Origin: Candidatus Eiseniibacteriota bacterium | Lineage (GTDB): Bacteria; Eisenbacteria; RBG-16-71-46 | Assembly (NCBI GenBank): GCA_963717505.1 | Contig: OY970342.1 | Location: 3,040,001-3,104,000 of the forward strand | DNA: 64,000 nt | Reading direction: 5' to 3' | Part shown: positions 1-64,000 of the stretch, in pieces | Position numbering within the stretch: position 1 is the stretch's first letter | Layout: every line of letters starts with the position of its first letter | Program-made: the position numbers and the translations under genes | The notes under the pieces: generated by a model | What the model was told of the DNA's origin: nothing | Databases searched by the model: none | What the model saw: only the letters and a program-made list of their open reading frames with translations

Positions 1-1
1 C

Positions 2-790
2 ATTCGTCGCTCGAGTCTGGTTCTGTTGGTGGCCCTGATCGGCGCCGGTTTCTGGCGCGCCGGCATGCTGATTCCGGACTGGAAGGACGACCTCACGATG
101 TACGCGGCACTCGGGCGCGCGCAACCGGGGAACGTGCGCGGGCGGATCGGACTGGCGAACCAGTTGAGTGCGGCCGGGCGCGACGAGGAAGCGCTGGCCG
201 AGCTGGCGCGCATCGAAGCGATCGACGCGCGCATGCCCGAGCTGCATGCGACGCGCGCGGTGATCTACTTCCGGCACGGGCGCTGGTCCGACGTGCTCGC
301 CAGTGCCGAGCAGGCGCTGGCCCTGGACCCGGGGCAGCCGCAGGCGCAGTTGCTGCGCGCCACGGCACTCGTGCGCTTGCGGCGCCTCGAGGCGGCGGAC
401 TCCACCCTCTCGGCAATGCTCGCCGCACGCCCCGGAGACCCGGCGATCGAAGGGGTCTGGGGACAACTCCTGCTCTTGCGCGGTGAGGCAGCAGCGGCGA
501 TCCCATTCCTCGATCGCGCGGCGCGCTGGAACACGGATGACGCCAGCGTGTCCTATGCGCTGGGCGTCGCCTGCCAGATCGAGCGCCGATGGGCCGAGGC
601 GCAGTCGGCGTTCCAAAGCACGGTGGCGGTCGATCCTCGTTACTACGAAGCGTGGCTCCGGCTCGCGGTCTCGGCGCACGAGTCCCAGGACCTCGCAACG
701 CGCGAACGGGCGATCGCGGCGGCTCGTGCCCTGCCGGAGGCCGCCGACGGACGGGCCGAAGCGCTCACACGCACCTGGGGCGCGAAATGA
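2..790 (+). CDS. TPR-repeat membrane protein, C-terminal part (TMTC-like putative glycosyltransferase); 5'-truncated by the window edge
   Basis: Frame is open from base 2. A hydrophobic segment is followed by 'WKDDLTMY' (typical TMTC junction) and several TPR-like helical repeats. Confidence 0.65.
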   Translation: MRRSSLVLLVALIGAGFWRAGMLIPDWKDDLTMYAALGRAQPGNVRGRIGLANQLSAAGRDEEALAELARIEAIDARMPELHATRAVIYFRHGRWSDVLASAEQALALDPGQPQAQLLRATALVRLRRLEAADSTLSAMLAARPGDPAIEGVWGQLLLLRGEAAAAIPFLDRAARWNTDDASVSYALGVACQIERRWAEAQSAFQSTVAVDPRYYEAWLRLAVSAHESQDLATRERAIAAARALPEAADGRAEALTRTWGAK

Positions 791-800
791 GCCGCGGCGG

Positions 801-830
801 TTGACCCTCGCGTTTCGCGGCTGATAGCGT
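801..830 (+). promoter_or_regulatory. sigma70-type promoter upstream of recJ
   Basis: TTGACC (801-806), 18-nt spacer, TGn-TAGCGT (825-830). Confidence 0.5.
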
Positions 831-850
831 CTCCTCTCGAAGATCCCTCC

Positions 851-2563
851 ATGCTGGCGACCACTGTCACCCATCAATGGGTCCTGCACCCGGACCGCGA
901 TTCGGACCAGTCGCGCGCGTTGGCGCGCGAACTCGGTGCGCCGCTTGCGGCTGCCGTCGCCCTGGTGAACCGCGGAGTGAAGAGCGCCGGCGACGCGAGG
1001 CAGTTCCTGGAGCCGACCCTCGAGGACCTCCACGACCCCCTGGGGCTGCTCGACCTCGATCGTGCGGTCGATCGGATCCGGACTGCGATCGTGCGCGGGG
1101 AGCGCATCCTGGTCCACGGCGACTACGACGTCGACGGAATCACCGCGACCTTCATGCTGGTCTCGGTGTTGCGCGAATTGGGCGCGCAGGCCGAATACCG
1201 GATCCCGCACCGCCTGCGCGACGGCTACGGGGTTTCGGAGGCGGCGATCGACGATGCGGTCGCGCGCGGCTGCACGCTGATCGTGACCGTGGACTGCGGG
1301 ATCACCGCGCACGGCCCGGTGGCCCTCGCGCGCTCACGCGGCATCGACACCGTGATCACCGACCATCACGAGCCGCCCGACGTGCTGCCCGAGGCGCACG
1401 CGGTGATCAACCCGCTGCGGCCCGGGTGCGCGTACCCGTTCAAATCACTGGCCGGTGTCGGGGTGACGTTCAAGCTGGTGCAGGCGCTGCTGCGCGGGCG
1501 TGGCGGTCTCGAGCGGGCGGCCGAGTACCTGGACGTGGTCGCGATCGGGACGATCGCGGACGTGGTGCCGCTGGTCGGTGAGAACCGCGTGCTGGCACGG
1601 CTCGGGCTCGAGCGCCTGAACCGGAAGCCCCGGGTCGGACTCCAGGCGTTGCTCGAGGTCGCCGGCGGCGAAGGACGCACCGTCACCAGCGGCCAGGTCG
1701 CCTTCGTGCTCGCACCGCGCATCAACGCCGGTGGGCGGATGGGGAACGCCGAGCAGGGCCTGCGCCTGTTGCTGTCCCGCGACGCGGCGGAAGCACGCAC
1801 GATCGCCGAGAGCCTGGAAGAGGACAACGACCTGCGCCGCCGCCGCGACGAGGAAGCGCTGGTCGAGGCCACGGCGCTGGTCGAGTCCGAACTAGGATAC
1901 CCGGAGTGCGCCTCGATCCTTCTCTGGTCGGAGCGCTGGCATCCCGGCGTCATCGGGATCGTGGCCTCGCGTCTGGTCGAGCGCTTCCACCGGCCGACCA
2001 TCCTGGTCGCGCTCAACGACGGTCTGGGCCGCGGCTCGGGGCGCAGCCTGGCCGGGTTCGACCTCAACCACGCGCTCGGTCGTTGCGCCGAATTGCTCGA
2101 GGGCTTCGGCGGACACGCGTTCGCCGCCGGACTCAGCGTGCGCCCGGAGCAGCTGCCCGAGCTGCGCCGGCGCTTCGATGCGTTGGTGCGCGAGCAGATG
2201 ACCCCCGAGGACTTCGTGCCGCGCCTGACGGTCGATGGCGACATCGTCCTCTCCGAGTGCGACCTCGAGCTGGTCCACTGGCTCGAGCGCATGTCGCCGC
2301 ACGGATTGGGCAATCCGGAGCCGTTGTTCGTGGTGCGGGGGGCTCGCGTGTCGGGTGTGGCCGCGGTTGGCGCCGGGCGGCACCTGCGCTTCAACGCGAG
2401 CGACGGCACCGGCAGCGCCGGCGGCATCGGCTTCGGGTTCGGCGAACACGTCACGGCGCTGCGTTCCACGCCCGCCGTCGACCTGGCGTGCGCCCCGACC
2501 CGCAACGAGTGGATGGGGGAGACCCGCGTCCAGCTCAAGCTCAAGGGGATGCGTCCGGCGTGA
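851..2563 (+). CDS. recJ: ssDNA-specific exonuclease RecJ
   Basis: GDYDVDG, TVDCG, TDHH, GTIADVVPL, PRINAGGR and GGHAFAAG DHH/DHHA1 motifs. Confidence 0.97.
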   Translation: MLATTVTHQWVLHPDRDSDQSRALARELGAPLAAAVALVNRGVKSAGDARQFLEPTLEDLHDPLGLLDLDRAVDRIRTAIVRGERILVHGDYDVDGITATFMLVSVLRELGAQAEYRIPHRLRDGYGVSEAAIDDAVARGCTLIVTVDCGITAHGPVALARSRGIDTVITDHHEPPDVLPEAHAVINPLRPGCAYPFKSLAGVGVTFKLVQALLRGRGGLERAAEYLDVVAIGTIADVVPLVGENRVLARLGLERLNRKPRVGLQALLEVAGGEGRTVTSGQVAFVLAPRINAGGRMGNAEQGLRLLLSRDAAEARTIAESLEEDNDLRRRRDEEALVEATALVESELGYPECASILLWSERWHPGVIGIVASRLVERFHRPTILVALNDGLGRGSGRSLAGFDLNHALGRCAELLEGFGGHAFAAGLSVRPEQLPELRRRFDALVREQMTPEDFVPRLTVDGDIVLSECDLELVHWLERMSPHGLGNPEPLFVVRGARVSGVAAVGAGRHLRFNASDGTGSAGGIGFGFGEHVTALRSTPAVDLACAPTRNEWMGETRVQLKLKGMRPA

Positions 2564-4764
2564 GCGAGTCGGGCAGCGACCATCCGGAGCTCCGCGCCGC
2601 CCTGCTCGCCACGCTCGACGAGCACGCGCCGAAAGTCGATCGTGATCGTGTCGCCGCCTGCTTCGACTACGCGGCCCGTGCCCACCGCGGGCAGCAACGC
2701 GAATCGGGCGAGCCGTTCCTGACCCACGTAGTCGAGGTCACGCGCATCCTGGTCGATCTGCTCGAGTCGCGCCTCGACACGCCGCTGGCGTGTGGGGCCC
2801 TGCTGCACGACGTGGTCGAGGACACCGAGGTCGGCCTCGAGGACGTCGAGAAGCGGTTCGGACGCGAGGTTGCAGGGCTGGTCGAGGGCGTGACCAAGCT
2901 GTCGGGGCTCCACTTCGATCGTCGCGAGACGGTCCAGGCCGAGAATTTCCGAAAGATGCTGCTGTCCATGTCGCGCGATCTGCGGGTCATCTTCATCAAG
3001 CTCGCCGACCGCCTGCACAACATGCGCACGATCGGCGCGTTGCGGCCCGACAAGCAGACGCGCATCGCGATCGAGACCCGGGACATCTATGCGGCGCTCG
3101 CCCACCGATTGGGCATGGCGACCATCAAGCGCGAGCTCGAGGACCTGAGCCTCAAGGTGCTCGATCCCGACGCGTATCAGGACCTGGCCAGCCGGATCCA
3201 GGCTCGCCGCGAGGAGCGCGAGGCGTTCCTCGCCGGCGTGCGCGACCGGCTCGAAGGCGGACTCAAGGCGGCCGGTATCAAGGCCGAGGTCACCGGCCGC
3301 CCGAAGCACTTCTACTCGATCTACCAGAAAATGCAGTCGGGCCGGGATTTCGAGTCGATCTACGACCTGTTCGGCATCCGGGTCCTGACGCAGACGCGCA
3401 ACGACTGCTATCGCGCACTGGGCGTGGTCCACGACGTGTTCACGCCGGTCGCCGATCGATTCAAGGACTACATCGCCACTCCCAAATCCAACCTGTACCA
3501 GTCGTTGCACACCACGGTGCTCGACGGCGGCGAACTGGTCGAAGTCCAGATCCGCAGCTGGGAAATGCATCGCACCGCCGAGACCGGAGTCGCCGCGCAC
3601 TACGTCTACAAACACACCGGCATGGTGGACGAAGAGCTGGACGCCAAGCTCGGTGGTTTCGTCGCCCAGACCGCCGACTGGCAGCGGACGGCGGGCGACG
3701 ACGAGTACCTGGACTTCCTGCACACCGCGCTCTACCAGGAAGAGGTGTTCGTCTACACCCCGCGGCGCGAGCTCAAGCGGCTGCCCAAGGGCTCGACCGT
3801 GCTCGACTTTGCGTTCCTGGTCCACACCGAGGTCGGCCAGCGCACGGTCGGCGCCCGGGTGAACGGCGAACTGGTGCCGTTGCGCCACGTGCTGCGCAAC
3901 GGCGACACGGTCGAGATCGTCACCTCGTCGCACGCCCATCCGCACGAGGATTGGCTGCAGATCGTGCGCACCACCGGCGCGCGCAGCAAGATCCGTCACT
4001 GGCTCCGGCTGCAGCGGCACACCGACAGCGTCAGCCTCGGACGCGAGATGCTCGAGCGCGAGCTCAAACGGCTGCGCCTGGACCCCGAGCCCGCGACCCT
4101 CGAGGACGTGGCGCGCGGCCTCGGTTGCGACGGGATCGAGCAGCTGCAGGCGCGCCTGGCCGAAGGCCAGGTGTCGCTGCCGCAGGTCATCCGCAAGCTG
4201 TCGCCGCCCAAGGAGGGTTTCGCCGAGCGCTTCGCGAAGGATCCGCTCGAGGCCCTGGGGTTCAGCAAACGGCCGACCGGCGGCGTGCGCATCCAGGGCA
4301 TCGACAACGTCATGCTGAGCTTCGCTCGTTGTTGCCAACCGGTGCCGGGCGACCCGGTGATCGGGATCGTCACCGTCGGTCGCGGCGTGTCGGTGCATCG
4401 CCAGGATTGTCCGAACACCTTCGGCAATCGGATCGCCGCCGAGCGCAAGGTGCCGGTGGAATGGGACGCGGGGATCGACGAGACGTTCCCGGTCCGGCTG
4501 GTGGTGTTCGGCCACGATCGTCCGGCGCTGCTGGCCGACATCGCCAAGGCGATCGCCGCAACCTCGGTCAATATCCGCTACGCCGGCATGGCGAGCGAGG
4601 ATCGCACCGCCCGCGGGGCATTCGTGGTCGAGGTGCCGCATCTGGCCAAGCTCAACGAGGTCATGCATGCGGTGCGTCGCGTGTCCGGAGTGACGCGGGT
4701 CGATCGGCGCCGGCGGATCGTGCGCGCCGTGCCGCCGCGAAGGGCGAGCGGGGACTCGGGGTGA
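2560..4764 (+). CDS. rel: Bifunctional (p)ppGpp synthetase/hydrolase (Rel/SpoT)
   Basis: GTG at 2560 overlaps the recJ stop. HD hydrolase (HDVVED, KLADRLHN), RFKD-type synthetase, YQSLHT, TGS, CC zinc-finger region and ACT domain. Confidence 0.95.
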   Translation: MSESGSDHPELRAALLATLDEHAPKVDRDRVAACFDYAARAHRGQQRESGEPFLTHVVEVTRILVDLLESRLDTPLACGALLHDVVEDTEVGLEDVEKRFGREVAGLVEGVTKLSGLHFDRRETVQAENFRKMLLSMSRDLRVIFIKLADRLHNMRTIGALRPDKQTRIAIETRDIYAALAHRLGMATIKRELEDLSLKVLDPDAYQDLASRIQARREEREAFLAGVRDRLEGGLKAAGIKAEVTGRPKHFYSIYQKMQSGRDFESIYDLFGIRVLTQTRNDCYRALGVVHDVFTPVADRFKDYIATPKSNLYQSLHTTVLDGGELVEVQIRSWEMHRTAETGVAAHYVYKHTGMVDEELDAKLGGFVAQTADWQRTAGDDEYLDFLHTALYQEEVFVYTPRRELKRLPKGSTVLDFAFLVHTEVGQRTVGARVNGELVPLRHVLRNGDTVEIVTSSHAHPHEDWLQIVRTTGARSKIRHWLRLQRHTDSVSLGREMLERELKRLRLDPEPATLEDVARGLGCDGIEQLQARLAEGQVSLPQVIRKLSPPKEGFAERFAKDPLEALGFSKRPTGGVRIQGIDNVMLSFARCCQPVPGDPVIGIVTVGRGVSVHRQDCPNTFGNRIAAERKVPVEWDAGIDETFPVRLVVFGHDRPALLADIAKAIAATSVNIRYAGMASEDRTARGAFVVEVPHLAKLNEVMHAVRRVSGVTRVDRRRRIVRAVPPRRASGDSG

Positions 4765-5249
4765 GGGTGTTGGTTCAGCGCGTTCTGCGCGCTCGCTGCG
4801 AGGTCGAAGGCGTGGCTACCGGCGCGATCGGTCCCGGCCTGCTGGTGTTCGTCGGCGCGGCGATCGGGGACTCCGACGCGGACGCCGACTGGCTGGCGCG
4901 CAAGATCGCCGGACTGCGGGTGTTCGCCGACGGCGACCGGCTGATGAACCGCGACGTGCGCGAAACCGGCGGAGCCGTGCTCGCGATCCCGCAATTCACG
5001 CTCTACGGCGACGCGCGCCGCGGACGGCGCCCGGACTTCACGGCCGCCGAGCGTCCGGAGCGAGCGGAGCCGCTGTTCGAGCGCTTCTGTTCGGCCCTGG
5101 CGGCCGCGGGCGTTCCGGTCGAGCGCGGCCGGTTTCGAGCACACATGGTGATCGAATGCGTGAACGACGGCCCGGTGTCGCTGGTGGTTGACGGCCCGGA
5201 GCCCAGTGGCCGCGGTGCACGAGTCGAGGAATCCGCCGCCGATGGCTGA
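4761..5249 (+). CDS. dtd: D-aminoacyl-tRNA deacylase
   Basis: VRVLVQRV start, QFTLYGD, GRRPDF, NDGPVS; the usual position after rel. Confidence 0.95.
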   Translation: MRVLVQRVLRARCEVEGVATGAIGPGLLVFVGAAIGDSDADADWLARKIAGLRVFADGDRLMNRDVRETGGAVLAIPQFTLYGDARRGRRPDFTAAERPERAEPLFERFCSALAAAGVPVERGRFRAHMVIECVNDGPVSLVVDGPEPSGRGARVEESAADG

Positions 5250-5835
5250 CGCACGCGCGCGTTTGTTCTATTCCGGGAGGTCGCCCCTGGTGCTCGCGTC
5301 CGGCTCGCCGCGCCGGGTGGCTTTGCTGCGCCAGGTCGGCGCCACGTTCACCGTGGTCGACCCCGGTCCGGATCGCGAATGGCCGGGCTCGGCGGAGCCG
5401 CGTCACGGGGTGCGCGCGTTGGCGCTCGACAAGGCGCGGCGGATCGCTCTGGCGCGACCGCGCGCGGTGGTGCTCGGCGCCGATACCATCGTCGTGATCC
5501 GCGGGCAACGGCTCGGCAAGCCGAGCGGTCGCGAGCAGGCGTGCGACATGTTGCGCCGCCTCCAGGGCCGACAGCACGAAGTGTGGACCGGCATGGCGGC
5601 GGTCAGCGGGCGCGATCAGCGGACCGCGGCGGTGTGCACCAAGGTGCGATTCGCGCGCATGTCGCCGGCCGAGATCGAACGCTATGTCGCGACCGGCGAG
5701 CCGCTCGACAAGGCCGGCGCCTACGGCATCCAGGGGCTGGGGGCGGCGTTCGTCCAGGAGATCGAAGGCGACTACTTCAACGTGGTCGGCCTGCCGCTGG
5801 CGCGACTGCGCCGACTCCTGGCGGAGTTCTCGTAG
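5242..5835 (+). CDS. maf: Maf/YhdE nucleoside-triphosphate pyrophosphatase
   Basis: LASGSPRR, GADT, LGKP, KAGAYGIQ, NVVGLP. Confidence 0.93.
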   Translation: MADARARLFYSGRSPLVLASGSPRRVALLRQVGATFTVVDPGPDREWPGSAEPRHGVRALALDKARRIALARPRAVVLGADTIVVIRGQRLGKPSGREQACDMLRRLQGRQHEVWTGMAAVSGRDQRTAAVCTKVRFARMSPAEIERYVATGEPLDKAGAYGIQGLGAAFVQEIEGDYFNVVGLPLARLRRLLAEFS

Positions 5836-8800
5836 ATGGTCCGGCGCGCCAAGACTCGCCCGCGATCAGATCCCGAGCCGTCGTCCGGCAGCCCGCCGAC
5901 TTCGAGCGGGTTGCCCGCGGCGTGGATCGTGACCTGCTTCCTGCTGTCGGGAGCAGCGGGATTGATCTACGAAGTCGCGTGGTCGAAGGAGCTTTCCTAC
6001 CTGCTGGGCACTTCGCTGGCGGCGGTGTCCACCGTGGTGACGTCGTTTCTCGCCGGGCTCGCGATCGGCGCTGCCACATTGGGGGTTCGCCTCGGGCGAA
6101 GCCGCCAGCCGGTTCGGGCATACGGCTGGCTCGAGTTGGGGATCGCGGTCGCCGGCGTGGCGTCGATCCCCGTGCTCCGCGGTCTCGATCCACTCCTGTC
6201 GGTGTTCGCCGCGCAGTTCGGCGCCGCAAGTATCGCGTTCAACATCGCGCGCGTGGTCGTGGTTCTGGTCATTCTCGCGATGCCGGCCGTGTTGATGGGG
6301 GCGACGCTTCCCGCGCTGGTCGGGCACCTCGAGCGCCGGAGCGTCGGCAGGGGTCTCGCGTGGCTCTACGCGATCAACACCGCGGGAGCGGTCGCGGGGT
6401 CGTTGCTCGCGGGGTTCGTGCTGGTTCCGGAGCTCGGTCTCACCGCAGCCACGTGGGTGGCCGCAGGACTCAATCTCGCGGCCGGCACCGTCGCGATCCT
6501 GGCGCGAGGGCGCGTCGCAGCGCCGGATTCGGTGCCCGAGCAGCAGGCGGTGCACGCGACCGTGAGCCAGGAGAAGACTTCGAGCCGCCTCGCCTTCGCC
6601 TGGGCGTTCGGCCTTTCCGGCTTCGCCGCACTCGTGCTCCAGATCGCGTGGGTCCGGTTGTTCGGGCTCCTGTTCGGCAGCTCCGTCTACTCGTTCGCCG
6701 CCGTACTCGCGGTCTATCTCGCGGGGATCGCCGCCGGCGGGGCGCTCGGCAGCCGACTGATGCTGTCCCGGCGCCCGATGGCCGCGTGGGGAATGCTGGA
6801 GCTCGGAATCGCCGGGGCGGCGGCGGCGTCCCTCCAGCTCCTGCCCTGGATTCCCGAATGGTTCCTGCGTTTCTCGGCGTATCCGGGCGCGAGCTGGTCG
6901 AGCCTCATGGTCGTCAAGGTCTTGCTGACCGCGTCGATGGCCGCCGTGCCGAGCGTCCTGCTCGGCGTCGCCTTCCCGCTCGGGGTCCGATTGCTCCAGC
7001 GCACCGATGGCGTCGAAGCCATCGGAGTCGCGTATGCGGTGAACACGGCGGGCACCGTGGTCGGGTCGCTGGCCGCGGGATTCTGGCTGCTGCCGTGGCT
7101 CGGGGTTCCGGGAACCCAGATCCTCGCGGCCTCGGTTTCGCTGACCGTCGGACTCGGCGCTCTGGCGCTGCAACCGCGCGGCGAGGGGCAGAAACACGAT
7201 AGGTGGGTGGCGGCGGCGTGCGCTGCCGCGCTGGTCGCGCTCGTCGTCGTGGCGCCGAAGTGGGACCCCGCACTGATGACCGCGGGCGTGTTTCGCGCGC
7301 AACAGTGGGCCGCGATCGGCGCCGGTCCGAACGCCGCTGGCGGCTGGACCCGGCTCGCCGACGCCGCCGCCCGCCGCCGAATCGTCTTCTACCGCGAAGG
7401 TCACAATGGATCGGTGTGTGTGGAAACCGACTCGACCGGGCGCGAGTTCGCGATGAGTGTCGGCGGCAAAGTCGACGCGAGCACGCTCGACATGGTCACT
7501 CAGGTGTCGAGCGGACTCCTGCCGATCGCGATCGCGCGGCCCGCGGCTCAGACCCTGGTGATCGGGCTCGGGTCGGGGGTCACGGTGTCGTCGGCGCTCG
7601 CGGCCGGCGCGGGCGAGGTCGAGGTCGTGGAACTCGAGCAGGCGGTGGTCGAGGGCGCACGCTTCTTCCATCCGCGGGACTCGTTCCCGATCGACGATCC
7701 CCGCGTGCGTTTGGTGGTCGACGACGGCCGCACCCACCTCAGGCACAGCCCGCGCCGCTACGACGCCATCATCTCCGAGCCTTCGAATCCCTGGCTCGCC
7801 GGGGTCAACAATCTGTTCACCGCCGAATTCTTTCGTTCGGTCCGCGACCATCTGGCGCCGGACGGCGTCTTCTGTCAGTGGATCCAGGTCTACGAAGTGT
7901 CGCCGGAAACACTCGGCTCCCTGCTCGCCGCGTTCCTGTCCGCGTTTCCGGACGGGCACGCGTTCCTGATCCAGGAGGCGGACTTGTTGTTGATCGCAGC
8001 CCCCCCGGAGCGCCGGCTCGACCTGTCGCGACTGAGCACGCCCGCCGCGCGGCGCGAGATCGAACGGGCGCGACTGCTCGGGCCCGAGGCGCTCGCGGCC
8101 TTCTACCGCGCACCCATTGCCTCGCTCGCGCCGATGGCGGCGGGTGCGATCGTGAACCGCGACGACCGGCCGATCGTCGAGTATCGGGCGCCGCGCGAAA
8201 TGCTGGAGCTCGGCCGGCGCGGCGTACGCTGGTCGAGCTTGGTGCCGGACAGTGGCTGGCATGCGGCGAAGTCGCTGTTCGCCGATTGGACGCCGGAGTC
8301 GTGGTGGACCAACCGGGTGCAGCAGCGGATGCGGCACCGGGAGGCTGCCGCGGCGCGCTCGGCGGTGGACCGGGCGCGCGCCGAGGGCCACGTGGCCTTG
8401 GCGGATCGGCTCGGAGAGGCTTTGGACGCAGCCGATCGCGTGCGCGACGTTGGTGAGCGCCACCGGCGCGCGCGGGAGGCGATGATCGTCCAGGACTTCG
8501 CCGAGGCTGAATTGCAGTTGGCCGCCGCCTCGTCTCTGGAGCCCGAGAACGGCAGGACCTGGGTGCTGCTCGCCGACGCGCGTCGCAGCATGCTCGACTT
8601 CGAGGGTGCTCGTGAGGCCGCGATGCGCGGTCTCGCCGCCGAACGCGTCGACGACCGCGCCGATGCCGCAATCGTGCTCGGGCTGATCGAGCTGGATCGA
8701 GACCAGGGTGCGGCGGCGATCGCGCGCTTCCGCGAGGCGCAGGCGATCCGACCGAAGCACGGCGAAGCCTACCGGCTCGAGGGCATGACCCGGGTCGCGG

Positions 8801-8913
8801 CCGGCGACCTGAACGGCGCGCGCGACGCGTGCGCGCGCGGATTGGCCGCCGCACCGGGAGATCCGGGCCTGATCGAGCTCGAACGGACGATCGCGGGGGA
8901 CGGGTCGCCATGA
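5836..8913 (+). CDS. Fused multi-TM (MFS-like) / spermidine-synthase-like methyltransferase with C-terminal TPRs
   Basis: Two TM repeats (SGAAGLIYEV / SGFAALVLQI; YAINTAG / YAVNTAG), SAM-type VIGLGSG, VELE, DDGR, ISEPSNPW, then TPRs. Confidence 0.85.
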   Translation: MVRRAKTRPRSDPEPSSGSPPTSSGLPAAWIVTCFLLSGAAGLIYEVAWSKELSYLLGTSLAAVSTVVTSFLAGLAIGAATLGVRLGRSRQPVRAYGWLELGIAVAGVASIPVLRGLDPLLSVFAAQFGAASIAFNIARVVVVLVILAMPAVLMGATLPALVGHLERRSVGRGLAWLYAINTAGAVAGSLLAGFVLVPELGLTAATWVAAGLNLAAGTVAILARGRVAAPDSVPEQQAVHATVSQEKTSSRLAFAWAFGLSGFAALVLQIAWVRLFGLLFGSSVYSFAAVLAVYLAGIAAGGALGSRLMLSRRPMAAWGMLELGIAGAAAASLQLLPWIPEWFLRFSAYPGASWSSLMVVKVLLTASMAAVPSVLLGVAFPLGVRLLQRTDGVEAIGVAYAVNTAGTVVGSLAAGFWLLPWLGVPGTQILAASVSLTVGLGALALQPRGEGQKHDRWVAAACAAALVALVVVAPKWDPALMTAGVFRAQQWAAIGAGPNAAGGWTRLADAAARRRIVFYREGHNGSVCVETDSTGREFAMSVGGKVDASTLDMVTQVSSGLLPIAIARPAAQTLVIGLGSGVTVSSALAAGAGEVEVVELEQAVVEGARFFHPRDSFPIDDPRVRLVVDDGRTHLRHSPRRYDAIISEPSNPWLAGVNNLFTAEFFRSVRDHLAPDGVFCQWIQVYEVSPETLGSLLAAFLSAFPDGHAFLIQEADLLLIAAPPERRLDLSRLSTPAARREIERARLLGPEALAAFYRAPIASLAPMAAGAIVNRDDRPIVEYRAPREMLELGRRGVRWSSLVPDSGWHAAKSLFADWTPESWWTNRVQQRMRHREAAAARSAVDRARAEGHVALADRLGEALDAADRVRDVGERHRRAREAMIVQDFAEAELQLAAASSLEPENGRTWVLLADARRSMLDFEGAREAAMRGLAAERVDDRADAAIVLGLIELDRDQGAAAIARFREAQAIRPKHGEAYRLEGMTRVAAGDLNGARDACARGLAAAPGDPGLIELERTIAGDGSP

Positions 8914-10850
8914 AGCCGGGAGCCCCGGCGGCTCCGAACCGACCCGCGCGGATTTCGCCTCGCACTCTGGCCGCGACGCTGGCGGGCGTCGGGTCGCTGG
9001 CGGTGTATGCGGCGACCATGTCGCGCTCGGTCGGCTTCATCGATCGGGGCGAGCTGGCGGCGGTGGCGGCGACCCTCGGCATTGCGCACCCGACCGGCTA
9101 TCCGCTGCTGACGTTGCTCGGAAACGCCGCGGTCCGGTTCGCGCCGTCGAACCCGCTGATCGCGCTCAATGCACTGGCAGCACTCTGGGTCGCTGCCGGA
9201 GTGTCGATTCTGGTGCTGCTCTACGACGGCGTGCTGGCGCGCACCACCCAGCCGGGCGCACAGGGTGCGGGCCGGCGCGCAGCGTGCGCGGCACTGGCGG
9301 CACTCGTCACCGGATTCAGCGGAACCTGGTGGCAGCAGGCGAACGGGTTCGAGGCCTACGCCCTGCAAGCACTCCTGCTGCCGCTCGTCTGCTGGACGTT
9401 CCTGCGCTACATCGCGCTCGAGACCGGCAGCTCGCCGGTCCACGGGAACGGCCTCCGGGGCGCCGCCTTCGCGTTCACCCTCGGTCTGTCGATGAGCAAC
9501 CATCTGACGACCGTGGTGCTGGCGCCCGCGTTGCTCGCGGCATTCATCGCTCGCCGGGGACTGGGAATCGGGGCGTGGCGCTCTCTCGGAGCCCTGGTGC
9601 CGGTGGTCGCGCTCGGGCTCACGCCGTACCTCTATTTGCCGTTGCGGGTCGCGCAGGCGCCGCGTTTCAGCTGGGGCGACCCCGATACCGCGTGGCGATT
9701 CTGGACGCACGTCACCGGCCGGCAGTACCAAGTCTGGATGTTCTCCGATGCGGAGGCGGCCGGGCAGCAGATCGCATTCATCTTCGGCCGAATGCCCTGG
9801 GAATGGGTCGGTCTCGGCCTGGTGCTCGCGGCTCTGGGATGCGCCGCCTGGCGCCGTCATGGGGGATACCTGCTGGTCTTGGCCCTGGCGGGTGGGACCA
9901 GCGTCCTCTGGGCCTGCGCCTACGCGATCCGGGACATCGATCCCTACGTGATGCCCTGGACGATGGTGATCGGAATGCTGGCGGCATCGGGTCTGGCGGC
10001 GATCGCCGCGCGCGCGGGGACCCGCGCCGCCGTCGTCGTGGGCGGCTTCTGCGTCGCCCTGGCGCTCGGCGTCCACTGGCGAAGCTGCGACGAACGCGAT
10101 CACCACATGGTCGAAGACTATGCGCACAACCTGCTCTCCGAGCTTCCGGAGCATGCGGTGCTGGTCAGCGCCCAGTGGGATCACCTGGTGTCGGCGAGCT
10201 ATTACCTGCAGGAGATCGGCGGACTCAGGCGCGACGTGACGATCATCGATCCCGAGCTGATGCGCCGGTCGTGGTACGTGCGCGAGCTGGCGCGTCGGGA
10301 GTCGGCGCTGGTCGGTGGCTTCGCGTCCGAGGTCGAGCGCTTCGAGCGCGAAGTCGAGCCGTTCGAACGCGGGCGGCGGTTCGATCCGGCTCCCATTCAA
10401 TCGGCATACCTGGCGATGTTCGCGGGGCTCGAGCGCTCGGTGCGCGCATCGGGGCGCCGGCTGTACGCGACCTGGGAGGTGCGGCAACCGGTCTGGGAGG
10501 GGTTGGAGCGTGTTCCCATGGGGCTCTCGAGCGAGCTGGTCTCCGACACCGGCTACGTCGCGCTGCTACCGCCGCGCTATCGCTATCGCCCGTGGGATGG
10601 GCGGCGCGACCACTACGTGGCAACTCTGGCGCGGAACTATGCCGAAGCACTCGCCGAACGTGCGGACTACGAAGCACGCCACGGGCGCTTGCAGCAGGCG
10701 CGTGGCATGGCGGCACTCGGCGCCGACTTCGCGCCGCGGTTCACCCTGCGCGACGTGCCGCCGTTGCCGCTCGACGGCAGGAAGCTGGTGGCAGCGAGCC
10801 TCGAGCGGTTCCGCCAGCTGCGGCGGGCCGCCGGGGTGGGCGGGAGCTGA
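8910..10850 (+). CDS. DUF2723 / TMEM260-like GT-C membrane glycosyltransferase
   Basis: 'IDRGELAAVAATLGIAHPTGYPLLTLLG' matches the DxGEL...AHPxGYPL signature; multiple TMs; YLYLPLR. Confidence 0.8.
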   Translation: MKPGAPAAPNRPARISPRTLAATLAGVGSLAVYAATMSRSVGFIDRGELAAVAATLGIAHPTGYPLLTLLGNAAVRFAPSNPLIALNALAALWVAAGVSILVLLYDGVLARTTQPGAQGAGRRAACAALAALVTGFSGTWWQQANGFEAYALQALLLPLVCWTFLRYIALETGSSPVHGNGLRGAAFAFTLGLSMSNHLTTVVLAPALLAAFIARRGLGIGAWRSLGALVPVVALGLTPYLYLPLRVAQAPRFSWGDPDTAWRFWTHVTGRQYQVWMFSDAEAAGQQIAFIFGRMPWEWVGLGLVLAALGCAAWRRHGGYLLVLALAGGTSVLWACAYAIRDIDPYVMPWTMVIGMLAASGLAAIAARAGTRAAVVVGGFCVALALGVHWRSCDERDHHMVEDYAHNLLSELPEHAVLVSAQWDHLVSASYYLQEIGGLRRDVTIIDPELMRRSWYVRELARRESALVGGFASEVERFEREVEPFERGRRFDPAPIQSAYLAMFAGLERSVRASGRRLYATWEVRQPVWEGLERVPMGLSSELVSDTGYVALLPPRYRYRPWDGRRDHYVATLARNYAEALAERADYEARHGRLQQARGMAALGADFAPRFTLRDVPPLPLDGRKLVAASLERFRQLRRAAGVGGS

Positions 10851-10879
10851 GCCCCGCGGAAACCCGGTTATGGGTAGGT

Positions 10880-10909
10880 TTGACACGGTTTTCGGAACCG
10901 TGCTAGTTT
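10880..10909 (+). promoter_or_regulatory. sigma70 promoter of the rplM operon with an inverted repeat in its spacer
   Basis: TTGACA (10880-10885), 18 nt, TGc-TAGTTT; CACGGTT-N5-AACCGTG at 10884-10902. Confidence 0.65.
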
Positions 10910-11008
10910 CCAGCGTTTCTTGCGGATAGCGCCCGCCCGCGAACCCCGGAAGTGACCTTCTCGGGCCTCACCGTGGGCATTTGGCGTCGCTTTTCTCGGA
11001 GGAAGTGA

Positions 11009-11458
11009 ATGAAGACGTATTCGGCGCGTCCGGTCGACGTCCAGCGGCGCTGGGTCCTGGTCGACGCGGACGGTCGCACGCTCGGGCGATTGGCCACGGC
11101 GATCGCGACCATGCTCAAGGGTAAGCACAAGCCCATGTACACGCCCCACATCGATACCGGCGACCATGTGGTGGTAATCAACGCGGGCAAGGTGCGGCTG
11201 ACTGGAGCCAAGGTCGAGAAGAAGCAGTTCTTCCGCCACACGATGTACCCGGGCGGGGAGCGGTGGACGGCTCTCAAGGGGCTGCTCGAGCGGCATCCCG
11301 ACCAGGTGGTGACCCGCGCCGTGCGCGGAATGATCCCGCGCACCCGGTTGGGTCGCGCGATGATGAAGAAGCTCAAGGTGTACGCCGGAGCCGAGCACCC
11401 GCACGCGGCGCAGCAGCCGGTGGCGTGGCAGCCGGCCATCCGCGGAGGGAAGTCGTAA
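11009..11458 (+). CDS. rplM: 50S ribosomal protein L13
   Basis: MKTY...W.LVDA...LGRLA...GKHKPMYTPHIDTGD; GGAGG SD. Confidence 0.99.
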   Translation: MKTYSARPVDVQRRWVLVDADGRTLGRLATAIATMLKGKHKPMYTPHIDTGDHVVVINAGKVRLTGAKVEKKQFFRHTMYPGGERWTALKGLLERHPDQVVTRAVRGMIPRTRLGRAMMKKLKVYAGAEHPHAAQQPVAWQPAIRGGKS

Positions 11459-11856
11459 TGGCGGAGACCGTCACGAAAAAGCCGGCCACCGGACGGCGCA
11501 AGACCGCGGTGGCGCGGGTGCGTTTGATCGCGGGCTCGGGCCGGCACATGGTGAACAACCGCGTCCCGGTCGAGTATTTCAAGCGCGAGACGCTGGTGAC
11601 CGCGGCATTCCACGCACTGACCGTGGCCAACGCGGTGGGCAAGTTCGACGTCAGCGCGCGGGTTCACGGCGGCGGCCTCACCGGTCAGGCGGGGGCGCTG
11701 CGCATGGCGGTGGCCCGCGCCCTGGTCCGCGAGGACGAGTCGCTGCGTGGCGTGCTCGGGCGCGAAGGGATGTTGACCCGTGACGCTCGCATGAAGGAAC
11801 GCAAGAAGTACGGGCAGCCGGGGGCGCGCAAGCGCTTCCAGTTCAGCAAGCGCTGA
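11458..11856 (+). CDS. rpsI: 30S ribosomal protein S9
   Basis: [27 protein letters not shown]...QFSKR. Confidence 0.99.
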
Positions 11857-11871
11857 GCGCCGTCGCTCAGC

Positions 11872-11977
11872 TCATTCCACCGCGCGTCGCGCGCGCCGGG
11901 GGTCCTGGGACGGTTGGTCCCGGGCAGAGCGTGGATTCGAATGCGCGACGCCGCGGAACGTCGAACCCCCATGGAGG
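11872..11977 (+). promoter_or_regulatory. rpsB 5' leader (probable S2 autoregulatory RNA)
   Basis: Outer stem CCGCGCGTCGCGC/GCGCGACGCCGCGG, inner CTGGGAC/GTCCCGG hairpin, and GGGGGT (11898-11903) complementary to AACCCCC (11964-11970), resembling known S2 leaders. Confidence 0.55.
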
Positions 11978-11981
11978 ATGC

Positions 11982-12743
<762 letters not shown>

Positions 12744-12767
12744 CGACTGTCCATGGGACCGAACCCC

Positions 12768-12802
12768 GACGCCCGCCCGCGCGTTCCCGCCGGGCGGGCG
12801 TT
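12768..12802 (+). other. Strong hairpin between rpsB and tsf
   Basis: GACGCCCGCCCG (12768-12779) pairs with CGGGCGGGCGTT (12791-12802). Confidence 0.6.
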
Positions 12803-12823
12803 GCAACGCACCAAGGAGCATCC

Positions 12824-13420
12824 ATGACGATCACCGCGGAACAGGTCCGCCAGCTGCGCGAGCAGACCGGGGCGGGCATGATGGAGTGCAAGAAGGCCCT
12901 GACCGAGACCGAGGGTGACTTCGAGAAGGCGGTCGACGTGCTGCGCAGGTCCGGCATTGCTCGCGCCGCGAAGCGCGGCGGACGCGAGGCCGCCGACGGC
13001 CTGGTCGAGTCGTACATTCACCCGGGCAACCGGGTGGGCGTGCTGATCGAGGTCAACTGCGAAACCGACTTCGTGGCGCGCACCGACGAGTTCCGGAACC
13101 TGGTGCGCAACGTGGCCATGCAGGTCGCGGCCGGTGGCGCCGACTTCCTTCGCCGCGAGGACGTGCCCGCCGAGCGCGTCGAGCGCGAGCGGGGGATCAT
13201 CGCCGCCCAGCTCGAAGCCCAAGGCAAGCCGGCCGCCGTGCTCGAGAAGATCATCGCCGGCAAGCTCGACAAGTTCTTCGCGGAGATCTGCCTGCTCGAG
13301 CAGCCGTTCATCCGCGACGACAAGATGACGGTCGGGGAGATGATCCACCAGGCCGCCGCGAAGACCGGCGAGAACATCGTCGTCCGGCGCTTCGCCCGCT
13401 ACGTCCTGGGCCAGGAGTAG
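12824..13420 (+). CDS. tsf: Elongation factor Ts (short, 198 aa form)
   Basis: [37 protein letters not shown]; AAGGAG SD. Confidence 0.98.
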
Positions 13421-13427
13421 CTCGGCG

Positions 13428-14150
13428 GTGGCCGCCCGTTACCAGCGCATTCTGCTCAAGCTGAGCGGCGAGCAGCTTGCGGGGGCCGCCGGGCACGGCA
13501 TCGACGAGGCGGTCATGGCCGCGCTCGCCGACGAGATCCGCGACGTGCAAGCACTCGGGGTCCAGATGGGCATCGTGTGCGGCGGCGGCAACATCTTCCG
13601 CGGACTGGCGGCGAGCACGCGCGGCATGGATCGGGTCGGCGCCGACTACATGGGCATGCTGGCGACCGTGATCAACGGTCTGGCCCTGCAACACTCCCTG
13701 GAGAAGCGCGGTCTGTACACGCGGGTCATGTCCGCGATCGAGATGGACCGCGTCTGCGAGCCCTACATCCGGCGGCGGGCGGTGCGGCATCTCGAAAAGG
13801 GGCGCATCGTGGTGCTGGCCGCCGGCACCGGGAATCCCTACTTCACCACCGACACCGCCGCGGCGCTGCGCGCGATCGAGATCGGCGCCGACGTCATCCT
13901 CAAGGCGACCAAGGTCGACGGCGTCTACAGCGGCGACCCGGTGCACGAGCCCAACGCCGAGTTCTTCCCTCGGATCACTTATCTCGATATCTTGAACCGA
14001 GGTCTCAAGGTGATGGATTCCACTGCGATCTCCCTGTGCATGGAGAACCGGCTGCCGATCGTCGTGTTCAACGCCGGCGTCCGAGGTAATCTCCTGAAGG
14101 TGGTTCAGGGGGAGGGCGTAGGAACTTTGGTTCACGGAGAACGGTCATGA
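13428..14150 (+). CDS. pyrH: Uridylate kinase
   Basis: [29 protein letters not shown]. Confidence 0.98.
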
Positions 14151-14704
14151 TCGATCCTCATGTCGCGCGTGCCGAGGAGCGGATGAAGAAGATCCTCGAG
14201 GCGACGCGCCGCGAATTTTCCGGCATCCGCTCGGGCAAGGCATCGCCGGCGTTGCTCGACTCGGTCCGCGTCGAAGCCTACGGCCAGCCGGTCCCGCTCA
14301 ATCAGGTCGGCAGCGTGAGCGCCCCGGAAGTGCGGCTGCTGGTCGTCCAGCCCTGGGACAAGAGCCTGATCAAGGCGATCACCAAGGCGATCCAGCAATC
14401 CGAGATGGGACTCAACCCGACCGACGACGGCTCGGTGGTGCGCGTGCCGCTGCCGTCGCTCACCGAAGAGCGCCGGAAGGAACTGGTCAAGCTGCTGTCG
14501 AAGCTCGCGGAGGACGGCCGGGTGCACATGCGCCAGGTGCGCCACGATCTCAACAAGGAGATCAAGGCCGAAGAACACGACAAGAAGTTGACCGAAGACG
14601 ACGCCAAGCGGTCGACTGCCGAAGTTCAGAAATTGACCGACCGTTACATCGCGCTGATCGACGAGCTGCTGAAGAAGAAGACCGTCGAAGTCATGGAGGT
14701 CTGA
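14147..14704 (+). CDS. frr: Ribosome recycling factor
   Basis: [29 protein letters not shown]. Confidence 0.98.
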
Positions 14705-14763
14705 ACTCCGCACCGGGCCCGGGGGTCGGCGACGGCCCTCGGAACACCGGCGCGGCGCGCACG

Positions 14764-15666
14764 ATGTCCTCCGTCCCCGGACCCTCGGCACCGCGACTGG
14801 AGGAGCACTCGGGGCCGGTGCGCCCGGGCGCTTCCGGATGGGCCTTCCGGCTCCGGGTGGCGAGCGGCATCCTGTTCGTTCCGCTCCTGGTCCTGCTCGC
14901 GCGGGTCGGCGGCCCGGCGTTCCTGCTGCTGGTCGCCCTCCAGGTGCTGCTCGGGCTGATCGAGTTCTTCCGCATGATGCGCTCGCGCGGTCTGACGCCC
15001 GAGCGCGAGCTGGGAATCACCGCCGGGCTCTTGTTGCTCGCCGCCGCCTACGCGCCCGATCGCCTGCCGCCCGACGTGGTCGCGACCGGCGCGCTGCTCG
15101 GGATCCTGATCGCCGGGCTCCTGCGACCGCGCGCGCGGGCCGCCGAGAGTCTCGCGGTCACCGCACTCGGCGTGCTCTACGTCGGCTGGCTGTCCGCGCA
15201 TCAGGTGCTGCTGCGCGAGCTGCCCTGGCGCGCGGGCACCGCCTACGCCGACGGCGGCGCCTACGTGCTGCTCGCGTTCTTCCTGCCCTGGAGCTGTGAC
15301 ACCACAGCCTACCTGGTTGGACGTCGTTTCGGCCGGATCCGTCCGTGGACCGCGATTTCGCCGCGCAAGAGCCTCGAGGGCGCGATCGCCGGATTCGTGG
15401 CTGCGGTGGCCGCGGCGTTCGTGGCGCGCGCGTGGTTCGCGCCGTTTCTGTCAGCGTTCGATTGCCTCGCGCTGGGCGTGATGGTGGGGGTGCTCGCTCA
15501 GGCCGGCGATCTGGTCGAGTCGTTGCTCAAGCGCGAGGCCCAGCACGGTGATTCCTCCGACCTGATCCCGGGCCACGGCGGCGTGCTCGATCGTTTCGAC
15601 TCGGTCCTGTTCTCCGCGCCGGTCGTCTACTACTACCTGCGTCTCGCGGTGTTCCATGCCCCCTGA
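14764..15666 (+). CDS. cdsA: Phosphatidate cytidylyltransferase
   Basis: ISPRKSLEG, GDLVESLLKR, IPGHGGVLDRFDS. Confidence 0.93.
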   Translation: MSSVPGPSAPRLEEHSGPVRPGASGWAFRLRVASGILFVPLLVLLARVGGPAFLLLVALQVLLGLIEFFRMMRSRGLTPERELGITAGLLLLAAAYAPDRLPPDVVATGALLGILIAGLLRPRARAAESLAVTALGVLYVGWLSAHQVLLRELPWRAGTAYADGGAYVLLAFFLPWSCDTTAYLVGRRFGRIRPWTAISPRKSLEGAIAGFVAAVAAAFVARAWFAPFLSAFDCLALGVMVGVLAQAGDLVESLLKREAQHGDSSDLIPGHGGVLDRFDSVLFSAPVVYYYLRLAVFHAP

Positions 15667-16834
15667 TCCCGGAGCCCGGAAACGCAGGACGGTGGTGGTG
15701 CTCGGGTCGACGGGCTCGATCGGGCGCCAGGCGCTCGAGGTGCTCGCCGAGGTCCCCGAACGTCTCGAACCGATCGGGCTCGCGGCCGGCTCCGACCTGG
15801 ACGGGCTGATCGCGCAGGCGCGCGCGTGCGCGCCGCGCTTCCTGGCGCTCGAGCACGCGGCCCGTCCCGGCGAAGCGCGCGCCGCACTCGCCGCGGCGGC
15901 ACCGAGCGCCGAGATTCGGGTCGGCCCCGGTTCGGCGGCGTGGCTCGCGGGTTCGTGCGGCGCTGCGATCGTGGTCAACGGCATCGTCGGCGCGGCCGGA
16001 CTCGAGGCCTCGCTCGCCGCCCTCGGTGCGGGTGCTCGCCTGGCGCTGGCCAATAAGGAAACCCTGGTCGTGGGTTCGGAGCTGGTGCGCTCCGCCCTCG
16101 CGCGCGGCGGCGAGCTGATCCCGGTCGACAGCGAGCACAGTGCCGCGTTCCAGTGCCTGGCCGGTCGTCCGCCGGCGGAGGTCCGCCGGCTGGTGATCAC
16201 CGCCTCGGGTGGCGCTCTGCGCGACCATCCGGACTGGACTCGCGCGACGCCGGCGGAAGTGCTCCGCCATCCGGTTTGGAGCATGGGACGGCGGATCACC
16301 GTCGACTCGGCTCTGCTGTTCAACAAGGGGCTCGAGCTGATCGAAGCCGAGGCGCTGTTCGCGCTCGGCTGGGACCGGATCGACGCCGTGCTGCACCCGC
16401 AGGCGGTGGTGCACGCGCTGGTCCTGTTCCACGACGGCAGCACGGTGGTGCAGGCCGCGCGTCCCGACATGCGCATTCCAATTCGACTGGCGCTGTCGTG
16501 GCCCGAGCGCTGGCCGGATTCCGGCGCGACGACCGGCGCGGTGGACCTGGATCGGCTCGAGTTTCGCCCGCTGCCGCCGGGGCGCTATCCGGCGTTCGAT
16601 CTTGCGGTCGCGGCCGGACGCGCCGGGGGCACCGCGCCGTGTGTGCTGAACGCCGCCGACGAAATCGCGGTCGAGGCGTTCCTGGACGGCGCGATCCCGC
16701 TCGGTCAGGTGCCCGAGATCGTGCGCCGGACCGTGGAACGCCACGCGGTCGAACCGGTCACCTCGCTCGAGCAGCTCCGGGCGGTGGATGCGGCGGCGCG
16801 CGTCGCGGCACGCGATCTCCTGGTGCGCGCGTGA
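15656..16834 (+). CDS. dxr: 1-deoxy-D-xylulose-5-phosphate reductoisomerase
   Basis: GSTGSIG, LANKE, PVDSEH, TASGG, HPVWSMG, NKGLELIEA. Confidence 0.97.
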   Translation: MPPDPGARKRRTVVVLGSTGSIGRQALEVLAEVPERLEPIGLAAGSDLDGLIAQARACAPRFLALEHAARPGEARAALAAAAPSAEIRVGPGSAAWLAGSCGAAIVVNGIVGAAGLEASLAALGAGARLALANKETLVVGSELVRSALARGGELIPVDSEHSAAFQCLAGRPPAEVRRLVITASGGALRDHPDWTRATPAEVLRHPVWSMGRRITVDSALLFNKGLELIEAEALFALGWDRIDAVLHPQAVVHALVLFHDGSTVVQAARPDMRIPIRLALSWPERWPDSGATTGAVDLDRLEFRPLPPGRYPAFDLAVAAGRAGGTAPCVLNAADEIAVEAFLDGAIPLGQVPEIVRRTVERHAVEPVTSLEQLRAVDAAARVAARDLLVRA

Positions 16835-17199
16835 TGCGTTCGGCGGCGGAGAAGATCGCGGACGGCACGCCCGCCGCCGAGAAGATCCGGGCCTGGCGCG
16901 AGGAAGGGCGGGCGGTCGCGATGGCCCGAGGGCGCTTCGACCTGATCGAAGCCGCGCACGTCCGATCCCTCGCGGCGGTCAAGCACGGCGCCGACCGGCT
17001 CGCGGTCGAGGTGATCGGCGACGGCGCGGCACCACCGCCGCTGCTCGGCGAGGCGGAGCGGGCGTTGCTGGTTGCGGCGTTGCGGGTCGTCGATCTGGTG
17101 ACGATCGTCACGTCGATCGACTCGGCCGCGGTCGACGTGGATCCGGAGACGACGGTTGCCTTGCGCCAGCGGGTTCGAGAACGACATGGCCGCGGGTGA
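16834..17199 (+). CDS. Degenerate RfaE2/HldC-like nucleotidyltransferase
   Basis: 'GRFDLIEAAHVRSL' aligns with GCFDLLHxGHVRYL; 'ERALLVAALRVVDLV'; only 121 aa. Confidence 0.6.
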   Translation: MRSAAEKIADGTPAAEKIRAWREEGRAVAMARGRFDLIEAAHVRSLAAVKHGADRLAVEVIGDGAAPPPLLGEAERALLVAALRVVDLVTIVTSIDSAAVDVDPETTVALRQRVRERHGRG

Positions 17200-18253
17200 T
17201 GCGCACGGGTCGGTGCGCCGCATCCTGGCGCTGCGCCCGCGCGCGCTGGGCGACGTGGTACTGACCACGCCGGCATTGCGATCCCTGGCGGCGGGCCATC
17301 CGGGCGCTCGGCTCGAAGTCGCGACCGAGGCGCGCTACGCGCCGTTGATCGCCGGGCTGCCGGCGGTTTCCGAGGTGTTGCCGGTCGAACGCAGTACGCG
17401 CGCGGCCGCCTCCCTGATCGCGGAGGTGCGCCGGCGTCGTTACGACATGGTGGTCGACTTCTTCGGGAATCCGCGAACCGCCCTGATGACTCGACTGAGC
17501 GGTGCGGTAGTACGCGCGGGTTACGATCTTCGCGGCCGGCAGGGTGCCTACACCAAGATCGTTCCGCGGGCATTACCTCCCAGAAGCGGCGAGCGCGAAT
17601 ACGCGGCCGACGTTCACCTGCGTCTGGCAGAAGCCGTGGGCGGACGGCCCGATGGCGATCCGCCGGCGGTCGCACTCCCGGAGTCGGCGCGGGCGGAGGG
17701 TGCGGCGTTGCTGGCGCGCGCCGGGGTCTCCGATCCGGCGGGCGCGGTGGGTCTGGTCGCCGGCGGCACCTGGGCGACCAAGACCCTGCCGTTGTCGCAC
17801 GTTTCGGTGATCGCCCAGCGGCTCGAGGCGGCCGGCTGGAGCGTCGTGCTCTTGAGCGGGCCGGGAGAGGAGCACGATGCGCGCACGTTGGCGCGTCTGA
17901 TCCCGGACCTGCGCGTGCTGCCGCCCTGCGACGTGCCGGCTCTGGCCGGGACCATCGCGCACCTGGCGGCGGTAGTCGGCACCGACAGCGGACCGCGGCA
18001 TCTTGCGGCGGCACTCGGCGTGGCGAGCTGGGCGTGGTTCGGCCCGACCCATCCCGATACCTGGTCGCCGCGCGGCGCGCGCCACGGCTACGCATGGACG
18101 GAACTGCCGTGCCGAGGCTGCGATCGCACCGCGTGTCCCCACTGGAGCTGCCTGCCGGGCTTCGATGCCGGTTCCCTGGCCGCTCAGGTTCTCGTTCATC
18201 TCCGACTCCATGTCCGCGACGCTGCCGCTCTCGGTACTGCTGCTCGCGCGTGA
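17186..18253 (+). CDS. GT9 ADP-heptose:LPS heptosyltransferase family
   Basis: ALGDVVLTTP, DSGPRHLAAALG, FGPT and a C-terminal Cys cluster. Confidence 0.9.
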   Translation: MAAGDAHGSVRRILALRPRALGDVVLTTPALRSLAAGHPGARLEVATEARYAPLIAGLPAVSEVLPVERSTRAAASLIAEVRRRRYDMVVDFFGNPRTALMTRLSGAVVRAGYDLRGRQGAYTKIVPRALPPRSGEREYAADVHLRLAEAVGGRPDGDPPAVALPESARAEGAALLARAGVSDPAGAVGLVAGGTWATKTLPLSHVSVIAQRLEAAGWSVVLLSGPGEEHDARTLARLIPDLRVLPPCDVPALAGTIAHLAAVVGTDSGPRHLAAALGVASWAWFGPTHPDTWSPRGARHGYAWTELPCRGCDRTACPHWSCLPGFDAGSLAAQVLVHLRLHVRDAAALGTAARA

Positions 18254-18995
18254 CGCGGCGGCGGATCTCGCCGCCCTGCTGCCCGCGCTGTCGTTCGCGC
18301 GCGAGGTGGTGGTGGTGGTCGACGCCGCGAGTCGCGACGATTCACGCGCGGTCGCCGAGCGTCTCGGGGCCCGCGTGTTTGAGCGGCGGCTCACCGGTTT
18401 CGGCGAGCAGCGCGCGTTCGCGCTCGCCCAATGTCGCGAGCCGTGGGTGCTGTGGCTGGACTCGGACGAGCGCCTGGCCGCGGGTGCCGAGTCGAGGATT
18501 GCGGCGGTGCTGCGGGCGCCGACCGACAACGGCTACCGCCTGCGGCGGCGCACCTGGTTTCTCGGCCGCCCGATCCGATATTGCGGCTGGCAAGGGGAGC
18601 GAGTCCTGCGCCTGTTCGCTCGCGAATCGGCGCAATTCGACGACGCGCCGGTTCACGAACAGGTGGTGGTGAGCGGAACCATCGGAACACTCGACGCCAC
18701 CCTCGAGCATCACAGCTATCGCGATTGGGAGGCGTGTCGCACCAAGCTGCTGCACTACGCGCGCGCGGGCGCCGAAGCAGCGCGACGAGAAGGGCGCCGC
18801 GCGACGCCGTGGGACGTGGTGATGCGGCCGCCGCTCCGCTTCCTGCGCATGTACCTGCTCCAGGGCGGATTCCTGGATGGCGGGCATGGCGCGGTGCTGT
18901 GCGCGCTGGCCGCCGCCCAGGTCTATCTCAAGTACGCGGAGCTGTGGGCGAACCCGGACGCGACCGCCGGCCGCCGGCCGCGCGGCGCGGCGTGA
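18210..18995 (+). CDS. GT2 glycosyltransferase (WaaE/KdtX-like)
   Basis: VVVD..SRD, WVLWLDSDE, VHE, GFLDG. Confidence 0.88.
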   Translation: MSATLPLSVLLLARDAAADLAALLPALSFAREVVVVVDAASRDDSRAVAERLGARVFERRLTGFGEQRAFALAQCREPWVLWLDSDERLAAGAESRIAAVLRAPTDNGYRLRRRTWFLGRPIRYCGWQGERVLRLFARESAQFDDAPVHEQVVVSGTIGTLDATLEHHSYRDWEACRTKLLHYARAGAEAARREGRRATPWDVVMRPPLRFLRMYLLQGGFLDGGHGAVLCALAAAQVYLKYAELWANPDATAGRRPRGAA

Positions 18996-20065
18996 TGCGC
19001 GTCGCCTTCGTCGGCGCCTACGACCCGGCCTATCCGCGGAACCTGATCCTGCGCGAAGGCCTGCGCTCGGCCGGCGCCGAGGTGATCGGGTGCGACGTGC
19101 CGGAGCGCCGCGCGATCTTTCGGTATCCCGAGCTGGCAGCGCGAATTCTCTCGCGGGCGCGCACCGCGGACGTCTGGCTGGTTCCGGAATTCCGTCACAA
19201 AGACATGCCGCTCGCGCGCCTGCTCGCCGGCCGCCGGCCGCTGGTGTTCGATCCGCTGGTTTCGCGCTGGGACACGCTGGTCGGCGACTGGGAGCTGCAC
19301 GCCCGCGATTCGTGGCAGGCGCGATGGAATCGTGGGATCGACCGGATGGCGCTCCGTGCCGCGGATCTGGTGCTGTGCGACACCTGGGAACACGGCGCCC
19401 TGTTCGAGTCGCTGGGCGCCCCTCGCGAGCGGATCCGCCGCGTGCTGGTCGGCGCCGAGCGGTCGTTCTTCGAAATCGGCCCGCCGCCCGCGACCGGGGT
19501 GGCGCGCGTGCTCTACTTGGGAGGGTTCCTGCCGTTGCACGGAGTGCCGGTGATCCTCGAGGCGGCGACCCTGTTGTCCGCGCGCAGCGATCTGCCACCT
19601 TACGTGATCGAGCTCGCCGGACGCGGGATCGAGTACGAATCGGTGCGCACCGAAGCCCGCCGGCGCGGGCTCGCGAATCTCGAACTGTCCGGCCCCGCGC
19701 CCTACGCCGAAGCGCCGGCGCGCTTCGCCGGCGCCGAGATCGTGCTCGGCGCCTTCGGCACCACCGAGAAAGCCGGGCGCGTGATTCCGCACAAGGTCTA
19801 TCAGGGTCTCGCGTCCGGACGCGCGGTGGTGACCGGCGACAGTCCGGCGTTCCGCGAGGTATTCACTCCCTCGATTCATGCGTGGACCGTGCCGCGCGGC
19901 GATCCGGGAGCGCTGGCGGAGGCACTCGGCCAGTTGCTGCGCCACCCCGAACGCCGGCGCGAGCTCGGGGCTCGTGGCCGCGCCCGTGCGCTGGAAGTGG
20001 CGACTCCGGAAGCGATCGGGCGCGGACTGCTCACCGCGATCGAGGAAGTCCGGGCGCGGCGATGA
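18995..20065 (+). CDS. GT4 glycosyltransferase
   Basis: GT-B fold, YPRN, PLHGV, VIPHKVYQGLASGRAVVT. Confidence 0.82.
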   Translation: MRVAFVGAYDPAYPRNLILREGLRSAGAEVIGCDVPERRAIFRYPELAARILSRARTADVWLVPEFRHKDMPLARLLAGRRPLVFDPLVSRWDTLVGDWELHARDSWQARWNRGIDRMALRAADLVLCDTWEHGALFESLGAPRERIRRVLVGAERSFFEIGPPPATGVARVLYLGGFLPLHGVPVILEAATLLSARSDLPPYVIELAGRGIEYESVRTEARRRGLANLELSGPAPYAEAPARFAGAEIVLGAFGTTEKAGRVIPHKVYQGLASGRAVVTGDSPAFREVFTPSIHAWTVPRGDPGALAEALGQLLRHPERRRELGARGRARALEVATPEAIGRGLLTAIEEVRARR

Positions 20066-21174
20066 AAGTGCTCCACTTCGATACCGGCCGGGACTGGCGC
20101 GGAGGACAGGCCCAGGTGCTGCTGTTGCTCGAGGGGTTGGCCGCACTCGGCGCCGAGTCGGTGCTGGCGGCACCCGAGGGACCGTTGCTCGAACGCGCAC
20201 GGTCGGCGGGGTTCTCGGTCCACGAATGGCCGAGCGGGGGCGACTGGGATCTGTGGGCGGCCCGGCGCGCCCGCGTCGCGATTGCGCGCGAGCGGCCGAG
20301 CGTCGTCCACCTGCACAGCGCGCGCGCCCATGCGCTCGGCGTGCCGGCTGCACACGGCGAGGGGGTGCGCGCGATCGTGGTCAGTCGCCGCGTGGTGATT
20401 CCCCCGGGACGCGATCCGTGGTCGCGGCGCAAGTACCGGTTGCCGGTCGATCGCTACTTGTGCGTGAGCGAAGCGGTGCGGGCGGTGCTGGTCGCGGCCG
20501 GCGTGCCCGAGGCCCGGACCCAGGTGGTTCCGAGCGGGATTCCGCTCGTGCGCTGGCGGGAGCGCGCGCGAGCGCCGGGCGAGGATCTGAGGGCCACGCT
20601 GGGCGTCGAAGCGAGCTCGGCGATCCTGGGAACCGTGGCGTCGCTGACGAGCGAGAAGAATCACATGATGCTGCTGCGCGTCGCCGATCGGCTGCGCGAT
20701 CTCGAGCCACGGGTTCACCTGGTGTGGGTCGGCGATGGCCCGCTGGGCGCCGAGCTCGCACGGGCGCGCGACCGAATGAATCTCGCCGAGCGCGTGCACC
20801 TGCTCGGCCGGCGTGACGAGGTGGCCACGCTCACGCGTCAGTTCACGCTGGCTCTGGTGGCCTCGCGTCACGAAGGCTTCTGCGGGGCCGCGGTGGAAGC
20901 CATGGCGCTCGGCGTTCCGGTGATCGCGACCGCGGTCGGCGGTATTCCCGAAGTGGTTCCGGTCGAGGCCGGGGGACTGGTTCCCAACGACGACGCCGGG
21001 GCGATGGCCGAGCGGGTTCGCGGGCTGCTGCTCGACGCGGCCGATCGTGCGCGATGCTCGGCCGCGGCCACCGCGGCCGCCGAGAGATTCGACAGCGCGC
21101 GCACCGCGCGCGAGACGTTCGGCGCCTACCGGGATCTGCTGCAATCCCGGAATGCCGGGGAGCCTCGCGCGTAG
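20062..21174 (+). CDS. GT4 glycosyltransferase
   Basis: WRGGQAQV, EKNH, SRHEGF..AVEAMALGVPVIATAVGGIPE. Confidence 0.88.
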   Translation: MKVLHFDTGRDWRGGQAQVLLLLEGLAALGAESVLAAPEGPLLERARSAGFSVHEWPSGGDWDLWAARRARVAIARERPSVVHLHSARAHALGVPAAHGEGVRAIVVSRRVVIPPGRDPWSRRKYRLPVDRYLCVSEAVRAVLVAAGVPEARTQVVPSGIPLVRWRERARAPGEDLRATLGVEASSAILGTVASLTSEKNHMMLLRVADRLRDLEPRVHLVWVGDGPLGAELARARDRMNLAERVHLLGRRDEVATLTRQFTLALVASRHEGFCGAAVEAMALGVPVIATAVGGIPEVVPVEAGGLVPNDDAGAMAERVRGLLLDAADRARCSAAATAAAERFDSARTARETFGAYRDLLQSRNAGEPRA

Positions 21175-21247
21175 CTTGCCCGGGGCCTGACATCACGGGG
21201 GTCGAATAAGGCATCGAAGATGCCGAAACCCCTTAGGCCCCCTGGGC

Positions 21248-21276
21248 TTGACGCTCCCTGGGTCGGGAGCTAGCCT
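21248..21276 (+). promoter_or_regulatory. sigma70-type promoter upstream of rseP
   Basis: TTGACG (21248-21253), 17 nt, TAGCCT (21271-21276). Confidence 0.55.
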
Positions 21277-21303
21277 GCGGCAAATGCCTTTACTGGTAAG
21301 GAC

Positions 21304-22713
21304 TTGACCGTGTTCTGGAACGCCGTGCTGCCGGGCGTTGCCCTGCTTGGCTTCGTCATCTTCGTTCACGAGCTGGGCCACTTCCTCATGGCCAAGTGGC
21401 GCGGCGTGCGCGTGCTCCGATTCTCCCTCGGCTTCGGCCCGCGGATGATTGGCTTCACCCGCGGCGAAACCGAGTATCGCCTGGCGTGGATCCCCTTCGG
21501 GGGATACGTCCAGATGGCGGGCGACAGCCCGGATCCCGACGGTGCCATGCCCGCGAGCCCCGACGAGTTCCTGTCGCACCCCTGGTACGGACGACTGCTG
21601 ATCGCGGCCGCCGGCCCCGCGGCCAACCTGATCACCGCGTTCGTGGTCATGTGCGCGGTCGGCATGGTCGGGGTCAGCTACCCCGACTTCCCGAACGTCG
21701 TCGGGGCGACCCCCGACACCAGCATCGCCGCCCAGCACGGTGTGCGCGAAGGCGACCGCATCGTCTCGGTGGCCGGACGGCCGATCGCGAGCTGGGTGCC
21801 GATCTTCGTCGCTCATTCCGAGACGCCGCGCAGCCAGCCGCTCGAGATCCGAATCGAACGGAACGGCGTCGAGCAGGTGATTCCGCTCACCGCGGATCAA
21901 CGCGAACCGTTCTTCTCGAGCCTCAGGCGCCCGGAGGTGCCGGCGGTGGTCGGCGCGGTGGTCACCGGCATGCCGGCCTACAAGGCCGGGGTGCGCGAGG
22001 GCGATCGCATCGTGTCGGTCAACGGCAAGCCGATTCACGCCTGGGGGGATCTGCCCGAAGCACTCAAAGGCACCGTCGACCAGAAGGTGCGCCTCGCGCT
22101 CGAACGGGAAGGCCGTGCAATCGAAGTCGAGGTGGTGCCGATGGATCCGGAAGGCCGCGGCGTCGAGAACGCGCGCATCGGCATCGAAGCGCCGCGCCAG
22201 GGGAGCTTCGTCCAGCGCTATGGTCCGCTCGAGTCGCTCGAGCTGGGTGCTCGCGGCACCGTGGCCCTGGTCGGCAGCGTCTACGGCGGCATGTGGCTCA
22301 CGCTCTCGCGACCGCTCTACTACCGCGAGTACGTCGGCGGCCCTTTGTTCATCGCGCAGGCGGCGAGCGAGCAGGCGCGGCGTGGATTCGACTCCTATCT
22401 GCAATTCCTGGCAATGATCAATGTCGCCATCATGGCGTTCAATCTGTTGCCGCTGCCGATTCTCGACGGCGGTCACATCCTGCTTGCCCTGATCGAGGCC
22501 ATCCGCCGTCAGACCATCTCGGCGCGCACCTACCTGCGCTTCCAGCAGGCCGGACTCGTGATCATGGGGGCCCTGCTGGTCCTGATCCTGGCCAACGACC
22601 CGCTGCGCGTGATCCAGCGCCAGCGTGCCCTCGGCAAGACACAATCGACGACGACCGCTTCCCCAGAAGCCTCTGCTCCCGAGGAGAATCCGGTTGTCCC
22701 CACTCCGCCCTAG
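21304..22713 (+). CDS. rseP: RIP metalloprotease RseP (M50, two PDZ domains)
   Basis: HELGH, FSLGFGP, IPFGGYV, two GDRIVSV PDZ repeats, NLLPLPILDGG. Confidence 0.95.
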   Translation: MTVFWNAVLPGVALLGFVIFVHELGHFLMAKWRGVRVLRFSLGFGPRMIGFTRGETEYRLAWIPFGGYVQMAGDSPDPDGAMPASPDEFLSHPWYGRLLIAAAGPAANLITAFVVMCAVGMVGVSYPDFPNVVGATPDTSIAAQHGVREGDRIVSVAGRPIASWVPIFVAHSETPRSQPLEIRIERNGVEQVIPLTADQREPFFSSLRRPEVPAVVGAVVTGMPAYKAGVREGDRIVSVNGKPIHAWGDLPEALKGTVDQKVRLALEREGRAIEVEVVPMDPEGRGVENARIGIEAPRQGSFVQRYGPLESLELGARGTVALVGSVYGGMWLTLSRPLYYREYVGGPLFIAQAASEQARRGFDSYLQFLAMINVAIMAFNLLPLPILDGGHILLALIEAIRRQTISARTYLRFQQAGLVIMGALLVLILANDPLRVIQRQRALGKTQSTTTASPEASAPEENPVVPTPP

Positions 22714-24661
22714 CGGAAGCGCGCGCGCGGCGCTCGGGACGCTCGCGCTGGCGCTGTGGGTTGCGTTCCCCGCGGGGCTTCGCGCCCAAGTCGACATCCC
22801 GAATGAGCTCGCGACCGTGGATCGCGTTCGCTTCGAAGGCCGCCGCAAGGTGCCCGAGAAGACGCTGCGCGCCGCGATCAAGACGCGCTCGAGTCGCCTG
22901 CTCGGGGGCGATCGGCCGTTGCTGCGCGCCGACTTCCTGAAGGTCGACACGCTCGCGATTCGCGACGTCTACCGCCAGAACGGCTTTCTCGACGCCCACG
23001 TCGACGTCGGCATCGCCTCGTCGCGCGACCCGGGCTCGGTCGAAGTCACGTTCCTGATCGCGGAGGGTCCACGCACCAAGTTCGGCAGCATCACGTTTAC
23101 CGGCGTCATCGGGGTGCCGCACGACCAGCTGCGGCGGCGGCTGCATTCGCGCACCGGCCGGGTGTTCAACCCCTACTTCCTCAAGGCCGACGCCACTCGC
23201 ATCGTCGCCGTCTATCACGATCGCGGCCAGTTCCCTGAAGTGGCGGCGACTACGACCCGCGAGGAGCAGCAGATCCACGTCAACTTCGAGGTCAACGAGG
23301 GGCCGGTGTACCACTTCGGTGCGGTGACCGTGCGCGCCACCGATTCGCTGGGGGTGAGCGAGAGCTTCGTCCGCCGCGAGCTGGTGATGAAGGAGGGCGA
23401 GGTCTACCGCTCGTCGCGGGTCGAGCAGTCGGTCGAGCGCCTGTACGAGACCAATGTCTTCCGCCAGGTCCAGATGGTGCCGCACGTCGACTCGGTCGGC
23501 ACCGTGGTGCCGTTCGACCTGCGCCTGGCGCCGCGGCCGCCCCGATGGCTCGACGCGGGGATCGGCAGCGGCACCGCCGAACGCCTGCAGGGCGCCGTCC
23601 AGTGGGGCCACCGAAACCTCGGGTCGCGCGGCATGCAGGGCGTGCTCGAGGGCCGGCTGGCGCTCGACGCCGACGGACACTTCCAGCGGGCCCGGCTCTC
23701 GGCGTCGGTCGCCGAGCCGTGGCTGTTCGCGACCCGTACCCGCGGTCTGGTCACGCTGTATCTCGAAGAGCAGCACGACCGCACCGACCCGCGGGTCCTG
23801 TTCGAAACCGAGACCAAGGGCATCACCTTCGAGGCGCGCCGGCAGCCCGGGCGTTTCACACGCGTCGCGCTGATCCAGGACAACGCGTTCGTCATCCAGG
23901 ACTTCACGTTTCGCGACCCGAACCTGGATCCCGCGATTCGCGACTCGCTGATCGCGGACGTGATTCCGTCCTACCGCACCCATCGATTGGCGCTGGCGGT
24001 GGTCCGCGACACGCGCGACGACCCGATCCGGATGACCCGCGGCTCCTATCAGACGCTGGCCGGCGAGGTCGCGAGCGGCCCGGCCAAGGAAGCCGGATTC
24101 ACCAAGGAACAGTTCATCTCGTCGTGGTACTCGCCGCAGCGCGGCGGCCGCTGGATCCTGGCGACCCGGGTGCGCGCCGGGGTGATCCAGCCGTTCGGCG
24201 ATCGGGTGCAGTTCTCGCCGCAGCCCGAGCTGGACTCCGAAGTCGAGCGCGTGCCGCAGGTCGATCGCTTCCGATTGGGCGGTGTCAACACCGTGCGCGG
24301 CTACGACGAAAATCAGATCGCCCCGCTCGGCGGCCTGCTGTTGCTGCAGGCCAATGTCGAGCTGCGGTTTTCGGTATGGGGGCCGTTCGGCATCGAGGCC
24401 TACATCGACGCCGGCAACGTCTGGGAGCGGCCGACCGACATTCAGGACGCGCATGTGTTCCCCGATCCCGGCGACGAGCTCTACGGCGAAAACGACGTGC
24501 GCTGGGCGGCGGGAATCGGTCCCCAACTGATGTTGCCGTTCGGTCCTTTGCGCATGGACTTCAGCTGGTGGCCGCAGCCCGACATCGTGAGCGACGGCGA
24601 GCAGCTGCGGCGGGTGCACGCACGCGGCTCGTGGCAGTTCGCGATCGGCCCGAGCTTCTGA
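22694..24661 (+). CDS. Omp85/TamA-like outer-membrane protein (POTRA + barrel)
   Basis: Likely TTG start after GAGGAG; signal peptide, POTRA repeats, GGVNTVRGY, terminal aromatic residue (PSF). Confidence 0.87.
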   Translation: MSPLRPSGSARAALGTLALALWVAFPAGLRAQVDIPNELATVDRVRFEGRRKVPEKTLRAAIKTRSSRLLGGDRPLLRADFLKVDTLAIRDVYRQNGFLDAHVDVGIASSRDPGSVEVTFLIAEGPRTKFGSITFTGVIGVPHDQLRRRLHSRTGRVFNPYFLKADATRIVAVYHDRGQFPEVAATTTREEQQIHVNFEVNEGPVYHFGAVTVRATDSLGVSESFVRRELVMKEGEVYRSSRVEQSVERLYETNVFRQVQMVPHVDSVGTVVPFDLRLAPRPPRWLDAGIGSGTAERLQGAVQWGHRNLGSRGMQGVLEGRLALDADGHFQRARLSASVAEPWLFATRTRGLVTLYLEEQHDRTDPRVLFETETKGITFEARRQPGRFTRVALIQDNAFVIQDFTFRDPNLDPAIRDSLIADVIPSYRTHRLALAVVRDTRDDPIRMTRGSYQTLAGEVASGPAKEAGFTKEQFISSWYSPQRGGRWILATRVRAGVIQPFGDRVQFSPQPELDSEVERVPQVDRFRLGGVNTVRGYDENQIAPLGGLLLLQANVELRFSVWGPFGIEAYIDAGNVWERPTDIQDAHVFPDPGDELYGENDVRWAAGIGPQLMLPFGPLRMDFSWWPQPDIVSDGEQLRRVHARGSWQFAIGPSF

Positions 24662-24671
24662 CGGCGGGACC

Positions 24672-27600
24672 ATGACCCCTACCGACTCGCAGAACGACTC
24701 GCCGGAGCCCGCGGCCGAGGAACCCAAGCCCGAAGGGCTGGTCGAGGAGCTGCGCCAGGAAGCGCGCGAGCTGCGCGAGGAAGCGCGCGAGATCACCGAA
24801 GAGATCGGACACGCGGTCGAGGAAGTGGTCGAACACGTGCCGAAGCCGGTCCGCTGGACGGTCGGCAAGCTGGTTTGGATCAGCGCGCTCGCGTTCGTGG
24901 GCCTGATCGTCCTGGCCCTGGTTTCGACCGCACTCTATCTGGCGAACCACACCGAGCTGGTGGCGCGCGAGCTGACGCTGGTGGTCAACGGCGTGATCGG
25001 CCAGCGCAGCAACCTGCAGATCGAGGTCAAAGACCTCAAGGGCAACCCGTTCCAGCACGTGCGGCTGATTCAGCCGCGGGTCCGGTTCACCGGACGCGAC
25101 GGTCCGGTTCTGCTCGAAGCCCCGTGGATGGAGTTTCGCAACCTGCCGTTCGGCATGCTGGTGCCCGGTCGCCAGGAAATCGAGGTGGTGATCGAGTCGC
25201 CGACCATCCACGTGAGGCGCGGCGCCGACGGCAAGCTGCGATTGCCGGAATGGCGCGGTGGCCCCTCGCGCCCGGGGCAGGCGGGCAAGTCTCGGAACCT
25301 GGTCGCAAACCTCGTGCTGCGCGGCGGAACCATCGAGATCGACGGACTCGATTCGATCCAGGGTCTGACCGTCGAGGCCGAAGCCACGACCACTCCCGGA
25401 CGCGTGGTGCTGCGCAAGCTCGCGTGGGTACGGGGCCCGTGGGACACGCGCGATGTCGAAGTCACCGGCGAGATGCTCGCGGGCGACAGCGTGCGCGTGC
25501 GAATCCAGCGCCTGCACACCGCCGACCTGGACCTGCGGGCCACGGCCGCCTGGAAGCCCGGACAGAGCGAGCGCGTGGTCCACGCCGAGATCGACCGGGT
25601 GACCTGGCGCTGGCTGTCGCGCGCCACCGGAAATCGTACGCTCGACGTGCCGGGGAGCGGACGTGCGGTGGTCGACGGGCGGGGCTCTGAGGAATGGAAC
25701 GGACAGTTCACCAGCGAGCTGGAGTGGAACGGGCTCGCGGCCAAGGGTGGTGGCGAGCTGCACTGGGCGGCGGGCCGGCTGTCGCTGGTGCCGCTCAACG
25801 TCGAATCGGCCGCCGGCCGGCTCGACGGCGACGTGGCGTGGTCCAAGCAGAGCTGGGAGGTGGGTGGTGAGGTCGAGAACGGCGATCCCGAACAGTGGAA
25901 GTCGATCGGAATCGTCGGCTGGCCGAAAGGGCGCGTACAGGGTGCTTTTCGCTACGTGGTCGACACCCGCACGCGCGTACCTTCCGCCGAGCTGACCGCG
26001 ACGCTCGGTCCCTCGGAGCTGTCCGGCTGGCGTGCGGATCAAGGCACGGTCGAGGTGCACTTTCGCGCGGTCGGCGCCGACAGCTTCTGGGTGCACACCG
26101 AGCGCCGCTCGGGAACCTTGGAGCTGATCGGCGCCGCCACCGGTTCCGGATGGCAGGGGAGCTTCCGGGCCGAGAAGCTGCCGCTCGACGAGTGGCCCGA
26201 GGGCCGGGCGTCGGGGATCCGCGGCACATTGGTCCAGGGCGCGGGCACGGTGGCCGGCGTGCCCGGGGCGCTCCATGTGTCCGGGAAACTCGAGGGCGCC
26301 GAGACCGACTGGCTCGGGATCCACGCCGCGCGTTGGCGACTCGAGCAACTCGACGGCCGCATGCTGCCGACGCCGGATCTGCGGACCCTCGCGCATCTCG
26401 ACGACGTCACCTTCCTCGGAGTCCACTTCGACAGCGTGCGCTCGCCGCTGGCGCTCGGCGACGCGACCCTCGCGATCACGGCACTCGAGGCTTCGGCGAG
26501 CGACAGCGTGCTCACCTGCTCGGGCAGCACGCGCTGGTCCGACCAGGGCTGGCGTCTCGAGCTGGAACCGGCGCGATTGCGAAGCTCATCGTTCGACTGG
26601 CGCGCGCGCGGGCCGGTGATCCTGTCCGGAAACCCACGCGGGGTGGATTTCGAGCGGTTCGAGGCGCAGGACGGCGAGGCCGCAGTGACCGCGGCCGGAC
26701 GCTGGGCCGGACCGGGGGGCAGCTACGAGTGGCGGGCGCGCGCCTCCGGGCTCGATCTCTCCCGGCTCGGTCTGCCGCCCGAGATCCAGTTGACCGGTAG
26801 AGCCGATGTCGCGCTCGACATCGACGGCGTCTCGGGCGATCCCCGCTGGCGTCTTGCAGCCGAGGTTTCGCGGCCCGGCTACCAAGGGCACCGCGGCGAC
26901 ACGCTGGCGTTCGGGTTGGCCGGCGCGCCCGGCGAAGTCTCGGTTGAACGTTCCCATTTCGGCCTGGGCGCCGGCCGGATCATGACCACGGGTGCGTTCC
27001 ATCGCATGCAGCCGATCTGGCCCGACACGCTGCAGGTGCCCGCGATCCAGCGTTGGCTGTTGGGTGCCGCCACCTGCGAGGGCGAGGTGCGGGTCGAGCG
27101 CTTCCCATTGGGGCGCCTGGCCGGGATCGCACCGGTGGCGCGCGATTGGTCCGGGGCGGCGGGCGGACGGCTGCGCCTGAACGGGAGCCCGGGAGCCCCG
27201 GTGATCGACCTCGAGATCGACGGCGAGCCGGTGGCCTGGCGCGGACTCGGGTTCGACGACGTGCGGGTGCGCGCCCGCTACGCGGGCGGCACGTTCGAAG
27301 TGCGCGAGGGGCAGGCGACGCGCGGCGGGCTCCAGTCCAGTGTGCACGGGCGCATTCCGATGCGCGTGCGACTCGGCGCGCCGATCGAGATTCCCGAGGA
27401 ACCGATGCAGTGGCGCGCCGACATTCCGACCGGCGACCTGGCGATGCTCGGGCGCATCATTCCGCAGATCGGCGCCATGTCGGGCAAGTTCACCCTGCAC
27501 GCCGACGTCGCCGGCACCCCGCGGCACCCCGATCTCGACGGCGTGATGGCGATTCGCGACGGGCGCATGCGCATGGCCGGCCGCGAGGAAGTGGTCGAGG

Positions 27601-28748
27601 ACTTGTCGGCGCGCATCCGACTCGACGAGTCGCGAGTCACGGTCGACTCGCTGGTCGCCCGGCAGGGACGGCGCGGCCGGGTGACCGGGAGCGGGGTCGC
27701 CGAGTTCGTCGAAGGTCGTCTTCAGGGCTATCGCTTCGACCTCGACCTGAAGGAGGTCGCAGCGATCGAAACCGGCGTCTACGCCGCCCTGTTCGACGGC
27801 CAGATGCGGGTGACCGACGGGCCGACGGTCAACGGGCAGATGCTGCCGTTCGTCTCGGGACACATCGACATTCGCCAGGCGGCGATCCAGTACAACTTCG
27901 TCAGCGTCAGCGAAGCCGAAGCCGTCGCCCAGACGGTACAGCCGCTCTACTGGACCTATCGGCTGCAAGTCCGTGCGAACAACAACGTCCACTGGGAGCC
28001 GCCCGAGGGTGACATCGAGTTCAGCGTCAATCTGGACGTGGAACAGACGCCCGCACAGCTCATTCTGTTCGGGGAGATGCACGCGATCCGGGGTACCTAC
28101 TGGTTCCTGAGCAATCGTTTCAGGGTTCAGCGCGCGGACCTTTCGTTCGATCACCTGACCGGGGTGGACCCTGTGATCGACGCGGAGGCGACGACCCAGA
28201 TTGCCGATACCACCAAGACCGAAGTCACGGTGCTGCTCAGTGGACGGGCGAGCGAGCCGACGATCCGGTTCGAGAGCGACCCGCCCAAGGACGAGGCCAT
28301 GATCCTTCGGGACCTGACCCTGGGCGTCGAGACCGGCGTGGCGACGACCATCGGAGACCCGGTGGACAACTATCTGACGCGCGCGGTGAACCGCACGCTT
28401 TCCGAGGAGATGTCGCGCGTGTTCCAGGGGTACATCAGCGAGTGGGAGCTGGAGCGCGAGCGGGGTGGTCTGCTGGCCGGCGAGGGGGACGTGATCCTCG
28501 GGGTCGGCACCCAGGTCACGCCGCAGCTCTCGCTCCGCTATCGCGAGCGGATTCCCGGGACCGGGCGCGCGGTGGGCGCCGACCTGGAGGAGGAGCTGTT
28601 CAATCGTGACATCGAAGCGGAGTATCGGGTGAGCCGGCTGATCTACATTACTTCCGGAGTCCGTCAGCGGCGGTCGTCGAGCTTGACCACCGGCTCGACC
28701 GTCGGCACCGACTTCAACGTCAATCTGAAGGCGCGGTGGGAGTACTGA
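24672..28748 (+). CDS. TamB-like translocation/assembly module protein (DUF490)
   Basis: N-terminal TM anchor, long beta-taco-like body, C-terminal DUF490-like region; directly follows the TamA-like gene. Confidence 0.8.
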   Translation: MTPTDSQNDSPEPAAEEPKPEGLVEELRQEARELREEAREITEEIGHAVEEVVEHVPKPVRWTVGKLVWISALAFVGLIVLALVSTALYLANHTELVARELTLVVNGVIGQRSNLQIEVKDLKGNPFQHVRLIQPRVRFTGRDGPVLLEAPWMEFRNLPFGMLVPGRQEIEVVIESPTIHVRRGADGKLRLPEWRGGPSRPGQAGKSRNLVANLVLRGGTIEIDGLDSIQGLTVEAEATTTPGRVVLRKLAWVRGPWDTRDVEVTGEMLAGDSVRVRIQRLHTADLDLRATAAWKPGQSERVVHAEIDRVTWRWLSRATGNRTLDVPGSGRAVVDGRGSEEWNGQFTSELEWNGLAAKGGGELHWAAGRLSLVPLNVESAAGRLDGDVAWSKQSWEVGGEVENGDPEQWKSIGIVGWPKGRVQGAFRYVVDTRTRVPSAELTATLGPSELSGWRADQGTVEVHFRAVGADSFWVHTERRSGTLELIGAATGSGWQGSFRAEKLPLDEWPEGRASGIRGTLVQGAGTVAGVPGALHVSGKLEGAETDWLGIHAARWRLEQLDGRMLPTPDLRTLAHLDDVTFLGVHFDSVRSPLALGDATLAITALEASASDSVLTCSGSTRWSDQGWRLELEPARLRSSSFDWRARGPVILSGNPRGVDFERFEAQDGEAAVTAAGRWAGPGGSYEWRARASGLDLSRLGLPPEIQLTGRADVALDIDGVSGDPRWRLAAEVSRPGYQGHRGDTLAFGLAGAPGEVSVERSHFGLGAGRIMTTGAFHRMQPIWPDTLQVPAIQRWLLGAATCEGEVRVERFPLGRLAGIAPVARDWSGAAGGRLRLNGSPGAPVIDLEIDGEPVAWRGLGFDDVRVRARYAGGTFEVREGQATRGGLQSSVHGRIPMRVRLGAPIEIPEEPMQWRADIPTGDLAMLGRIIPQIGAMSGKFTLHADVAGTPRHPDLDGVMAIRDGRMRMAGREEVVEDLSARIRLDESRVTVDSLVARQGRRGRVTGSGVAEFVEGRLQGYRFDLDLKEVAAIETGVYAALFDGQMRVTDGPTVNGQMLPFVSGHIDIRQAAIQYNFVSVSEAEAVAQTVQPLYWTYRLQVRANNNVHWEPPEGDIEFSVNLDVEQTPAQLILFGEMHAIRGTYWFLSNRFRVQRADLSFDHLTGVDPVIDAEATTQIADTTKTEVTVLLSGRASEPTIRFESDPPKDEAMILRDLTLGVETGVATTIGDPVDNYLTRAVNRTLSEEMSRVFQGYISEWELERERGGLLAGEGDVILGVGTQVTPQLSLRYRERIPGTGRAVGADLEEELFNRDIEAEYRVSRLIYITSGVRQRRSSSLTTGSTVGTDFNVNLKARWEY
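24747..24788 (+). repeat. 21-bp in-frame tandem repeat (2 copies)
   Basis: GAGCTGCGCCAGGAAGCGCGC / GAGCTGCGCGAGGAAGCGCGC (ELRQEAR / ELREEAR). Confidence 0.8.
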
Positions 28749-31729
28749 GGCCCCGCCTGGTGGCCGCCCTGCTGGCGACGATGTTGCTCGCCGGCGCCGG
28801 GGTCGCGCGCGCCCAGTACTACGGCCAGAACCTGGTCCAGTACCAGGGCCAGTCGTGGCGGACGCTCGAGGGCGGACGGTTCAACGTCTATTACCAGGCC
28901 GGGCACGACAGCCTGGCGCACCGCGTGCTCCAGCTGGCGCACCAGGCGCACGCGATGCTGGCGCCGCGCATGGGGCACCAGCTCGAGCACGAGGTTCCGA
29001 TCCTGGTGCACGGCTCGCGCAACGACCTGGTCCAGGGCAACGTCCAGCCCGGCCGGAGCGTGATCGGCACCGGCGACTTTGCCGGCGAGCTGCGCAACCG
29101 GGTGGTCGTGACCTTCAGTGGATCGAACGACGGATTGCGGCGCACCGTGGTGCACCAGATGGTGCACGCGATGTTGTTCGACATGCTACACGGCGGCTCG
29201 CCCCGGGCGATGGCCCTGCGCCAGGGGGCGTATGCGATGCCGCCCTGGTTCGTCGAGGGACTGGCCGAGTATTACGCGCTCGGCTCGGAAACCGACGTCG
29301 ACATGGTGGCCCGCGATGGGGCGATCGAGGGCTATCTGGCGCCGCTCCGGCTGACCTCGGGCTACTGGGCGTATGTCGAGGGTCGCTCGGCGATCGCGTG
29401 GGGCGCAGCGCGGCGCGGGGAGAAAGCGCTGCGCGACCTGTTGGCACGGCTCAAGAAGCGCGAGGACTTCAACGAAGCCTTCCCGGCGGCGATGGGCATG
29501 CCGGTGCGCGCGTTCGATGCCGACTGGCGTGCGGACATGCGCAAACGCTGGTGGCCCGAGGTTGCGCGCACCGAGCGTCCGGAACAGTTTGCGCGCCGGA
29601 TCACCGACCACAGGATCGACGACAGCGGCCTCAACATCTCGCCGGCGATCGCGCCCCAGGGCGACCGCATCGCCTATCTGTCGAGCCGACGCCAGTACGC
29701 CGACGTCGATCTGATCTCGTCGTTCGACGGCAAGAAGCTGCGCCGCCTGGCGCGCGGCCCGCGCATGACCGCGTTCGAATCGGTGCCGTCGCTGCGCGGC
29801 GGACTGGCCTGGTCCCCGGACGGCGAGAAGATCGCGCTGACCGCGTTCCAGGGCGGGCGCGACGTGCTGCACGTGCGCTCGGCGCGTACCGGCGACGTGG
29901 TCGCGACCTACGAGCTGCCGTGCCGGTCGATTTCGTATCCGGCATGGTCGCCGGCCGGCGATTCGATCGCGGTGGCCGGCAACATGAACGGTCAGTCCGA
30001 CGTCTGGCTGGTATCGGCGTCGAACGGCGGATTCCGGCGGTTGACCGAAGATGCATGGGACGAAATCGAGTTAGTGTGGTCGCCGATCGGGCGGCGGCTG
30101 ACCTTCGCGTCGGATCGCGGCGCACCGGTCGCGGCGGTGCTGGCGCGTGAACCGGGGGGCCCGGGCAGCTATGGGATCTTCACGCTCGACCTGGACTCGG
30201 GGGTGATCGAGACCACGATCGACACGCCGGCGCACGATCACGCGCCCGCGTGGTCGCCGGACGGCCGCCGCCTTGCGTTCGTTTCGCTGCTCGACAGCAC
30301 CGCCAACATCCACCTGTACGACCCGGCACAAGGCAGCCGATTCCAGCTGACCCACGTACGCGGCAGCGTTCAGGGGCTGTCGTGGGCGCGCGACAACGAC
30401 CGACTGGTGTTCTCGGCGTTCGACGATGGTGGCTACGATCTGTTCGCGATGCGCGAGGAGCTGTCGCGCGATGACGTGATCGAGCGCCTGCGGGCGCGCG
30501 CGGCCGCCGACTCGGGCGTCATGATCGCCGACTCGGATGGCGCCAGCGTTCCCGACCGTGAGGTGGCGCCGGATTCGCTCGGCGGGGTTGCCGTTTCGGA
30601 TTCGAGCGCAGCCAGCGTGCCTGCGCCGAGCTTGGCCGCCGAGCCGCTGACCATCAAACCCTCGCGCGGCTACCGCCCTTGGCTCGGCCTCGACATCCTG
30701 GGCGGTGGCATCCAGGCCGCGAACGGCTTCGGCATCACCGGCGACCTCCAGTTCCACTTGAGCGACCTGGTCGGCAATCGTGCGCTCGAGGTCACGGTCG
30801 ACGTGGTCGCCGAAAAGGTCGAGGACCTGAACGCATTCGCCGCCTACCGCGCGCAGGGCCGGCGGTTGGACTGGGGTTTCGGAGCGTTCCACTACGGCCA
30901 GTTCTTCGGCACGCGCGTCACCCCGCTCGCCGATCAGTTCGACATGCCGCGCCTCTACTCCGACCGCGTGTTCGGCGGCTTCGCCAGCCTGCACTACCCG
31001 TTCGACCGCACCCGGCGTCTGGAGCTGAACCCGACCCTGATGTTCGTCGACCGCGAGGTTCCAGGGCCGGGCGGGCTAGGAGCGCCGGCGACCGTGAGCG
31101 TGCTCAACACCGTGTTCTCGCCGGCGGTGTCGCTGGTGCGCGACAACGCGCAGTTCAGCCGCTACGGCCCGGTCAACGGCACGCGCACCGATCTCACCTA
31201 CGCGCCCTCGATCGATGTCGGTCTGGAAGATCCGCTCGAGTACCAGACGGTGACGCTCGACACCCGGCACTACCGCGGCCTGAGTCGCGGCTACACGCTC
31301 GCCACCCGCCTGCTCGGCGGCGTCAGCGACGGCACCGACCCGCAGAGCTTCCAGGTCGGCGGCTATTCGACACTGCGCGGCTACGACGACTTCGAGCTGC
31401 TCGGCTCGCGGGTGGCGATGGCCAGCGCCGAGTTCCGCTTTCCGTTCATTCAGGAGCTGGGCATCCTCGGGCCGATCCCGATCGGAGCGCTGCAGCTGCG
31501 CGGCGCGTCGTTCGTGGATGTGGGCATGGTGTGGAACGAGGGCGATCCGCTGCGGGTCAGCGAGGTCGACAACGGCTCGCGCCGGCTACGCGACTTGAAG
31601 TTCAGTTTCGGCTTCGGTGCGCGCACCGTGTTCTTCTTCGCCATCGCCAAGATGGACGTGGCCTGGACCACCAACTTCGACGACGCGAGCGGGCCGCGCT
31701 GGCACTTCACCCTGGGCCCGGAGTTTTAG
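28736..31729 (+). CDS. Peptidase-MA-like + PD40 beta-propeller + Omp85 barrel fusion protein
   Basis: Signal peptide, QYYGQN, HQMVH...WFVEGLAEY, repeated WSPDG, GGYSTLRGY, terminal GPEF. Confidence 0.83.
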   Translation: MGVLRPRLVAALLATMLLAGAGVARAQYYGQNLVQYQGQSWRTLEGGRFNVYYQAGHDSLAHRVLQLAHQAHAMLAPRMGHQLEHEVPILVHGSRNDLVQGNVQPGRSVIGTGDFAGELRNRVVVTFSGSNDGLRRTVVHQMVHAMLFDMLHGGSPRAMALRQGAYAMPPWFVEGLAEYYALGSETDVDMVARDGAIEGYLAPLRLTSGYWAYVEGRSAIAWGAARRGEKALRDLLARLKKREDFNEAFPAAMGMPVRAFDADWRADMRKRWWPEVARTERPEQFARRITDHRIDDSGLNISPAIAPQGDRIAYLSSRRQYADVDLISSFDGKKLRRLARGPRMTAFESVPSLRGGLAWSPDGEKIALTAFQGGRDVLHVRSARTGDVVATYELPCRSISYPAWSPAGDSIAVAGNMNGQSDVWLVSASNGGFRRLTEDAWDEIELVWSPIGRRLTFASDRGAPVAAVLAREPGGPGSYGIFTLDLDSGVIETTIDTPAHDHAPAWSPDGRRLAFVSLLDSTANIHLYDPAQGSRFQLTHVRGSVQGLSWARDNDRLVFSAFDDGGYDLFAMREELSRDDVIERLRARAAADSGVMIADSDGASVPDREVAPDSLGGVAVSDSSAASVPAPSLAAEPLTIKPSRGYRPWLGLDILGGGIQAANGFGITGDLQFHLSDLVGNRALEVTVDVVAEKVEDLNAFAAYRAQGRRLDWGFGAFHYGQFFGTRVTPLADQFDMPRLYSDRVFGGFASLHYPFDRTRRLELNPTLMFVDREVPGPGGLGAPATVSVLNTVFSPAVSLVRDNAQFSRYGPVNGTRTDLTYAPSIDVGLEDPLEYQTVTLDTRHYRGLSRGYTLATRLLGGVSDGTDPQSFQVGGYSTLRGYDDFELLGSRVAMASAEFRFPFIQELGILGPIPIGALQLRGASFVDVGMVWNEGDPLRVSEVDNGSRRLRDLKFSFGFGARTVFFFAIAKMDVAWTTNFDDASGPRWHFTLGPEF

Positions 31730-31767
31730 CGGCGCTCCCGGCTGTCGTCGCCAGCCTCCATCGCGCA

Positions 31768-31796
31768 TGGACCCCCTCGCGGCCTTCGGCTAGATT
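31768..31796 (+). promoter_or_regulatory. Possible sigma70 promoter for pcrA
   Basis: TGGACC (31768-31773), 17 nt, TAGATT (31791-31796). Confidence 0.45.
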
Positions 31797-31845
31797 GCGG
31801 GTTCGTCCCCGGCCCGCATGTCCACGCCGTCTCGCGAGGCGCTTC

Positions 31846-34101
31846 CTGGAACTCCTCGACACCCTCAATCCTGCGCAGCGCGACGCCGTGTCCCACGAGC
31901 GGCGGGCGGTACTGGTGCTCGCCGGCGCCGGCAGCGGCAAGACCCGCGTGCTCACCGCTCGCGTCGCCTGGTTGCTCGAGCAAGGGGTGCCGCCGCGCGC
32001 GATCCTCGCGTTCACCTTCACCAACCGCGCGGCGCGCGAGATGCGCGAGCGGATCGCGACCCTGGTCGGAGAAGCCTCGAAGGAACTCTGGGTCGGGACC
32101 TTCCATGCGACCGCAGTTCGGATTCTCCGGCGCGAGGCGATCGCGGCCGGCATCTCGCCGGCGTTCGCGATCTACGACCGCGAGGACCAGGAGGGTCTGA
32201 TCCGCGAGATCTCGCGCGAACTGGCCTGGCCCGAGGGCAGCTGGCGCATGGGTGCGGTGCTCGGCGCCATCTCCGACGCCAAGAACTCGCTGGTCGACCC
32301 GGAGACGTTCACCCGCCTGGCGCAGACGCCGGCCGATCGCAACATCGCCCAGGCCTACGAGCGCTACCAGGCGGCACTAGCCCGTTCCGGGGCGCTCGAC
32401 TTCGACGATCTGATCGTGAAAGTGGTGATGCTGTTCCAGCACAAGCCCGAGGTCGGCGAGCGATGGCGCTCGCGCTTCCACCACGTGCTGGTCGACGAGT
32501 ACCAGGACACCAACCACGCGCAGTTCCGGTTGGTCGAATCGCTGGTTGGCGGCGACGGCCACGTGTTCGTGGTCGGCGACGACGATCAGTCGATCTATGG
32601 CTGGCGAGGGGCCGACCTGTCGAACGTGCTCGACTTCGAGCAGACCTTCCCGGGTGCGGGCGTGGTGCGTCTGGAGCAGAACTATCGTTCGACGCCCAAC
32701 ATCCTGGAAGCGGCGAACGCGGTGATCTCGAACAACCGCTCGCGCAAGGGCAAGACGCTGTGGAGCGACCGGCCGCGCGGTGTGCCGCTCCGCTTCGTGC
32801 TCGCCGGCGACGAGGTCGAAGAAGCCAAGCGGGTGCGCGCGTTCGTTCAGTCGCAAACCGGGCGCGGCCGGCGGTTGCGCGACGTTGCCGTGCTCTACCG
32901 CACCAACGCCCAGTCGCGGGCGATCGAGACCGAGCTGCGCCAGGCACGCATTCCCTATGAAGTGGTCGGTGGAGTGGCGTTTTATCAACGCCGTGAAGTC
33001 AAAGACGTCCTCGCCTACCTGCGCGTCGCCGTTCAGCCGGCGGACGCCGTCTCGTTCTGGCGTATCTGGAACACGCCGCGTCGCGGGTTGGGCGCGGTGC
33101 TGCGTGCCGCGGTCGAACGGCGCATGACCGAGACCGCGTCGACCCCGGCGGCGGCACTGGCCGCACTGGTGGCCGAGGGAGCGATTTCGACTTCGGCCGC
33201 GCGCGCCGGAGCGATGGCGCTGCTCGCGTTGCTCGAAGAGATCGGCGCCGATCCCGAGCGCGGTGCTGACCAGGCACTGGCCATGGTGCTCGAACGCACC
33301 GGCTATCTGGCGATGCTGGATGGTGAGGACGATGCGGCGGATCGGCGTGCCAACCTCGAGGAACTGTTGGTCGCGGCGGCGGCGGCCGCAGGTGAGGGGC
33401 ACGGCTCGCTGGTCGAGTTCCTGGGCGAGGCCGCACTGGTCACCGACATGGATCGCGCGGGGGAACACGGCGACCGGCTGCTGTTGCTCACCGGGCACAA
33501 CGCCAAAGGGCTCGAGTTCGCCGCGGTGGCGGTGACCGGCCTCGAAGAAGGACTGTTTCCCCACGCGTCGTCGCTGGAAGACCGAGACGAGCTGGAGGAG
33601 GAGCGGCGCCTCTTCTATGTCGCGCTGACCCGCGCGCAGGACGAAGTGCTGCTGACCGCGGCCGCCTGGCGGCGGCGCTTCGACGGCAACCAGGGCGGGG
33701 CGGTGTCGCGCTTCGTCGACGAGATCCCGGCCGCATTGCTCGAACGCGAGCGCTCGGTGTCGGCGCGCTGGTCGCGCGGCGGCGAGGGGTTCGGCGCTCA
33801 GCGTCCGCGGCGCTGGGATCTGGGGCCGAACGCGCGCGAGAACGAACCGGCGCTCGATCTCGACGAGCCGGTGATCACCGGTGCCGTCGAAGCGTCGGAC
33901 AGTATCGCGATCGGCACTCCGCTGCGCACCCCGCGCGCGGGTGCGGCCGCCGGCCGGGCGGTTCGCCACCCGCAGTTCGGGTATGGTGTCGTGCTCTCGG
34001 CCGAGGACGCGGACGGCGACCTCAAGTACACGGTGCGCTTCGGCACGCGGATCAAGAAGGTGCTCGGGCGATTCCTGGAGGAGATCACGAGTGAAACGTG
34101 A
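31846..34101 (+). CDS. pcrA: UvrD/PcrA ATP-dependent DNA helicase
   Basis: LNPAQ, AGAGSGKT, VDEYQD, VGDDDQSIY, QNYRS, KGLEF, EERRLFYVALTRA, C-terminal Tudor (HPQFG). Start uncertain; CTG 31846 proposed. Confidence 0.95.
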   Translation: MELLDTLNPAQRDAVSHERRAVLVLAGAGSGKTRVLTARVAWLLEQGVPPRAILAFTFTNRAAREMRERIATLVGEASKELWVGTFHATAVRILRREAIAAGISPAFAIYDREDQEGLIREISRELAWPEGSWRMGAVLGAISDAKNSLVDPETFTRLAQTPADRNIAQAYERYQAALARSGALDFDDLIVKVVMLFQHKPEVGERWRSRFHHVLVDEYQDTNHAQFRLVESLVGGDGHVFVVGDDDQSIYGWRGADLSNVLDFEQTFPGAGVVRLEQNYRSTPNILEAANAVISNNRSRKGKTLWSDRPRGVPLRFVLAGDEVEEAKRVRAFVQSQTGRGRRLRDVAVLYRTNAQSRAIETELRQARIPYEVVGGVAFYQRREVKDVLAYLRVAVQPADAVSFWRIWNTPRRGLGAVLRAAVERRMTETASTPAAALAALVAEGAISTSAARAGAMALLALLEEIGADPERGADQALAMVLERTGYLAMLDGEDDAADRRANLEELLVAAAAAAGEGHGSLVEFLGEAALVTDMDRAGEHGDRLLLLTGHNAKGLEFAAVAVTGLEEGLFPHASSLEDRDELEEERRLFYVALTRAQDEVLLTAAAWRRRFDGNQGGAVSRFVDEIPAALLERERSVSARWSRGGEGFGAQRPRRWDLGPNARENEPALDLDEPVITGAVEASDSIAIGTPLRTPRAGAAAGRAVRHPQFGYGVVLSAEDADGDLKYTVRFGTRIKKVLGRFLEEITSET

Positions 34102-34387
34102 GGACGTGCTCAAGGTGGCGGCACTCGCCCGACTCGAGATTCCGGAGGCTCGGCTCGAGCGCATGACCCACGAGCTGTCGGCGGTGCTGGACTTTGCCGC
34201 CGCACTCGATCGCCTCGACCTGATCGGCTGCGAGCCCACCGTGTTCGCGCCGACCGACGCGCCGCTGCGCGCCGACCTCGTCGATGACGTCCGTCGCCTG
34301 CCAACCGAACTCGCGTTGGCGGCGGCACCCGAGACCGAGGACGGCTTCTTCCTGGTGCCGCCGATCGTCGAGAACGTGAACCCATGA
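34091..34387 (+). CDS. gatC: Asp/Glu-tRNA amidotransferase subunit C
   Basis: VKREDVLKVAALARL...LRAD...APETEDGFFLVP. Confidence 0.93.
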   Translation: MKREDVLKVAALARLEIPEARLERMTHELSAVLDFAAALDRLDLIGCEPTVFAPTDAPLRADLVDDVRRLPTELALAAAPETEDGFFLVPPIVENVNP

Positions 34388-34397
34388 GACGCACTGC

Positions 34398-35879
34398 ATG
34401 AAGACAGGAGACGCGATCGAGTTGTGGCGCCTGTCGGCGCGCGCGCTGGCCGGGCGCGTGGCGGCCGGCACCGAAGTCGCCGCCGCGGTCGAATCCGGCT
34501 GGGCCGGGCCCGCGGCCGCGTTCGAGGCGCGGGTCCACGCGGTCGCGCATGCCGACGGTCCGGCGCGTGCGGCGGGAGCGGCGGCGTCACGCTCGGGTCC
34601 GCTGCGCGGCGTGCCGATCGTGGTCAAGGACAACCTGTGCACCACCGACTTTCTGACCACCTGCGGCTCCCGGATCCTGGCCGGCTATCGACCGCCCTAT
34701 GACGCGACCGTGATTCGCAAGTTGCGCGAGGCGGGTGCGGTGATCACCGGCAAGACCAACATGGACGAGTTCGCGATGGGCTCGTCGACCGAACACAGCT
34801 GCTACGGCCCGACCCGCAATCCCTTCGACCTGGAGCGCGTGCCGGGCGGCTCGAGCGGCGGTTCGGCCGCGGCGGTCGCCTACGGACTGACGCCGATCGC
34901 CCTCGGCTCGGACACCGGCGGCTCGGTGCGCCAGCCGGCGGCGTTCTGCGGCGTGTTCGGCTTGAAGCCGACCTACGGCCGGCTGTCGCGCTACGGGCTG
35001 GTGGCGTTCGGCTCCTCGCTCGACCAGGTCGGCATCTTCGCGCGTCACGCGGGGGACATCGCCGAAACCTACGCGGTGCTCGCCGGGCACGATCCCAACG
35101 ACGCCACCACCCGCCGCACGCCGGCGCCCGATGTGTCGAAATGGGATTCGGGGGTGAAAGGCCTCCGCTTCGGCTGGCCCGCGAATCTCTGGGCGGAAGG
35201 TGTCGAGCCCGAAGTCATCGCCGGACTCGAAGAGGCCGCGTCGTGGCTCGAGCGCGCGGGGGCGACACGCGTGCCGATGGAGTTCATGCCCGGCGAATAC
35301 GGGGTTGCGACCTACTACCTGGTGGCGACCGCCGAGGCCAGCTCGAACCTGGCGCGCTTCGACGGTGTGCGCTACGGGCCGAGGCCTCAGGCGGACGACG
35401 TGCTGTCGCTCTACACGCGCGCACGCAGCGAAGGTTTCGGTCCCGAAGTCCAGCGCCGCATCCTGCTCGGCACGTTCGCCCTGTCGTCGGGCTACTACGA
35501 CGCCTACTACCTCAAAGCGCAGCGGGCGCGGACCCGCATCCGCCGCGAGTACGCCGACGCGTTCGGCCGCTGCGACTTCCTGCTGATGCCGGTGGCGCCG
35601 ACGCTGGCATTCAAGATCGGCGAGAAGACCGAAGATCCGCTCGCCATGTACCTGAGCGACATCTTCACCATCGGCGCCAACCTCGCCGGGATTCCCGGGC
35701 TGACCGTGCCGGTGACGCCGGCGCGAAATCGGCTGCCGCGCGCGGTTCAGCTGCTCGGGCCCGAGGATTCCGAGCCGGTGTTGCTGCGCGCCGGCCGCGC
35801 GATCGAAGTGCGCGGCGAGGCCACGAACATGAGACGCGACCACGAGACGGAGTTCGCATGGCCTACGAAGCCGTCCTAG
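34398..35879 (+). CDS. gatA: Asp/Glu-tRNA amidotransferase subunit A
   Basis: KDN, GKTNMDEFAMGSS, GGSSGGS, GSDTGGS, SSNLARFDG. Confidence 0.97.
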   Translation: MKTGDAIELWRLSARALAGRVAAGTEVAAAVESGWAGPAAAFEARVHAVAHADGPARAAGAAASRSGPLRGVPIVVKDNLCTTDFLTTCGSRILAGYRPPYDATVIRKLREAGAVITGKTNMDEFAMGSSTEHSCYGPTRNPFDLERVPGGSSGGSAAAVAYGLTPIALGSDTGGSVRQPAAFCGVFGLKPTYGRLSRYGLVAFGSSLDQVGIFARHAGDIAETYAVLAGHDPNDATTRRTPAPDVSKWDSGVKGLRFGWPANLWAEGVEPEVIAGLEEAASWLERAGATRVPMEFMPGEYGVATYYLVATAEASSNLARFDGVRYGPRPQADDVLSLYTRARSEGFGPEVQRRILLGTFALSSGYYDAYYLKAQRARTRIRREYADAFGRCDFLLMPVAPTLAFKIGEKTEDPLAMYLSDIFTIGANLAGIPGLTVPVTPARNRLPRAVQLLGPEDSEPVLLRAGRAIEVRGEATNMRRDHETEFAWPTKPS

Positions 35880-37306
35880 GGCTCGAGTGCCACATCCAGG
35901 TCCGGACCGCGAGCAAGATGTTCTGCGGCTGTCCGGCCGAGTTCGGCGCGGCGCCCAACAGCAACGTCTGTCCGGTTTGCCTCGGGTTGCCGGGCGCCTT
36001 GCCGGTCACCAACCGTGCCGCGATCGACGCAGCCCTCCGGCTCGGTCTGGCACTCGGCTGCGCGATTCGTCCAGTCAGCGTGTTCGCGCGCAAGAACTAC
36101 TTCTATCCGGACATGCCGAAGAACTACCAGATCTCGCAGTACGAGCAGCCCTTGTGCGAGGGCGGTGCCGTGCCGGTCCAGGTCGGGGACGTGGCGCGCG
36201 AGTTCGCGCTGACCCGGATTCACGTCGAGGAGGACACCGGCAAGTCGTTCCACCCGGAGCGTCACGGGGATCGGCGAGTGTCGCGTGTCGACTTCAACCG
36301 CGCCGGCGTGCCCCTGCTCGAGCTGGTGACCGAGCCGGTGTTCCACGACGCGGTCGAGTGCGGATCGTTCTTGAACGAGCTGCGCCGATTGGTGCGCTGG
36401 CTCGGGATTTCCGACGGCGACATGGAGAAGGGCCACCTGCGTTGCGACGCCAACGTCAGCCTGCGTCCGGCGGGTGAAACGAAGCTCGGCACCAAGACCG
36501 AGATCAAGAACCTGAACTCGATCAAAGGGGTCGAGAAGGGGATCGCCGCCGAGATCGCACGCCAGCGAGAGGTACTCGAGTCCGGCGGCCGGATCGAGCA
36601 GGCGACGCTGCTCTACGACGCCGATCACGACAAGCTGGCGGTCATGCGCTCGAAGGAGCACGCGCACGACTACCGTTACTTTCCCGAGCCCGACCTGCCG
36701 CCGCTCGCGGTCGACCCGGCCTGGCTCGACGACGCGCGCGCCCGGCTGCCCGAGCTGCCGTGGGCGATGCAGCAGCGGTTCGAATCGGCATTCGGTCTGC
36801 CCGGCTACGATGCCGGCGTGCTGACTCAGTCGCGCGAGGTGGCCGAATACTTCGAGACGGTGGCGCGCGTGATCCCCGCCAAGACTTCGAGCAACTGGGT
36901 GATGAACGAAGTGCTGGCGTACGCAAAATCGAGGAGCTTCGACGAAGTCCGCCGGCGGGTGCCCGCGCCGGTGCTGGTCACCATGCTCCAGCAACTCGGG
37001 GCCGGTTCGGTGACTGCGGCTACCGTCAAGGAAGCGATCGCGGCGGCGGCCAACGATGGCGCCGATCCGATCGGCTACCTCGATCAGCGGCAGGTGCTGG
37101 GCGGCGCCGACGATCTCCTGCCGCTGGTGCGTGCCGCACTCGACGAGAATCCGGGGCCGGTCCAGCAGTACTTGGGTGGCAAGGCGGCGACGCTCGGATT
37201 CCTGGTGGGCCAGGTGATGAAGAAGTCGGGCGGACGCGCCGCACCGGCCGTGGTTCAGCAGCTGATCAAGGACGAGCTGGCCTCGCGCGCCGGAGCCGGC
37301 TCGTGA
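35858..37306 (+). CDS. gatB: Asp/Glu-tRNA amidotransferase subunit B
   Basis: GLECH, RKNYFYPD, DFNRAGVPL, RCDANVS, DYRYFPEPDLPP. Confidence 0.97.
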   Translation: MAYEAVLGLECHIQVRTASKMFCGCPAEFGAAPNSNVCPVCLGLPGALPVTNRAAIDAALRLGLALGCAIRPVSVFARKNYFYPDMPKNYQISQYEQPLCEGGAVPVQVGDVAREFALTRIHVEEDTGKSFHPERHGDRRVSRVDFNRAGVPLLELVTEPVFHDAVECGSFLNELRRLVRWLGISDGDMEKGHLRCDANVSLRPAGETKLGTKTEIKNLNSIKGVEKGIAAEIARQREVLESGGRIEQATLLYDADHDKLAVMRSKEHAHDYRYFPEPDLPPLAVDPAWLDDARARLPELPWAMQQRFESAFGLPGYDAGVLTQSREVAEYFETVARVIPAKTSSNWVMNEVLAYAKSRSFDEVRRRVPAPVLVTMLQQLGAGSVTAATVKEAIAAAANDGADPIGYLDQRQVLGGADDLLPLVRAALDENPGPVQQYLGGKAATLGFLVGQVMKKSGGRAAPAVVQQLIKDELASRAGAGS

Positions 37307-38601
37307 CCCGCGTGCTGATCGTCGGCGCCGGAGGTCGCGAGCACGCGCTCGCCTGGCGGCTGAGTCGCGATCGCGGGGTCGAGATCCACGCGGCACCCGG
37401 CAACGACGGCATCGCGACGATCGGCCGCTGCCACGCGGTGGCGGAGTCGGACCTCGACGGCCTCGGACGCTTGTGCCGCCAGGAGCGCATCAGTCTGGCC
37501 GTGATCGGGCCCGAGGCCCCGCTCGCTGCCGGGCTCGCCGATCACCTGCGCGCGGCGGGCATCACGGTGTTCGGTCCCACCGCCGAAGCCGCGCGCCTGG
37601 AGTCGAGCAAGTGGCACGCGAAGCAGGTGATGGCGGCGGCCGGAGTGCCGACTGCGCGCGCGATCGTGTGCAGCACGCGCACCGAAGTCGAGGCCGCGCT
37701 GGATCAGCTGGGAAGCCCGCACGTGCTCAAGGCCGACGGGCTCGCGGCCGGCAAGGGTGTGCGGGTCACTTCCGAGCGCGCGGACGCGCTCGAGTTCGCG
37801 CGTGAAGCCCTCGAGGGGAATCGATTCGGTGCGGCCGGCTCGAGACTGGTGATCGAGGAGCATCTGGCGGGCGAGGAGGCGTCGGTCATGGCGGTGTGCG
37901 ACGGCGTGCGCTTCGTACTGCTGCCGGCGGCGCGCGACTACAAGCGCGCTCGAGACGCCGACCAGGGCCCCAACACCGGCGGCATGGGCGCTTACGCTCC
38001 GTTGGCGGCTGTCGACGCGGCACTCGAGTCTGAGATCGGCGAGACCGTGGTCGGGCCGGTGTTGCGCCAAATGGCGCGACTCGGAGCGCCCTACCGAGGC
38101 CTTCTCTATTGCGGGCTCATGCTGACCGAGAACGGAATCCGCGTGCTCGAGTTCAACTGTCGCTTCGGCGACCCCGAGACCCAGGTGGTAGTACCGCTGG
38201 TCGAAGGCTCGTTCGCCGGCCTGCTCGACGACGCGGCGAGCGGCGGGATGACGTCGCCGCGCATCGCGCGCAGCTCGCGCGTGGCGGTCGCAGTCGCGCT
38301 GGTCGACCAGGGCTATCCCGACGAGGTTCGCGGCGGCGGGGTCATCGAAGGGCTCGACGCGGTGGCGGCGACCCCGGGGCTCCACGTGTTCGTTGCGGGT
38401 GCAGGCCGGGAGGGCGCAATCTGGAAGGTGCGCGGCGGGCGTGCCGCCTACGTCGTCGCCGAGGGCGAAACCGTCGAGGCGGCGCGCGAACACGCCTACG
38501 GTGCGGTCGCGCGGCTCGGCGGATCGGGGTGGCGCTGTCGGCGCGACATCGCGGCGGGAGCCGCGCGCGCGCCACGCGCGCGATCGGCGGGAGGGGTGTG
38601 A
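37303..38601 (+). CDS. purD: Phosphoribosylamine--glycine ligase
   Basis: GAGGREHAL, APGN, KADGLAAGKGV, GPNTGGMG, EFNCRFGDPETQ. Confidence 0.97.
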   Translation: MTRVLIVGAGGREHALAWRLSRDRGVEIHAAPGNDGIATIGRCHAVAESDLDGLGRLCRQERISLAVIGPEAPLAAGLADHLRAAGITVFGPTAEAARLESSKWHAKQVMAAAGVPTARAIVCSTRTEVEAALDQLGSPHVLKADGLAAGKGVRVTSERADALEFAREALEGNRFGAAGSRLVIEEHLAGEEASVMAVCDGVRFVLLPAARDYKRARDADQGPNTGGMGAYAPLAAVDAALESEIGETVVGPVLRQMARLGAPYRGLLYCGLMLTENGIRVLEFNCRFGDPETQVVVPLVEGSFAGLLDDAASGGMTSPRIARSSRVAVAVALVDQGYPDEVRGGGVIEGLDAVAATPGLHVFVAGAGREGAIWKVRGGRAAYVVAEGETVEAAREHAYGAVARLGGSGWRCRRDIAAGAARAPRARSAGGV

Positions 38602-38612
38602 ATGGAGGAAGC

Positions 38613-39128
38613 ATGGCGTCGGTGAAGTCGAAGTCCAGGTCGAAACGCGCGGAGGACGGCACCTCGGGCCGGGCACAGGTCGGCATCGTGATGGGCAGCG
38701 AATCGGATCGCCCGATCATGGAAGAGGCGGCCAAGGTTCTCGCCGAGTTCGGGATCGAAGCCGAGATCGTGGTGCGCTCCGCCCACCGGACCCCCGAAGC
38801 CGCGGCGTCCTGGGCGCGCGAGGCATCGAGTCGCGGTCTCAGGGTTCTGATCGCCGGCGCCGGGGGTGCAGCGCATCTGGCCGGCGCCATCGCCGCCCAC
38901 AGCGGCCTGCCGGTGCTCGGGGTCCCGCTCGCCAGCTCGCCCCTCGGGGGCTTCGATGCGCTGCTTTCGACCGTCCAGATGCCGCCCGGAGTCCCGGTCG
39001 GGACGCTCGGGGTCGGTAGCTGGGGGGCGCGCAATGCCGCGCATCTCGCGGTGCGCATCCTGGCGCTTTCGGACTCGGGCGTTGCACGGCGCCTCGAACA
39101 GCATCGAGCGCGGCTCGCGGGGCGTTGA
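38613..39128 (+). CDS. purE: N5-CAIR mutase
   Basis: IVMGSESD, SAHRTP, AGGAAHL, QMPPGVPV. Confidence 0.97.
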   Translation: MASVKSKSRSKRAEDGTSGRAQVGIVMGSESDRPIMEEAAKVLAEFGIEAEIVVRSAHRTPEAAASWAREASSRGLRVLIAGAGGAAHLAGAIAAHSGLPVLGVPLASSPLGGFDALLSTVQMPPGVPVGTLGVGSWGARNAAHLAVRILALSDSGVARRLEQHRARLAGR

Positions 39129-39129
39129 C

Positions 39130-39795
39130 GTGGAGATCGTGCACTACGACGCGACCCAGCCCGAGCCCCGAGTCCTGATGGCGGCGGCCGAGGCGGTGTT
39201 GCGCGGTGGCGTGATCGCGTTTCCGACCGACACGCTCTACGGACTCGGCTGTTCGTTGTTCGACGTCGAGGCCGTGCACTTGGTGGCGCGGCTCAAGCGG
39301 CGCGATCCGCGGCTCGCGGTCATCTCGCTGATCTCGGATCCGCGCATGGTGTTCGGGCTGGCTTCGGAAGTGACGCCGGTGGCCGAACGCCTGATGGCGC
39401 GATTCTGGCCGGGGCCGCTGTCGCTCATCTTCAAGTCGGCGCGGATCGTGCCCCCCGAGGTGCGCGGCGAGGGCGGGACGATCGCGCTCCGCTGTCCCGA
39501 CGATGACCTGTGCCGCCGCCTGCTCGCCTTCATCGGTGGCCCGGTGGTCTCGAGCAGCGCGAACCTGTCGGGTCAGAAGACGGCGGAAACCGCCGAGGAG
39601 GTGGTCGCGATCTTCGGCAACCAGCTCGATCTGATCCTGGACGGCGGCCCGCGGCGCGGGGGCGTGGCGTCGACGTTGGTCGACATCACCCACGAGCGCC
39701 CGCGTCTGCTGCGGCGCGGCGCGATCGATGTCTCGCGCGAGCTGGGCTCGTTCGACGACGAGACCGGCGCCCGCAAACCCGCCGCCCAGGGGTGA
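39130..39795 (+). CDS. tsaC: Threonylcarbamoyl-AMP synthase (YrdC/Sua5)
   Basis: FPTDTLYGL, KRR, FWPGPL, SSANLSG, STLVD. Confidence 0.93.
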   Translation: MEIVHYDATQPEPRVLMAAAEAVLRGGVIAFPTDTLYGLGCSLFDVEAVHLVARLKRRDPRLAVISLISDPRMVFGLASEVTPVAERLMARFWPGPLSLIFKSARIVPPEVRGEGGTIALRCPDDDLCRRLLAFIGGPVVSSSANLSGQKTAETAEEVVAIFGNQLDLILDGGPRRGGVASTLVDITHERPRLLRRGAIDVSRELGSFDDETGARKPAAQG

Positions 39796-41342
39796 AGCGC
39801 TCGGTTCGCGGCGGGACCACGGCCGCGCCTGCCGGACCGGTTGCGCGGGGAGTGCGGGCCCTGCTGCTGGGATTGCCGAGTGCCGCCTCGCTGCTCTTCG
39901 TTGCGGCCTACGTCGGCGTGGCCCTGGCGCGCATGACGTATCCGTTCGAGCTGGAATGGATCGAAGCCGGCATGGTCGAGAGCGCCCGGCGCGTCTCGGT
40001 GGGCCAGCCGCTCTACGCCGCTCCCAGCCTCGAATACGTCGCCTTCAACTACACGCCGCTCTATGCGGTGATGAGCGCCCCTCTGGTGTCGTGGTTCGGC
40101 CCGACGTTCTTTCCGCTCCGCCTGCTGTCGTTCGTCGCCTCGCTGGCGGTACTCGCGTTGATCTTCCTGATCGTCGTTCGCGAAACCAGGAGCCGGCTGG
40201 CCGGCGTCGTCGCGGCCGGGCTGTTCGCCGCGTGTTACCGAGCCGGCGGTACCTGGCTCGACATCGCGAGGCCGGACTCGCTCTACCTAGCGCTGCTGCT
40301 CGGGTCGATCGCGGTGCTCGCGTTCGATGCCTCACCCAGGCGCGGTCCGCTGTGCGGCGGGCTGTTGTTGGCCCTGGCCTTTCTGACCAAGCAGTCGGCG
40401 CTGGCCGTGGCGCTGCCGCTGTTCGCCTATTTCGCGATCTGGGATCGAAAACGCCTGCTCGGACTGGCCCTCGGATTCCTCGGCCTCGCGGGCGGGGTCA
40501 CGCTGGCCTGGGATCTGGCCTCCGGCGGCTGGTTCCGCTACTTCGCGTTCGCGGTCGCGAGCCGGCACCAGGTGGATGCCGACCTGATCCCCATATTCTG
40601 GACCCGGGACCTGCTTCCGGCATTGCCGATCGCGGTGGTACTCGCGCTCGCCGGGCTGATCGGCTTGGGTCGAGCCAGCGAACATGCGCATCCCGCGCGG
40701 CGCCGATGGTTCTACGCCGCCACCTTGGCAGGGTTGTTCCTCAGCTCGTGGTGGTTGCGTTGCTTCGACGGCGGCTATCTCAACGTGTTGATGACCGCCC
40801 ATGCCGCGATCGCCATCGCTTTCGGCTTCGGCTGCGCGCGCTGGCTTCAGCCGGGACCGGTACTGCGCGACTTCGGAATCGCCGTTGCGGCGTCGTTGGC
40901 GGTCGTGCTTCAGCTCGCGTGGCTGGCATACGACCCGCGGGCACTGGTGCCGGGCGCCGACGAGGTCAAACGTGGACGCCAGCTGATCCAGATCGTATCG
41001 AGCGTTCCGGGCGACGTGCTGGTGCCGTCGCACGTGGCCCTGGCGCCGCTCGGCGGCAAGCCGCGACACTTTCACGGCATGGCGATGACCGACGTGCTCA
41101 ACGATCCCGGCCCGACCGGGACGCGAATGGCGGAGGAGCTCGAGTCCACCCTGCGCGAGCACCGGTATCCGTTGATCATCCTGAATCGCGGCGATCTGTT
41201 GTTGGACCGCGTGCTGAAGCACTACACGTTGGGAGCCAGGATCACCGGCGACTCGACCGGGTTCTGGATGTCGACCGGGATGCGGACCCGGCCCGAGTAT
41301 CTGGCGGTGCCGAGTCGCGAGACGCCGGGCGGTTCGCGGTGA
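39792..41342 (+). CDS. GT-C (ArnT/PMT-like) membrane glycosyltransferase
   Basis: YPFELEWIE, YTPLY, ARPD, LTKQ; about 11 TM segments. Confidence 0.7.
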   Translation: MKRSVRGGTTAAPAGPVARGVRALLLGLPSAASLLFVAAYVGVALARMTYPFELEWIEAGMVESARRVSVGQPLYAAPSLEYVAFNYTPLYAVMSAPLVSWFGPTFFPLRLLSFVASLAVLALIFLIVVRETRSRLAGVVAAGLFAACYRAGGTWLDIARPDSLYLALLLGSIAVLAFDASPRRGPLCGGLLLALAFLTKQSALAVALPLFAYFAIWDRKRLLGLALGFLGLAGGVTLAWDLASGGWFRYFAFAVASRHQVDADLIPIFWTRDLLPALPIAVVLALAGLIGLGRASEHAHPARRRWFYAATLAGLFLSSWWLRCFDGGYLNVLMTAHAAIAIAFGFGCARWLQPGPVLRDFGIAVAASLAVVLQLAWLAYDPRALVPGADEVKRGRQLIQIVSSVPGDVLVPSHVALAPLGGKPRHFHGMAMTDVLNDPGPTGTRMAEELESTLREHRYPLIILNRGDLLLDRVLKHYTLGARITGDSTGFWMSTGMRTRPEYLAVPSRETPGGSR

Positions 41343-41420
41343 CTGGGGACATGCTGCAACGCCGGGAGCGGTCCCCGCGTGCGATCGTGCAGGCTGCATG
41401 CCGCATGGGCGGCGCGAAGG

Positions 41421-41450
41421 TTGACGCCCGCCGGAGGGGGTCCCTATCCT
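41421..41450 (+). promoter_or_regulatory. sigma70 promoter 6 nt before the phosphatase start (leaderless)
   Basis: TTGACG (41421-41426), 18 nt, TATCCT (41445-41450), then GTG at 41457. Confidence 0.6.
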
Positions 41451-41456
41451 GTTCCA

Positions 41457-41939
41457 GTGGAAGCAAGACTGCGGGTCCTGATGGTCTGCACCGGTAACAC
41501 CTGCCGGAGCCCGATGGCGGCCGCCGCGTTGCGGGCGGCACTCGGCGCCGAGGCCGCCCGCGTCGAGGTGGATTCCGCCGGTACGGCGGCCTGGGAAGGG
41601 CAGCCGGCGACCCGCTCGGCGGTCGAGGTGGCGGCTCGGGCCGGGATCGACCTCGACCAACACCGTTCGCGGCGGGCGACCCCGGACCTGGTGCGCTCGG
41701 CCGACTGGGTGCTGGTGATGGAGCGGGCGCATCTCGCTTCGGTGCGCGCCCTGGGCGCCGAGCCCGATCGCTGTCATGTCCTGAGCGAGTGGCCGGATCC
41801 CGGTGAGCCCGAACTGCCGGTGGTCGACCCCTTCGGCGGTTCGCTCGAAGCTTACGAGGAATGCTGGCGGCGGATCCGGCGTCACGCCGAACGCGCCGCC
41901 GGCCAACTGATCGAGAGCCTGCGCAGTCGTTCGGCCTGA
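41457..41939 (+). CDS. Low-molecular-weight protein phosphatase, YwlE-like (arginine phosphatase type)
   Basis: VCTGNTCRSPMA, SAGT, DPFGG. Confidence 0.88.
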   Translation: MEARLRVLMVCTGNTCRSPMAAAALRAALGAEAARVEVDSAGTAAWEGQPATRSAVEVAARAGIDLDQHRSRRATPDLVRSADWVLVMERAHLASVRALGAEPDRCHVLSEWPDPGEPELPVVDPFGGSLEAYEECWRRIRRHAERAAGQLIESLRSRSA

Positions 41940-41968
41940 TTTTTCACAGTCCCGCGGAGGTGACCCCA

Positions 41969-42946
41969 ATGGCGATGGAAAAGGCGAAGACGATCTGGAT
42001 GAACGGCAACTGGGTGCCGTGGGAGGACGCGAAGATCCACGTGCTGTCGCACGTGGCCCACTACGCGTCGAGCGTCTTCGAAGGCATCCGCGCGTACGAA
42101 ACCCCGCAGGGCCCGGCGGTGTTCCGGCTCGCCGAGCACATCGACCGACTCATGCTCTCGGCCAAGATCTATCGCATGGATGCGCCGTTCACCCGCGAAC
42201 AGATCCTGAACGCCTGCATCGAGGCGGTGGCGCGCAACGGCCTCAACGAATGTTACATCCGCCCGCTGATCTACCGCGGCTACGAGAACCTGGGGGTCAA
42301 TCCGTTCAAGAGTCCGGTCGAGGTCGCGATCGCGGCCTATCCGTGGGGCAAGTACCTGGGCGAGGACGCGCTCACCCGCGGCGTGGCGATCAAGGTCTCG
42401 AGCTGGCAGCGCATGGCGCCCAACACGCTGCCGCCGATGGCCAAGTCGTCGGCCAACTACATGAACGCGCAGCTGATCAAGATGGAGGCCCTGATCCACG
42501 GCTACGCCGAGGGCATTGCCCTCGACTCGAGCGGCTACGTCAGCGAGGGCAGCGGCCAGAACGTGTTCCTGGTGGTCAAGGGCGAGATCCTGACGCCCGC
42601 GATCCACAACAGCATCCTGGCCGGCATCACCCGCGACACGGTGATGACCCTGGCGCGCGAGCTGGGCTACCCGGTGCGTGAGGCCACGCTGCCGCGCGAG
42701 ATGCTGTACGCGGCCGACGAGATGTTCTTCAGCGGTACCGCGGTCGAAGTGTCGCCGATCATCTCGGTCGACAAACTGCCGGTCGGCGACGGCGTGCCCG
42801 GCCCGGTGACCAAGGCGATGCAGGAGGCGTACTTCGCGACCGTGCGCGGTCGCAATCCCAAGCACGCGGGTTGGCTGACTCCGGTGCGTGCAGCGGGTGC
42901 GGCGCGCGGAGTCGAGACCAAGGTCCCGGCGGCGCGGCGCGACTGA
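41969..42946 (+). CDS. ilvE: Branched-chain amino acid aminotransferase
   Basis: HYASSVFEGIRAY, YIRP, AKSSANY, EGSGQN, LAGITR, GTAVEV. Confidence 0.95.
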   Translation: MAMEKAKTIWMNGNWVPWEDAKIHVLSHVAHYASSVFEGIRAYETPQGPAVFRLAEHIDRLMLSAKIYRMDAPFTREQILNACIEAVARNGLNECYIRPLIYRGYENLGVNPFKSPVEVAIAAYPWGKYLGEDALTRGVAIKVSSWQRMAPNTLPPMAKSSANYMNAQLIKMEALIHGYAEGIALDSSGYVSEGSGQNVFLVVKGEILTPAIHNSILAGITRDTVMTLARELGYPVREATLPREMLYAADEMFFSGTAVEVSPIISVDKLPVGDGVPGPVTKAMQEAYFATVRGRNPKHAGWLTPVRAAGAARGVETKVPAARRD

Positions 42947-42952
42947 CCCGCG

Positions 42953-43420
42953 ATGCGGGTGGCGATCGGCACCGACCACGCCGGCTTGGCGCTCAAGCTG
43001 CGCCTGGCGCGCGAGCTGGAAACGCTCGGCCATGAGGTGGTCGACCTTGGCACACAGTCGACCGAGCCGGTCGACTACCCCGACTTCTGCTTCCCGGTGG
43101 CGGAGCGCGTCGCGCGCGGAGAAGTCGACCGCGGCATCGTGCTCGGCGGCTCCGGCATCGGCGAGTCGATCGCGGCGAACAAGGTCGCCGGAATCCGCGC
43201 GGCCCTGGTGACCAGCGATGACACCGCGCGCCTGACCCGCCTGCACAACGACTCGAACGTGCTGGCGCTCGGGGCGCGGACCAACCCGGACCACGAGGCG
43301 TGTGCCCGCTGGCTGCGCATCTGGCTCGAAACCCCGTTCGAGGACGGCCGTCACGTGCCGAGACTGAAGAAGATCGCCGATTACGAGCGCGCGCACATGA
43401 CGCCCGCGAGCCGGGTCTGA
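42953..43420 (+). CDS. rpiB: Ribose-5-phosphate isomerase B
   Basis: [34 protein letters not shown]. Confidence 0.93.
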
Positions 43421-44676
43421 TGTCGCTGGCGAGCCAGGAACCGGAGCTGGCGCGCGCGATCGCCGCCGAAGGCCGGCGACAGGTCGAAACGCTCGAGCTG
43501 ATCGCCTCCGAGAACTTCGTGAGCCCGGCGGTGCTCGAAGCGGCGGGTTCGGTGTTCACCAACAAGTACGCCGAAGGTCTTCCCGGCAAGCGTTACTACG
43601 GGGGGTGCGAGCACGTCGACGTCGCCGAAACCATGGCGATCGAGCGTGTGAAACGGTTGTTCGGGGCCGACCATGCCAACGTCCAGGCCCACTCCGGAGC
43701 CTCGGCCAATCTCGCGGCCTACCTGGCGGTGGCGCCGGCGGGGGAGACGCTGCTCGGCATGAGCCTCGCGCACGGCGGACACCTGACTCACGGTCATCCG
43801 GTGTCGGCGAGCGGCAAGCTGTGGCACGCGGTGCAATACGGCGTGCGTCCCGAGGACGGACGCATCGACTACGATCAGGTCGCGGCTTTGGCGCGCGAGC
43901 ATCGCCCGAAGTTGATCGTCGCCGGCGCCAGCGCCTACCCGCGCACCATCGACTTCGCGCGTTTCGCTGCGATCGCGCAGGAGGTTTCGGCCGCACTGGT
44001 GGTCGACATGGCGCACATCGCCGGACTGGTGGCGGCCGGGCTCCATCCCAACCCGGTGCCGCATGCCGACCTGGTGACCAGCACCACGCACAAGACTCTA
44101 CGCGGCCCGCGCGGCGGCTTCGTCCTGGCGACGCGCGAGCGGGCCGAGGCGTTGGACAAGACCGTGTTCCCCGGACTTCAGGGCGGGCCGCTGATGCACA
44201 TCATCGCCGCCAAGGCGGTGTGCTTTGGCGAAGCGCTGAGCGATGGATTCCAGGACTACGCCCGGCGCGTCGTCGAGAATGCGCGCATTCTGGCCGAGAC
44301 GCTCACCGGTCACGGCTTCGACCTGGTGTCGGGGGGCACCGACAATCACCTGATGTTGGTCGACCTGCGCCGCCGGAAGCTGACCGGCAAGGTGGCGGAA
44401 GAAGCGCTCCATCGCGCCGGGATCACGGTCAACAAGAACGCGGTCCCCGACGATCCGCATAAGCCGTGGGTGACGAGCGGCGTCCGGATCGGGACGCCGG
44501 CGTTGACGACGCGTGGCATGGGCGCCGACGACATGCGCCAGATCGGCGATTGGATCGCGCGCATTCTCGAGCGGCCCGAGGACGCGAATCTCGGCGCCGA
44601 AGTCGGTCGCTCGGTCCGCGAGATGGCCGCGGGCTTCCCGGCATTCACCTGGGAACCGGCGGTGCGCACCCGGTAA
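43420..44676 (+). CDS. glyA: Serine hydroxymethyltransferase
   Basis: [37 protein letters not shown]. Confidence 0.98.
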
Positions 44677-44783
44677 TCCCCGTCCGCCTCGGCGGCCTCG
44701 ACGTTGCAGGCTGTAAACCGGGCCCGATGATTCTGCACGGGGGTTCGGACTCCGGGTGAGATGGCGCAGTCCCTGCGATTGTG

Positions 44784-44799
44784 GCGCAACGAGTTGCGC
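44784..44799. promoter_or_regulatory. Perfect palindrome with IHF-like CAA-N4-TTG core
   Basis: GCGCAAC-GA-GTTGCGC, about 20 bp upstream of a sigma54 motif. Confidence 0.5.
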
Positions 44800-44819
44800 G
44801 CTCGCCGCCGGCGCTTCGA

Positions 44820-44835
44820 TGGCACCGGTTCTGCA
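44820..44835 (+). promoter_or_regulatory. sigma54 (-24/-12) promoter
   Basis: TGGCAC-CGGTT-CTGCA, i.e. GG-N10-GC. Confidence 0.65.
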
Positions 44836-44873
44836 ACGGCGGAGCGGCCGCTCACCTGGAGACCTCCGCCATC

Positions 44874-45281
44874 ATGCTCGACTTCTCGCGTTTCACGGAG
44901 CAGATCCGCTCGACGCTGCACGGCGGCGCGGGACTCCACCGCTCGGCCCTGCTCGCGGCCCACGCCGGACGCCACGAACGCGCCGAACGGTTGTTCGAGG
45001 CGGCCGCGGGTCGCTACCGGCGCGACCTCGAGGTCGAACCCCTGGCGCGGCTCCGGGTGCATCAGATGATGGCGCGCGTCCTGGCCGGACGCGATCCGTC
45101 GAGCGATGCGCAACGCTGTCTCGAGGTCGAGCGCCGCCTGGTCCGTCTCGATCGCATCGAGTCCCCGCACCCGCCTTTCACGTTGGTGGACGCGCGTTCG
45201 GTTCTGGCGTCGTGGATCCGGCCTGGATTCAATGTGCGCGACTCGGACGTCGACGACTCCCAACAGCGCACGGCGGCCTGA
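44874..45281 (+). CDS. Hypothetical protein (135 aa, helical/TPR-like)
   Basis: Fills the glyA-moxR gap, GC-rich third codon positions, upstream GGAG and sigma54 motif; no recognised family. Confidence 0.6.
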   Translation: MLDFSRFTEQIRSTLHGGAGLHRSALLAAHAGRHERAERLFEAAAGRYRRDLEVEPLARLRVHQMMARVLAGRDPSSDAQRCLEVERRLVRLDRIESPHPPFTLVDARSVLASWIRPGFNVRDSDVDDSQQRTAA

Positions 45282-45440
45282 CCAAACGTTGACTTGCGGG
45301 ACCGCGCCGGTCCCGCCTCCTCCCGCATCCGGCGTCGTACGTGGCATCGGTCGGAGGCCGTCGCTATACTGCGTCGTTCGCGATCGGTCGGAGCGCACTC
45401 GGTGCTTCGATCGCGATCGCTGCGACTCGCGGGGGCACCG

Positions 45441-46426
<986 letters not shown>

Positions 46427-46427
<1 letters not shown>

Positions 46428-47311
46428 TGCAGACCCACGAGCTGCTGCGCAAGGTGCGCCGGCTCGAGATCCGGAGCCGTCACCTGGTCGAGGACCTGTT
46501 CGCAGGTCGCTCGGTGAGCGTGTTCAAAGGACGCGGCATCGAGTTCGAAGAGGTGCGGGCCTACGTTCCCGGCGACGAGGTCCGCGACATCGACTGGAAC
46601 GTGACGGCGCGGCTCGGCGCCCCGTTCGTCAAGCGCTTCGTCGAGGAGCGCGAGCTGACCGTGATGCTGGTGGTCGACGTTTCGCGCTCGATGCGCTTCG
46701 GCACCACCGGCACCGAGAAGCGCGAGCTGGCGGCCGAGCTGTGCGCGGTGCTCGGATTCGCCGCGGTCAGCAACAACGACCGCCTGGGGCTGGTGCTAGC
46801 CGGCGAAGGGGTCGAGCACTTCGTGCCGCCGGCGCGCGGGCGGACGCACCTGTTGCGCCTGCTGCGCGACATCCTCGGGACGCCGGCCGGAAGTGGTACC
46901 ACGTCGGTCGCGGCCGCCGCCCAGTTCCTATTGCGTACCAGCCACCGGCGGAGCCTGGTGTTCTGGATCTCGGATTTCGAGGAGCCGCCGGATCCCGACG
47001 ACCTGCGGGTCCTGTCGCGCCGGCACGAGCTGACCGCGTTCGTCCTGCGCGATCCGCGCGACGAAGCCCTGCCGGCCGCCGGCTGGGTCGAGCTCGAAGA
47101 TCTGGAGACCGGCCAGCGCGCGATCGTGAACACCGGCAGCCGGCGGGTGCGCGAGCAATACCAGAAGGATGCGCGCGAGCGCCGTAAACGCGCGGAGCGA
47201 GCGCTGTCGCGTGCGCGCTGTCCGGTGCTCGAGGTGCGCACCGACCGCTCGTACGTGCCCACTCTGATCCGTTTCTTCTCGACGCGGCGCGCGCGCCGCG
47301 CCCGGGCATGA
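46427..47311 (+). CDS. DUF58 domain protein
   Basis: GIEFEEVRAYVPGDEVRDIDWNVTAR, VDVSRSM, ISDF. Confidence 0.92.
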
Positions 47312-48291
47312 GTCGCGCGCGCGCAGGTGCGGTATTGGCCCTGGTCCTCTGCGCCACGTCGGGAGTGGCGGGAGTGGGGTTCGGTCAGGAGACCGACGCC
47401 GAGCTGCGCGCCCGCGCCACGGTGTCCCCGGGAACCGTTCGGCTCGGTGAGCCGGTGCGTTACCGCGGGGTGGTGTTGTTGCCGCCGGGCACCTCCCATG
47501 CGCGCTGGGTGCCGCCCGAGAAGGACCCCGACCTGACCTGGGGTGAGCTCGAGCCCAAGCGTGTGCGCGTCCAAGGCGCGAGCGCGCCCGACACGCTGAT
47601 GGTCGAGGCGACGCTTCAGGTGTTTCGCTTGGGAACCCTGATGATCCCGGGCCTGCGCTTCGAGTCCGGTACTGCGGGTGCCATCACCACCCACCGACTG
47701 CCGGGGGTGGCGCTGATCGTGATGCCCATGCTCTCGGCCGCGGACTCGAATGCCGACCTGCGTCCGCCGCGCGGGCCGGCAGCGGCACCGTGGTGGGAAC
47801 AGGTGCCGTGGCGTTGGGTGTTGCTGGTGCTCGCCGCACTCACGCTGATCGCGGCCGCCGTGGTCTGGTGGCGCCGGCGGGCGCGCCGCGCGATTCCCGG
47901 GGTGACGCCCGCGGCTGATCCCGCGGCAGCGGCACTGGCGGAGCTCGCGGCGTTGCGCGGACTCCACCTGCCGGCGCACGGTCGATTCGCCGAGCATGCG
48001 TTCCAGCTGACGCGCATCATCCGTCGCTACCTCGAGGTGGTGGTGCATGCGCCGCGTCCGGGTCACACGTCGAGCGAGCTGATGAGCGCACTCGAGCGCA
48101 CGCGACTCACCGACGACCACCGGAAGATGCTCGGGGCGCTGCTCCGGGTCTGGGATCGCGTCAAGTTCGCGCGCGCCCCATCGAACGTCGAAGAGTCGAT
48201 GCGCGCCGAGGAGCTGGTCGAGCAGCTGATTCGCCAACTGGGGCGTCCACCTGCGGACGCGACCGACACCACGACCGGAAGGGCGGCCTGA
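47308..48291 (+). CDS. Bat-operon associated exported/membrane protein
   Basis: Signal peptide, Ig-like region, TM, 'TSSEL...DRVKFAR'; position between DUF58 and batA. Confidence 0.7.
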   Translation: MSRARAGAVLALVLCATSGVAGVGFGQETDAELRARATVSPGTVRLGEPVRYRGVVLLPPGTSHARWVPPEKDPDLTWGELEPKRVRVQGASAPDTLMVEATLQVFRLGTLMIPGLRFESGTAGAITTHRLPGVALIVMPMLSAADSNADLRPPRGPAAAPWWEQVPWRWVLLVLAALTLIAAAVVWWRRRARRAIPGVTPAADPAAAALAELAALRGLHLPAHGRFAEHAFQLTRIIRRYLEVVVHAPRPGHTSSELMSALERTRLTDDHRKMLGALLRVWDRVKFARAPSNVEESMRAEELVEQLIRQLGRPPADATDTTTGRAA

Positions 48292-49271
48292 TGCGCTTCG
48301 AGTACCCCTGGCTGCTGCTCGGGCTGGCGCTGATTCCGGCACTCGCGCTGTTCGTCCTGCCGCGCGCGCGGCGTCCGGCGGCGGTGCTGTGGGTGCGGAC
48401 GTCGTTCCCGGGTCGGGCCCGCGTCGGCGCCCTGGCGCTGCGCCTGGTGGAAGGGCTGCCCTGGCTCGCGATGGCGCTGGCATGCATCGCCATCGCCCGG
48501 CCGCAACAAGGCCTGCGCCTGAGCGAGGTCGAGACCCAGGGCGTCGACATCATGCTGTCGATCGACATCTCTCCGAGCATGGCGGCCGAGGACTTCCAGC
48601 CGGCCAACCGACTGATCGTGGCCAAGAACGCGGCGCGCGATTTCGTTCGCCACCGGCGCCACGATCGGATGGGGCTGGTCGGATTCGCGGGCACGGCCTT
48701 CCTACAATGTCCGCTGACTCTGGATCACCAAACCCTCGAGGACCTGCTCGGCGCCCTGGACTTCGGCATGGCCGAAGACGGCACCGCAGTCGGCATGGGG
48801 CTCGCTACCGCGGTCTCGGGATTGCGGGAGAGTCGCTCTCCGAGTCGCATCGTCATCCTGCTGACCGACGGGCAGAGCAATCGCGGCGCGGTCGATCCGC
48901 TGACCGCTGCCGATCTGGCGCGGGCGATGAACGTGAAGGTCTACACGGTGCTCGCCGGTCGGGGTGGCGTGGTGCCGGTGCCGGTCGAAGATCCGCTGCT
49001 CGGCCGGCGCACCGAGATGGTGCGTATGGACGTCGACGAGACCTCGTTGCGCGAGATCGCGAAGCGCACCGGGGGCCGGTTCTTCCGCGCCACCGATCCC
49101 GAAGCACTGTCCGCGATCTACGCCGAGATCGATCGGCTCGAGCAGGCGCCGATCAAATCGATCGAGTACCGCGAATACTTCGATCTCGGTCCGTGGCTGA
49201 TGCTCGCGGCCGCGGCCCTGCTGACATTGCATCTGGCCAGTGTCGCGACCTGGGCGTTCCGACTGCCATGA
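48291..49271 (+). CDS. batA: BatA-like VWA protein
   Basis: MRFEYPW, ARPQ, MIDAS DISPSM, PLTLD, LLTDG, TGGRFFRA. Confidence 0.88.
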   Translation: MRFEYPWLLLGLALIPALALFVLPRARRPAAVLWVRTSFPGRARVGALALRLVEGLPWLAMALACIAIARPQQGLRLSEVETQGVDIMLSIDISPSMAAEDFQPANRLIVAKNAARDFVRHRRHDRMGLVGFAGTAFLQCPLTLDHQTLEDLLGALDFGMAEDGTAVGMGLATAVSGLRESRSPSRIVILLTDGQSNRGAVDPLTAADLARAMNVKVYTVLAGRGGVVPVPVEDPLLGRRTEMVRMDVDETSLREIAKRTGGRFFRATDPEALSAIYAEIDRLEQAPIKSIEYREYFDLGPWLMLAAAALLTLHLASVATWAFRLP

Positions 49272-51013
49272 TCTTCTCCGATCCGCGCTGGCTCGCTGCC
49301 CTGTGGGTGGTTCCCGTCGCCCTGGCACTGGTGTTCTGGCTCGACCGGCGAGCGCGGGGCGCTCTGCGCCGGCTGGTCGGCGAGCGCAGCGACGTCTCGC
49401 TGCTCGCGCAGGTGCGGCCGCGCGGACGGATGTGGACGGGCGGCCTGCGGGCACTGGCGATCGGGTTGCTGGTCGTGGGTGCGGCGCGGCCGGAATGGGG
49501 CCGCGAAGTGGTGCGCCGCGCCGCGACCGGCTCGGACGTGGTGCTGGTGGTGGATGTTTCGGCGAGCATGGACGTGCGCGACGTTGCGCCGAGTCGACTC
49601 CACGAAGCGCGGCGTGAAGCGGCCGCGGTGCTCGAGCGGCTGGGCGGAAGTCGCGTCGGGGTCGTGGCCTTCGCCGGCGACGCGGTGCGCCTGTGCCCGC
49701 TGACGCTCGACCGCGCCGCCGCGCGGCTGACGCTCGAATCGCTGTCGAGCTATTCGGTGAGCGCACCGGGCTCCGACCTGGGGCGCGGACTGCGGCTGGC
49801 CGCCCGGATGCTGCCGGCCGGGCGGCGCGAGGAGCAGGCGATCGTGGTTTGGACCGACGGCGAGGATCTCGAAGCCGGCGCGCACGAGGCGGCCGACGAA
49901 CTGGCCGAATCCGGCGTGCGCGTGTTCGCGGTCGGCGTCGGCACGCCGGCCGGGGACGTGGTCCCGGTGCTCGACGAGCAAGGGCGCGTGGTCGACATCA
50001 AGCGCGAGGAGGGTGGGGCCCCTCATCGCAGCCGGCTCGACATCGAGGTGCTGCGCCACGTGGCGCGCCGCACCCGCGGCGCGGTGTTCGCGGCGTCGCG
50101 GCCGGGGGGGGAATTGCCGCGACTGCTGGCGGCTCTGGGCGCGCTGTCTCGTTCGGCCCGCGGCGAGCGCCTGGTCGAACGTCCGGTGGCACGTTTCATG
50201 TGGTTCGCGGCCGCGGCGTTGTTGCTGCTCGCGATCGAACGGGTCGGCTTCCGCCGCCGCCGCGAGGTGGCGAACCGGCTCGAGCCACCCGCCGACGCGG
50301 CGCCGGCAACGCGCCGGATGGCGGCGGGACGAGCTGCGGCCGCGGCGATCGCGGTGGCGTTGCTCGTGCCGGGCGAGACGCACGCCCAGAGCGACTGGGC
50401 GCGCGGCGACCGCGCGTATCGCTCGGGCCGGTTCGCGGAAGCGGACTCGCTCTACACTCGGCGCCTGAGTCGGAAGGAACATCCGTCGGTCCGTCTGAAC
50501 CGAGCGACCTCCCGTGCGCTGGCGCCCAAACCCGAAGGGCGCGCCCGCGGGCTCGAGGAGCTGGATGGGCTCGCCGGTCGCACCGACGCCGTCGGTCCCT
50601 GGGCTGGCTACAATCTCGGCACGCTGCTCGGTGAAGACGGCGAACTCGAGCGAGGACTCGCGACACTCCGGCGTGCGCTCGAGCGGAATCCGGCCGACGA
50701 AGATGCCCGCTGGAACTACGAGGTGCTGCGCCAGCGGCAGGAACGGCAACGCCAGCAGGAGCCGCCGCCGTCGCCACGACCCCAGCAGCCTCAGCCTCAG
50801 CCGCAGGGCTCGCCGCCGCCTACGCCGCCACCGTCGCAGGGCACCCCGCAGCCGGATGTGGCGCCACCGTCACCCGCGCCGCGTCCGATTCAGGGGATGA
50901 GTCGCGAACAGGCCGAGCAGATCCTCGACGCGCTCCAGGAGATGCAGCGCATGGAGCAGCAGCGGCAGCGACGCGTGCGGGTGCTGCAGGAGAAGCGCGG
51001 CCGTGACTGGTAG
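49268..51013 (+). CDS. BatB-BatC fusion (VWA + TPR + P/Q-rich linker)
   Basis: MIFSDP, ARPEWG, DVSASM, TDGED, then TPR (YNLG, ARWNYE), P/Q linker, 'MSREQAEQIL...DW' end. Confidence 0.8.
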   Translation: MIFSDPRWLAALWVVPVALALVFWLDRRARGALRRLVGERSDVSLLAQVRPRGRMWTGGLRALAIGLLVVGAARPEWGREVVRRAATGSDVVLVVDVSASMDVRDVAPSRLHEARREAAAVLERLGGSRVGVVAFAGDAVRLCPLTLDRAAARLTLESLSSYSVSAPGSDLGRGLRLAARMLPAGRREEQAIVVWTDGEDLEAGAHEAADELAESGVRVFAVGVGTPAGDVVPVLDEQGRVVDIKREEGGAPHRSRLDIEVLRHVARRTRGAVFAASRPGGELPRLLAALGALSRSARGERLVERPVARFMWFAAAALLLLAIERVGFRRRREVANRLEPPADAAPATRRMAAGRAAAAAIAVALLVPGETHAQSDWARGDRAYRSGRFAEADSLYTRRLSRKEHPSVRLNRATSRALAPKPEGRARGLEELDGLAGRTDAVGPWAGYNLGTLLGEDGELERGLATLRRALERNPADEDARWNYEVLRQRQERQRQQEPPPSPRPQQPQPQPQGSPPPTPPPSQGTPQPDVAPPSPAPRPIQGMSREQAEQILDALQEMQRMEQQRQRRVRVLQEKRGRDW

Positions 51014-53321
51014 CCGCGGGCGCGCCGGCGTCACGTGCGTGGGAGCGATGCTGGTGGCTCTGCTGGCCGGCGCTCCGCTCGCGCGTGCCGAGGTCGGAAT
51101 CGAGGCGCGCTTCGATCGCAGCACGATCCCGCTCGGCGAGAGCGCGACCCTGATGGTGATCATCAAGGGCAGCAACGCCGCCGAGACGCCCGACTTCCAG
51201 GTTCCCGAGGGATTGGACGCGAACGCGGCCGGCCGATCGCAGAGTTTTTCGTGGGTGAATGGCCGGAGCTCGAGCGAGGTCGCATACCGTTACGAGATCA
51301 TCGGTCGCGCCGAAGGCACGTACACCATTGGCCCGATCCGGGTGCGGGCCGGCGGGCGCACGTACGAGTTGGAGGCGATGCGCCTGCAGGTGGTGTCGGC
51401 CCCGGCCCCGACCTCGTCGCCGCGATCACCGGCGGCCGGAGATCCGTACGCGGATCTCAGAGTGGATGTCAGTCCGGCGCAACCCTATGTGGGTCAGCCG
51501 GTGATCCTGCGCGTGCGCCTGGTCCAGTCGGCGCCGCTGGCCGACGATCCACGCTACACGCCGCCCTCGACCACCGGATTCTGGGGAGAGCGGCCGAGTG
51601 CTCCCGAGTCGTACTACGGGGAGGTGAATGGGAGTCGGGTGCTGGTGACCGAAACCCGCAGCCGGCTCTATCCCCTCGAGACCGGTGTTCAGACCGTTGG
51701 GCCGGCTTCGGCGATCATCGTGCTCCATAGCGGCGCCTCGCGTCTCGATCCGTTCGGCTGGTTCGGCGGCGCCCGCCGGGCGATGGAGCTGAGCAGTGAT
51801 TCCTTCCGGGTTCGCGTGCGGGCGCTCCCCGCCGGTGCCCCCGAGAGTCATTCCGGCGCTGTCGGACGGTTCGAAGTGGCGTGGAACGCCGACGCCGGGC
51901 GCGTGACCCAGGACCAGCCGATCACGGTCCGACTCGAGGTGCGCGGCAATGGCAACCTGCCGCTGTTGCGCCCGCCGATCCTCAGCGACGAAGATTTCGA
52001 CGTCCTGCCGCCGGTCCTGGACGACAGCCTGGCGGCTCCCGGTTCGCTCGAGTCCGGACGGCGCACCTTCCGCTGGACGCTGCTGGCGCGCCGCTCGGGA
52101 TCGTTGACGATGCCGTCGCCACACTGGAGCTGGTTCGATCCGTCGTCCGGGCAGTACCGCACACTGGACCTCGAACCCCTGCGCTTCGAGGTCGGGCCCG
52201 CGACGTCGCGCGCCGAAGATCCCGGAGCGCGCTGGCCGGCAGTGTTCGTGGAGCATCCGCTCGATCCGTGGCGGCGCCCGGCGAACCCGTGGTTGGCCCT
52301 GATCGCCGGGGCGTTGATCGGCGCTTCGGTGTGGCGGGTGCGGTCCAGCCAGCCGGCCTCGACCGATCGCGAAGCCGTTGCGCGGCGCGGCGCGCTGTCG
52401 GCGGCACTCGGACGTGCGCGTGGCTCGGAGTACTGGTCGGCCGCCGATCAGGCGTTGGCGTGGTTGCGCGCTCGCGGGCGGCCCGAGGTCGAACTCGAGC
52501 GTGTGGTTGCTGCGGCGCGCTACGGACGTGAAGCGGGTTCGCATCAGCAGGTGAACGATGCCCTGAAGCAGGCGCTGGCTCGCGCGATCCCCGGGAGTGG
52601 CGGCCGCGCGTTGCAGGTGGCTCTGGGGGTTGGCCTCGCGGCCTGTGGTTTGGCGGCGGTGGTTTTCGCTTCACCGTGGCCGGGCACCGGACGCGGTCGC
52701 GATCTGGCGATCGCGGCCGATCGCCTGGCCCAGTCGGGTGACCTCGGCCGTGCCGAGCGTGCATGGGACGAAATGTGGCGGAGCGGATCGCGATCCCCCG
52801 GGCTCGCGGCGCGCCGCGCGTGGGGCGAGCTGGCGGCCGGTCAGGTGGCCGCGGCCTCGGCGTGGATTCTGCGCGGCGAAGCGACCGGCGAGCCGGACCG
52901 CTCCCTGGCCTGGGTGCGCGAACGCGTGCGCGAGGCGGGCGGGCTGGCCGGGACGTCGGCGTCCGTCTTGCCCCTGGGGGCACTGGTGTGGTCGGGGGCA
53001 GCCTTGCTCTTTCTCGTGATGGCGGGCGTGTGGCGTTCACCCCGTGCCGCGCTCGCCTGTATCACCGCCGGGGTGCTGTGCGCCGCGGCGCCGGATCTCG
53101 GCCAGGTCTGGCGGTCGCGCGAACCCCGCGCCGTGGTGGTGCGCGAGGTCGGACTCGAGGGCACGGCTTTGTCGCTCGAACCGGGGCGTGTCGTGGTCGT
53201 CCGGCAGCGTTCGGGCGAGCGCGCGCAGGTGCGCGCCGGTCGCGGCGTCGAGGGCTGGGTGCGCGCCGATCACCTGCTCTCGCTCGAGCCTGCTCGAGTC
53301 GACGCCAAGGAGCCGGGGTGA
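51003..53321 (+). CDS. BatD-like protein fused to a BatE-like TPR/SH3 region
   Basis: Signal peptide, YVGQPV, GAVGRF, GNGNL, WFDP..GQY; C-terminal 'EGWV' SH3-like end. Confidence 0.75.
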   Translation: MTGSRGRAGVTCVGAMLVALLAGAPLARAEVGIEARFDRSTIPLGESATLMVIIKGSNAAETPDFQVPEGLDANAAGRSQSFSWVNGRSSSEVAYRYEIIGRAEGTYTIGPIRVRAGGRTYELEAMRLQVVSAPAPTSSPRSPAAGDPYADLRVDVSPAQPYVGQPVILRVRLVQSAPLADDPRYTPPSTTGFWGERPSAPESYYGEVNGSRVLVTETRSRLYPLETGVQTVGPASAIIVLHSGASRLDPFGWFGGARRAMELSSDSFRVRVRALPAGAPESHSGAVGRFEVAWNADAGRVTQDQPITVRLEVRGNGNLPLLRPPILSDEDFDVLPPVLDDSLAAPGSLESGRRTFRWTLLARRSGSLTMPSPHWSWFDPSSGQYRTLDLEPLRFEVGPATSRAEDPGARWPAVFVEHPLDPWRRPANPWLALIAGALIGASVWRVRSSQPASTDREAVARRGALSAALGRARGSEYWSAADQALAWLRARGRPEVELERVVAAARYGREAGSHQQVNDALKQALARAIPGSGGRALQVALGVGLAACGLAAVVFASPWPGTGRGRDLAIAADRLAQSGDLGRAERAWDEMWRSGSRSPGLAARRAWGELAAGQVAAASAWILRGEATGEPDRSLAWVRERVREAGGLAGTSASVLPLGALVWSGAALLFLVMAGVWRSPRAALACITAGVLCAAAPDLGQVWRSREPRAVVVREVGLEGTALSLEPGRVVVVRQRSGERAQVRAGRGVEGWVRADHLLSLEPARVDAKEPG

Positions 53322-53872
53322 AAACCCTCCTGCTCGCGATCGCCCTGCTCGGTCCAATCGAGGCGCTGGATCGCGGGATTCAGGACTGGGTGCAGCAGCA
53401 CACGCGCCCGGGATTGGATCGACCGGCGCGCATGCTGACGGACGTCGGTCGCCCCTGGATCCTGGCCGGCACGCTGGCGGGAATTGCGCTGTTCGATCGA
53501 ACGGCCGGCGTGGCCACCGCCGGCCGCGCCTTGATGGTGCTGGTTCCGACCAACCTCGCGGTGGAGGGGCTCAAGCGGCTCACGTTCCGCGCGCGACCGG
53601 ACGGCGAACGCAAGCGCTCGAACGCCTCGTTCCCTTCGAGCCACGCGGGCAACGCGTTTGCGATCGCCGCGGTTCTGGCCGGGCGCTGGCGCCGATGGGC
53701 GCCTGGGTTCTACGCCTTCGCCACCGGAGTCGCGTTGTCGCGAATGGTCCTCAATCGCCACTATTTCACGGACGTCCTGGCGGGCGCTGCGATCGGGCTC
53801 GGCTCGGCCTGGCTCGTGGACCGATTCCTCGCCGCGCGCGCCGCCCGCCGGGCTGCGAAGCCATCCGGGTAG
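53318..53872 (+). CDS. PAP2-family phosphatase
   Basis: KRLTFRARP, SFPSSH, SRMVLNRHYFTD. Confidence 0.88.
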   Translation: MKTLLLAIALLGPIEALDRGIQDWVQQHTRPGLDRPARMLTDVGRPWILAGTLAGIALFDRTAGVATAGRALMVLVPTNLAVEGLKRLTFRARPDGERKRSNASFPSSHAGNAFAIAAVLAGRWRRWAPGFYAFATGVALSRMVLNRHYFTDVLAGAAIGLGSAWLVDRFLAARAARRAAKPSG

Positions 53873-53920
53873 CCGCCACCACCACCGGTCTGATAAGGTG
53901 CGCACGGCGGAGGATTGCCG

Positions 53921-54388
53921 ATGTCGACTTCGACCGGCCCTGCAGTTCTCGACACCTCGCTCGCCATCCCGGAACTCAGGCTGAAGCGCAAAGACGCCGC
54001 ACTGCAGGAGATCGTGGATCGCGTACGCGATCCCGCGGCCCTGGGTGATGCCGGTTTGCTCCTCGAGACGCTGCTGCTCCGCGAACGACTGGGCTCGACC
54101 GCAGTCGGCAAGGGGGTGGCGCTGCCGAACGCCCGCTCGATCGCGGTGCCCGAACCCCGGCTGGTGGTCGCGCGCTCCTTCCGCGGTATCGACTGGCGGG
54201 CACCCGACGGGGCCGACGTCGAGCTGGTGTTCCTGGTGTTGTCGCCGGCCGAGTGGTCGGTGGAAATGCACCATGAGCAGCTGGGGCGCGCCGCCACGTT
54301 CGCCCGGCTTCAGCGCAACCGGCAGCGCGTGCTCGAAGCACCGGACGCCGAAGCCATGGTGTCGGTGGTGCGGGAGATCGCGCCATGA
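53921..54388 (+). CDS. PTS EIIA (Ntr/Fru-type) domain protein lacking the phospho-His
   Basis: RERLGSTAVGKGVALPNAR (canonical GxAxPHAR), GIDW.APDG, LVFL; GGAGG SD. Confidence 0.82.
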   Translation: MSTSTGPAVLDTSLAIPELRLKRKDAALQEIVDRVRDPAALGDAGLLLETLLLRERLGSTAVGKGVALPNARSIAVPEPRLVVARSFRGIDWRAPDGADVELVFLVLSPAEWSVEMHHEQLGRAATFARLQRNRQRVLEAPDAEAMVSVVREIAP

Positions 54389-54416
54389 GTCGGACCGAAC
54401 CCCGGATGGAGATCCG

Positions 54417-54752
54417 ATGAGCGTCGGCGACATCCTGAGGCTCCACGATGTCCACCTGCTCGAAGGTGAGCTGGGGGACGGTCCCGCGGTGTCGCGCCTG
54501 CGCAAGCTCGGGCTGACGATCGCCCCCCATCGCGACGTCGAGCGGGTGCGCGAACGGTGCCTGGCCGCGATCGACCCGCGCTGGCGGACGCTCTACGAAC
54601 GCGCTCATCGCCGATACGGACGGGGCGTGGTCGCGGTGCGCGACCGGGTTTGTCAGGGCTGTCGGGTGACACTACCGACCTCGGCGGCGCCGTCGGGCCC
54701 CGGCCTGCTGACCCAGTGCGAGTCCTGCGGGCGCGTCCTCTATTGGCGCTAG
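54417..54752 (+). CDS. C4-type zinc-ribbon protein (CT398/HP0958-like, short)
   Basis: LYER....G.GVV....CQGC...CESCGRVLY. Confidence 0.8.
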   Translation: MSVGDILRLHDVHLLEGELGDGPAVSRLRKLGLTIAPHRDVERVRERCLAAIDPRWRTLYERAHRRYGRGVVAVRDRVCQGCRVTLPTSAAPSGPGLLTQCESCGRVLYWR

Positions 54753-54837
54753 CCGGCACGCCCGGCCCCTCGCTCTGCTATGCTCGACCGGTCACCGGGC
54801 AACCCAGAACCCGGCCGGGAGCCTCCAAGGAGAACCC

Positions 54838-55257
54838 ATGCGTCATCGCCGAGGGCCGCGAATCCTGCTCGCGGCGCTCTGGATCGCGGGCTCGGGCTGC
54901 ACCTCGCTGCGCGAGATCCCGCCGAGCGACTACGCGGCACAGGAAGAACGCAAGCACGTGCGGGTCGAAACCCGCGAAGGGTTGCAGTACGAGTTCGACT
55001 ACATGCGCGTCGAGGGAGACTCGCTGGTCGGGTTCCGGCGCCAGGACGTTGAAGGCTCGTTCGACGAGTTCGCGACCCTGCGCATGTCGTTCGACAACGT
55101 TCAGAAACTCTCGAGCCGTGGCGTGGATTGGTATCGGACCGGTCTCGTGGGAGGCGGCGTGCTGGCCGCGGTGCTGATCGCCGGGCTGAGCGCGGCGATG
55201 GCCTCTGATGACGGCGAATCCGACGGTGGTCCGGGCAAGCCGCCCGACCCTAGGTGA
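54838..55257 (+). CDS. Hypothetical lipoprotein with C-terminal TM
   Basis: AAGGAG SD, basic N-terminus + hydrophobic stretch + GSGC lipobox-like motif; extended -10 TGcTATGCT at 54776-54784. Confidence 0.65.
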   Translation: MRHRRGPRILLAALWIAGSGCTSLREIPPSDYAAQEERKHVRVETREGLQYEFDYMRVEGDSLVGFRRQDVEGSFDEFATLRMSFDNVQKLSSRGVDWYRTGLVGGGVLAAVLIAGLSAAMASDDGESDGGPGKPPDPR

Positions 55258-55284
55258 TGGGTTCGGCCGGGAGGAGCTGCCGGT

Positions 55285-55650
55285 TCATCGGGTGAGCAGG
55301 TCGGTGATGGCCGCTGAGGCCAGGCCACCGAGGCACGAAGCGGTCAGGTCGAGGGCGTCGAATCTGCCGTTCCGCGCATCCCAGAGTTCCTTGGCGACGC
55401 CGAGTGTGACCGAGCCGACGAGCGCCGCCCCCGGCGAGCGTGAGGGCAGGCCGATCATCGAGCCCGCAGTGAATCCCATGGTGCCATGTTGCATTCGGTC
55501 GGGACGCAGGAGACCGACCTGCCACGACCGCACCAACGGATCCGGGAAGGGTGGTGGCAGGCTGGGGCCGTCCTCGGCCGCCGCCGGCAGAGCACCCGAG
55601 AAGCACAGTGCCAGGAGAGCGAACCGCCATCGCCAGGATCCGACCTTCAT
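55285..55650 (-). CDS. YfiM-like small exported/membrane protein
   Basis: GGAGG SD on the minus strand, signal peptide, 'DRMQH...GVAKELWD....FDALDL' typical of the DKxxH/KExxD family. Confidence 0.7.
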   Translation of the reverse strand: MKVGSWRWRFALLALCFSGALPAAAEDGPSLPPPFPDPLVRSWQVGLLRPDRMQHGTMGFTAGSMIGLPSRSPGAALVGSVTLGVAKELWDARNGRFDALDLTASCLGGLASAAITDLLTR

Positions 55651-55683
55651 CGTGGTTCCTCCGTGTCCCTCGGTATCGGCGCG

Positions 55684-57120
55684 ATGACGCCGCTTCGTGA
55701 GTGGCTGAGCCGGGTGCTGATCGGCGACGATCCACGCGCCGCGACCGCGCGCGCGGCCGCGCGTCTGAGTGCCACCGCCTGGCCGGCCGGGACGCTCGAA
55801 GTGCTCGGGCGATTGCGGGCCGAGGAGGGCCAAGCCTACCTGGTGGGCGGCACAGTGCGTGACGCGCTGCTCGATCGCGAGGCGCATGCGACCGTGGACG
55901 TTGCGACCGACCGAACCCCGGCCCAGGTACTGGCGCTCTTCGCTCGCGTCGAGCCGGTCGGTATCCGCCACGGGACGGTGCTGATCCTCGAAGGATCTCT
56001 CAAGGTCGAGTGCACGACCTTCCGCCGGGAGTCGGGCTACGCCGATGCCCGCCATCCGGACGCGGTCCTGTTCACGCACGACCCGATCGAGGATCTGTCA
56101 CGACGCGACCTGACGGTGAACGCGATGGCCTGGGACCCGGAGGCGCGCCGGCTGCTCGATCCGCACGGCGGTGCACTCGATCTCGAGCGCCGCGTGTTGC
56201 GCGCGGTCGGGGATCCCGAGCGGCGTTTCCGCGAGGACGCGCTCCGCCCGCTGCGGGTGGCGCGCCTGGCGGCGACCCTCGGGCTCGAGCCGGAACCCGA
56301 GACGCGAGCCGCCCTCGGCCGCGTGCTCGATCGCGCGCGGCGCATTGCCTGGGAGCGCGTCGGGCAGGAGCTGGATCGCATGATGCGCGCACCCCGGCCT
56401 TCGGTCGGCTTCGAGCTGCTGCGCGAGTCGGACCTGCTCGCCCTTTGGTTGCCCGAGCTGGCCCGCTGCGCCGGCGTGCCGCAGAATCGCTGGCACGCGT
56501 TCGACGTCTATCAACACTCGCTGCGCGTGTGCGACGCGGCGCCGCCCGAGAAGCCGCGCGTGCGCTGGGCCGCCCTGCTGCACGACATCGGCAAGCCCGA
56601 CACGCGCGTCGAGCGCGACGGGGAAGGCACCTTCTATCAGCATCAGGTGGTGGGCGCCGAGCTCGCCGATCGCGCGCTCCGCCGGCTCCGGCACCCGGCA
56701 TCCGAGCGCGAGGCGATCGTCCACCTGGTGCGCGAGCACATGTTCGAGTTCCGCTCGGCATGGAGCGACGCTGCGCTCCGCCGCTGGCTGCGCCGCGTCG
56801 GGATCGACGCGGTCGCCGATCTGTTCGACCTGCGCATCGCGGACGCTCTGGGCAAGACCGAGCACGCCGTGTTCCCGGCGGATCTCGAGCGCATGCGGGC
56901 ACGCATCGAGCAACTGCTGGCCGCGTCGTCGGCGCTCGACGTGGCCGACCTCGCGATCGACGGCCGCGACGTCATGCGGGTGCTCGGCGTGCCGCCGGGG
57001 CCGGCGGTCGGCCGGGTGTTGGAGTCGTTGCTGCACGAGGTGCTCGAGCACCCGGAACTCAATCAACGCGAGCGTCTCATCGCGCGCCTCGACGCGATGC
57101 GCATCGCGGTCAGTTCTTGA
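55684..57120 (+). CDS. cca: Class II tRNA nucleotidyltransferase (CCA-adding/PolyA_pol family) with HD domain
   Basis: LVGGTVRD, RRDLTVNAM, FREDALR, ERVGQE, LLHDIGKP. Confidence 0.88.
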   Translation: MTPLREWLSRVLIGDDPRAATARAAARLSATAWPAGTLEVLGRLRAEEGQAYLVGGTVRDALLDREAHATVDVATDRTPAQVLALFARVEPVGIRHGTVLILEGSLKVECTTFRRESGYADARHPDAVLFTHDPIEDLSRRDLTVNAMAWDPEARRLLDPHGGALDLERRVLRAVGDPERRFREDALRPLRVARLAATLGLEPEPETRAALGRVLDRARRIAWERVGQELDRMMRAPRPSVGFELLRESDLLALWLPELARCAGVPQNRWHAFDVYQHSLRVCDAAPPEKPRVRWAALLHDIGKPDTRVERDGEGTFYQHQVVGAELADRALRRLRHPASEREAIVHLVREHMFEFRSAWSDAALRRWLRRVGIDAVADLFDLRIADALGKTEHAVFPADLERMRARIEQLLAASSALDVADLAIDGRDVMRVLGVPPGPAVGRVLESLLHEVLEHPELNQRERLIARLDAMRIAVSS

Positions 57121-57146
57121 CAGTGTTCGCAACCGACCCGTATCCT
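57117..57146 (+). promoter_or_regulatory. sigma70 promoter upstream of the polyprenyl synthase
   Basis: TTGACA (57117-57122), 18 nt, TATCCT (57141-57146). Confidence 0.65.
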
Positions 57147-57197
57147 GCGTCGCCGCAAATGCGCGATGGATCCCCGATCCGCCTCCCGGAGTCCTTG

Positions 57198-58199
57198 ATG
57201 ACCCTGTCGGCCGTGCAAAAGCCCGTCCGCCGCGAGCTCGGGCAGGTGCAGGCACTGCTTCGTTCCTCGTTCCAGACGCCGATTCCGCTGATGAACCAGG
57301 TCGGCGGTCACGTGCTGGCGACCCGGGGCAAGAAGTTCCGCCCGACCCTGCTGCTCCTGGTGGCCAAGGCACGTGGCGCCATGAGCGATGATGCCGTGCG
57401 CTGCGCGACGGTGATCGAACTGGTGCACGCCGCCTCGCTGATCCACGACGATTCGGTGGATCGCAGCGCACTCCGCCACGGCCAGCCGACCGTGAACGGC
57501 ATGTGGAGCGACGAGATGGCGATCATCATGGGCGACTACCTCTACGCCCAGGCGATGGCGATCCTGGTGCGCCACAAGCTCGGGCTGGCGATGGAAGTCA
57601 TGGCTCGGGTGGTGGCCGAGATGTCGTGTGGCGAGGCGCTCGAGTTCCAGCACGTCCGCGACTTCGAGATCACCGAGGCTCGCTACGAGGAGATCCTGCG
57701 CGCCAAGACCGGATCGCTGATCGCCGCCGCTACCGAGATCGGCGCCGGCCTGAATGGCGGTGCGCGTTCGCCGCGGGTGCGCGAGCGATTCCGGCGCTTC
57801 GGCGAGGCGCTGGGCGTCGCATTCCAGATTGCCGACGACCTGCTCGACTGGCAGGGGGATCCGCAGGTGACCGGCAAGTCGGTCGGCTCGGACCTCGACG
57901 AGGGCAAGGTGACGCTGCCGCTGATCGCGGCCCTGCGCGCGGCCACCGCCGCGGACCGCCGCGCGATGCTCAAGCTCGCCCGCCGCCGGCATCGCTCGCC
58001 GGATCAATGGCGCGAGTTGATCGAGCGGATCGAGCGTGCGGGCGGTTTCGCGTATGCGCGCGCGCGTGCCGATCAGCTCGCCGACGAGGCGCGCACGCTG
58101 GGCAACGGCGAATGGACGCCGGCGCCGCGCGGCGCCGCGGCCGACGCGCGCCGTGCGCTGGTCCGCGCGATCGGCTACGCCGCGCGGCGCGACCGTTGA
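57198..58199 (+). CDS. ispB: trans-polyprenyl diphosphate synthase (IspB/HepT-like)
   Basis: GKKFRP, HDDSVD (FARM), GDYL, KTG, FQIADDLLD (SARM), GKVTLP. Confidence 0.9.
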   Translation: MTLSAVQKPVRRELGQVQALLRSSFQTPIPLMNQVGGHVLATRGKKFRPTLLLLVAKARGAMSDDAVRCATVIELVHAASLIHDDSVDRSALRHGQPTVNGMWSDEMAIIMGDYLYAQAMAILVRHKLGLAMEVMARVVAEMSCGEALEFQHVRDFEITEARYEEILRAKTGSLIAAATEIGAGLNGGARSPRVRERFRRFGEALGVAFQIADDLLDWQGDPQVTGKSVGSDLDEGKVTLPLIAALRAATAADRRAMLKLARRRHRSPDQWRELIERIERAGGFAYARARADQLADEARTLGNGEWTPAPRGAAADARRALVRAIGYAARRDR

Positions 58200-58233
58200 C
58201 CCGCCGCGCATGCGGCGAGCGGAGGTCGCAACC

Positions 58234-58617
58234 ATGACTCGGCCCCGGCCCCAGCCGTCCCTGGCGGCGCTCGAGCTGCTGCAGGCCGCGGCGGAAACCG
58301 CGATCGCCAAGAAGGCGGCCGATCCGGTCGCTCTCGACCTGCGGGACGTCGGCGGTGTTTGCGACTACTTCTTCATCTGTTCGGGCAGCAGCGAGGTTCA
58401 GGTCAAGGCGATCGCCGAAGCGATCGAGGACCGGCTGCGCGAACGCGGAGCGCGCCCGTGGCACGTCGAAGGACTGGAGAGCCGGCGCTGGGTGCTCCTC
58501 GACTATGTCGAGGTCGTCGTCCACGTCTTCCACGCGCGTACGCGCGAGTACTACATGCTCGATCGCCTTTGGGGCGACGCCCGGAGCGTTCCGCTTGATC
58601 TGGACCTCGCTGACTGA
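58234..58617 (+). CDS. rsfS: Ribosome silencing factor
   Basis: KKA.D...LDL...DYF.ICSG.S..QVKAIA, WVLLDY, R.YY.L..LWGD. Confidence 0.95.
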   Translation: MTRPRPQPSLAALELLQAAAETAIAKKAADPVALDLRDVGGVCDYFFICSGSSEVQVKAIAEAIEDRLRERGARPWHVEGLESRRWVLLDYVEVVVHVFHARTREYYMLDRLWGDARSVPLDLDLAD

Positions 58618-60307
58618 GGGAATCGCCGCCGCGCTGCGCACGATCGGGGCCGGAGACCCGGTGGACGCGGGCACGATCGAGCTGGCGATTCCGCGCGATG
58701 CCACCCACGGCGACTGGACCAGCAACGTCGCCATGGCGCTGGCGCGCACCCTGAAACGGCCGCCGCGCGCGTTGGCGGAAGCGATCGCTGCGGCGTTCCC
58801 GCAGGATCCGCGCCTCGAGACGCCCACGGTGGCCGGCCCCGGGTTCCTGAACTTTCGCTATCGCTCGGAATTCCTCGCGTCGTTGCCGGGCCGGATTCGC
58901 GAGGTCGGCGAGGCGTTCGGACGCCACGACCACGCCCAGGGCGAGGCGGTGGTGGTCGAGTACGTGAGTGCCAATCCCACGGGTCCGCTCAACGTGGTCA
59001 GTGGGCGCGCGGCCGCGGTCGGCGCGGCCCTGGTCCGTCTGTTGCGCGCCACCGGGCACCGCGCCGAGGGCGAGTTCTACGTCAACGACGCCGGCAATCA
59101 GGTCGACCTGCTCGGCGCATCGGTGGCGGCGCGATTCGCCGAACGCATCGGCATGGCGCGACCGTTTCCGGAGCAGGGCTACAAGGGCGAGTACGTGGCC
59201 GAGCTGGCGGCGGCGCTGCCCGAGGCCGAAGCACGCGCCGCACTCGGGCGTGACCAGGTCGCCTGGTTCCGTCGCGAGGCGCTCGAGCGCATGCTGGCCA
59301 GCCAGCGGCGCGATCTCGCCGACTACGGCGCCGAGTTCGCCACCTGGTTTCGCGAGTCGACGGTCCACGAGCGCGGCGACGTCGCGAGCACTCTGCGCGA
59401 GCTCGAGCAGCGCGAGATGACCTACCGCGCGACCCGGCCCGAAGTCGACACCGGCGGGCGCGACGACGCCGAGGAAGCCGCGGCCACCGGCGAAGCGACC
59501 TGGCTGCGCACCAGCCGCTTCGGGGACGAAAAAGACCGAGTGATCGTCAAGAGCGACGGCCAGCCGACGTACCTATTGCCGGACATCGCGTACCACCGGG
59601 ACAAGCGGGCGCGCGGGTTTCGCCGGGCGATCGACCTTTGGGGGCCGGATCACCACGCGCACATCGCGCGCATGAAGGCCGCGCTCGCGGCCCTGGGGGT
59701 CGAGCCCGATTTTCTCGAGGTGCTCATCGTCCAGCAGGTCAACCTGCTCGCCGGCGGCCAGCCGGTGAAGATGAGCAAGCGCGCGGGTGAGTTCGTCACC
59801 CTGCGCGACCTGATGGAGGACGTCGGCGCCGATTGCGCCAAGTTCTTCTTCCTGATGCGCGGCACCAGCGCCCACCTCGACTTCGACCTCGACCTCGCCC
59901 GGCGCCAGAACGACGACAATCCTGCCTTCTACGTTCAGTACGCGCACGCGCGCATCTGCTCGGTGATCGCTTTCGGAGCGGAGCGGGGCGCGGCCCCGGG
60001 TCCGGGGGCTCAACCCGAAGCGCCGGAGGAAGTGGCACTCGTTCGACTGCTGGCGACGTTTCCCGAGGTGATCCGCGGCGCGGCGTTCACCCGGGAACCG
60101 CAACGGATCCCGGCGTTCCTGATCGAGGCCTCCGCAGCGTTCCACCGCTTCTACCATGCCTGCCGGGTGGTGACCGAGGACGCGGCGCGCACCCGGTCGC
60201 GCCTCGAACTCGCCGATGCCACGCGCATCGTGCTGCGCAATGGCCTGGCCCTGATCGGCGTGACCGCGCCCGAGCGCATGGCGCGGGCCGTGGAGCCGGT
60301 GGCGTGA
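58595..60307 (+). CDS. argS: Arginine--tRNA ligase
   Basis: HGDWTSNVAM, AGPGFLN, EYVSANPTGPL, YVNDAGNQ, KMSKRAG, YVQYAHARICS; start approximate (TTG). Confidence 0.95.
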   Translation: MIWTSLTEGIAAALRTIGAGDPVDAGTIELAIPRDATHGDWTSNVAMALARTLKRPPRALAEAIAAAFPQDPRLETPTVAGPGFLNFRYRSEFLASLPGRIREVGEAFGRHDHAQGEAVVVEYVSANPTGPLNVVSGRAAAVGAALVRLLRATGHRAEGEFYVNDAGNQVDLLGASVAARFAERIGMARPFPEQGYKGEYVAELAAALPEAEARAALGRDQVAWFRREALERMLASQRRDLADYGAEFATWFRESTVHERGDVASTLRELEQREMTYRATRPEVDTGGRDDAEEAAATGEATWLRTSRFGDEKDRVIVKSDGQPTYLLPDIAYHRDKRARGFRRAIDLWGPDHHAHIARMKAALAALGVEPDFLEVLIVQQVNLLAGGQPVKMSKRAGEFVTLRDLMEDVGADCAKFFFLMRGTSAHLDFDLDLARRQNDDNPAFYVQYAHARICSVIAFGAERGAAPGPGAQPEAPEEVALVRLLATFPEVIRGAAFTREPQRIPAFLIEASAAFHRFYHACRVVTEDAARTRSRLELADATRIVLRNGLALIGVTAPERMARAVEPVA

Positions 60308-61251
60308 GCGACCGGAGCATCCTGGTGGTCGGGTCGGTCGCACTCGACTCGATTCGCACGCCGTTCGGCGCGGTCGAGGAGGCGCTCGGCGGCTCGGCGT
60401 CGTATTTCGCGGTCTCGGCCAGCCACTTCGCGCCGGTGCGGGTCATCGCCGTGGTCGGCGAGGATTTCCCCGACGAGCATCGCACGCTGTTCGCCGAGCG
60501 CGGCATCGACACCTCGGGACTCGAAGTCGCGGCCGGCCGTACGTTTCGCTGGCGGGGGGAGTACGCCGCCGAGCTGGGGCACGCGCACACGCTCGAGACC
60601 CAGCTCAACGTGTTCTCGGAGTTCCACCCGCAGCTCGAGGACCGCCATCGGCAGACGCCGTTCGTGTTCCTCGCGAACATCGACCCGGAGCTCCAGCTCG
60701 AAGTGCTCCGCCAGACGCGCGGCGCGCGTCTGACACTCTCGGACACCATGAACTACTGGATCGCGCGGCGACCCGATCGCGTGCTCGACGTACTCCGCGA
60801 AGTCGACATCGCGCTGTTCAACGAGGAAGAGGCGCGCTCGCTGGCCGGCGAGACCCAGATCGTGCGGGCGGCCGAGCGGCTGCTCGAGCAGGGAGCCCGC
60901 GCGGTGATCATCAAGAAGGGCGAGCACGGCGCGCTCTATCAATCACGTGAAGACCGGTTCATCACGCCGGCGTTTCCGGTCGGCAGCCTGGCGGATCCGA
61001 CCGGCGCCGGGGACTCCTTCGCCGGCGGCGTGCTCGGCTGGCTGGCGCGCACCGGTCGCCGCGACACCGCGACCATCCGGCAGGCCCTGGTCTGTGGTTC
61101 GGTCATGGCTTCGATCGCGATCGAGGGGTTCAGTCCACGCCCACTGGCCGAAGTTTCCCCCAGTGAAATCCGGGAACGGGTTCGGGGCCTCCACCGACTG
61201 GTTCACTTCGAGCTGCCCGAGGATCTGCCCGGATCTGATGCGCGACCTTAG
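60304..61251 (+). CDS. PfkB-family sugar/nucleoside kinase
   Basis: GSVALD, GGSASYF, VGEDF, KKGEHG, DPTGAGDSFAGG. Confidence 0.92.
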   Translation: MSDRSILVVGSVALDSIRTPFGAVEEALGGSASYFAVSASHFAPVRVIAVVGEDFPDEHRTLFAERGIDTSGLEVAAGRTFRWRGEYAAELGHAHTLETQLNVFSEFHPQLEDRHRQTPFVFLANIDPELQLEVLRQTRGARLTLSDTMNYWIARRPDRVLDVLREVDIALFNEEEARSLAGETQIVRAAERLLEQGARAVIIKKGEHGALYQSREDRFITPAFPVGSLADPTGAGDSFAGGVLGWLARTGRRDTATIRQALVCGSVMASIAIEGFSPRPLAEVSPSEIRERVRGLHRLVHFELPEDLPGSDARP

Positions 61252-61278
61252 TGTTCCGGGCTAAAGTCATGGTAGAGT
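61244..61278 (+). promoter_or_regulatory. Inverted repeat plus extended -10 promoter
   Basis: GACCTTAG-N9-CTAAAGTC (61244-61268), then TGg-TAGAGT (61270-61278). Confidence 0.45.
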
Positions 61279-61318
61279 GTGACCTCGACGCCTCACCCCC
61301 CTGGAGGAGCCGCCTGAG

Positions 61319-62038
61319 ATGAGCAGCCCACGGGCACTCGACACCGCCCAAGTGGAAGAAGCCATTCGTCGACACGCCCGAGGTGTCGAAAGCGTGCGGG
61401 TCCAGGCCGAAGGCGAGGATCTGCGCGAGATCCATGTGATGCCGCGGCCGGGGTGGACTGCCAAGCAGATCGTGCGCGATATCAAGACCATCGTGCTCAA
61501 CAAGTTCGACAAGGCGATCGACCATCGCATCGTTTCGGTCGCCGACGCACCCGACGAGTGGCCCGGCGGTGAGGCCGAGCCGGCACCCAAACGCGGAGCG
61601 CCGCGGTCCGTCGACGCGCGTGTCCGATTCGGCAGCGTCAACGTCTATGTCACCGGCCGTCGAGCGCAGGCGCAGGTCGAAGTGCGCTGGAAGGGCGTGC
61701 CGCGCATGGGCAGCGCCTCCGGCTGGAGCAGCCGCGACGAAGCCCTCGATCTGGTGGTTCAGGCCACGCTTGCCACGATCCAGGAATTCCTGGACGATGG
61801 CATCGCCTTCGGGTTCGAGGGCGTCGAGGTGGTTCGAGTCGGACGCCGGGAGGTCGTGGTGGTCGGACTCGAGCTGTTGGCGTATCGTGCCCACAAGAGT
61901 CTGGTGGGTGCGTGCACGGTGGAAGCCGACGTGCAACAGGCGGCAGTGCTCGCCACCTTGTCGGCACTGAATCGTGTGCTGGGCGGACTGCCGACCCGCG
62001 AACCCACCGAATACGTTTTGAGGCCGACATCGTCCTGA
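61319..62038 (+). CDS. Uncharacterised 239-aa protein (N-terminal alpha/beta domain + duplicated beta-beta-beta-alpha region resembling the LeuA regulatory domain)
   Basis: GGAGGAG SD; 'EIHV...KQIVRDI...IDHRIVSVA'; repeats ending 'VVQATLATIQEFL' and 'AAVLATLSALNRVL'. Confidence 0.8.
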   Translation: MSSPRALDTAQVEEAIRRHARGVESVRVQAEGEDLREIHVMPRPGWTAKQIVRDIKTIVLNKFDKAIDHRIVSVADAPDEWPGGEAEPAPKRGAPRSVDARVRFGSVNVYVTGRRAQAQVEVRWKGVPRMGSASGWSSRDEALDLVVQATLATIQEFLDDGIAFGFEGVEVVRVGRREVVVVGLELLAYRAHKSLVGACTVEADVQQAAVLATLSALNRVLGGLPTREPTEYVLRPTSS

Positions 62039-62099
62039 GGGAGGACAGCGAAGCGAAACTGGAGCGAAGCGTACCCACCTGAGGCAGCTCAAAAAAAAA

Positions 62100-62132
62100 C
62101 ACTCCGTCGGGGCAACCCGATCAAAGGAGGTG
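62100..62132. other. Hairpin (GCAA tetraloop) that can mask the micro-ORF SD; reads as a terminator-like hairpin + T9 on the minus strand
   Basis: TCGGG-GCAA-CCCGA (62107-62120), extended by CACTCC (62100-62105) pairing with GGAG-G-TG (62126-62132); A9 tract at 62091-62099. Confidence 0.55.
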
Positions 62133-62138
62133 GGTCGC

Positions 62139-62165
62139 GTGAAGATGGGTAAGGCTGGGTGGTAG
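62139..62165 (+). CDS. Putative micropeptide MKMGKAGW (8 aa)
   Basis: AAAGGAGGTG (62123-62132); GTG 8 nt after GGAGG; GTG AAG ATG GGT AAG GCT GGG TGG TAG. Confidence 0.6.
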   Translation: MKMGKAGW

Positions 62166-62256
62166 ATTTCGCCCGCAGTACGTAGAACCTCCTGATTGTT
62201 CGGTGTCGGTCTCACCCAACGTGGCAATCCCGCAACCTGTCCCCCGGGTGACAACC

Positions 62257-63579
62257 ATGGTCGACGTCCCGCCGTTCGCCCACCCTCGGTGGTTCCGGGT
62301 CTACTTCTTCGCCGCACTGCTGACCGCACTCGCCGCCTTCGTCGCGACGCCGTCCGGTGCCCAGCCGCCACTCCTGATTCTCGGGGTCGTGGTCGGCCTG
62401 ATGCTGGCGCTCGAGCTGACGCCGATCGAGCTGCCCGGCGGCGGTTACGCGACCACCAGCGCGGTCGTCGACCTGCCGGCCATCGTGCTGATCGGACCGT
62501 TCTGGACCGCGGTGCTCGACGTGATCGCGATCGGCGTCGCCCAGGGGCTGGTGCGCCGGCGCGCGCCGATCAAGGTGATCCACAATGTCGCGGTCGCGAT
62601 CCTCACCGACCTGGCCGCCGGCTGGGCCTGGCACGCGGCCGGTGGCGCGACTTCGGGACGAGCGTTCGCCGAATGGATGGCGCCGTTGTTCGCGATGGGC
62701 TTCGCCTACTTCGCGGTCAACTCGACGCTGGCCGCGGTCGCGGTCGGCCTGACCCAGGGGCCGAACCCACTGCGGGTGTGGGAGCGGAGTTTCCTCGACG
62801 GCATCATCCACCACGTCTCGTTCCTGGCGCTCGGCATCCTGGCGACCATGACCTACCGGGTTGCGGGGGGGTGGGGACTCCTGTTCTTCGCGATTCCGTT
62901 CATGGTCGCGCGCCATTCGTTCCGGCTCTACGTGGAGATCCGCTCCGACTTGAAGGACTTCGTGCGCGCGCTCTCGGAGGTGCTCGAAGAGGTCGATCCC
63001 TACACCCGGCACCACTCGGCGCGAGTCTCCCAGTACGCCGTGCGCCTGTCCCGCGAACTGGGGCTCCCGGAACGCGAAGTCGAAGAGGTCGAATACGCGG
63101 CCCTGGTCCACGACCTGGGCAAGATCGGGCCGCAGCATCAGCACATCCTCCAGAAACCGGGCAGCCTGTCGCACGAGGAGCAGCGCACGCTGCGCTCGCA
63201 CCCGGCCGCTGGCGCCGAGATCGTGCGCAAGGTGCGGGCCCTCCGGCGGCCGGCCGAGATCATTCGCGCCCACCACGAGCGTCCGGACGGACAGGGCTAC
63301 CCGTTCGGACTGCAATCCGACGACGTTCCGATCGGCGCTCGCATCCTCAACGTTGCCGACGCGTTCGACGCGATGACCTCGGACCGGCCGTATCGCCGCG
63401 CATTGTCGGTGCGGGCGGCACTCGACGAACTCAGACGCGGCGCCGGCACCCAGTTCGACGATCAGGTGGTCGCCGCGCTGGTGCGGATGAACGAGCAGCA
63501 GCGCTTCCCGCTGTTGCCGAGTCCGAGCAGCGAGGACCTGCAGCAGCTGCGCATTCGCCCCCTGCGTCTGCGCGCGTGA
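62257..63579 (+). CDS. Membrane-bound HD-GYP cyclic-dinucleotide phosphodiesterase with multi-TM (MASE-like) sensor
   Basis: About 7 TM helices, then DPYT..HS.RV, HDLGKIG, HP..GAEI, HHER.DGQGYP, ADAFDAMTSDRPYR, GTQFD. Start could be GTG 62203. Confidence 0.92.
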   Translation: MVDVPPFAHPRWFRVYFFAALLTALAAFVATPSGAQPPLLILGVVVGLMLALELTPIELPGGGYATTSAVVDLPAIVLIGPFWTAVLDVIAIGVAQGLVRRRAPIKVIHNVAVAILTDLAAGWAWHAAGGATSGRAFAEWMAPLFAMGFAYFAVNSTLAAVAVGLTQGPNPLRVWERSFLDGIIHHVSFLALGILATMTYRVAGGWGLLFFAIPFMVARHSFRLYVEIRSDLKDFVRALSEVLEEVDPYTRHHSARVSQYAVRLSRELGLPEREVEEVEYAALVHDLGKIGPQHQHILQKPGSLSHEEQRTLRSHPAAGAEIVRKVRALRRPAEIIRAHHERPDGQGYPFGLQSDDVPIGARILNVADAFDAMTSDRPYRRALSVRAALDELRRGAGTQFDDQVVAALVRMNEQQRFPLLPSPSSEDLQQLRIRPLRLRA

Positions 63580-64000
63580 TGCGCTACCGCGACGCGGGGG
63601 TCGACCTCGACCGCGCCGACGCGATCAAGCATCGGCTGATCGAATCGGTGCGCTCGACCTGGGGTGCCAACGTGCGGCCGCTGGTCGGAGGGTTCGCCGG
63701 CGTCATGGAGTGGCCGGCGGGGCCGACGCTGATCGCGGCGACTATGGATGGGGTCGGGACCAAGCTGCACGTCGCGCTGGCCGCGGGTCGGGTCGGGGAT
63801 GCGGCCGCGGATCTCGTCTATCACGGCGCCAACGACCTGCTGGTCCACGGCGCCCGCCCGCTCGCCTTCCTCGACTACATCGCCCAGGCTCGGCTCGATC
63901 CGGAAGTGATCGCGGATGCCGTCGATGGGCTGGCGCGCGCGTGTCGCGAAGTGGGCGCGGTCCTGCTCGGGGGTGAGACGGCCGAGATGCCCGACACCTA
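63579..64000 (+). CDS. purM: Phosphoribosylformylglycinamidine cyclo-ligase, 3'-truncated
   Basis: My translation (absent from the ORF track): MRYRDAGVD...GGFAG...DGVGTK...NDLLVHGARPLAFLDY...GGETAEMP. Confidence 0.95.
   Translation, partial: MRYRDAGVDLDRADAIKHRLIESVRSTWGANVRPLVGGFAGVMEWPAGPTLIAATMDGVGTKLHVALAAGRVGDAAADLVYHGANDLLVHGARPLAFLDYIAQARLDPEVIADAVDGLARACREVGAVLLGGETAEMPDT

Follow-up and report, generated by a model that had tools for sequence, protein, structure and literature searches.

An 8-codon reading frame in the genome of a Candidatus Eiseniibacteriota bacterium is, judging from related loci, a real and conserved miniature gene, and its occurrence is far above chance because the same Shine-Dalgarno (SD)-led ORF with the same C-terminal motif is present in 36 of 38 such loci. 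Our preferred reading, to which we give a probability of about 0.45, is that the tail of the encoded peptide acts in trans as a partner of the membrane sensor encoded next to it. The window, that is the whole stretch of DNA analysed, is 64,000 nucleotides long, and all features described here are on its + strand. The micro-gene (62139–62165; GTG start, 8 codons plus TAG) encodes VKMGKAGW. It is preceded by the gene for a 239 aa protein, here called protein A (61319–62038), and followed by the gene for a 440 aa membrane HD-GYP protein (ATG at 62257, or GTG at 62203, to 63579). These three parts, which a first-pass annotation had put forward as a signalling unit, were all located. The context is a pfkB-family kinase gene (60304–61251; Pfam PfkB, E 8.6e-31) on one side and purM, encoding AIR synthase (63579–64000; Pfam AIRS, E 1.9e-18) and cut by the end of the window, on the other.

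The window octapeptide belongs to a family of SD-led ORFs of 8–50 codons (8–30 in most loci), of which it is the shortest; they end in G-[K/R]-x-G-W or, in a broader form, [K/R/H]-x-x-W. Such an ORF was also found in 76 of 76 usable loci of a genome collection and, for a second phylum-level group, in 11 of 30 loci. The intervening SD-led ORF with a G/W-rich end, for which the first-pass annotation proposed to look at orthologous loci, is indeed there. The SD of the window copy, AAAGGAGGT (62123–62131, with a spacer to 62138), has invariant GGAGGTG columns, and the spacer from SD to start is 7–12 nt across 36 loci. The chance rate of the GW-type tail motif is about 6 per genome in six frames. 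In genome G000 an SD precedes one of the six frames that end in G[KR]xGW-stop, and that one is the micro-ORF of the window. A metagenome scan gave a single locus. The DNA runs contain only short pieces of this stretch.

The ORFs carry a coding signature. The motif is retained while third-codon positions vary, K/R swaps replace whole codons, and pN/pS of the tail is 0.34 in 14 sixteen-codon ORFs. The stop codons of 36 micro-ORFs are TAA (19), TAG (15) and TGA (2), as compared with 530 TGA, 324 TAG and 53 TAA among 907 long ORFs of G000. In locus L089, where protein A is 81% identical to that of the window, the octapeptide is retained with a synonymous GGT to GGA change and the flanks have diverged. 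The conserved portion is the last 4–5 residues, and the front part ranges from 3 to 45 residues; it is hydrophobic or amphipathic in nearly all families, as judged by eye, and this hydrophobic part has been lost in the lineage of the window. The tail is tripled in two families, as DGK[AG]GW in L027, L030, L031 and L033 and as GGHAWW in L073, and 1–5 residues may trail the motif (L026, f7, f14). The tail thus has the behaviour of a protein motif in these comparisons, and a conserved coding gene, which the first-pass interpretation requires, is supported.

The family also illustrates what gene callers miss: forms of at least 30 residues are recorded as 'hypothetical protein', but a 24-residue form is unrecorded. 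Pfam and NCBIfam profiles gave no match to six of the peptides, a protein atlas gave no usable match to the 50-residue form, and the literature searched yielded no paper on a conserved locus with a GW-ending micro-ORF. In two RNA libraries (possibly a single data set deposited under two entries) the only contig on 61300–63600 is 324 nt long, has no differences, and spans 61966–62289, which is the RNA element with the micro-ORF.

This element is a conserved RNA domain of approximately 200 nt that encloses the micro-gene. In its closing helix, P0, the codons at the end of gene A (L-R-P-T-S; 62019–62032) form pairs with a box of invariant columns, CGGTGTCGGTCTCA (62201–62214). P0 has 14 pairs in the minimum free energy (MFE) fold of the window (z -3.99), is in register in 40 of 48 loci, and shows changes on both sides in 10 of 15 pairs. 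An ungapped helix score beat all 30 mononucleotide shuffles in only 21 of the 48 loci; the score discriminates poorly in G+C-rich DNA, and P0 therefore rests on its homologous register and covariation. Directly after the stop of protein A, GGGAGG (62039–62044) pairs in the MFE fold with CCTCCT (62188–62193), and the two strands of this pairing, P0b, are noted informally across the alignments as GGAGG after the stop and CCTCC before the box. Next come two copies of AGCGAAGCG (62047–62055 and 62063–62071), where sequence conservation in the leader is highest, with columns that are invariant or nearly so. G000 holds such tandem pairs only twice; AGCGRAGCG is not enriched there singly (80 and 85 copies per strand, 81.5 expected). 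The alternative GTG start of the HD-GYP gene, 62203, falls inside the box.

The second helix, P1, is the core helix recovered by RNAalifold. Its 5' strand (62069–62079) is an anti-SD sequence and its 3' strand (62129–62138) covers the 3' half of the micro-ORF SD and the spacer; 76.5% of cells are paired and 5 of 7 pairs have changed on both sides. Between the strands lie a variable hairpin region, P2, and an A-run (62080–62122; hairpins by eye and MFE). The segment after the micro-ORF stop (62166–62200) likewise has a variable hairpin region, followed by the CCTCCT, and in many loci hairpins are seen by eye directly after the stop. On whole intergenic alignments RNAalifold recovered nothing beyond the P1 core and a helix between the end of the ORF and the box; the latter, with G-U at 4 of its 8 pairs and no compensatory change, is weak and is not relied on. 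In 54 of 59 f1 genomes a model of the leader finds one copy in a fixed place. With Rfam 15 covariance models no known RNA family was found in 61000–62600 (best match mir-1994, E 2.4). The 'own promoter-like element' of the first-pass annotation gains no support, as a sigma-70 scan of 61150–62300 returned no promoter-like site. Gating of the micro-gene by RNA structure is supported by these pairings.

The N-domain of protein A is small and of alpha/beta type; after a disordered linker comes a C-domain built from two beta-beta-beta-alpha units. Nothing in Pfam or NCBIfam matched it above cut-off (LeuA_dimer scored 14.6 bits, below the 24.9 required). In an AF2 model (pLDDT 87.7) it resembles the LiCMS regulatory domain (3f6g_B; Z 10.4, rmsd 2.6, 109 aligned) and LeuA (3fig_B; Foldseek E 9.6e-6), and it is therefore predicted to carry the double beta-beta-beta-alpha regulatory fold of LeuA and citramalate synthase. 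Unlike those regulatory domains, protein A is unattached to a synthase and has many invariant arginines. It is present in 39 of 41 relatives and has homologues in 2680 cluster representatives at E≤1e-3. The kinase gene pfkB is upstream of it in 20 of 20 loci. The first-pass annotation had supposed that A and the HD-GYP gene would be linked elsewhere, and they are: the linkage holds in 20 of 20 loci and, for the second phylum-level group, in 28 of 30.

HD-GYP domains are phosphodiesterases for c-di-GMP or cGAMP and are defined by the HD and HHExxDGxGYP motifs. In the window protein HDLGK and HHERPDGQGYP are readable in the translation, the HD_5 model matches (E 2.5e-38; 131.9 bits, cut-off 27.2), and hydropathy gives approximately 6–7 hydrophobic windows in residues 13–218, all in agreement with the membrane HD-GYP with intact motifs described at first pass. 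Of 151 genomes in a phylum sample, 128 were found to have the TM part. To our knowledge, membrane-embedded MASE sensor domains have essentially no known ligands. Pfam MASE9 (PF20972) has no match at E≤10 to residues 1–238 of the window protein; relatives score 23.4, 46.1 and 37.5 bits against a cut-off of 24.3, the 23.4 being that of the L030 orthologue. By BLASTP the window protein matches a MASE9 kinase over residues 141–266 (E 2e-8). Its membrane part is MASE9-like on these comparisons: it resembles MASE9 in being an N-terminal membrane domain with several passes, joined to HD-GYP, but falls short of the Pfam model, and in relatives the domain is fused to a histidine kinase or stands alone. 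MASE9 has been described as a membrane sensor domain of HD-GYP proteins whose ligand is unnamed and is proposed to bind within the membrane; in the available part of that source a peptide partner or upstream micro-ORF goes unmentioned (bioRxiv 10.1101/2021.11.05.467447).

Does the motif go with the sensor or with protein A? In genome G038, A stays beside an HD-GYP gene that has no ORF, and the leader and ORF (..GGGAGWG) are found approximately 230 nt before a MASE9-HisKA-HATPase kinase gene with no A nearby. Among some 13 usable paralogue loci, two have a lipoprotein-like ORF that ends in TGKAGW-stop or QGRAGW-stop, approximately 90–120 nt before a stand-alone MASE9-type membrane protein and without A (Pfam MASE9 E 3e-9 for one of the two proteins, no Pfam match for the other). 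MASE9-like HD-GYP genes without the ORF are found in 5 of 5 f10 loci, where A and the ORF may have been lost in one deletion, and in 19 of 30 loci of the second phylum-level group, where A is retained in many loci that have no ORF. In the HD-GYP cassettes examined the ORF was never found without A. From these neighbourhoods the motif follows the sensor domain and not A, and one short C-terminal motif appears tied to MASE9 in its HD-GYP, histidine kinase and stand-alone architectures.

In the partner reading, the 8-codon ORF would be translated as a micro-gene whose product has the G-[K/R]-x-G-W tail, more broadly [K/R/H]-x-x-W. Ribosomes finishing gene A would melt P0 and P1, and the peptide would consequently be made only together with A. 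The tail would then act in trans on the adjacent MASE9-like membrane domain, as its partner or ligand, and so tune the c-di-GMP phosphodiesterase of the HD-GYP protein; elsewhere it would tune a histidine kinase. The coding signature, the protein-like tail, the tracking of the sensor domain by the tail, and the RNA contig over the element count for this. Against it, the window and L089 peptides have no hydrophobic part, which makes a membrane-anchoring role dispensable here, and most f1 peptides, at 16 aa, lack the length to span a membrane. The MASE9-like HD-GYP genes without an ORF indicate that the sensor does not need it, the lipoprotein form occurs in two paralogue loci only, and the window protein lacks a Pfam MASE9 match. 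In addition, a cis-acting leader would fit equally well with the place of the ORF, with its strong SD and conserved C-terminal motif, and with the helix that sequesters the SD. The peptide-sensor idea of the first-pass annotation has gained from the same tail before a MASE9 kinase without A and at the ends of lipoproteins before stand-alone MASE9-type proteins; its idea that A binds or processes the peptide found no support, and its own alternative, a cis-acting uORF, is still strong.

That alternative, which we consider possible, is that the ribosome pauses on the [K/R/H]-x-x-W end, perhaps sensing a small molecule or the supply of Trp-tRNA, and the peptide itself has no job. The paused ribosome would remodel the post-stop hairpin, the box and P0, and so set expression of the downstream sensor gene. 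The ORF is in the 5' region of that gene, embedded in the conserved SD-sequestering RNA with its alternative pairings, and a variable hairpin begins 1–14 nt past the stop (by eye). Conservation of the last residues with a variable front, and the stable keeping of the 8-codon form, would be expected of a leader. In lineages without the ORF a sigma-54-like promoter occupies the same place. Downstream of the P0 3' strand the sequence is rich in T (fraction 0.33, against 0.20 for the body of the element), and 11 of 40 loci have 7 or more T in 16 positions, but there is no T-tract in the window or L089, a simple scan of the locus found no terminator, and no conserved pairing hides the ribosome site of the HD-GYP gene. 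A single pause site also leaves the tripled motif in two families unexplained; the front part keeps its hydrophobic character, and the TAA bias of the micro-ORFs points to efficient termination.

Comparison with arrest peptides divides in the same way. The available part of one survey describes a K-Y-x-I-W class and motifs that end at the stop codon, and a small upstream ORF with a C-terminal motif conserved among homologues, as found here, is among its criteria (PMC10987492). Likenesses to SecM, ApdA/ApdP and the K-Y-x-I-W class, as far as the available parts of PMC10987492 and PMC10951233 describe them, are the hydrophobic front, the conserved C-terminal motif, the membrane-protein gene downstream, and the basic residue three positions before the last, which recalls R-A-G-P, R-A-P-P and H/Q-A-P-P. 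Unlike the arrest peptides, the micro-ORFs have no proline in the motif, can have it tripled, and lack the spacer of more than 30 residues; the downstream gene encodes a signalling sensor and not a Sec/YidC component. The lipoprotein form alone has the spacer, and with its signal peptide and conserved end it fits the criteria given there for monitoring substrates (PMC10987492).

An improbable third explanation is that the peptide's partner is protein A, whose LeuA-type regulatory domain would bind the C-terminal Trp tail, with coupling keeping both in step and the pair acting on the HD-GYP protein. The C-domain of A resembles Leu- or Ile-binding domains, and the ORF does not occur without A in the HD-GYP cassettes. 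Coupling is implied by the P0 5' strand within the last codons of A and by the stop of A, which abuts the P1 5' strand in several genomes. Against this stand the loci already described: the kinase of G038, the GW-ending lipoproteins without A, and the second group, in which A persists beside no ORF.

Could the product be harmful? In hok-type and aapA-type mRNAs, too, there are an anti-SD helix and a closing long-range helix, and a small hydrophobic membrane-harming peptide silenced by SD sequestration and long-range pairing would match P1, P0 and the small, hydrophobic products. We regard such a type-I-toxin-like role as very unlikely, since the locus has one copy per genome in a fixed syntenic place across the phylum and is neither patchy nor multi-copy, the octapeptide has no hydrophobic part, and the hydrophilic tail is the conserved part. 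The slightest chance of all is given to a RiPP-like precursor in which the front part would be the leader and the GW unit the core: the leader-plus-core appearance, the cores tripled in two families and a K...W pair reminiscent of the Lys-Trp cross-linked peptides that exist among modified peptides would suit it, but there is no maturation enzyme among the conserved neighbours (pfkB, A, HD-GYP, purM) and the octapeptide has no leader.

If the tail is a partner of the sensor, the nearest parallels are MgrB and SafA, small membrane proteins that modulate the sensor PhoQ. Here, too, a tiny product mostly missed by gene callers is encoded near a membrane sensor, and contact with its membrane part is proposed. 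Unlike MgrB and SafA, most members are shorter than a membrane helix requires, with none in the window form; they share the conserved G-[K/R]-x-G-W tail, and a conserved SD-sequestering RNA surrounds the gene. A further and more doubtful step would make the tail the cognate ligand of MASE9-type domains, whether on a free micropeptide or at the end of a lipoprotein, and would place its synthesis under an RNA switch that responds to translation of A. If true, c-di-GMP phosphodiesterases and histidine kinases would have a peptide input that is genetically encoded.

The RNA design is compact, in that the end of one gene pairs across the micro-gene and an anti-SD helix gates it, and the locus could serve as a clean model of translational coupling or attenuation. 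For MASE-type sensors the family offers a concrete candidate that can be synthesised, 8 to 16 residues long, with a neighbourhood rule that spans many uncultured lineages. The micro-gene stands before this sensor type in two bacterial phyla, and its product may be the first partner or control device known for it.

The 218 nt spacer between gene A (61319-62038, encoding a protein of 239 aa) and the membrane HD-GYP gene contains a short ORF with a GTG start (62139-62165), which reads VKMGKAGW-stop and is preceded eight nucleotides upstream by GGAGG at 62126-62130. Judged by sequence comparison with relatives, this micro-ORF is a conserved gene. The region is bounded by pfkB (60304-61251) and by purM, which begins at 63579, where the HD-GYP gene ends. 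The longest ORF call for HD-GYP starts at an alternative GTG, 62203, inside a box that is conserved among relatives; alignment with these relatives favours the ATG at 62257 as its start. The encoded protein matches HD_5 (E 2.5e-38), its HDLGK and HHERPDGQGYP motifs are legible and residues 13-218 include about 6-7 hydrophobic windows, in agreement with the first-pass annotation of a membrane HD-GYP protein with its motifs. That annotation had also given the unit a promoter-like element, which was not confirmed: a scan of 61150-62300 found neither a sigma-70 promoter nor a terminator.

Gene A is present in 39 of 41 related genomes, with G026 counted in, and the order pfkB, A, HD-GYP is found in all 20 loci of family f1. 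Between A and HD-GYP, an SD-led ORF of 8-50 codons ending in G-[K/R]-x-G-W or a near variant is present at 36 of 38 loci from six families; of the two exceptions, one is cut by a contig edge and the other, L036, has no ORF. This tail takes the form of GKSGW plus one residue in f7, PGKAGW in f8, GGRAGW with or without F in f14 and f18, and GGHAWW or NWW in f12. Common to the ends is a basic residue three positions ahead of the last Trp. A genome collection gave 78 loci, 76 of them with at least 300 nt downstream; 74 of the 76 passed the micro-ORF filter, a count not independent of the species set, since the loci overlap those 38 and further families. The remaining two have a 20-codon ORF ending TKTWW and an A that is only 28% identical. 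In a second phylum-level group, sampled with no genome in common with the 151 taken from the phylum of the source genome, A is present in 78 of 81 genomes; among 30 loci, HD-GYP lies downstream in 28 and an SD-led ORF ending in W in 11. The linkage of the two proteins around a short G/W-ending ORF, proposed at first from this one locus, is seen again at homologous loci. The source genome contains one such ORF. Six records carrying the cassette (L092, L104, L149, L150, L162 and L164) include some labelled Saccharimonadaceae, Limnocylindria, Verrucomicrobiia, Methylomirabilota or Acidiferrales; since the cassette is otherwise seen in bins labelled Eisenbacteria, errors of binning or naming may lie behind this.

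The substitutions are those of a coding sequence. In the 36 ORFs with a W-stop end, the variable sites are third codon positions, those of Gly, Ala and Gly, and exchanges of K and R involve differences at two or three bases. Across 14 sixteen-codon ORFs pN/pS is 0.34 for the tail and 0.59 for the front part, with pS near saturation at about 0.55. The stop codons of 36 micro-ORFs are TAA in 19, TAG in 15 and TGA in two; those of 907 long, high-GC3 ORFs of the source genome are TGA in 530, TAG in 324 and TAA in 53. In the closest relative found, L089, where A is 81% identical, the spacer flanking the octapeptide has substitutions and indels, yet the octapeptide is identical, with one synonymous change. 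From this sequence evidence, the 8-codon form is therefore being kept and is not decaying. Micropeptides of 30 residues or more are annotated in records as 'hypothetical protein', and a 24-residue form has no record. Searches of Pfam and NCBIfam with six micropeptides returned no family, and no description of the locus was found in the literature searched on Eisenbacteria HD-GYP or small proteins, on HD-GYP with small ORFs, or on the membrane sensor domain MASE9 (PF20972); supplementary material on bioRxiv, for example Figure S5 of the paper on MASE9, may bear on the limits of the domain.

The micro-ORF lies within a putative RNA element that has no match in Rfam. Two helices, P0 and P1, are supported by covariation in the aligned sequences. 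In P1, 62069-62079, which follows the second AGCGAAGCG block, would pair with 62129-62138, the 3' half of the SD and its spacer; in P0, 62019-62032, the last codons of A (L-R-P-T-S), would pair with the conserved box at 62201-62214. The box follows the stop of the ORF by 13-80 nt. At 40 of 48 loci P0 is in homologous register, and the pair statistics are for those 40, selected by the same score: 86.7% and 85.4% of cells are paired in the two P0 helices, 10 of 15 P0 pairs have changes on both sides, and over the same 40 loci 77.9% of cells are paired vs about 40% in slid controls, with the values for the whole structure reached by 0 of 500 shuffles. Compensation can be followed in individual loci: in L002, L014 and L015 a Thr of A is changed to Ala (ACA to GCA) and the box T to C, and in L003 and L004 GAC and GTC are swapped on both strands. 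The 206-nt stretch of the window, a domain closed by P0, folds at -84.5 kcal/mol (z -3.99). Searched with a covariance model of the leader, the source genome gives one copy (next match E 0.4), 54 of 59 f1 genomes give a single copy each and, the model being biased to f1, 32 f10 genomes give none. The 16 nt after P0 have a T fraction of 0.33 vs 0.20 in the element body, and 11 of 40 loci, the window not among them, have at least 7 T there.

At eight loci (L003-L006, L008, L010, L018 and L022) A continues through the first AGCGGAGCG block with a C-terminal extension, ..E-A-S-G-A-K-R.., and its stop codon adjoins the 5', anti-SD strand of P1, so that coupling of micro-ORF translation to translation of A is plausible. 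The TTGACAGTTTTT block common to L166 and L167, in the spacer after A and upstream of the leader, may serve as a -35 element, in which case the micro-ORF and HD-GYP would have a separate transcript in these lineages. The only other tandem AGCGAAGCG pair in the genome is outside the window (G000:C1:3040001-3104000), at G000:C1:1680740-1680770 (about 1741-1771 of L168). It lies between convergent genes and has on its flanks an inverted repeat, GTCTCA / TGAGAC(C)GAC, similar to the P0 strands, but there is no SD-led ORF to be seen. Two soil metatranscriptome runs, possibly one data set filed twice, have exactly one contig each on 61300-63600. This contig, of 324 nt with 0 differences (61966-62289), runs from the end of A through the complete element into the first 33 nt of HD-GYP. 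It hints weakly that no other RNA of the cassette is as abundant as the element, as such contigs carry no information on RNA ends or strand and RNA libraries can contain DNA.

Is the companion of the micro-gene A or the sensor? Three observations set these apart. In f10, HD-GYP directly follows pfkB, with neither A nor the ORF, and at all five loci (L078-L081, L084) the spacer before it has a TGGCAC-N5-TTGC-like site. Sites of the form TGGCA(C)-N5-7-T(T)GC, which resemble sigma-54 promoters, occupy this spacer in lineages without the micro-ORF, namely f10 and second-group loci L182, L184, L185, L188, L192 and L193; the same spacer therefore seems to hold one of two alternative devices. In genome G038, A is beside HD-GYP without the ORF, and the leader with a 20-codon ORF ending GGGAGWG is on a separate contig, about 230 nt upstream of a 472-aa kinase with MASE9 (E 7e-12, 46.1 bits), HisKA and HATPase_c domains, the membrane part of which aligns with the HD-GYP protein of the window at E 2e-8. 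Lastly, among weaker paralogues of the membrane part (20 loci fetched, about 13 usable), two have a lipoprotein-like ORF 90-120 nt upstream, which encodes both a signal sequence and the site L-[A/V]-S-C and ends TGKAGW-stop or QGRAGW-stop. At one, the downstream membrane protein, 254 aa long, is MASE9 standing alone (E 3e-9); that at the other has no Pfam match. These two loci are L203 and L211 (G086:C41 and G065:C99), where the lipoprotein-like proteins, about 175-210 residues in length and with the micropeptide-type end G-[K/R]-A-G-W-stop, are encoded directly ahead of stand-alone MASE9-type membrane proteins. The HD-GYP protein of the window has no score against MASE9; its L030 orthologue has 23.4 bits (cut-off 24.3).

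Protein A has no family above cut-off in a family profile search, and its family comprises 2680 cluster representatives at E<=1e-3. In its AF2 model (pLDDT 87.7) the C-domain matches the regulatory domains of citramalate synthase (3f6g_B, Z 10.4, rmsd 2.6, 109 aligned) and LeuA (3fig, E 9.6e-6). The predicted N-domain is a common alpha-beta-beta-alpha-beta unit, with the CzcD C-terminal domain as best match (Z 8.7, rmsd 1.8, 67 aligned), a level within the range of common arrangements.

Does the peptide act in trans or in cis? The main rival, a cis-acting arrest or leader peptide, we consider less likely, though several features would suit it: the last residues alone are needed, the 8-codon form persists, and the ORF is within a switch-like RNA at the exact place of the putative promoter in other lineages. 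Published arrest motifs likewise have a basic residue three positions ahead of their end, and one class of them ends in W (PMC10987492). We favour, at a probability of roughly 0.45, a tail that would act in trans as a partner of a MASE9-like domain, because the motif behaves as a protein motif (tripled in f3 and f12 and sometimes non-terminal), is common to peptides and lipoprotein ends, and tracks the sensor domain across three architectures. By its definition, MASE9 is a promiscuous membrane sensor that serves HD-GYP as well as other outputs; the part of that paper available names no ligand and suggests binding within the membrane (bioRxiv 10.1101/2021.11.05.467447). The trans-acting and cis-acting roles could both be true at once.

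Follow-up and report, generated by a model that had tools for sequence, protein, structure and literature searches.

An eight-codon open reading frame within a structured RNA ahead of an HD-GYP gene, the smallest member seen of a G[KR]xGW family in Candidatus Eisenbacteria

The eight-codon open reading frame and its orthologues

Is an open reading frame of only eight codons, placed behind a strong Shine-Dalgarno (SD) sequence and ahead of a gene for a membrane HD-GYP protein, translated, and if so, what might its product do? The question was raised by a preliminary description of a 64,000-nucleotide stretch of DNA from a Candidatus Eiseniibacteriota bacterium (the window), in which the small open reading frame (sORF) MKMGKAGW had been picked out. 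The sORF, its SD and the two adjoining genes are as follows.

61319..62038, + strand: upstream gene, 239-aa protein; the 5' arm of helix P0 falls within its final codons (ORF listing)
62123..62132, + strand: SD, AAAGGAGGTG, read in the sequence; AGGAGGTG within it is invariant in 52/52 family sequences
62139..62165, + strand: sORF with GTG start, MKMGKAGW and TAG stop; shortened member of the G[KR]xGW sORF family (sequence and orthologue comparison)
62257..63579, + strand: downstream gene, membrane HD-GYP protein (Pfam HD_5, 2.5e-38; HHERPDGQGYP motif in the translation)

Re-reading of the sequence confirmed the letters, coordinates and spacing originally given: the codons run GTG (62139), AAG ATG GGT AAG GCT GGG TGG and TAG (62163-62165), and the GGAGG of the SD ends at 62130, leaving a spacer of 8 nt to the GTG. 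The claim that no longer ORF uses this SD also held, as the ORF listing gives none starting behind AAAGGAGGTG, and the HD-GYP start does lie well downstream, at ATG 62257 by orthologue alignment, 92 nt past the sORF stop, with GTG 62203 as the earliest possible start. Tblastn alignments of orthologues to the HD-GYP product counted from ATG 62257 begin at residues 1-11 in 23 of 29 relatives' loci and at residues 30-56 in the remaining 6. This protein is probably a c-di-GMP phosphodiesterase. The neighbouring genes encode a PfkB kinase, the 239-aa protein, the HD-GYP protein and then PurM (purM). With respect to the 239-aa protein, which 150 of 206 genomes of the class encode, neither Pfam nor NCBIfam gave a family above cut-off; its predicted structure (pLDDT 85.7) has an N-terminal ferredoxin-like domain and a C-terminal fold of the LeuA/citramalate-synthase regulatory domain (Foldseek 3fig, E 8.8e-6; VIA Z 10.4 to 3f6g over residues 100-222). 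A dsRNA-binding domain was considered and dropped, the Foldseek matches being weak (E 3e-4 to 1e-2, rmsd >10), and VIA-align of residues 3-79 returned only the common ferredoxin-like arrangement (Z <=8.9).

It had been argued at the outset that a perfect SD is unlikely to be kept without translation. AAGGAGG occurs 302 times in the window's genome, counting both strands; 88 of these sites lie ahead of an ORF of at least 60 aa, 21 ahead of an ORF of less than 60 aa (13 of them less than 30 aa), and 193 have no start 4-10 nt behind. The full 10-mer AAAGGAGGTG occurs three times. Since two thirds of AAGGAGG sites have no start behind them, a perfect SD alone is no proof of translation, and because a strong SD with a tiny ORF is not rare enough in one genome, the weight of the case rests on comparison across genomes. 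The argument from the SD itself was thereby weakened, but the translation it was meant to support was strengthened, by the conservation of SD, start, frame and [KR]-x-G-W-stop in orthologues, by codon periodicity and by length changes in multiples of three.

BLAST of the intergenic DNA against 40 relatives produced short, weak matches only, as these relatives belong to other genera, and the loci were located by synteny instead. The sORF was found at all 30 syntenic loci read within the same bacterial family and in 12 of 12 further family genomes that had missed a strict pattern; the strict pattern scan itself recovered a single copy in 55 of 88 other family genomes and none in 117 genomes of the class's other families, with one match in the reversed control. 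Every same-family orthologous locus read has a strong SD, a start 7-10 nt on and a short ORF ending in [KR]-x-G-W-stop. The 56 unique ORFs are mostly of 16 codons, for example MDLILELVTFFGRAGW, with lengths of 8, 12, 13, 16, 17, 18, 19 and 25 codons that imply at least seven length changes, all multiples of three; the 8-, 12- and 13-codon forms keep the SD, start, G[KR]AGW and stop. The typical peptide opens with a stretch that is hydrophobic or acidic and then has G-[KR]-x-G-W, in nearly all cases right before the stop. At 71 family loci the last five residues are GKAGW (37), GRAGW (19), TKAGW (4), SKAGW (3), TRAGW (2), AKGGW (2), and GRASW, GKGGW, GKSGW and GKVGW (one each). Seen against these relatives, the ORF of the window is an internally shortened copy which retains GKAGW, and the smallest member seen of the sORF family. 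The preliminary description was therefore incomplete: it had overlooked both this truncated membership in a longer family and the location of the ORF within a conserved RNA structure.

Coding selection was apparent in the aligned ORFs. Among 39 unique 16-codon ORFs, entropy was 0.89, 0.33 and 1.18 at codon positions 1, 2 and 3, and synonymous third-position variation was seen in the G, A and K/R codons. A comparison of synonymous with non-synonymous changes in orthologues, proposed as a check from the beginning, gave pN/pS of 0.54 overall and 0.28 over the last five codons, with Trp and stop invariant; the N-terminal hydrophobic pattern is likewise conserved. Within the eight-codon lineage this test has little power, because the sole close relative from the metagenome scan, a contig with the same eight codons and one synonymous change, has a leader that is 91% identical overall. 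Loss of start and stop under a retained RNA fold, named earlier as the observation that would count against a peptide, was not encountered: start, stop and frame are kept in all orthologous loci read. Openness of the ORF by itself shows nothing, as the other two frames are open across the same span in 30 and 42 of the 56 ORFs. Stop codons in these 56 are TAA in 43, TAG in 10 and TGA in 3; those of 1325 long ORFs of the window's genome are TGA in 753, TAG in 492 and TAA in 80. An early supposition that TGA is barred as sORF stop was wrong, since TGA ends 3 of the 12 extra loci. The features by which conserved translated sORFs are generally recognized (kept start, stop and frame, codon periodicity, and insertions or deletions of multiples of three only) are present, and translation of the sORF is well supported by comparison. 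That the eight-codon ORF is a real, conserved mini-gene is shown at the level of these alignments.

The sORF family extends across the wider class, being present in 9 of 13 families examined, with relatives' records titled Candidatus Eisenbacteria. Eight further families carry versions of 20-50 codons, and 14 of 17 loci read from 11 other families have ORFs of 20-49 codons with the same end. There is one copy per genome, between the gene for the 239-aa LeuA-regulatory-domain protein and the membrane HD-GYP gene. Two families have no HD-GYP orthologue, and the sORF was never seen where this orthologue is absent; in a third family HD-GYP is present, and the 239-aa gene and the sORF are both absent. 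While the motif abuts the stop codon in 71/71 loci of the window's family, other lineages show internal copies or extensions. One genus has three GK[AG]GW units per ORF in 4/4 genomes read, and across 29 metagenome homologues of this three-repeat form each repeat keeps GKxGW with little or no change between variable linkers, and every homologue terminates in GKAGW. Two lineages run beyond the Trp (RAGWGPGGP-stop and GKSGWM-stop). Constancy of GKxGW in internal repeats indicates that the peptide is also constrained at a distance from its stop codon. A global pattern scan returned at least 119 stretches; among the matches listed, 24 were family-like peptides, 19 were in frame but unrelated and 76 were out of frame, and the 17 titled family-like matches among those listed comprised 13 Candidatus Eisenbacteria, 3 uncultured bacterium and 1 Candidatus Saccharimonadaceae. 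Searches of 11 longer members (20-49 aa) with NCBIfam and Pfam HMMs returned no family at E<=10, with forms of 8 and 16 aa falling under the 20-aa limit, and a protein language-model atlas gave no usable match to a 45-aa form.

A structured RNA domain around the open reading frame

The sORF sits within a predicted RNA domain of about 200-250 nt, closed by a covarying long-range helix, P0. The elements of this domain in the window are listed below.

62019..62032, + strand: 5' arm of helix P0, UGAGGCCGACAUCG, in the final codons of the upstream gene; base-paired to 62201-62214 in the MFE fold
62039..62044, + strand: 5' strand of helix P0b, GGGAGG, immediately 3' of the upstream gene's stop codon; partner strand CCUCC at 62188-62192
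62047..62055, + strand: invariant motif 1, AGCGAAGCG; GCG.AGCG is invariant in 52/52 sequences
62063..62071, + strand: invariant motif 2, AGCGAAGCG (family alignment, RNAalifold)
62073..62079, + strand: anti-SD ACCCACC of helix P1; pairs with GGUGGGU at 62129-62135 of the SD region
62188..62192, + strand: 3' strand of helix P0b, CCUCC (MFE fold and family alignment)
62201..62214, + strand: 3' arm of helix P0, CGGUGUCGGUCUCA (MFE fold and family alignment)

Across 52 family sequences 94.2% of P0 cells are paired, with both-side changes in 6 of 12 pairs; one pair is AU in 20, GC in 17, GU in 12 and UA in 3, and unpaired in none. For P0b, 85.2% of cells are paired and some both-side change occurs in 4 of 4 pairs, and P1 is paired in 77% of cells. 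RNAalifold also pairs motif 1 with motif 2, a pairing free of covariation since both are invariant. The 3' part of the SD is predicted to pair with the conserved upstream anti-SD, the SD core having a median unpaired probability of 0.15 and an upstream partner in 47 of 52 sequences. Taken as a whole, the structure is paired in 87.3% of cells, compared with 38-47% when the partners were slid. The window's domain (62017-62218) folds at z -4.04; a fold of 62030-62270, a span without the complete 5' arm of P0, was not significant (z -0.31). With helices backed by compensatory changes, the domain qualifies as a structured cis RNA element.

Rfam (release 15) returned only a chance match to mir-1994 in 61700-62600 (E 1.3, 17.7 bits against a gathering score of 47) and 0 matches at E<=1 in seven relatives' loci, and no tRNA or tmRNA was found. 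A promoter and terminator scan of 61800-62500 gave no promoter, no terminator at P0 and one terminator-like site at chance level inside the HD-GYP ORF. P0 was also considered as an intrinsic terminator and made a weak candidate: the tail behind it is pyrimidine-rich, with 30% T against 19% overall, but just 14 of 51 sequences have a T-run of at least 3, and in the window a single T stands among 14 nt, so that a terminator read-out is doubtful here. The 3' arm of P0 lies 40-80 nt past the sORF stop across the family and about 35 nt past it in the window.

As to expression, a 324-nt contig 100% identical to 61966-62289 was present in two soil metatranscriptome runs, and DNA contigs extend past both its ends. 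This is a weak hint of expression, as the contigs carry no strand, ends or level and the two runs may be one data set filed twice. The flanking coding regions had no cover in these runs, an absence to which no weight is given because the material consists of contigs.

Possible functions of the peptide

We tentatively favor, with somewhat less than balanced confidence, a function in which the GKxGW unit acts at the peptide level and is linked to the HD-GYP module. The RNA fold would gate translation of the mini-gene; once the SD is freed, a short peptide would be produced, with selection acting on its G[KR]xGW end, and the product would be the peptide itself, in concert with the HD-GYP (c-di-GMP) module, rather than the mere act of translation. 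An internal deletion that kept the frame may have taken the N-terminal helix in the lineage of the window, leaving M-K-M and GKAGW. The product here has lost the hydrophobic N-terminal part found in most members; any free-peptide function would have to rest on the final five residues, or may no longer exist in this lineage. A more specific version, which we regard as unlikely, would have the pentapeptide function as a free micro-peptide within the c-di-GMP module: a stable RNA of dual function, gated by its fold, would supply it in bulk, and it would act on neighboring proteins. If this were true, the pentapeptide could be, for example, a ligand of the HD-GYP membrane domain or a c-di-GMP binder via Lys/Arg and Trp, the 8-residue product of the window would come close to the smallest unit with activity, and the forms with three repeats would be multivalent.

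The main rival, put forward in the preliminary description on the strength of the terminal Trp codon, is a cis-acting leader peptide, and it is a serious possibility, though one we hold to be less than probable. Here the sORF would be a regulatory uORF of the HD-GYP gene and the free peptide would have no role; ribosomes, perhaps pausing at G[KR]xGW-stop through the nascent chain, would remodel P0 and P1 and set HD-GYP output via read-through or translation. Such a role is consistent with the position of the sORF, always on the same strand directly 5' of the HD-GYP orthologue, with the predicted masking of its SD by a conserved anti-SD and with the strong preference for TAA. The last five codons and stop, being the most constrained and retained in the shortest forms, fit stalling, for which PepNL, a 14-residue peptide reported to block termination (PMC11890864), offers a precedent. 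However, the internal triple motif, each copy invariant, and the extensions past Trp in two lineages argue against a purely stop-codon-dependent mechanism, and the N-terminal hydrophobic pattern is conserved too. The stop in the window, about 35 nt before the 3' arm of P0 and 92 nt before the HD-GYP start, is too far away for a ribosome positioned there to occlude either of them directly, and the weakly U-rich tail leaves a terminator read-out in doubt.

Very unlikely, in our judgment, is that the structured RNA is the only conserved entity and the ORF an untranslated by-product of its constraints. The covarying structure is strong, predictions have the SD core mostly paired and alternative frames are often open, but RNA pairing would not be expected to produce a three-base period in which codon position 2 is the most constrained, synonymous variation at position 3, length changes of multiples of three only, or fixed placement of start and stop. 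An element like a type I toxin, in which a 5'-3' long-range helix and SD masking silence the mRNA of a small hydrophobic peptide, would account for the closing helix, the masked SD and the hydrophobic 16-27-aa products of most lineages; strictly single-copy vertical inheritance in fixed synteny across the class, the acidic and amphipathic rather than membrane-spanning character of many members and the non-hydrophobic MKMGKAGW make it highly unlikely. A chance ORF behind a chance SD-like motif has a negligible probability: 13 other AAGGAGG sites of the genome precede ORFs of less than 30 aa, but all orthologue comparisons and the coding signature contradict it.

Comparison with known systems and significance

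The family was compared with known short regulatory peptides. Like TnaC and PepNL of E. coli, the sORF is a very short leader ORF with conserved residues beside the stop. For PepNL, 14 residues are reported to suffice; the peptide ends in Ile-Asp and its action depends on UGA and RF2 (PMC11890864). There is no sequence likeness between PepNL and the sORF family, whose stops are mostly UAA or UAG, not UGA, and whose motif, unlike that of TnaC or PepNL, is also internal and in triplicate in one genus. The trp attenuator of Sinorhizobium meliloti is reported to yield the sRNA rnTrpL and a 14-aa leader peptide, peTrpL, active in trans (PMC7298713, PMC7968998). The two systems share a tiny Trp-containing leader ORF on a structured RNA, which may have both cis and trans roles. 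However, sORF family members have a single Trp after conserved G[KR]xG, no canonical terminator/antiterminator pair was identified at the locus, and no trp genes lie downstream, where HD-GYP and then purM are found; a trpL-type ribosome-mediated attenuator, for which tandem Trp codons and trp genes downstream would be expected, was rejected on the single Trp codon and these downstream genes.

Arrest of the SecM/RAPP type requires Pro as the incoming residue. The sORF family shares with these peptides a [KR]-A-G near the C-terminal end of a small regulatory ORF, but Trp follows, no Pro occurs in the last five residues at any of the 71 loci, and Lys replaces Arg in about two thirds of members. 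The arrest motifs reported are R-A-G-P and R-A-P-P (PMC10951299, PMC10951233, PMC10987492). With Pro absent at the arrest point and HD-GYP downstream rather than a gene of the Sec/YidC machinery, the sORF was not assigned to this group.

The hok-type likeness, a long-range closing helix with the SD masked from upstream, likewise did not lead to assignment. In hok-type type I toxin mRNAs a 5'-3' long-range helix closes the mRNA and the SD is masked by an upstream complementary stretch; the sORF differs in its single copy per genome, fixed synteny and class-wide vertical inheritance, and the window's peptide is not hydrophobic. Multi-core RiPP precursors include those of streptide-type Lys-Trp peptides. 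The sORF family resembles them in a conserved N-terminal 'leader' and one to three invariant Lys/Trp cores, the last copy ending the protein. Nevertheless, no transporter or exporter, protease or modifying enzyme (radical SAM, YcaO, lanthionine synthetase and the like) adjoins the sORF, and membership was rejected for want of an adjoining maturation enzyme. The Lys/Arg interchange in the window's family, a further difference from the streptide type, speaks against a cross-link specific to Lys.

The sORF/RNA locus matches no family in Rfam, Pfam or NCBIfam, and the top-ranked literature matches included none that dealt with a leader ORF ahead of an HD-GYP gene, or with Eisenbacteria small ORFs or RNAs. 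ORFs of 8-19 codons are invisible to gene callers, and here comparison reveals coding selection across a class of an uncultured candidate phylum: a mini-gene embedded in a covarying RNA fold beside a second-messenger enzyme gene, in little-known uncultured soil bacteria. Action of the peptide in cis would make G[KR]xGW a new signal of the nascent-chain kind, effective at a length of just 8 residues; action in trans would place it with the shortest functional peptides encoded by genes and would give c-di-GMP signalling a new input. In both cases the locus is a defined, testable RNA-plus-peptide module of about 250 nt of DNA, for which culturing is unnecessary.

A mini-gene under coding constraint, conserved between two neighbours

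The sORF, its Shine-Dalgarno (SD) sequence and the gene ahead of them were read in the window as follows.

61319-62038 (+): gene for a 239-aa protein without curated family, upstream of the sORF and on the same strand
62123-62132 (+): SD AAAGGAGGTG, GGAGG followed by an 8-nt spacer
62139-62165 (+): eight-codon sORF MKMGKAGW; GTG at 62139, AAG ATG GGT AAG GCT GGG TGG, and TAG at 62163-62165

SD, spacing, start, codons and stop all match the preliminary description, and an ORF listing bore out its claim that this SD serves no longer ORF. Judged from the window's genome alone (4.16 Mb, 67.7% G+C), a strong SD with a tiny ORF is unremarkable: among 302 AAGGAGG sites, 88 lie ahead of an ORF of at least 60 aa, 21 ahead of ORFs below 60 aa, and 193 lack a start codon 4-10 nt downstream. 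The argument that a perfect SD implies translation is weakened by this majority of sites without a start, and translation of the present ORF is supported instead by the coding selection found on comparing orthologues. Outside the window, at C1:2321629 (+), one such site precedes a hydrophobic ORF of 30 codons (MSDLLILGFIALLAVSLAVLVRVCDSVRTK) that may encode a small membrane protein. Scans of the window's sORF region for tRNAs and for promoters and terminators returned nothing useful.

The window's intergenic DNA gave no BLAST alignment to relatives because the nearest compared genomes belong to other genera, and orthologous loci were therefore reached by synteny. The 239-aa protein was present in 57 of 61 sampled genomes of the window's family, and in all 29 relatives' loci an orthologue of the downstream HD-GYP gene lay 245-419 nt behind it. 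Every one of the 30 loci (window included) carried GGAGGTG and a short ORF that opens with GTG or ATG 8-9 nt past GGAGG and closes with [KR]-[AG]-[GS]-W-stop, typical peptides being MDLILELVTFFGRAGW and MELLLDLIELLGKAGW. Of 88 other family genomes, 55 each had a single match to a strict DNA pattern of this arrangement, the 117 genomes from other families of the class had none, and the reversed control had one; the BLAST, strict-pattern and class-wide 239-aa tallies take in one unpublished genome (G026). Twelve loci fetched from pattern-negative family genomes all carried the sORF, a TGA stop, greater ORF length or variant SD spacing accounting for the mismatch, and in two further such genomes (L026, L042) it had already been observed among the 30 syntenic loci. 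In all, the sORF was found in 69 of the 88 other family genomes, that is, in every one read, all compared genomes except one being draft metagenome bins and kin among them not being independent.

A scan of one genome per species returned family-like peptides in at least 24 of at least 119 matching stretches. Among the matches listed, 17 titled family-like stretches were assigned to 'Candidatus Eisenbacteria bacterium' (13), 'uncultured bacterium' (3) and 'Candidatus Saccharimonadaceae' (1), and the others, in other phyla, were out of frame (76) or in frame with unrelated peptides (19). The Saccharimonadaceae record (locus L127) shares its sORF, MDEILLDLINFFGKAGW, with a family genome, and its 239-aa protein is likewise so titled; mis-binning or mis-titling of the contig is the probable explanation.

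Comparison of 56 unique family ORFs, 39 of them with 16 codons, shows that the conserved single-copy mini-gene is under coding constraint. That the family sORF is under coding selection is argued here from periodicity, start and stop placement and indels rather than from openness, since the remaining two frames are often open across its span (30 and 42 of 56 ORFs). Nucleotide entropy at codon positions 1, 2 and 3 was 0.89, 0.33 and 1.18 in the 39 16-codon ORFs. The comparison of synonymous and non-synonymous changes proposed in the preliminary description came out on the side of coding, with pN/pS in this set of 0.54 pooled and 0.28 over the last five codons, and the loss of start or stop beside a retained RNA structure, which it had named as evidence against translation, was not seen, the placement of both being conserved in family loci. 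Trp and the position of the stop were invariant, and at least seven length changes, every one a multiple of three, yielded ORFs of 16 (39), 17 (9), 18 (2), 19 (2) and 25, 13, 12 and 8 codons (one each). Starts were GTG (31) or ATG (25) and stops TAA (43), TAG (10) or TGA (3); in 1325 long high-GC3 ORFs of the window's genome TAA was the rarest stop (TGA 753, TAG 492, TAA 80). On alignment, the window's sORF is the family ORF minus about eight internal codons, and its SD, start, G-K-A-G-W and stop line up with those of the family. A metagenome contig (L229) whose 239-aa protein is 81% identical has the same eight codons apart from a synonymous GGT-to-GGA substitution, which adds little because the entire leader is 91% identical to the window's.

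The RNA domain enclosing the mini-gene

Alignment of 52 non-identical family sequences (A1) places the mini-gene within a structured RNA domain with covariation, in which the SD region has a conserved pairing partner. Pairs were counted on a hand-written structure comprising four elements.

P0, long-range helix closing the domain: 62019-62032 with 62201-62214 in the window; 94.2% of cells paired, both sides changing in 6 of 12 pairs
P0b: GGAG directly after the upstream stop codon with CUCC ahead of the P0 3' arm; 85.2% of cells paired
P1: anti-SD CCCACC with the GGUGGG part of the SD region; 77% of cells paired
P2 base: 85.9% of cells paired

Invariant outside the ORF were GCG.AGCG (twice), the SD, and CGG within a downstream block GYCGGUCUC. 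This block is the reverse complement of GAGACCGRC some 100-110 nt upstream of the SD, which in most lineages falls within the last codons (..L-R-P-T..) of the 239-aa gene and in one group of genera within a longer intergenic region; the resulting helix, P0, was recovered by RNAalifold. Over the hand-written structure 87.3% of cells were standard pairs, versus 38-47% when 3' partners were slid by 1-3 columns. One P0 pair occurred as AU (20), GC (17), GU (12) and UA (3) and was never unpaired, and such G-U pairs speak for RNA over DNA symmetry. The window's 202-nt domain folded at -84.5 kcal/mol (z -4.04, 0 of 200 shuffles equally stable), and z was -0.31 without the P0 5' arm. Partition-function folding of the 52 domains predicted a mostly paired GGAGG core (median unpaired probability 0.15), with an upstream partner in 47 of 52 and a downstream one in L029 and L031. 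RNAalifold also paired the two GCG.AGCG motifs around a purine-rich internal loop; both are invariant and hence without covariation.

The tail behind P0 is pyrimidine-rich. Terminator function in the window is doubtful, since only 14 of 51 sequences contain a T-run of at least three, with a single T among 14 nt in the window. Conservation within the domain is lowest in the P2 region; in place of the family's usual hairpin the window has nine A (62091-62099; five in the close relative L229), followed by a hairpin UCGGG-GCAA-CCCGA (62107-62120). Rfam gave no family match for the window or seven relatives' loci. The region's sole hit, mir-1994 at 62033-62084 (-), was rejected as chance (E 1.3, and 17.7 bits where the cut-off is 47); it covers the GGGAGG / GCGAAGCG / CCCACC stretch.

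With respect to expression, a 324-nt contig 100% identical to 61966-62289 (the domain with about 50 nt to its left and 75 nt to its right) occurred once in each of two soil metatranscriptome runs, near-equal in size and possibly one data set filed twice, and DNA contigs from other runs extend beyond both its ends. This hints only weakly at a comparatively abundant RNA corresponding to the domain, as such contigs show neither strand, ends nor level and may stem from DNA carry-over.

Neighbouring genes and distribution across the class

The downstream gene encodes an HD-GYP membrane protein (Pfam HD_5, 2.5e-38), its HHERPDGQGYP motif visible in the translation. Orthologue alignment places its start at ATG 62257, versus GTG 62203 for the longest ORF; the GTG falls within the 3' arm of P0, and the ATG is preceded by a weak SD-like GGGTGA alone. 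The 239-aa protein is a 'hypothetical protein' in public records, except for one UniRef name mentioning a LeuA allosteric domain. In its predicted model (pLDDT 85.7) the C-terminal half has the fold of the amino-acid-binding regulatory domain of LeuA/citramalate synthase (Foldseek, 3fig, E 8.8e-6; VIA-align, 3f6g, Z 10.4, rmsd 2.7 over 108 aligned residues), and the N-terminal 75 residues adopt a widespread ferredoxin-like arrangement (non-diagnostic, Z at most 8.9). The protein would join a ferredoxin-like domain to a LeuA/citramalate-synthase-type regulatory domain without the catalytic part, and, since it is retained beside the sORF and the HD-GYP gene across the class, might serve their module as sensor.

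Of 206 genomes of the class, 150 had the 239-aa gene. The mini-gene stands in fixed linkage with both neighbours. Behind this gene in 17 genomes from 11 other families, an HD-GYP orthologue followed in 15 loci and an sORF with strong SD and the same type of end in 14, for example MIHYIIEGSGLVGMILVALFRAGW, MIALWIAAIYVVLNGGRAGW, MKWGWLALIVSIALRVLPGKAGW, MFAMIGWFNFIIALLGGRAGW and MLIFAIIYSEIADILGGFNSTDGRNGW. Weaker or variant ends (...NSRGHW, ...QSNWW) also occurred, and in two lineages the sORF continues beyond Trp (...YRAGWGPGGP, ...GKSGWM). Nine of 13 examined families had the sORF, only where both neighbours occur. Family f4 has both neighbours and no sORF at the locus; f7 and f10 lack the sORF and also the HD-GYP orthologue (absence confirmed in one genome each); in f18 the orthologue lies directly behind a pfkB gene, with neither 239-aa gene nor sORF. 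In one f4 locus (L225, about nt 30-70 as oriented) a hairpin read by eye, GAGCCG-(8 nt including the stop codon)-CGGCUC, stands at the end of the 239-aa gene, followed by CGGUUUCGG. It resembles the two arms of P0 side by side, which suggests that the sORF domain occupies the loop of an ancestral gene-end hairpin.

All four genomes read of one genus (g29: L212, L216, L240, L241) carried three motif copies per sORF, for example MMNFLMLLEELAGEILDLNDGKGGWDLQPTDGKGGWDRTDGKAGW. This form (DGKGGWD ... DGKGGWD ... GKAGW-stop, 43-50 aa) is common in metagenomes (proteins P0121-P0216), and one member has two repeats. The longer forms are labelled 'hypothetical protein' by automatic pipelines. A profile search (E<1e-3) returned 65 metagenome proteins, 27-50 aa long, all of them lacking both a Pfam domain and a functional name, and 11 tested sORF-family members matched nothing in Pfam or NCBIfam. 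In an alignment of 29 of these 65, G-K-x-G-W did not vary in the first or the last repeat and hardly varied in the middle one, linkers were variable, and GKAGW ended every protein.

How the sORF may work

By masking the SD, the RNA fold would gate translation of the sORF, and the unit under selection would be the G[KR]xGW end. A role for the peptide itself is indicated by the conservation of a hydrophobic N-terminal pattern and most strongly by the three internal motif copies, which are invariant while their linkers vary, and we tentatively put at somewhat below even the chance that it acts with the HD-GYP module. A leader acting purely in cis, for instance by stalling, would account for the position ahead of the HD-GYP gene, the extreme constraint beside the stop codon, the preference for TAA, and the 8-, 12- and 13-codon forms, which retain exactly SD-start-G[KR]AGW-stop; a mechanism dependent on the stop, however, leaves the internal copies unexplained, and we consider this reading the less likely of the two by a modest margin. 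Peptide product and cis leader are not exclusive; the Sinorhizobium trp leader peptide is reportedly active in trans as well (PMC7298713, PMC7968998).

Type I toxin mRNAs share the closed, SD-masked architecture, whereas single-copy vertical inheritance belongs to the present locus. The three-repeat forms have the leader-plus-repeated-core look of RiPP precursors, but no maturation enzyme adjoins the sORF. Trp attenuators require tandem Trp codons and trp genes. While [KR]-A-G resembles the arrest motifs R-A-G-P of SecM and RAPP (PMC10951299, PMC10951233, PMC10987492), the sORF fails their defining features: its motif is not followed by Pro, has Lys more often than Arg, and stands ahead of a gene with no relation to protein export. 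PepNL, a 14-residue peptide able to block termination, differs in ending Ile-Asp and depending on UGA/RF2 (PMC11890864). The top-ranked matching literature, a small share of all matches, held no description of an sORF-RNA locus of this kind. From this system-by-system comparison we therefore file the locus, which has no curated family, as a structured RNA bearing a conserved leader or mini-gene.
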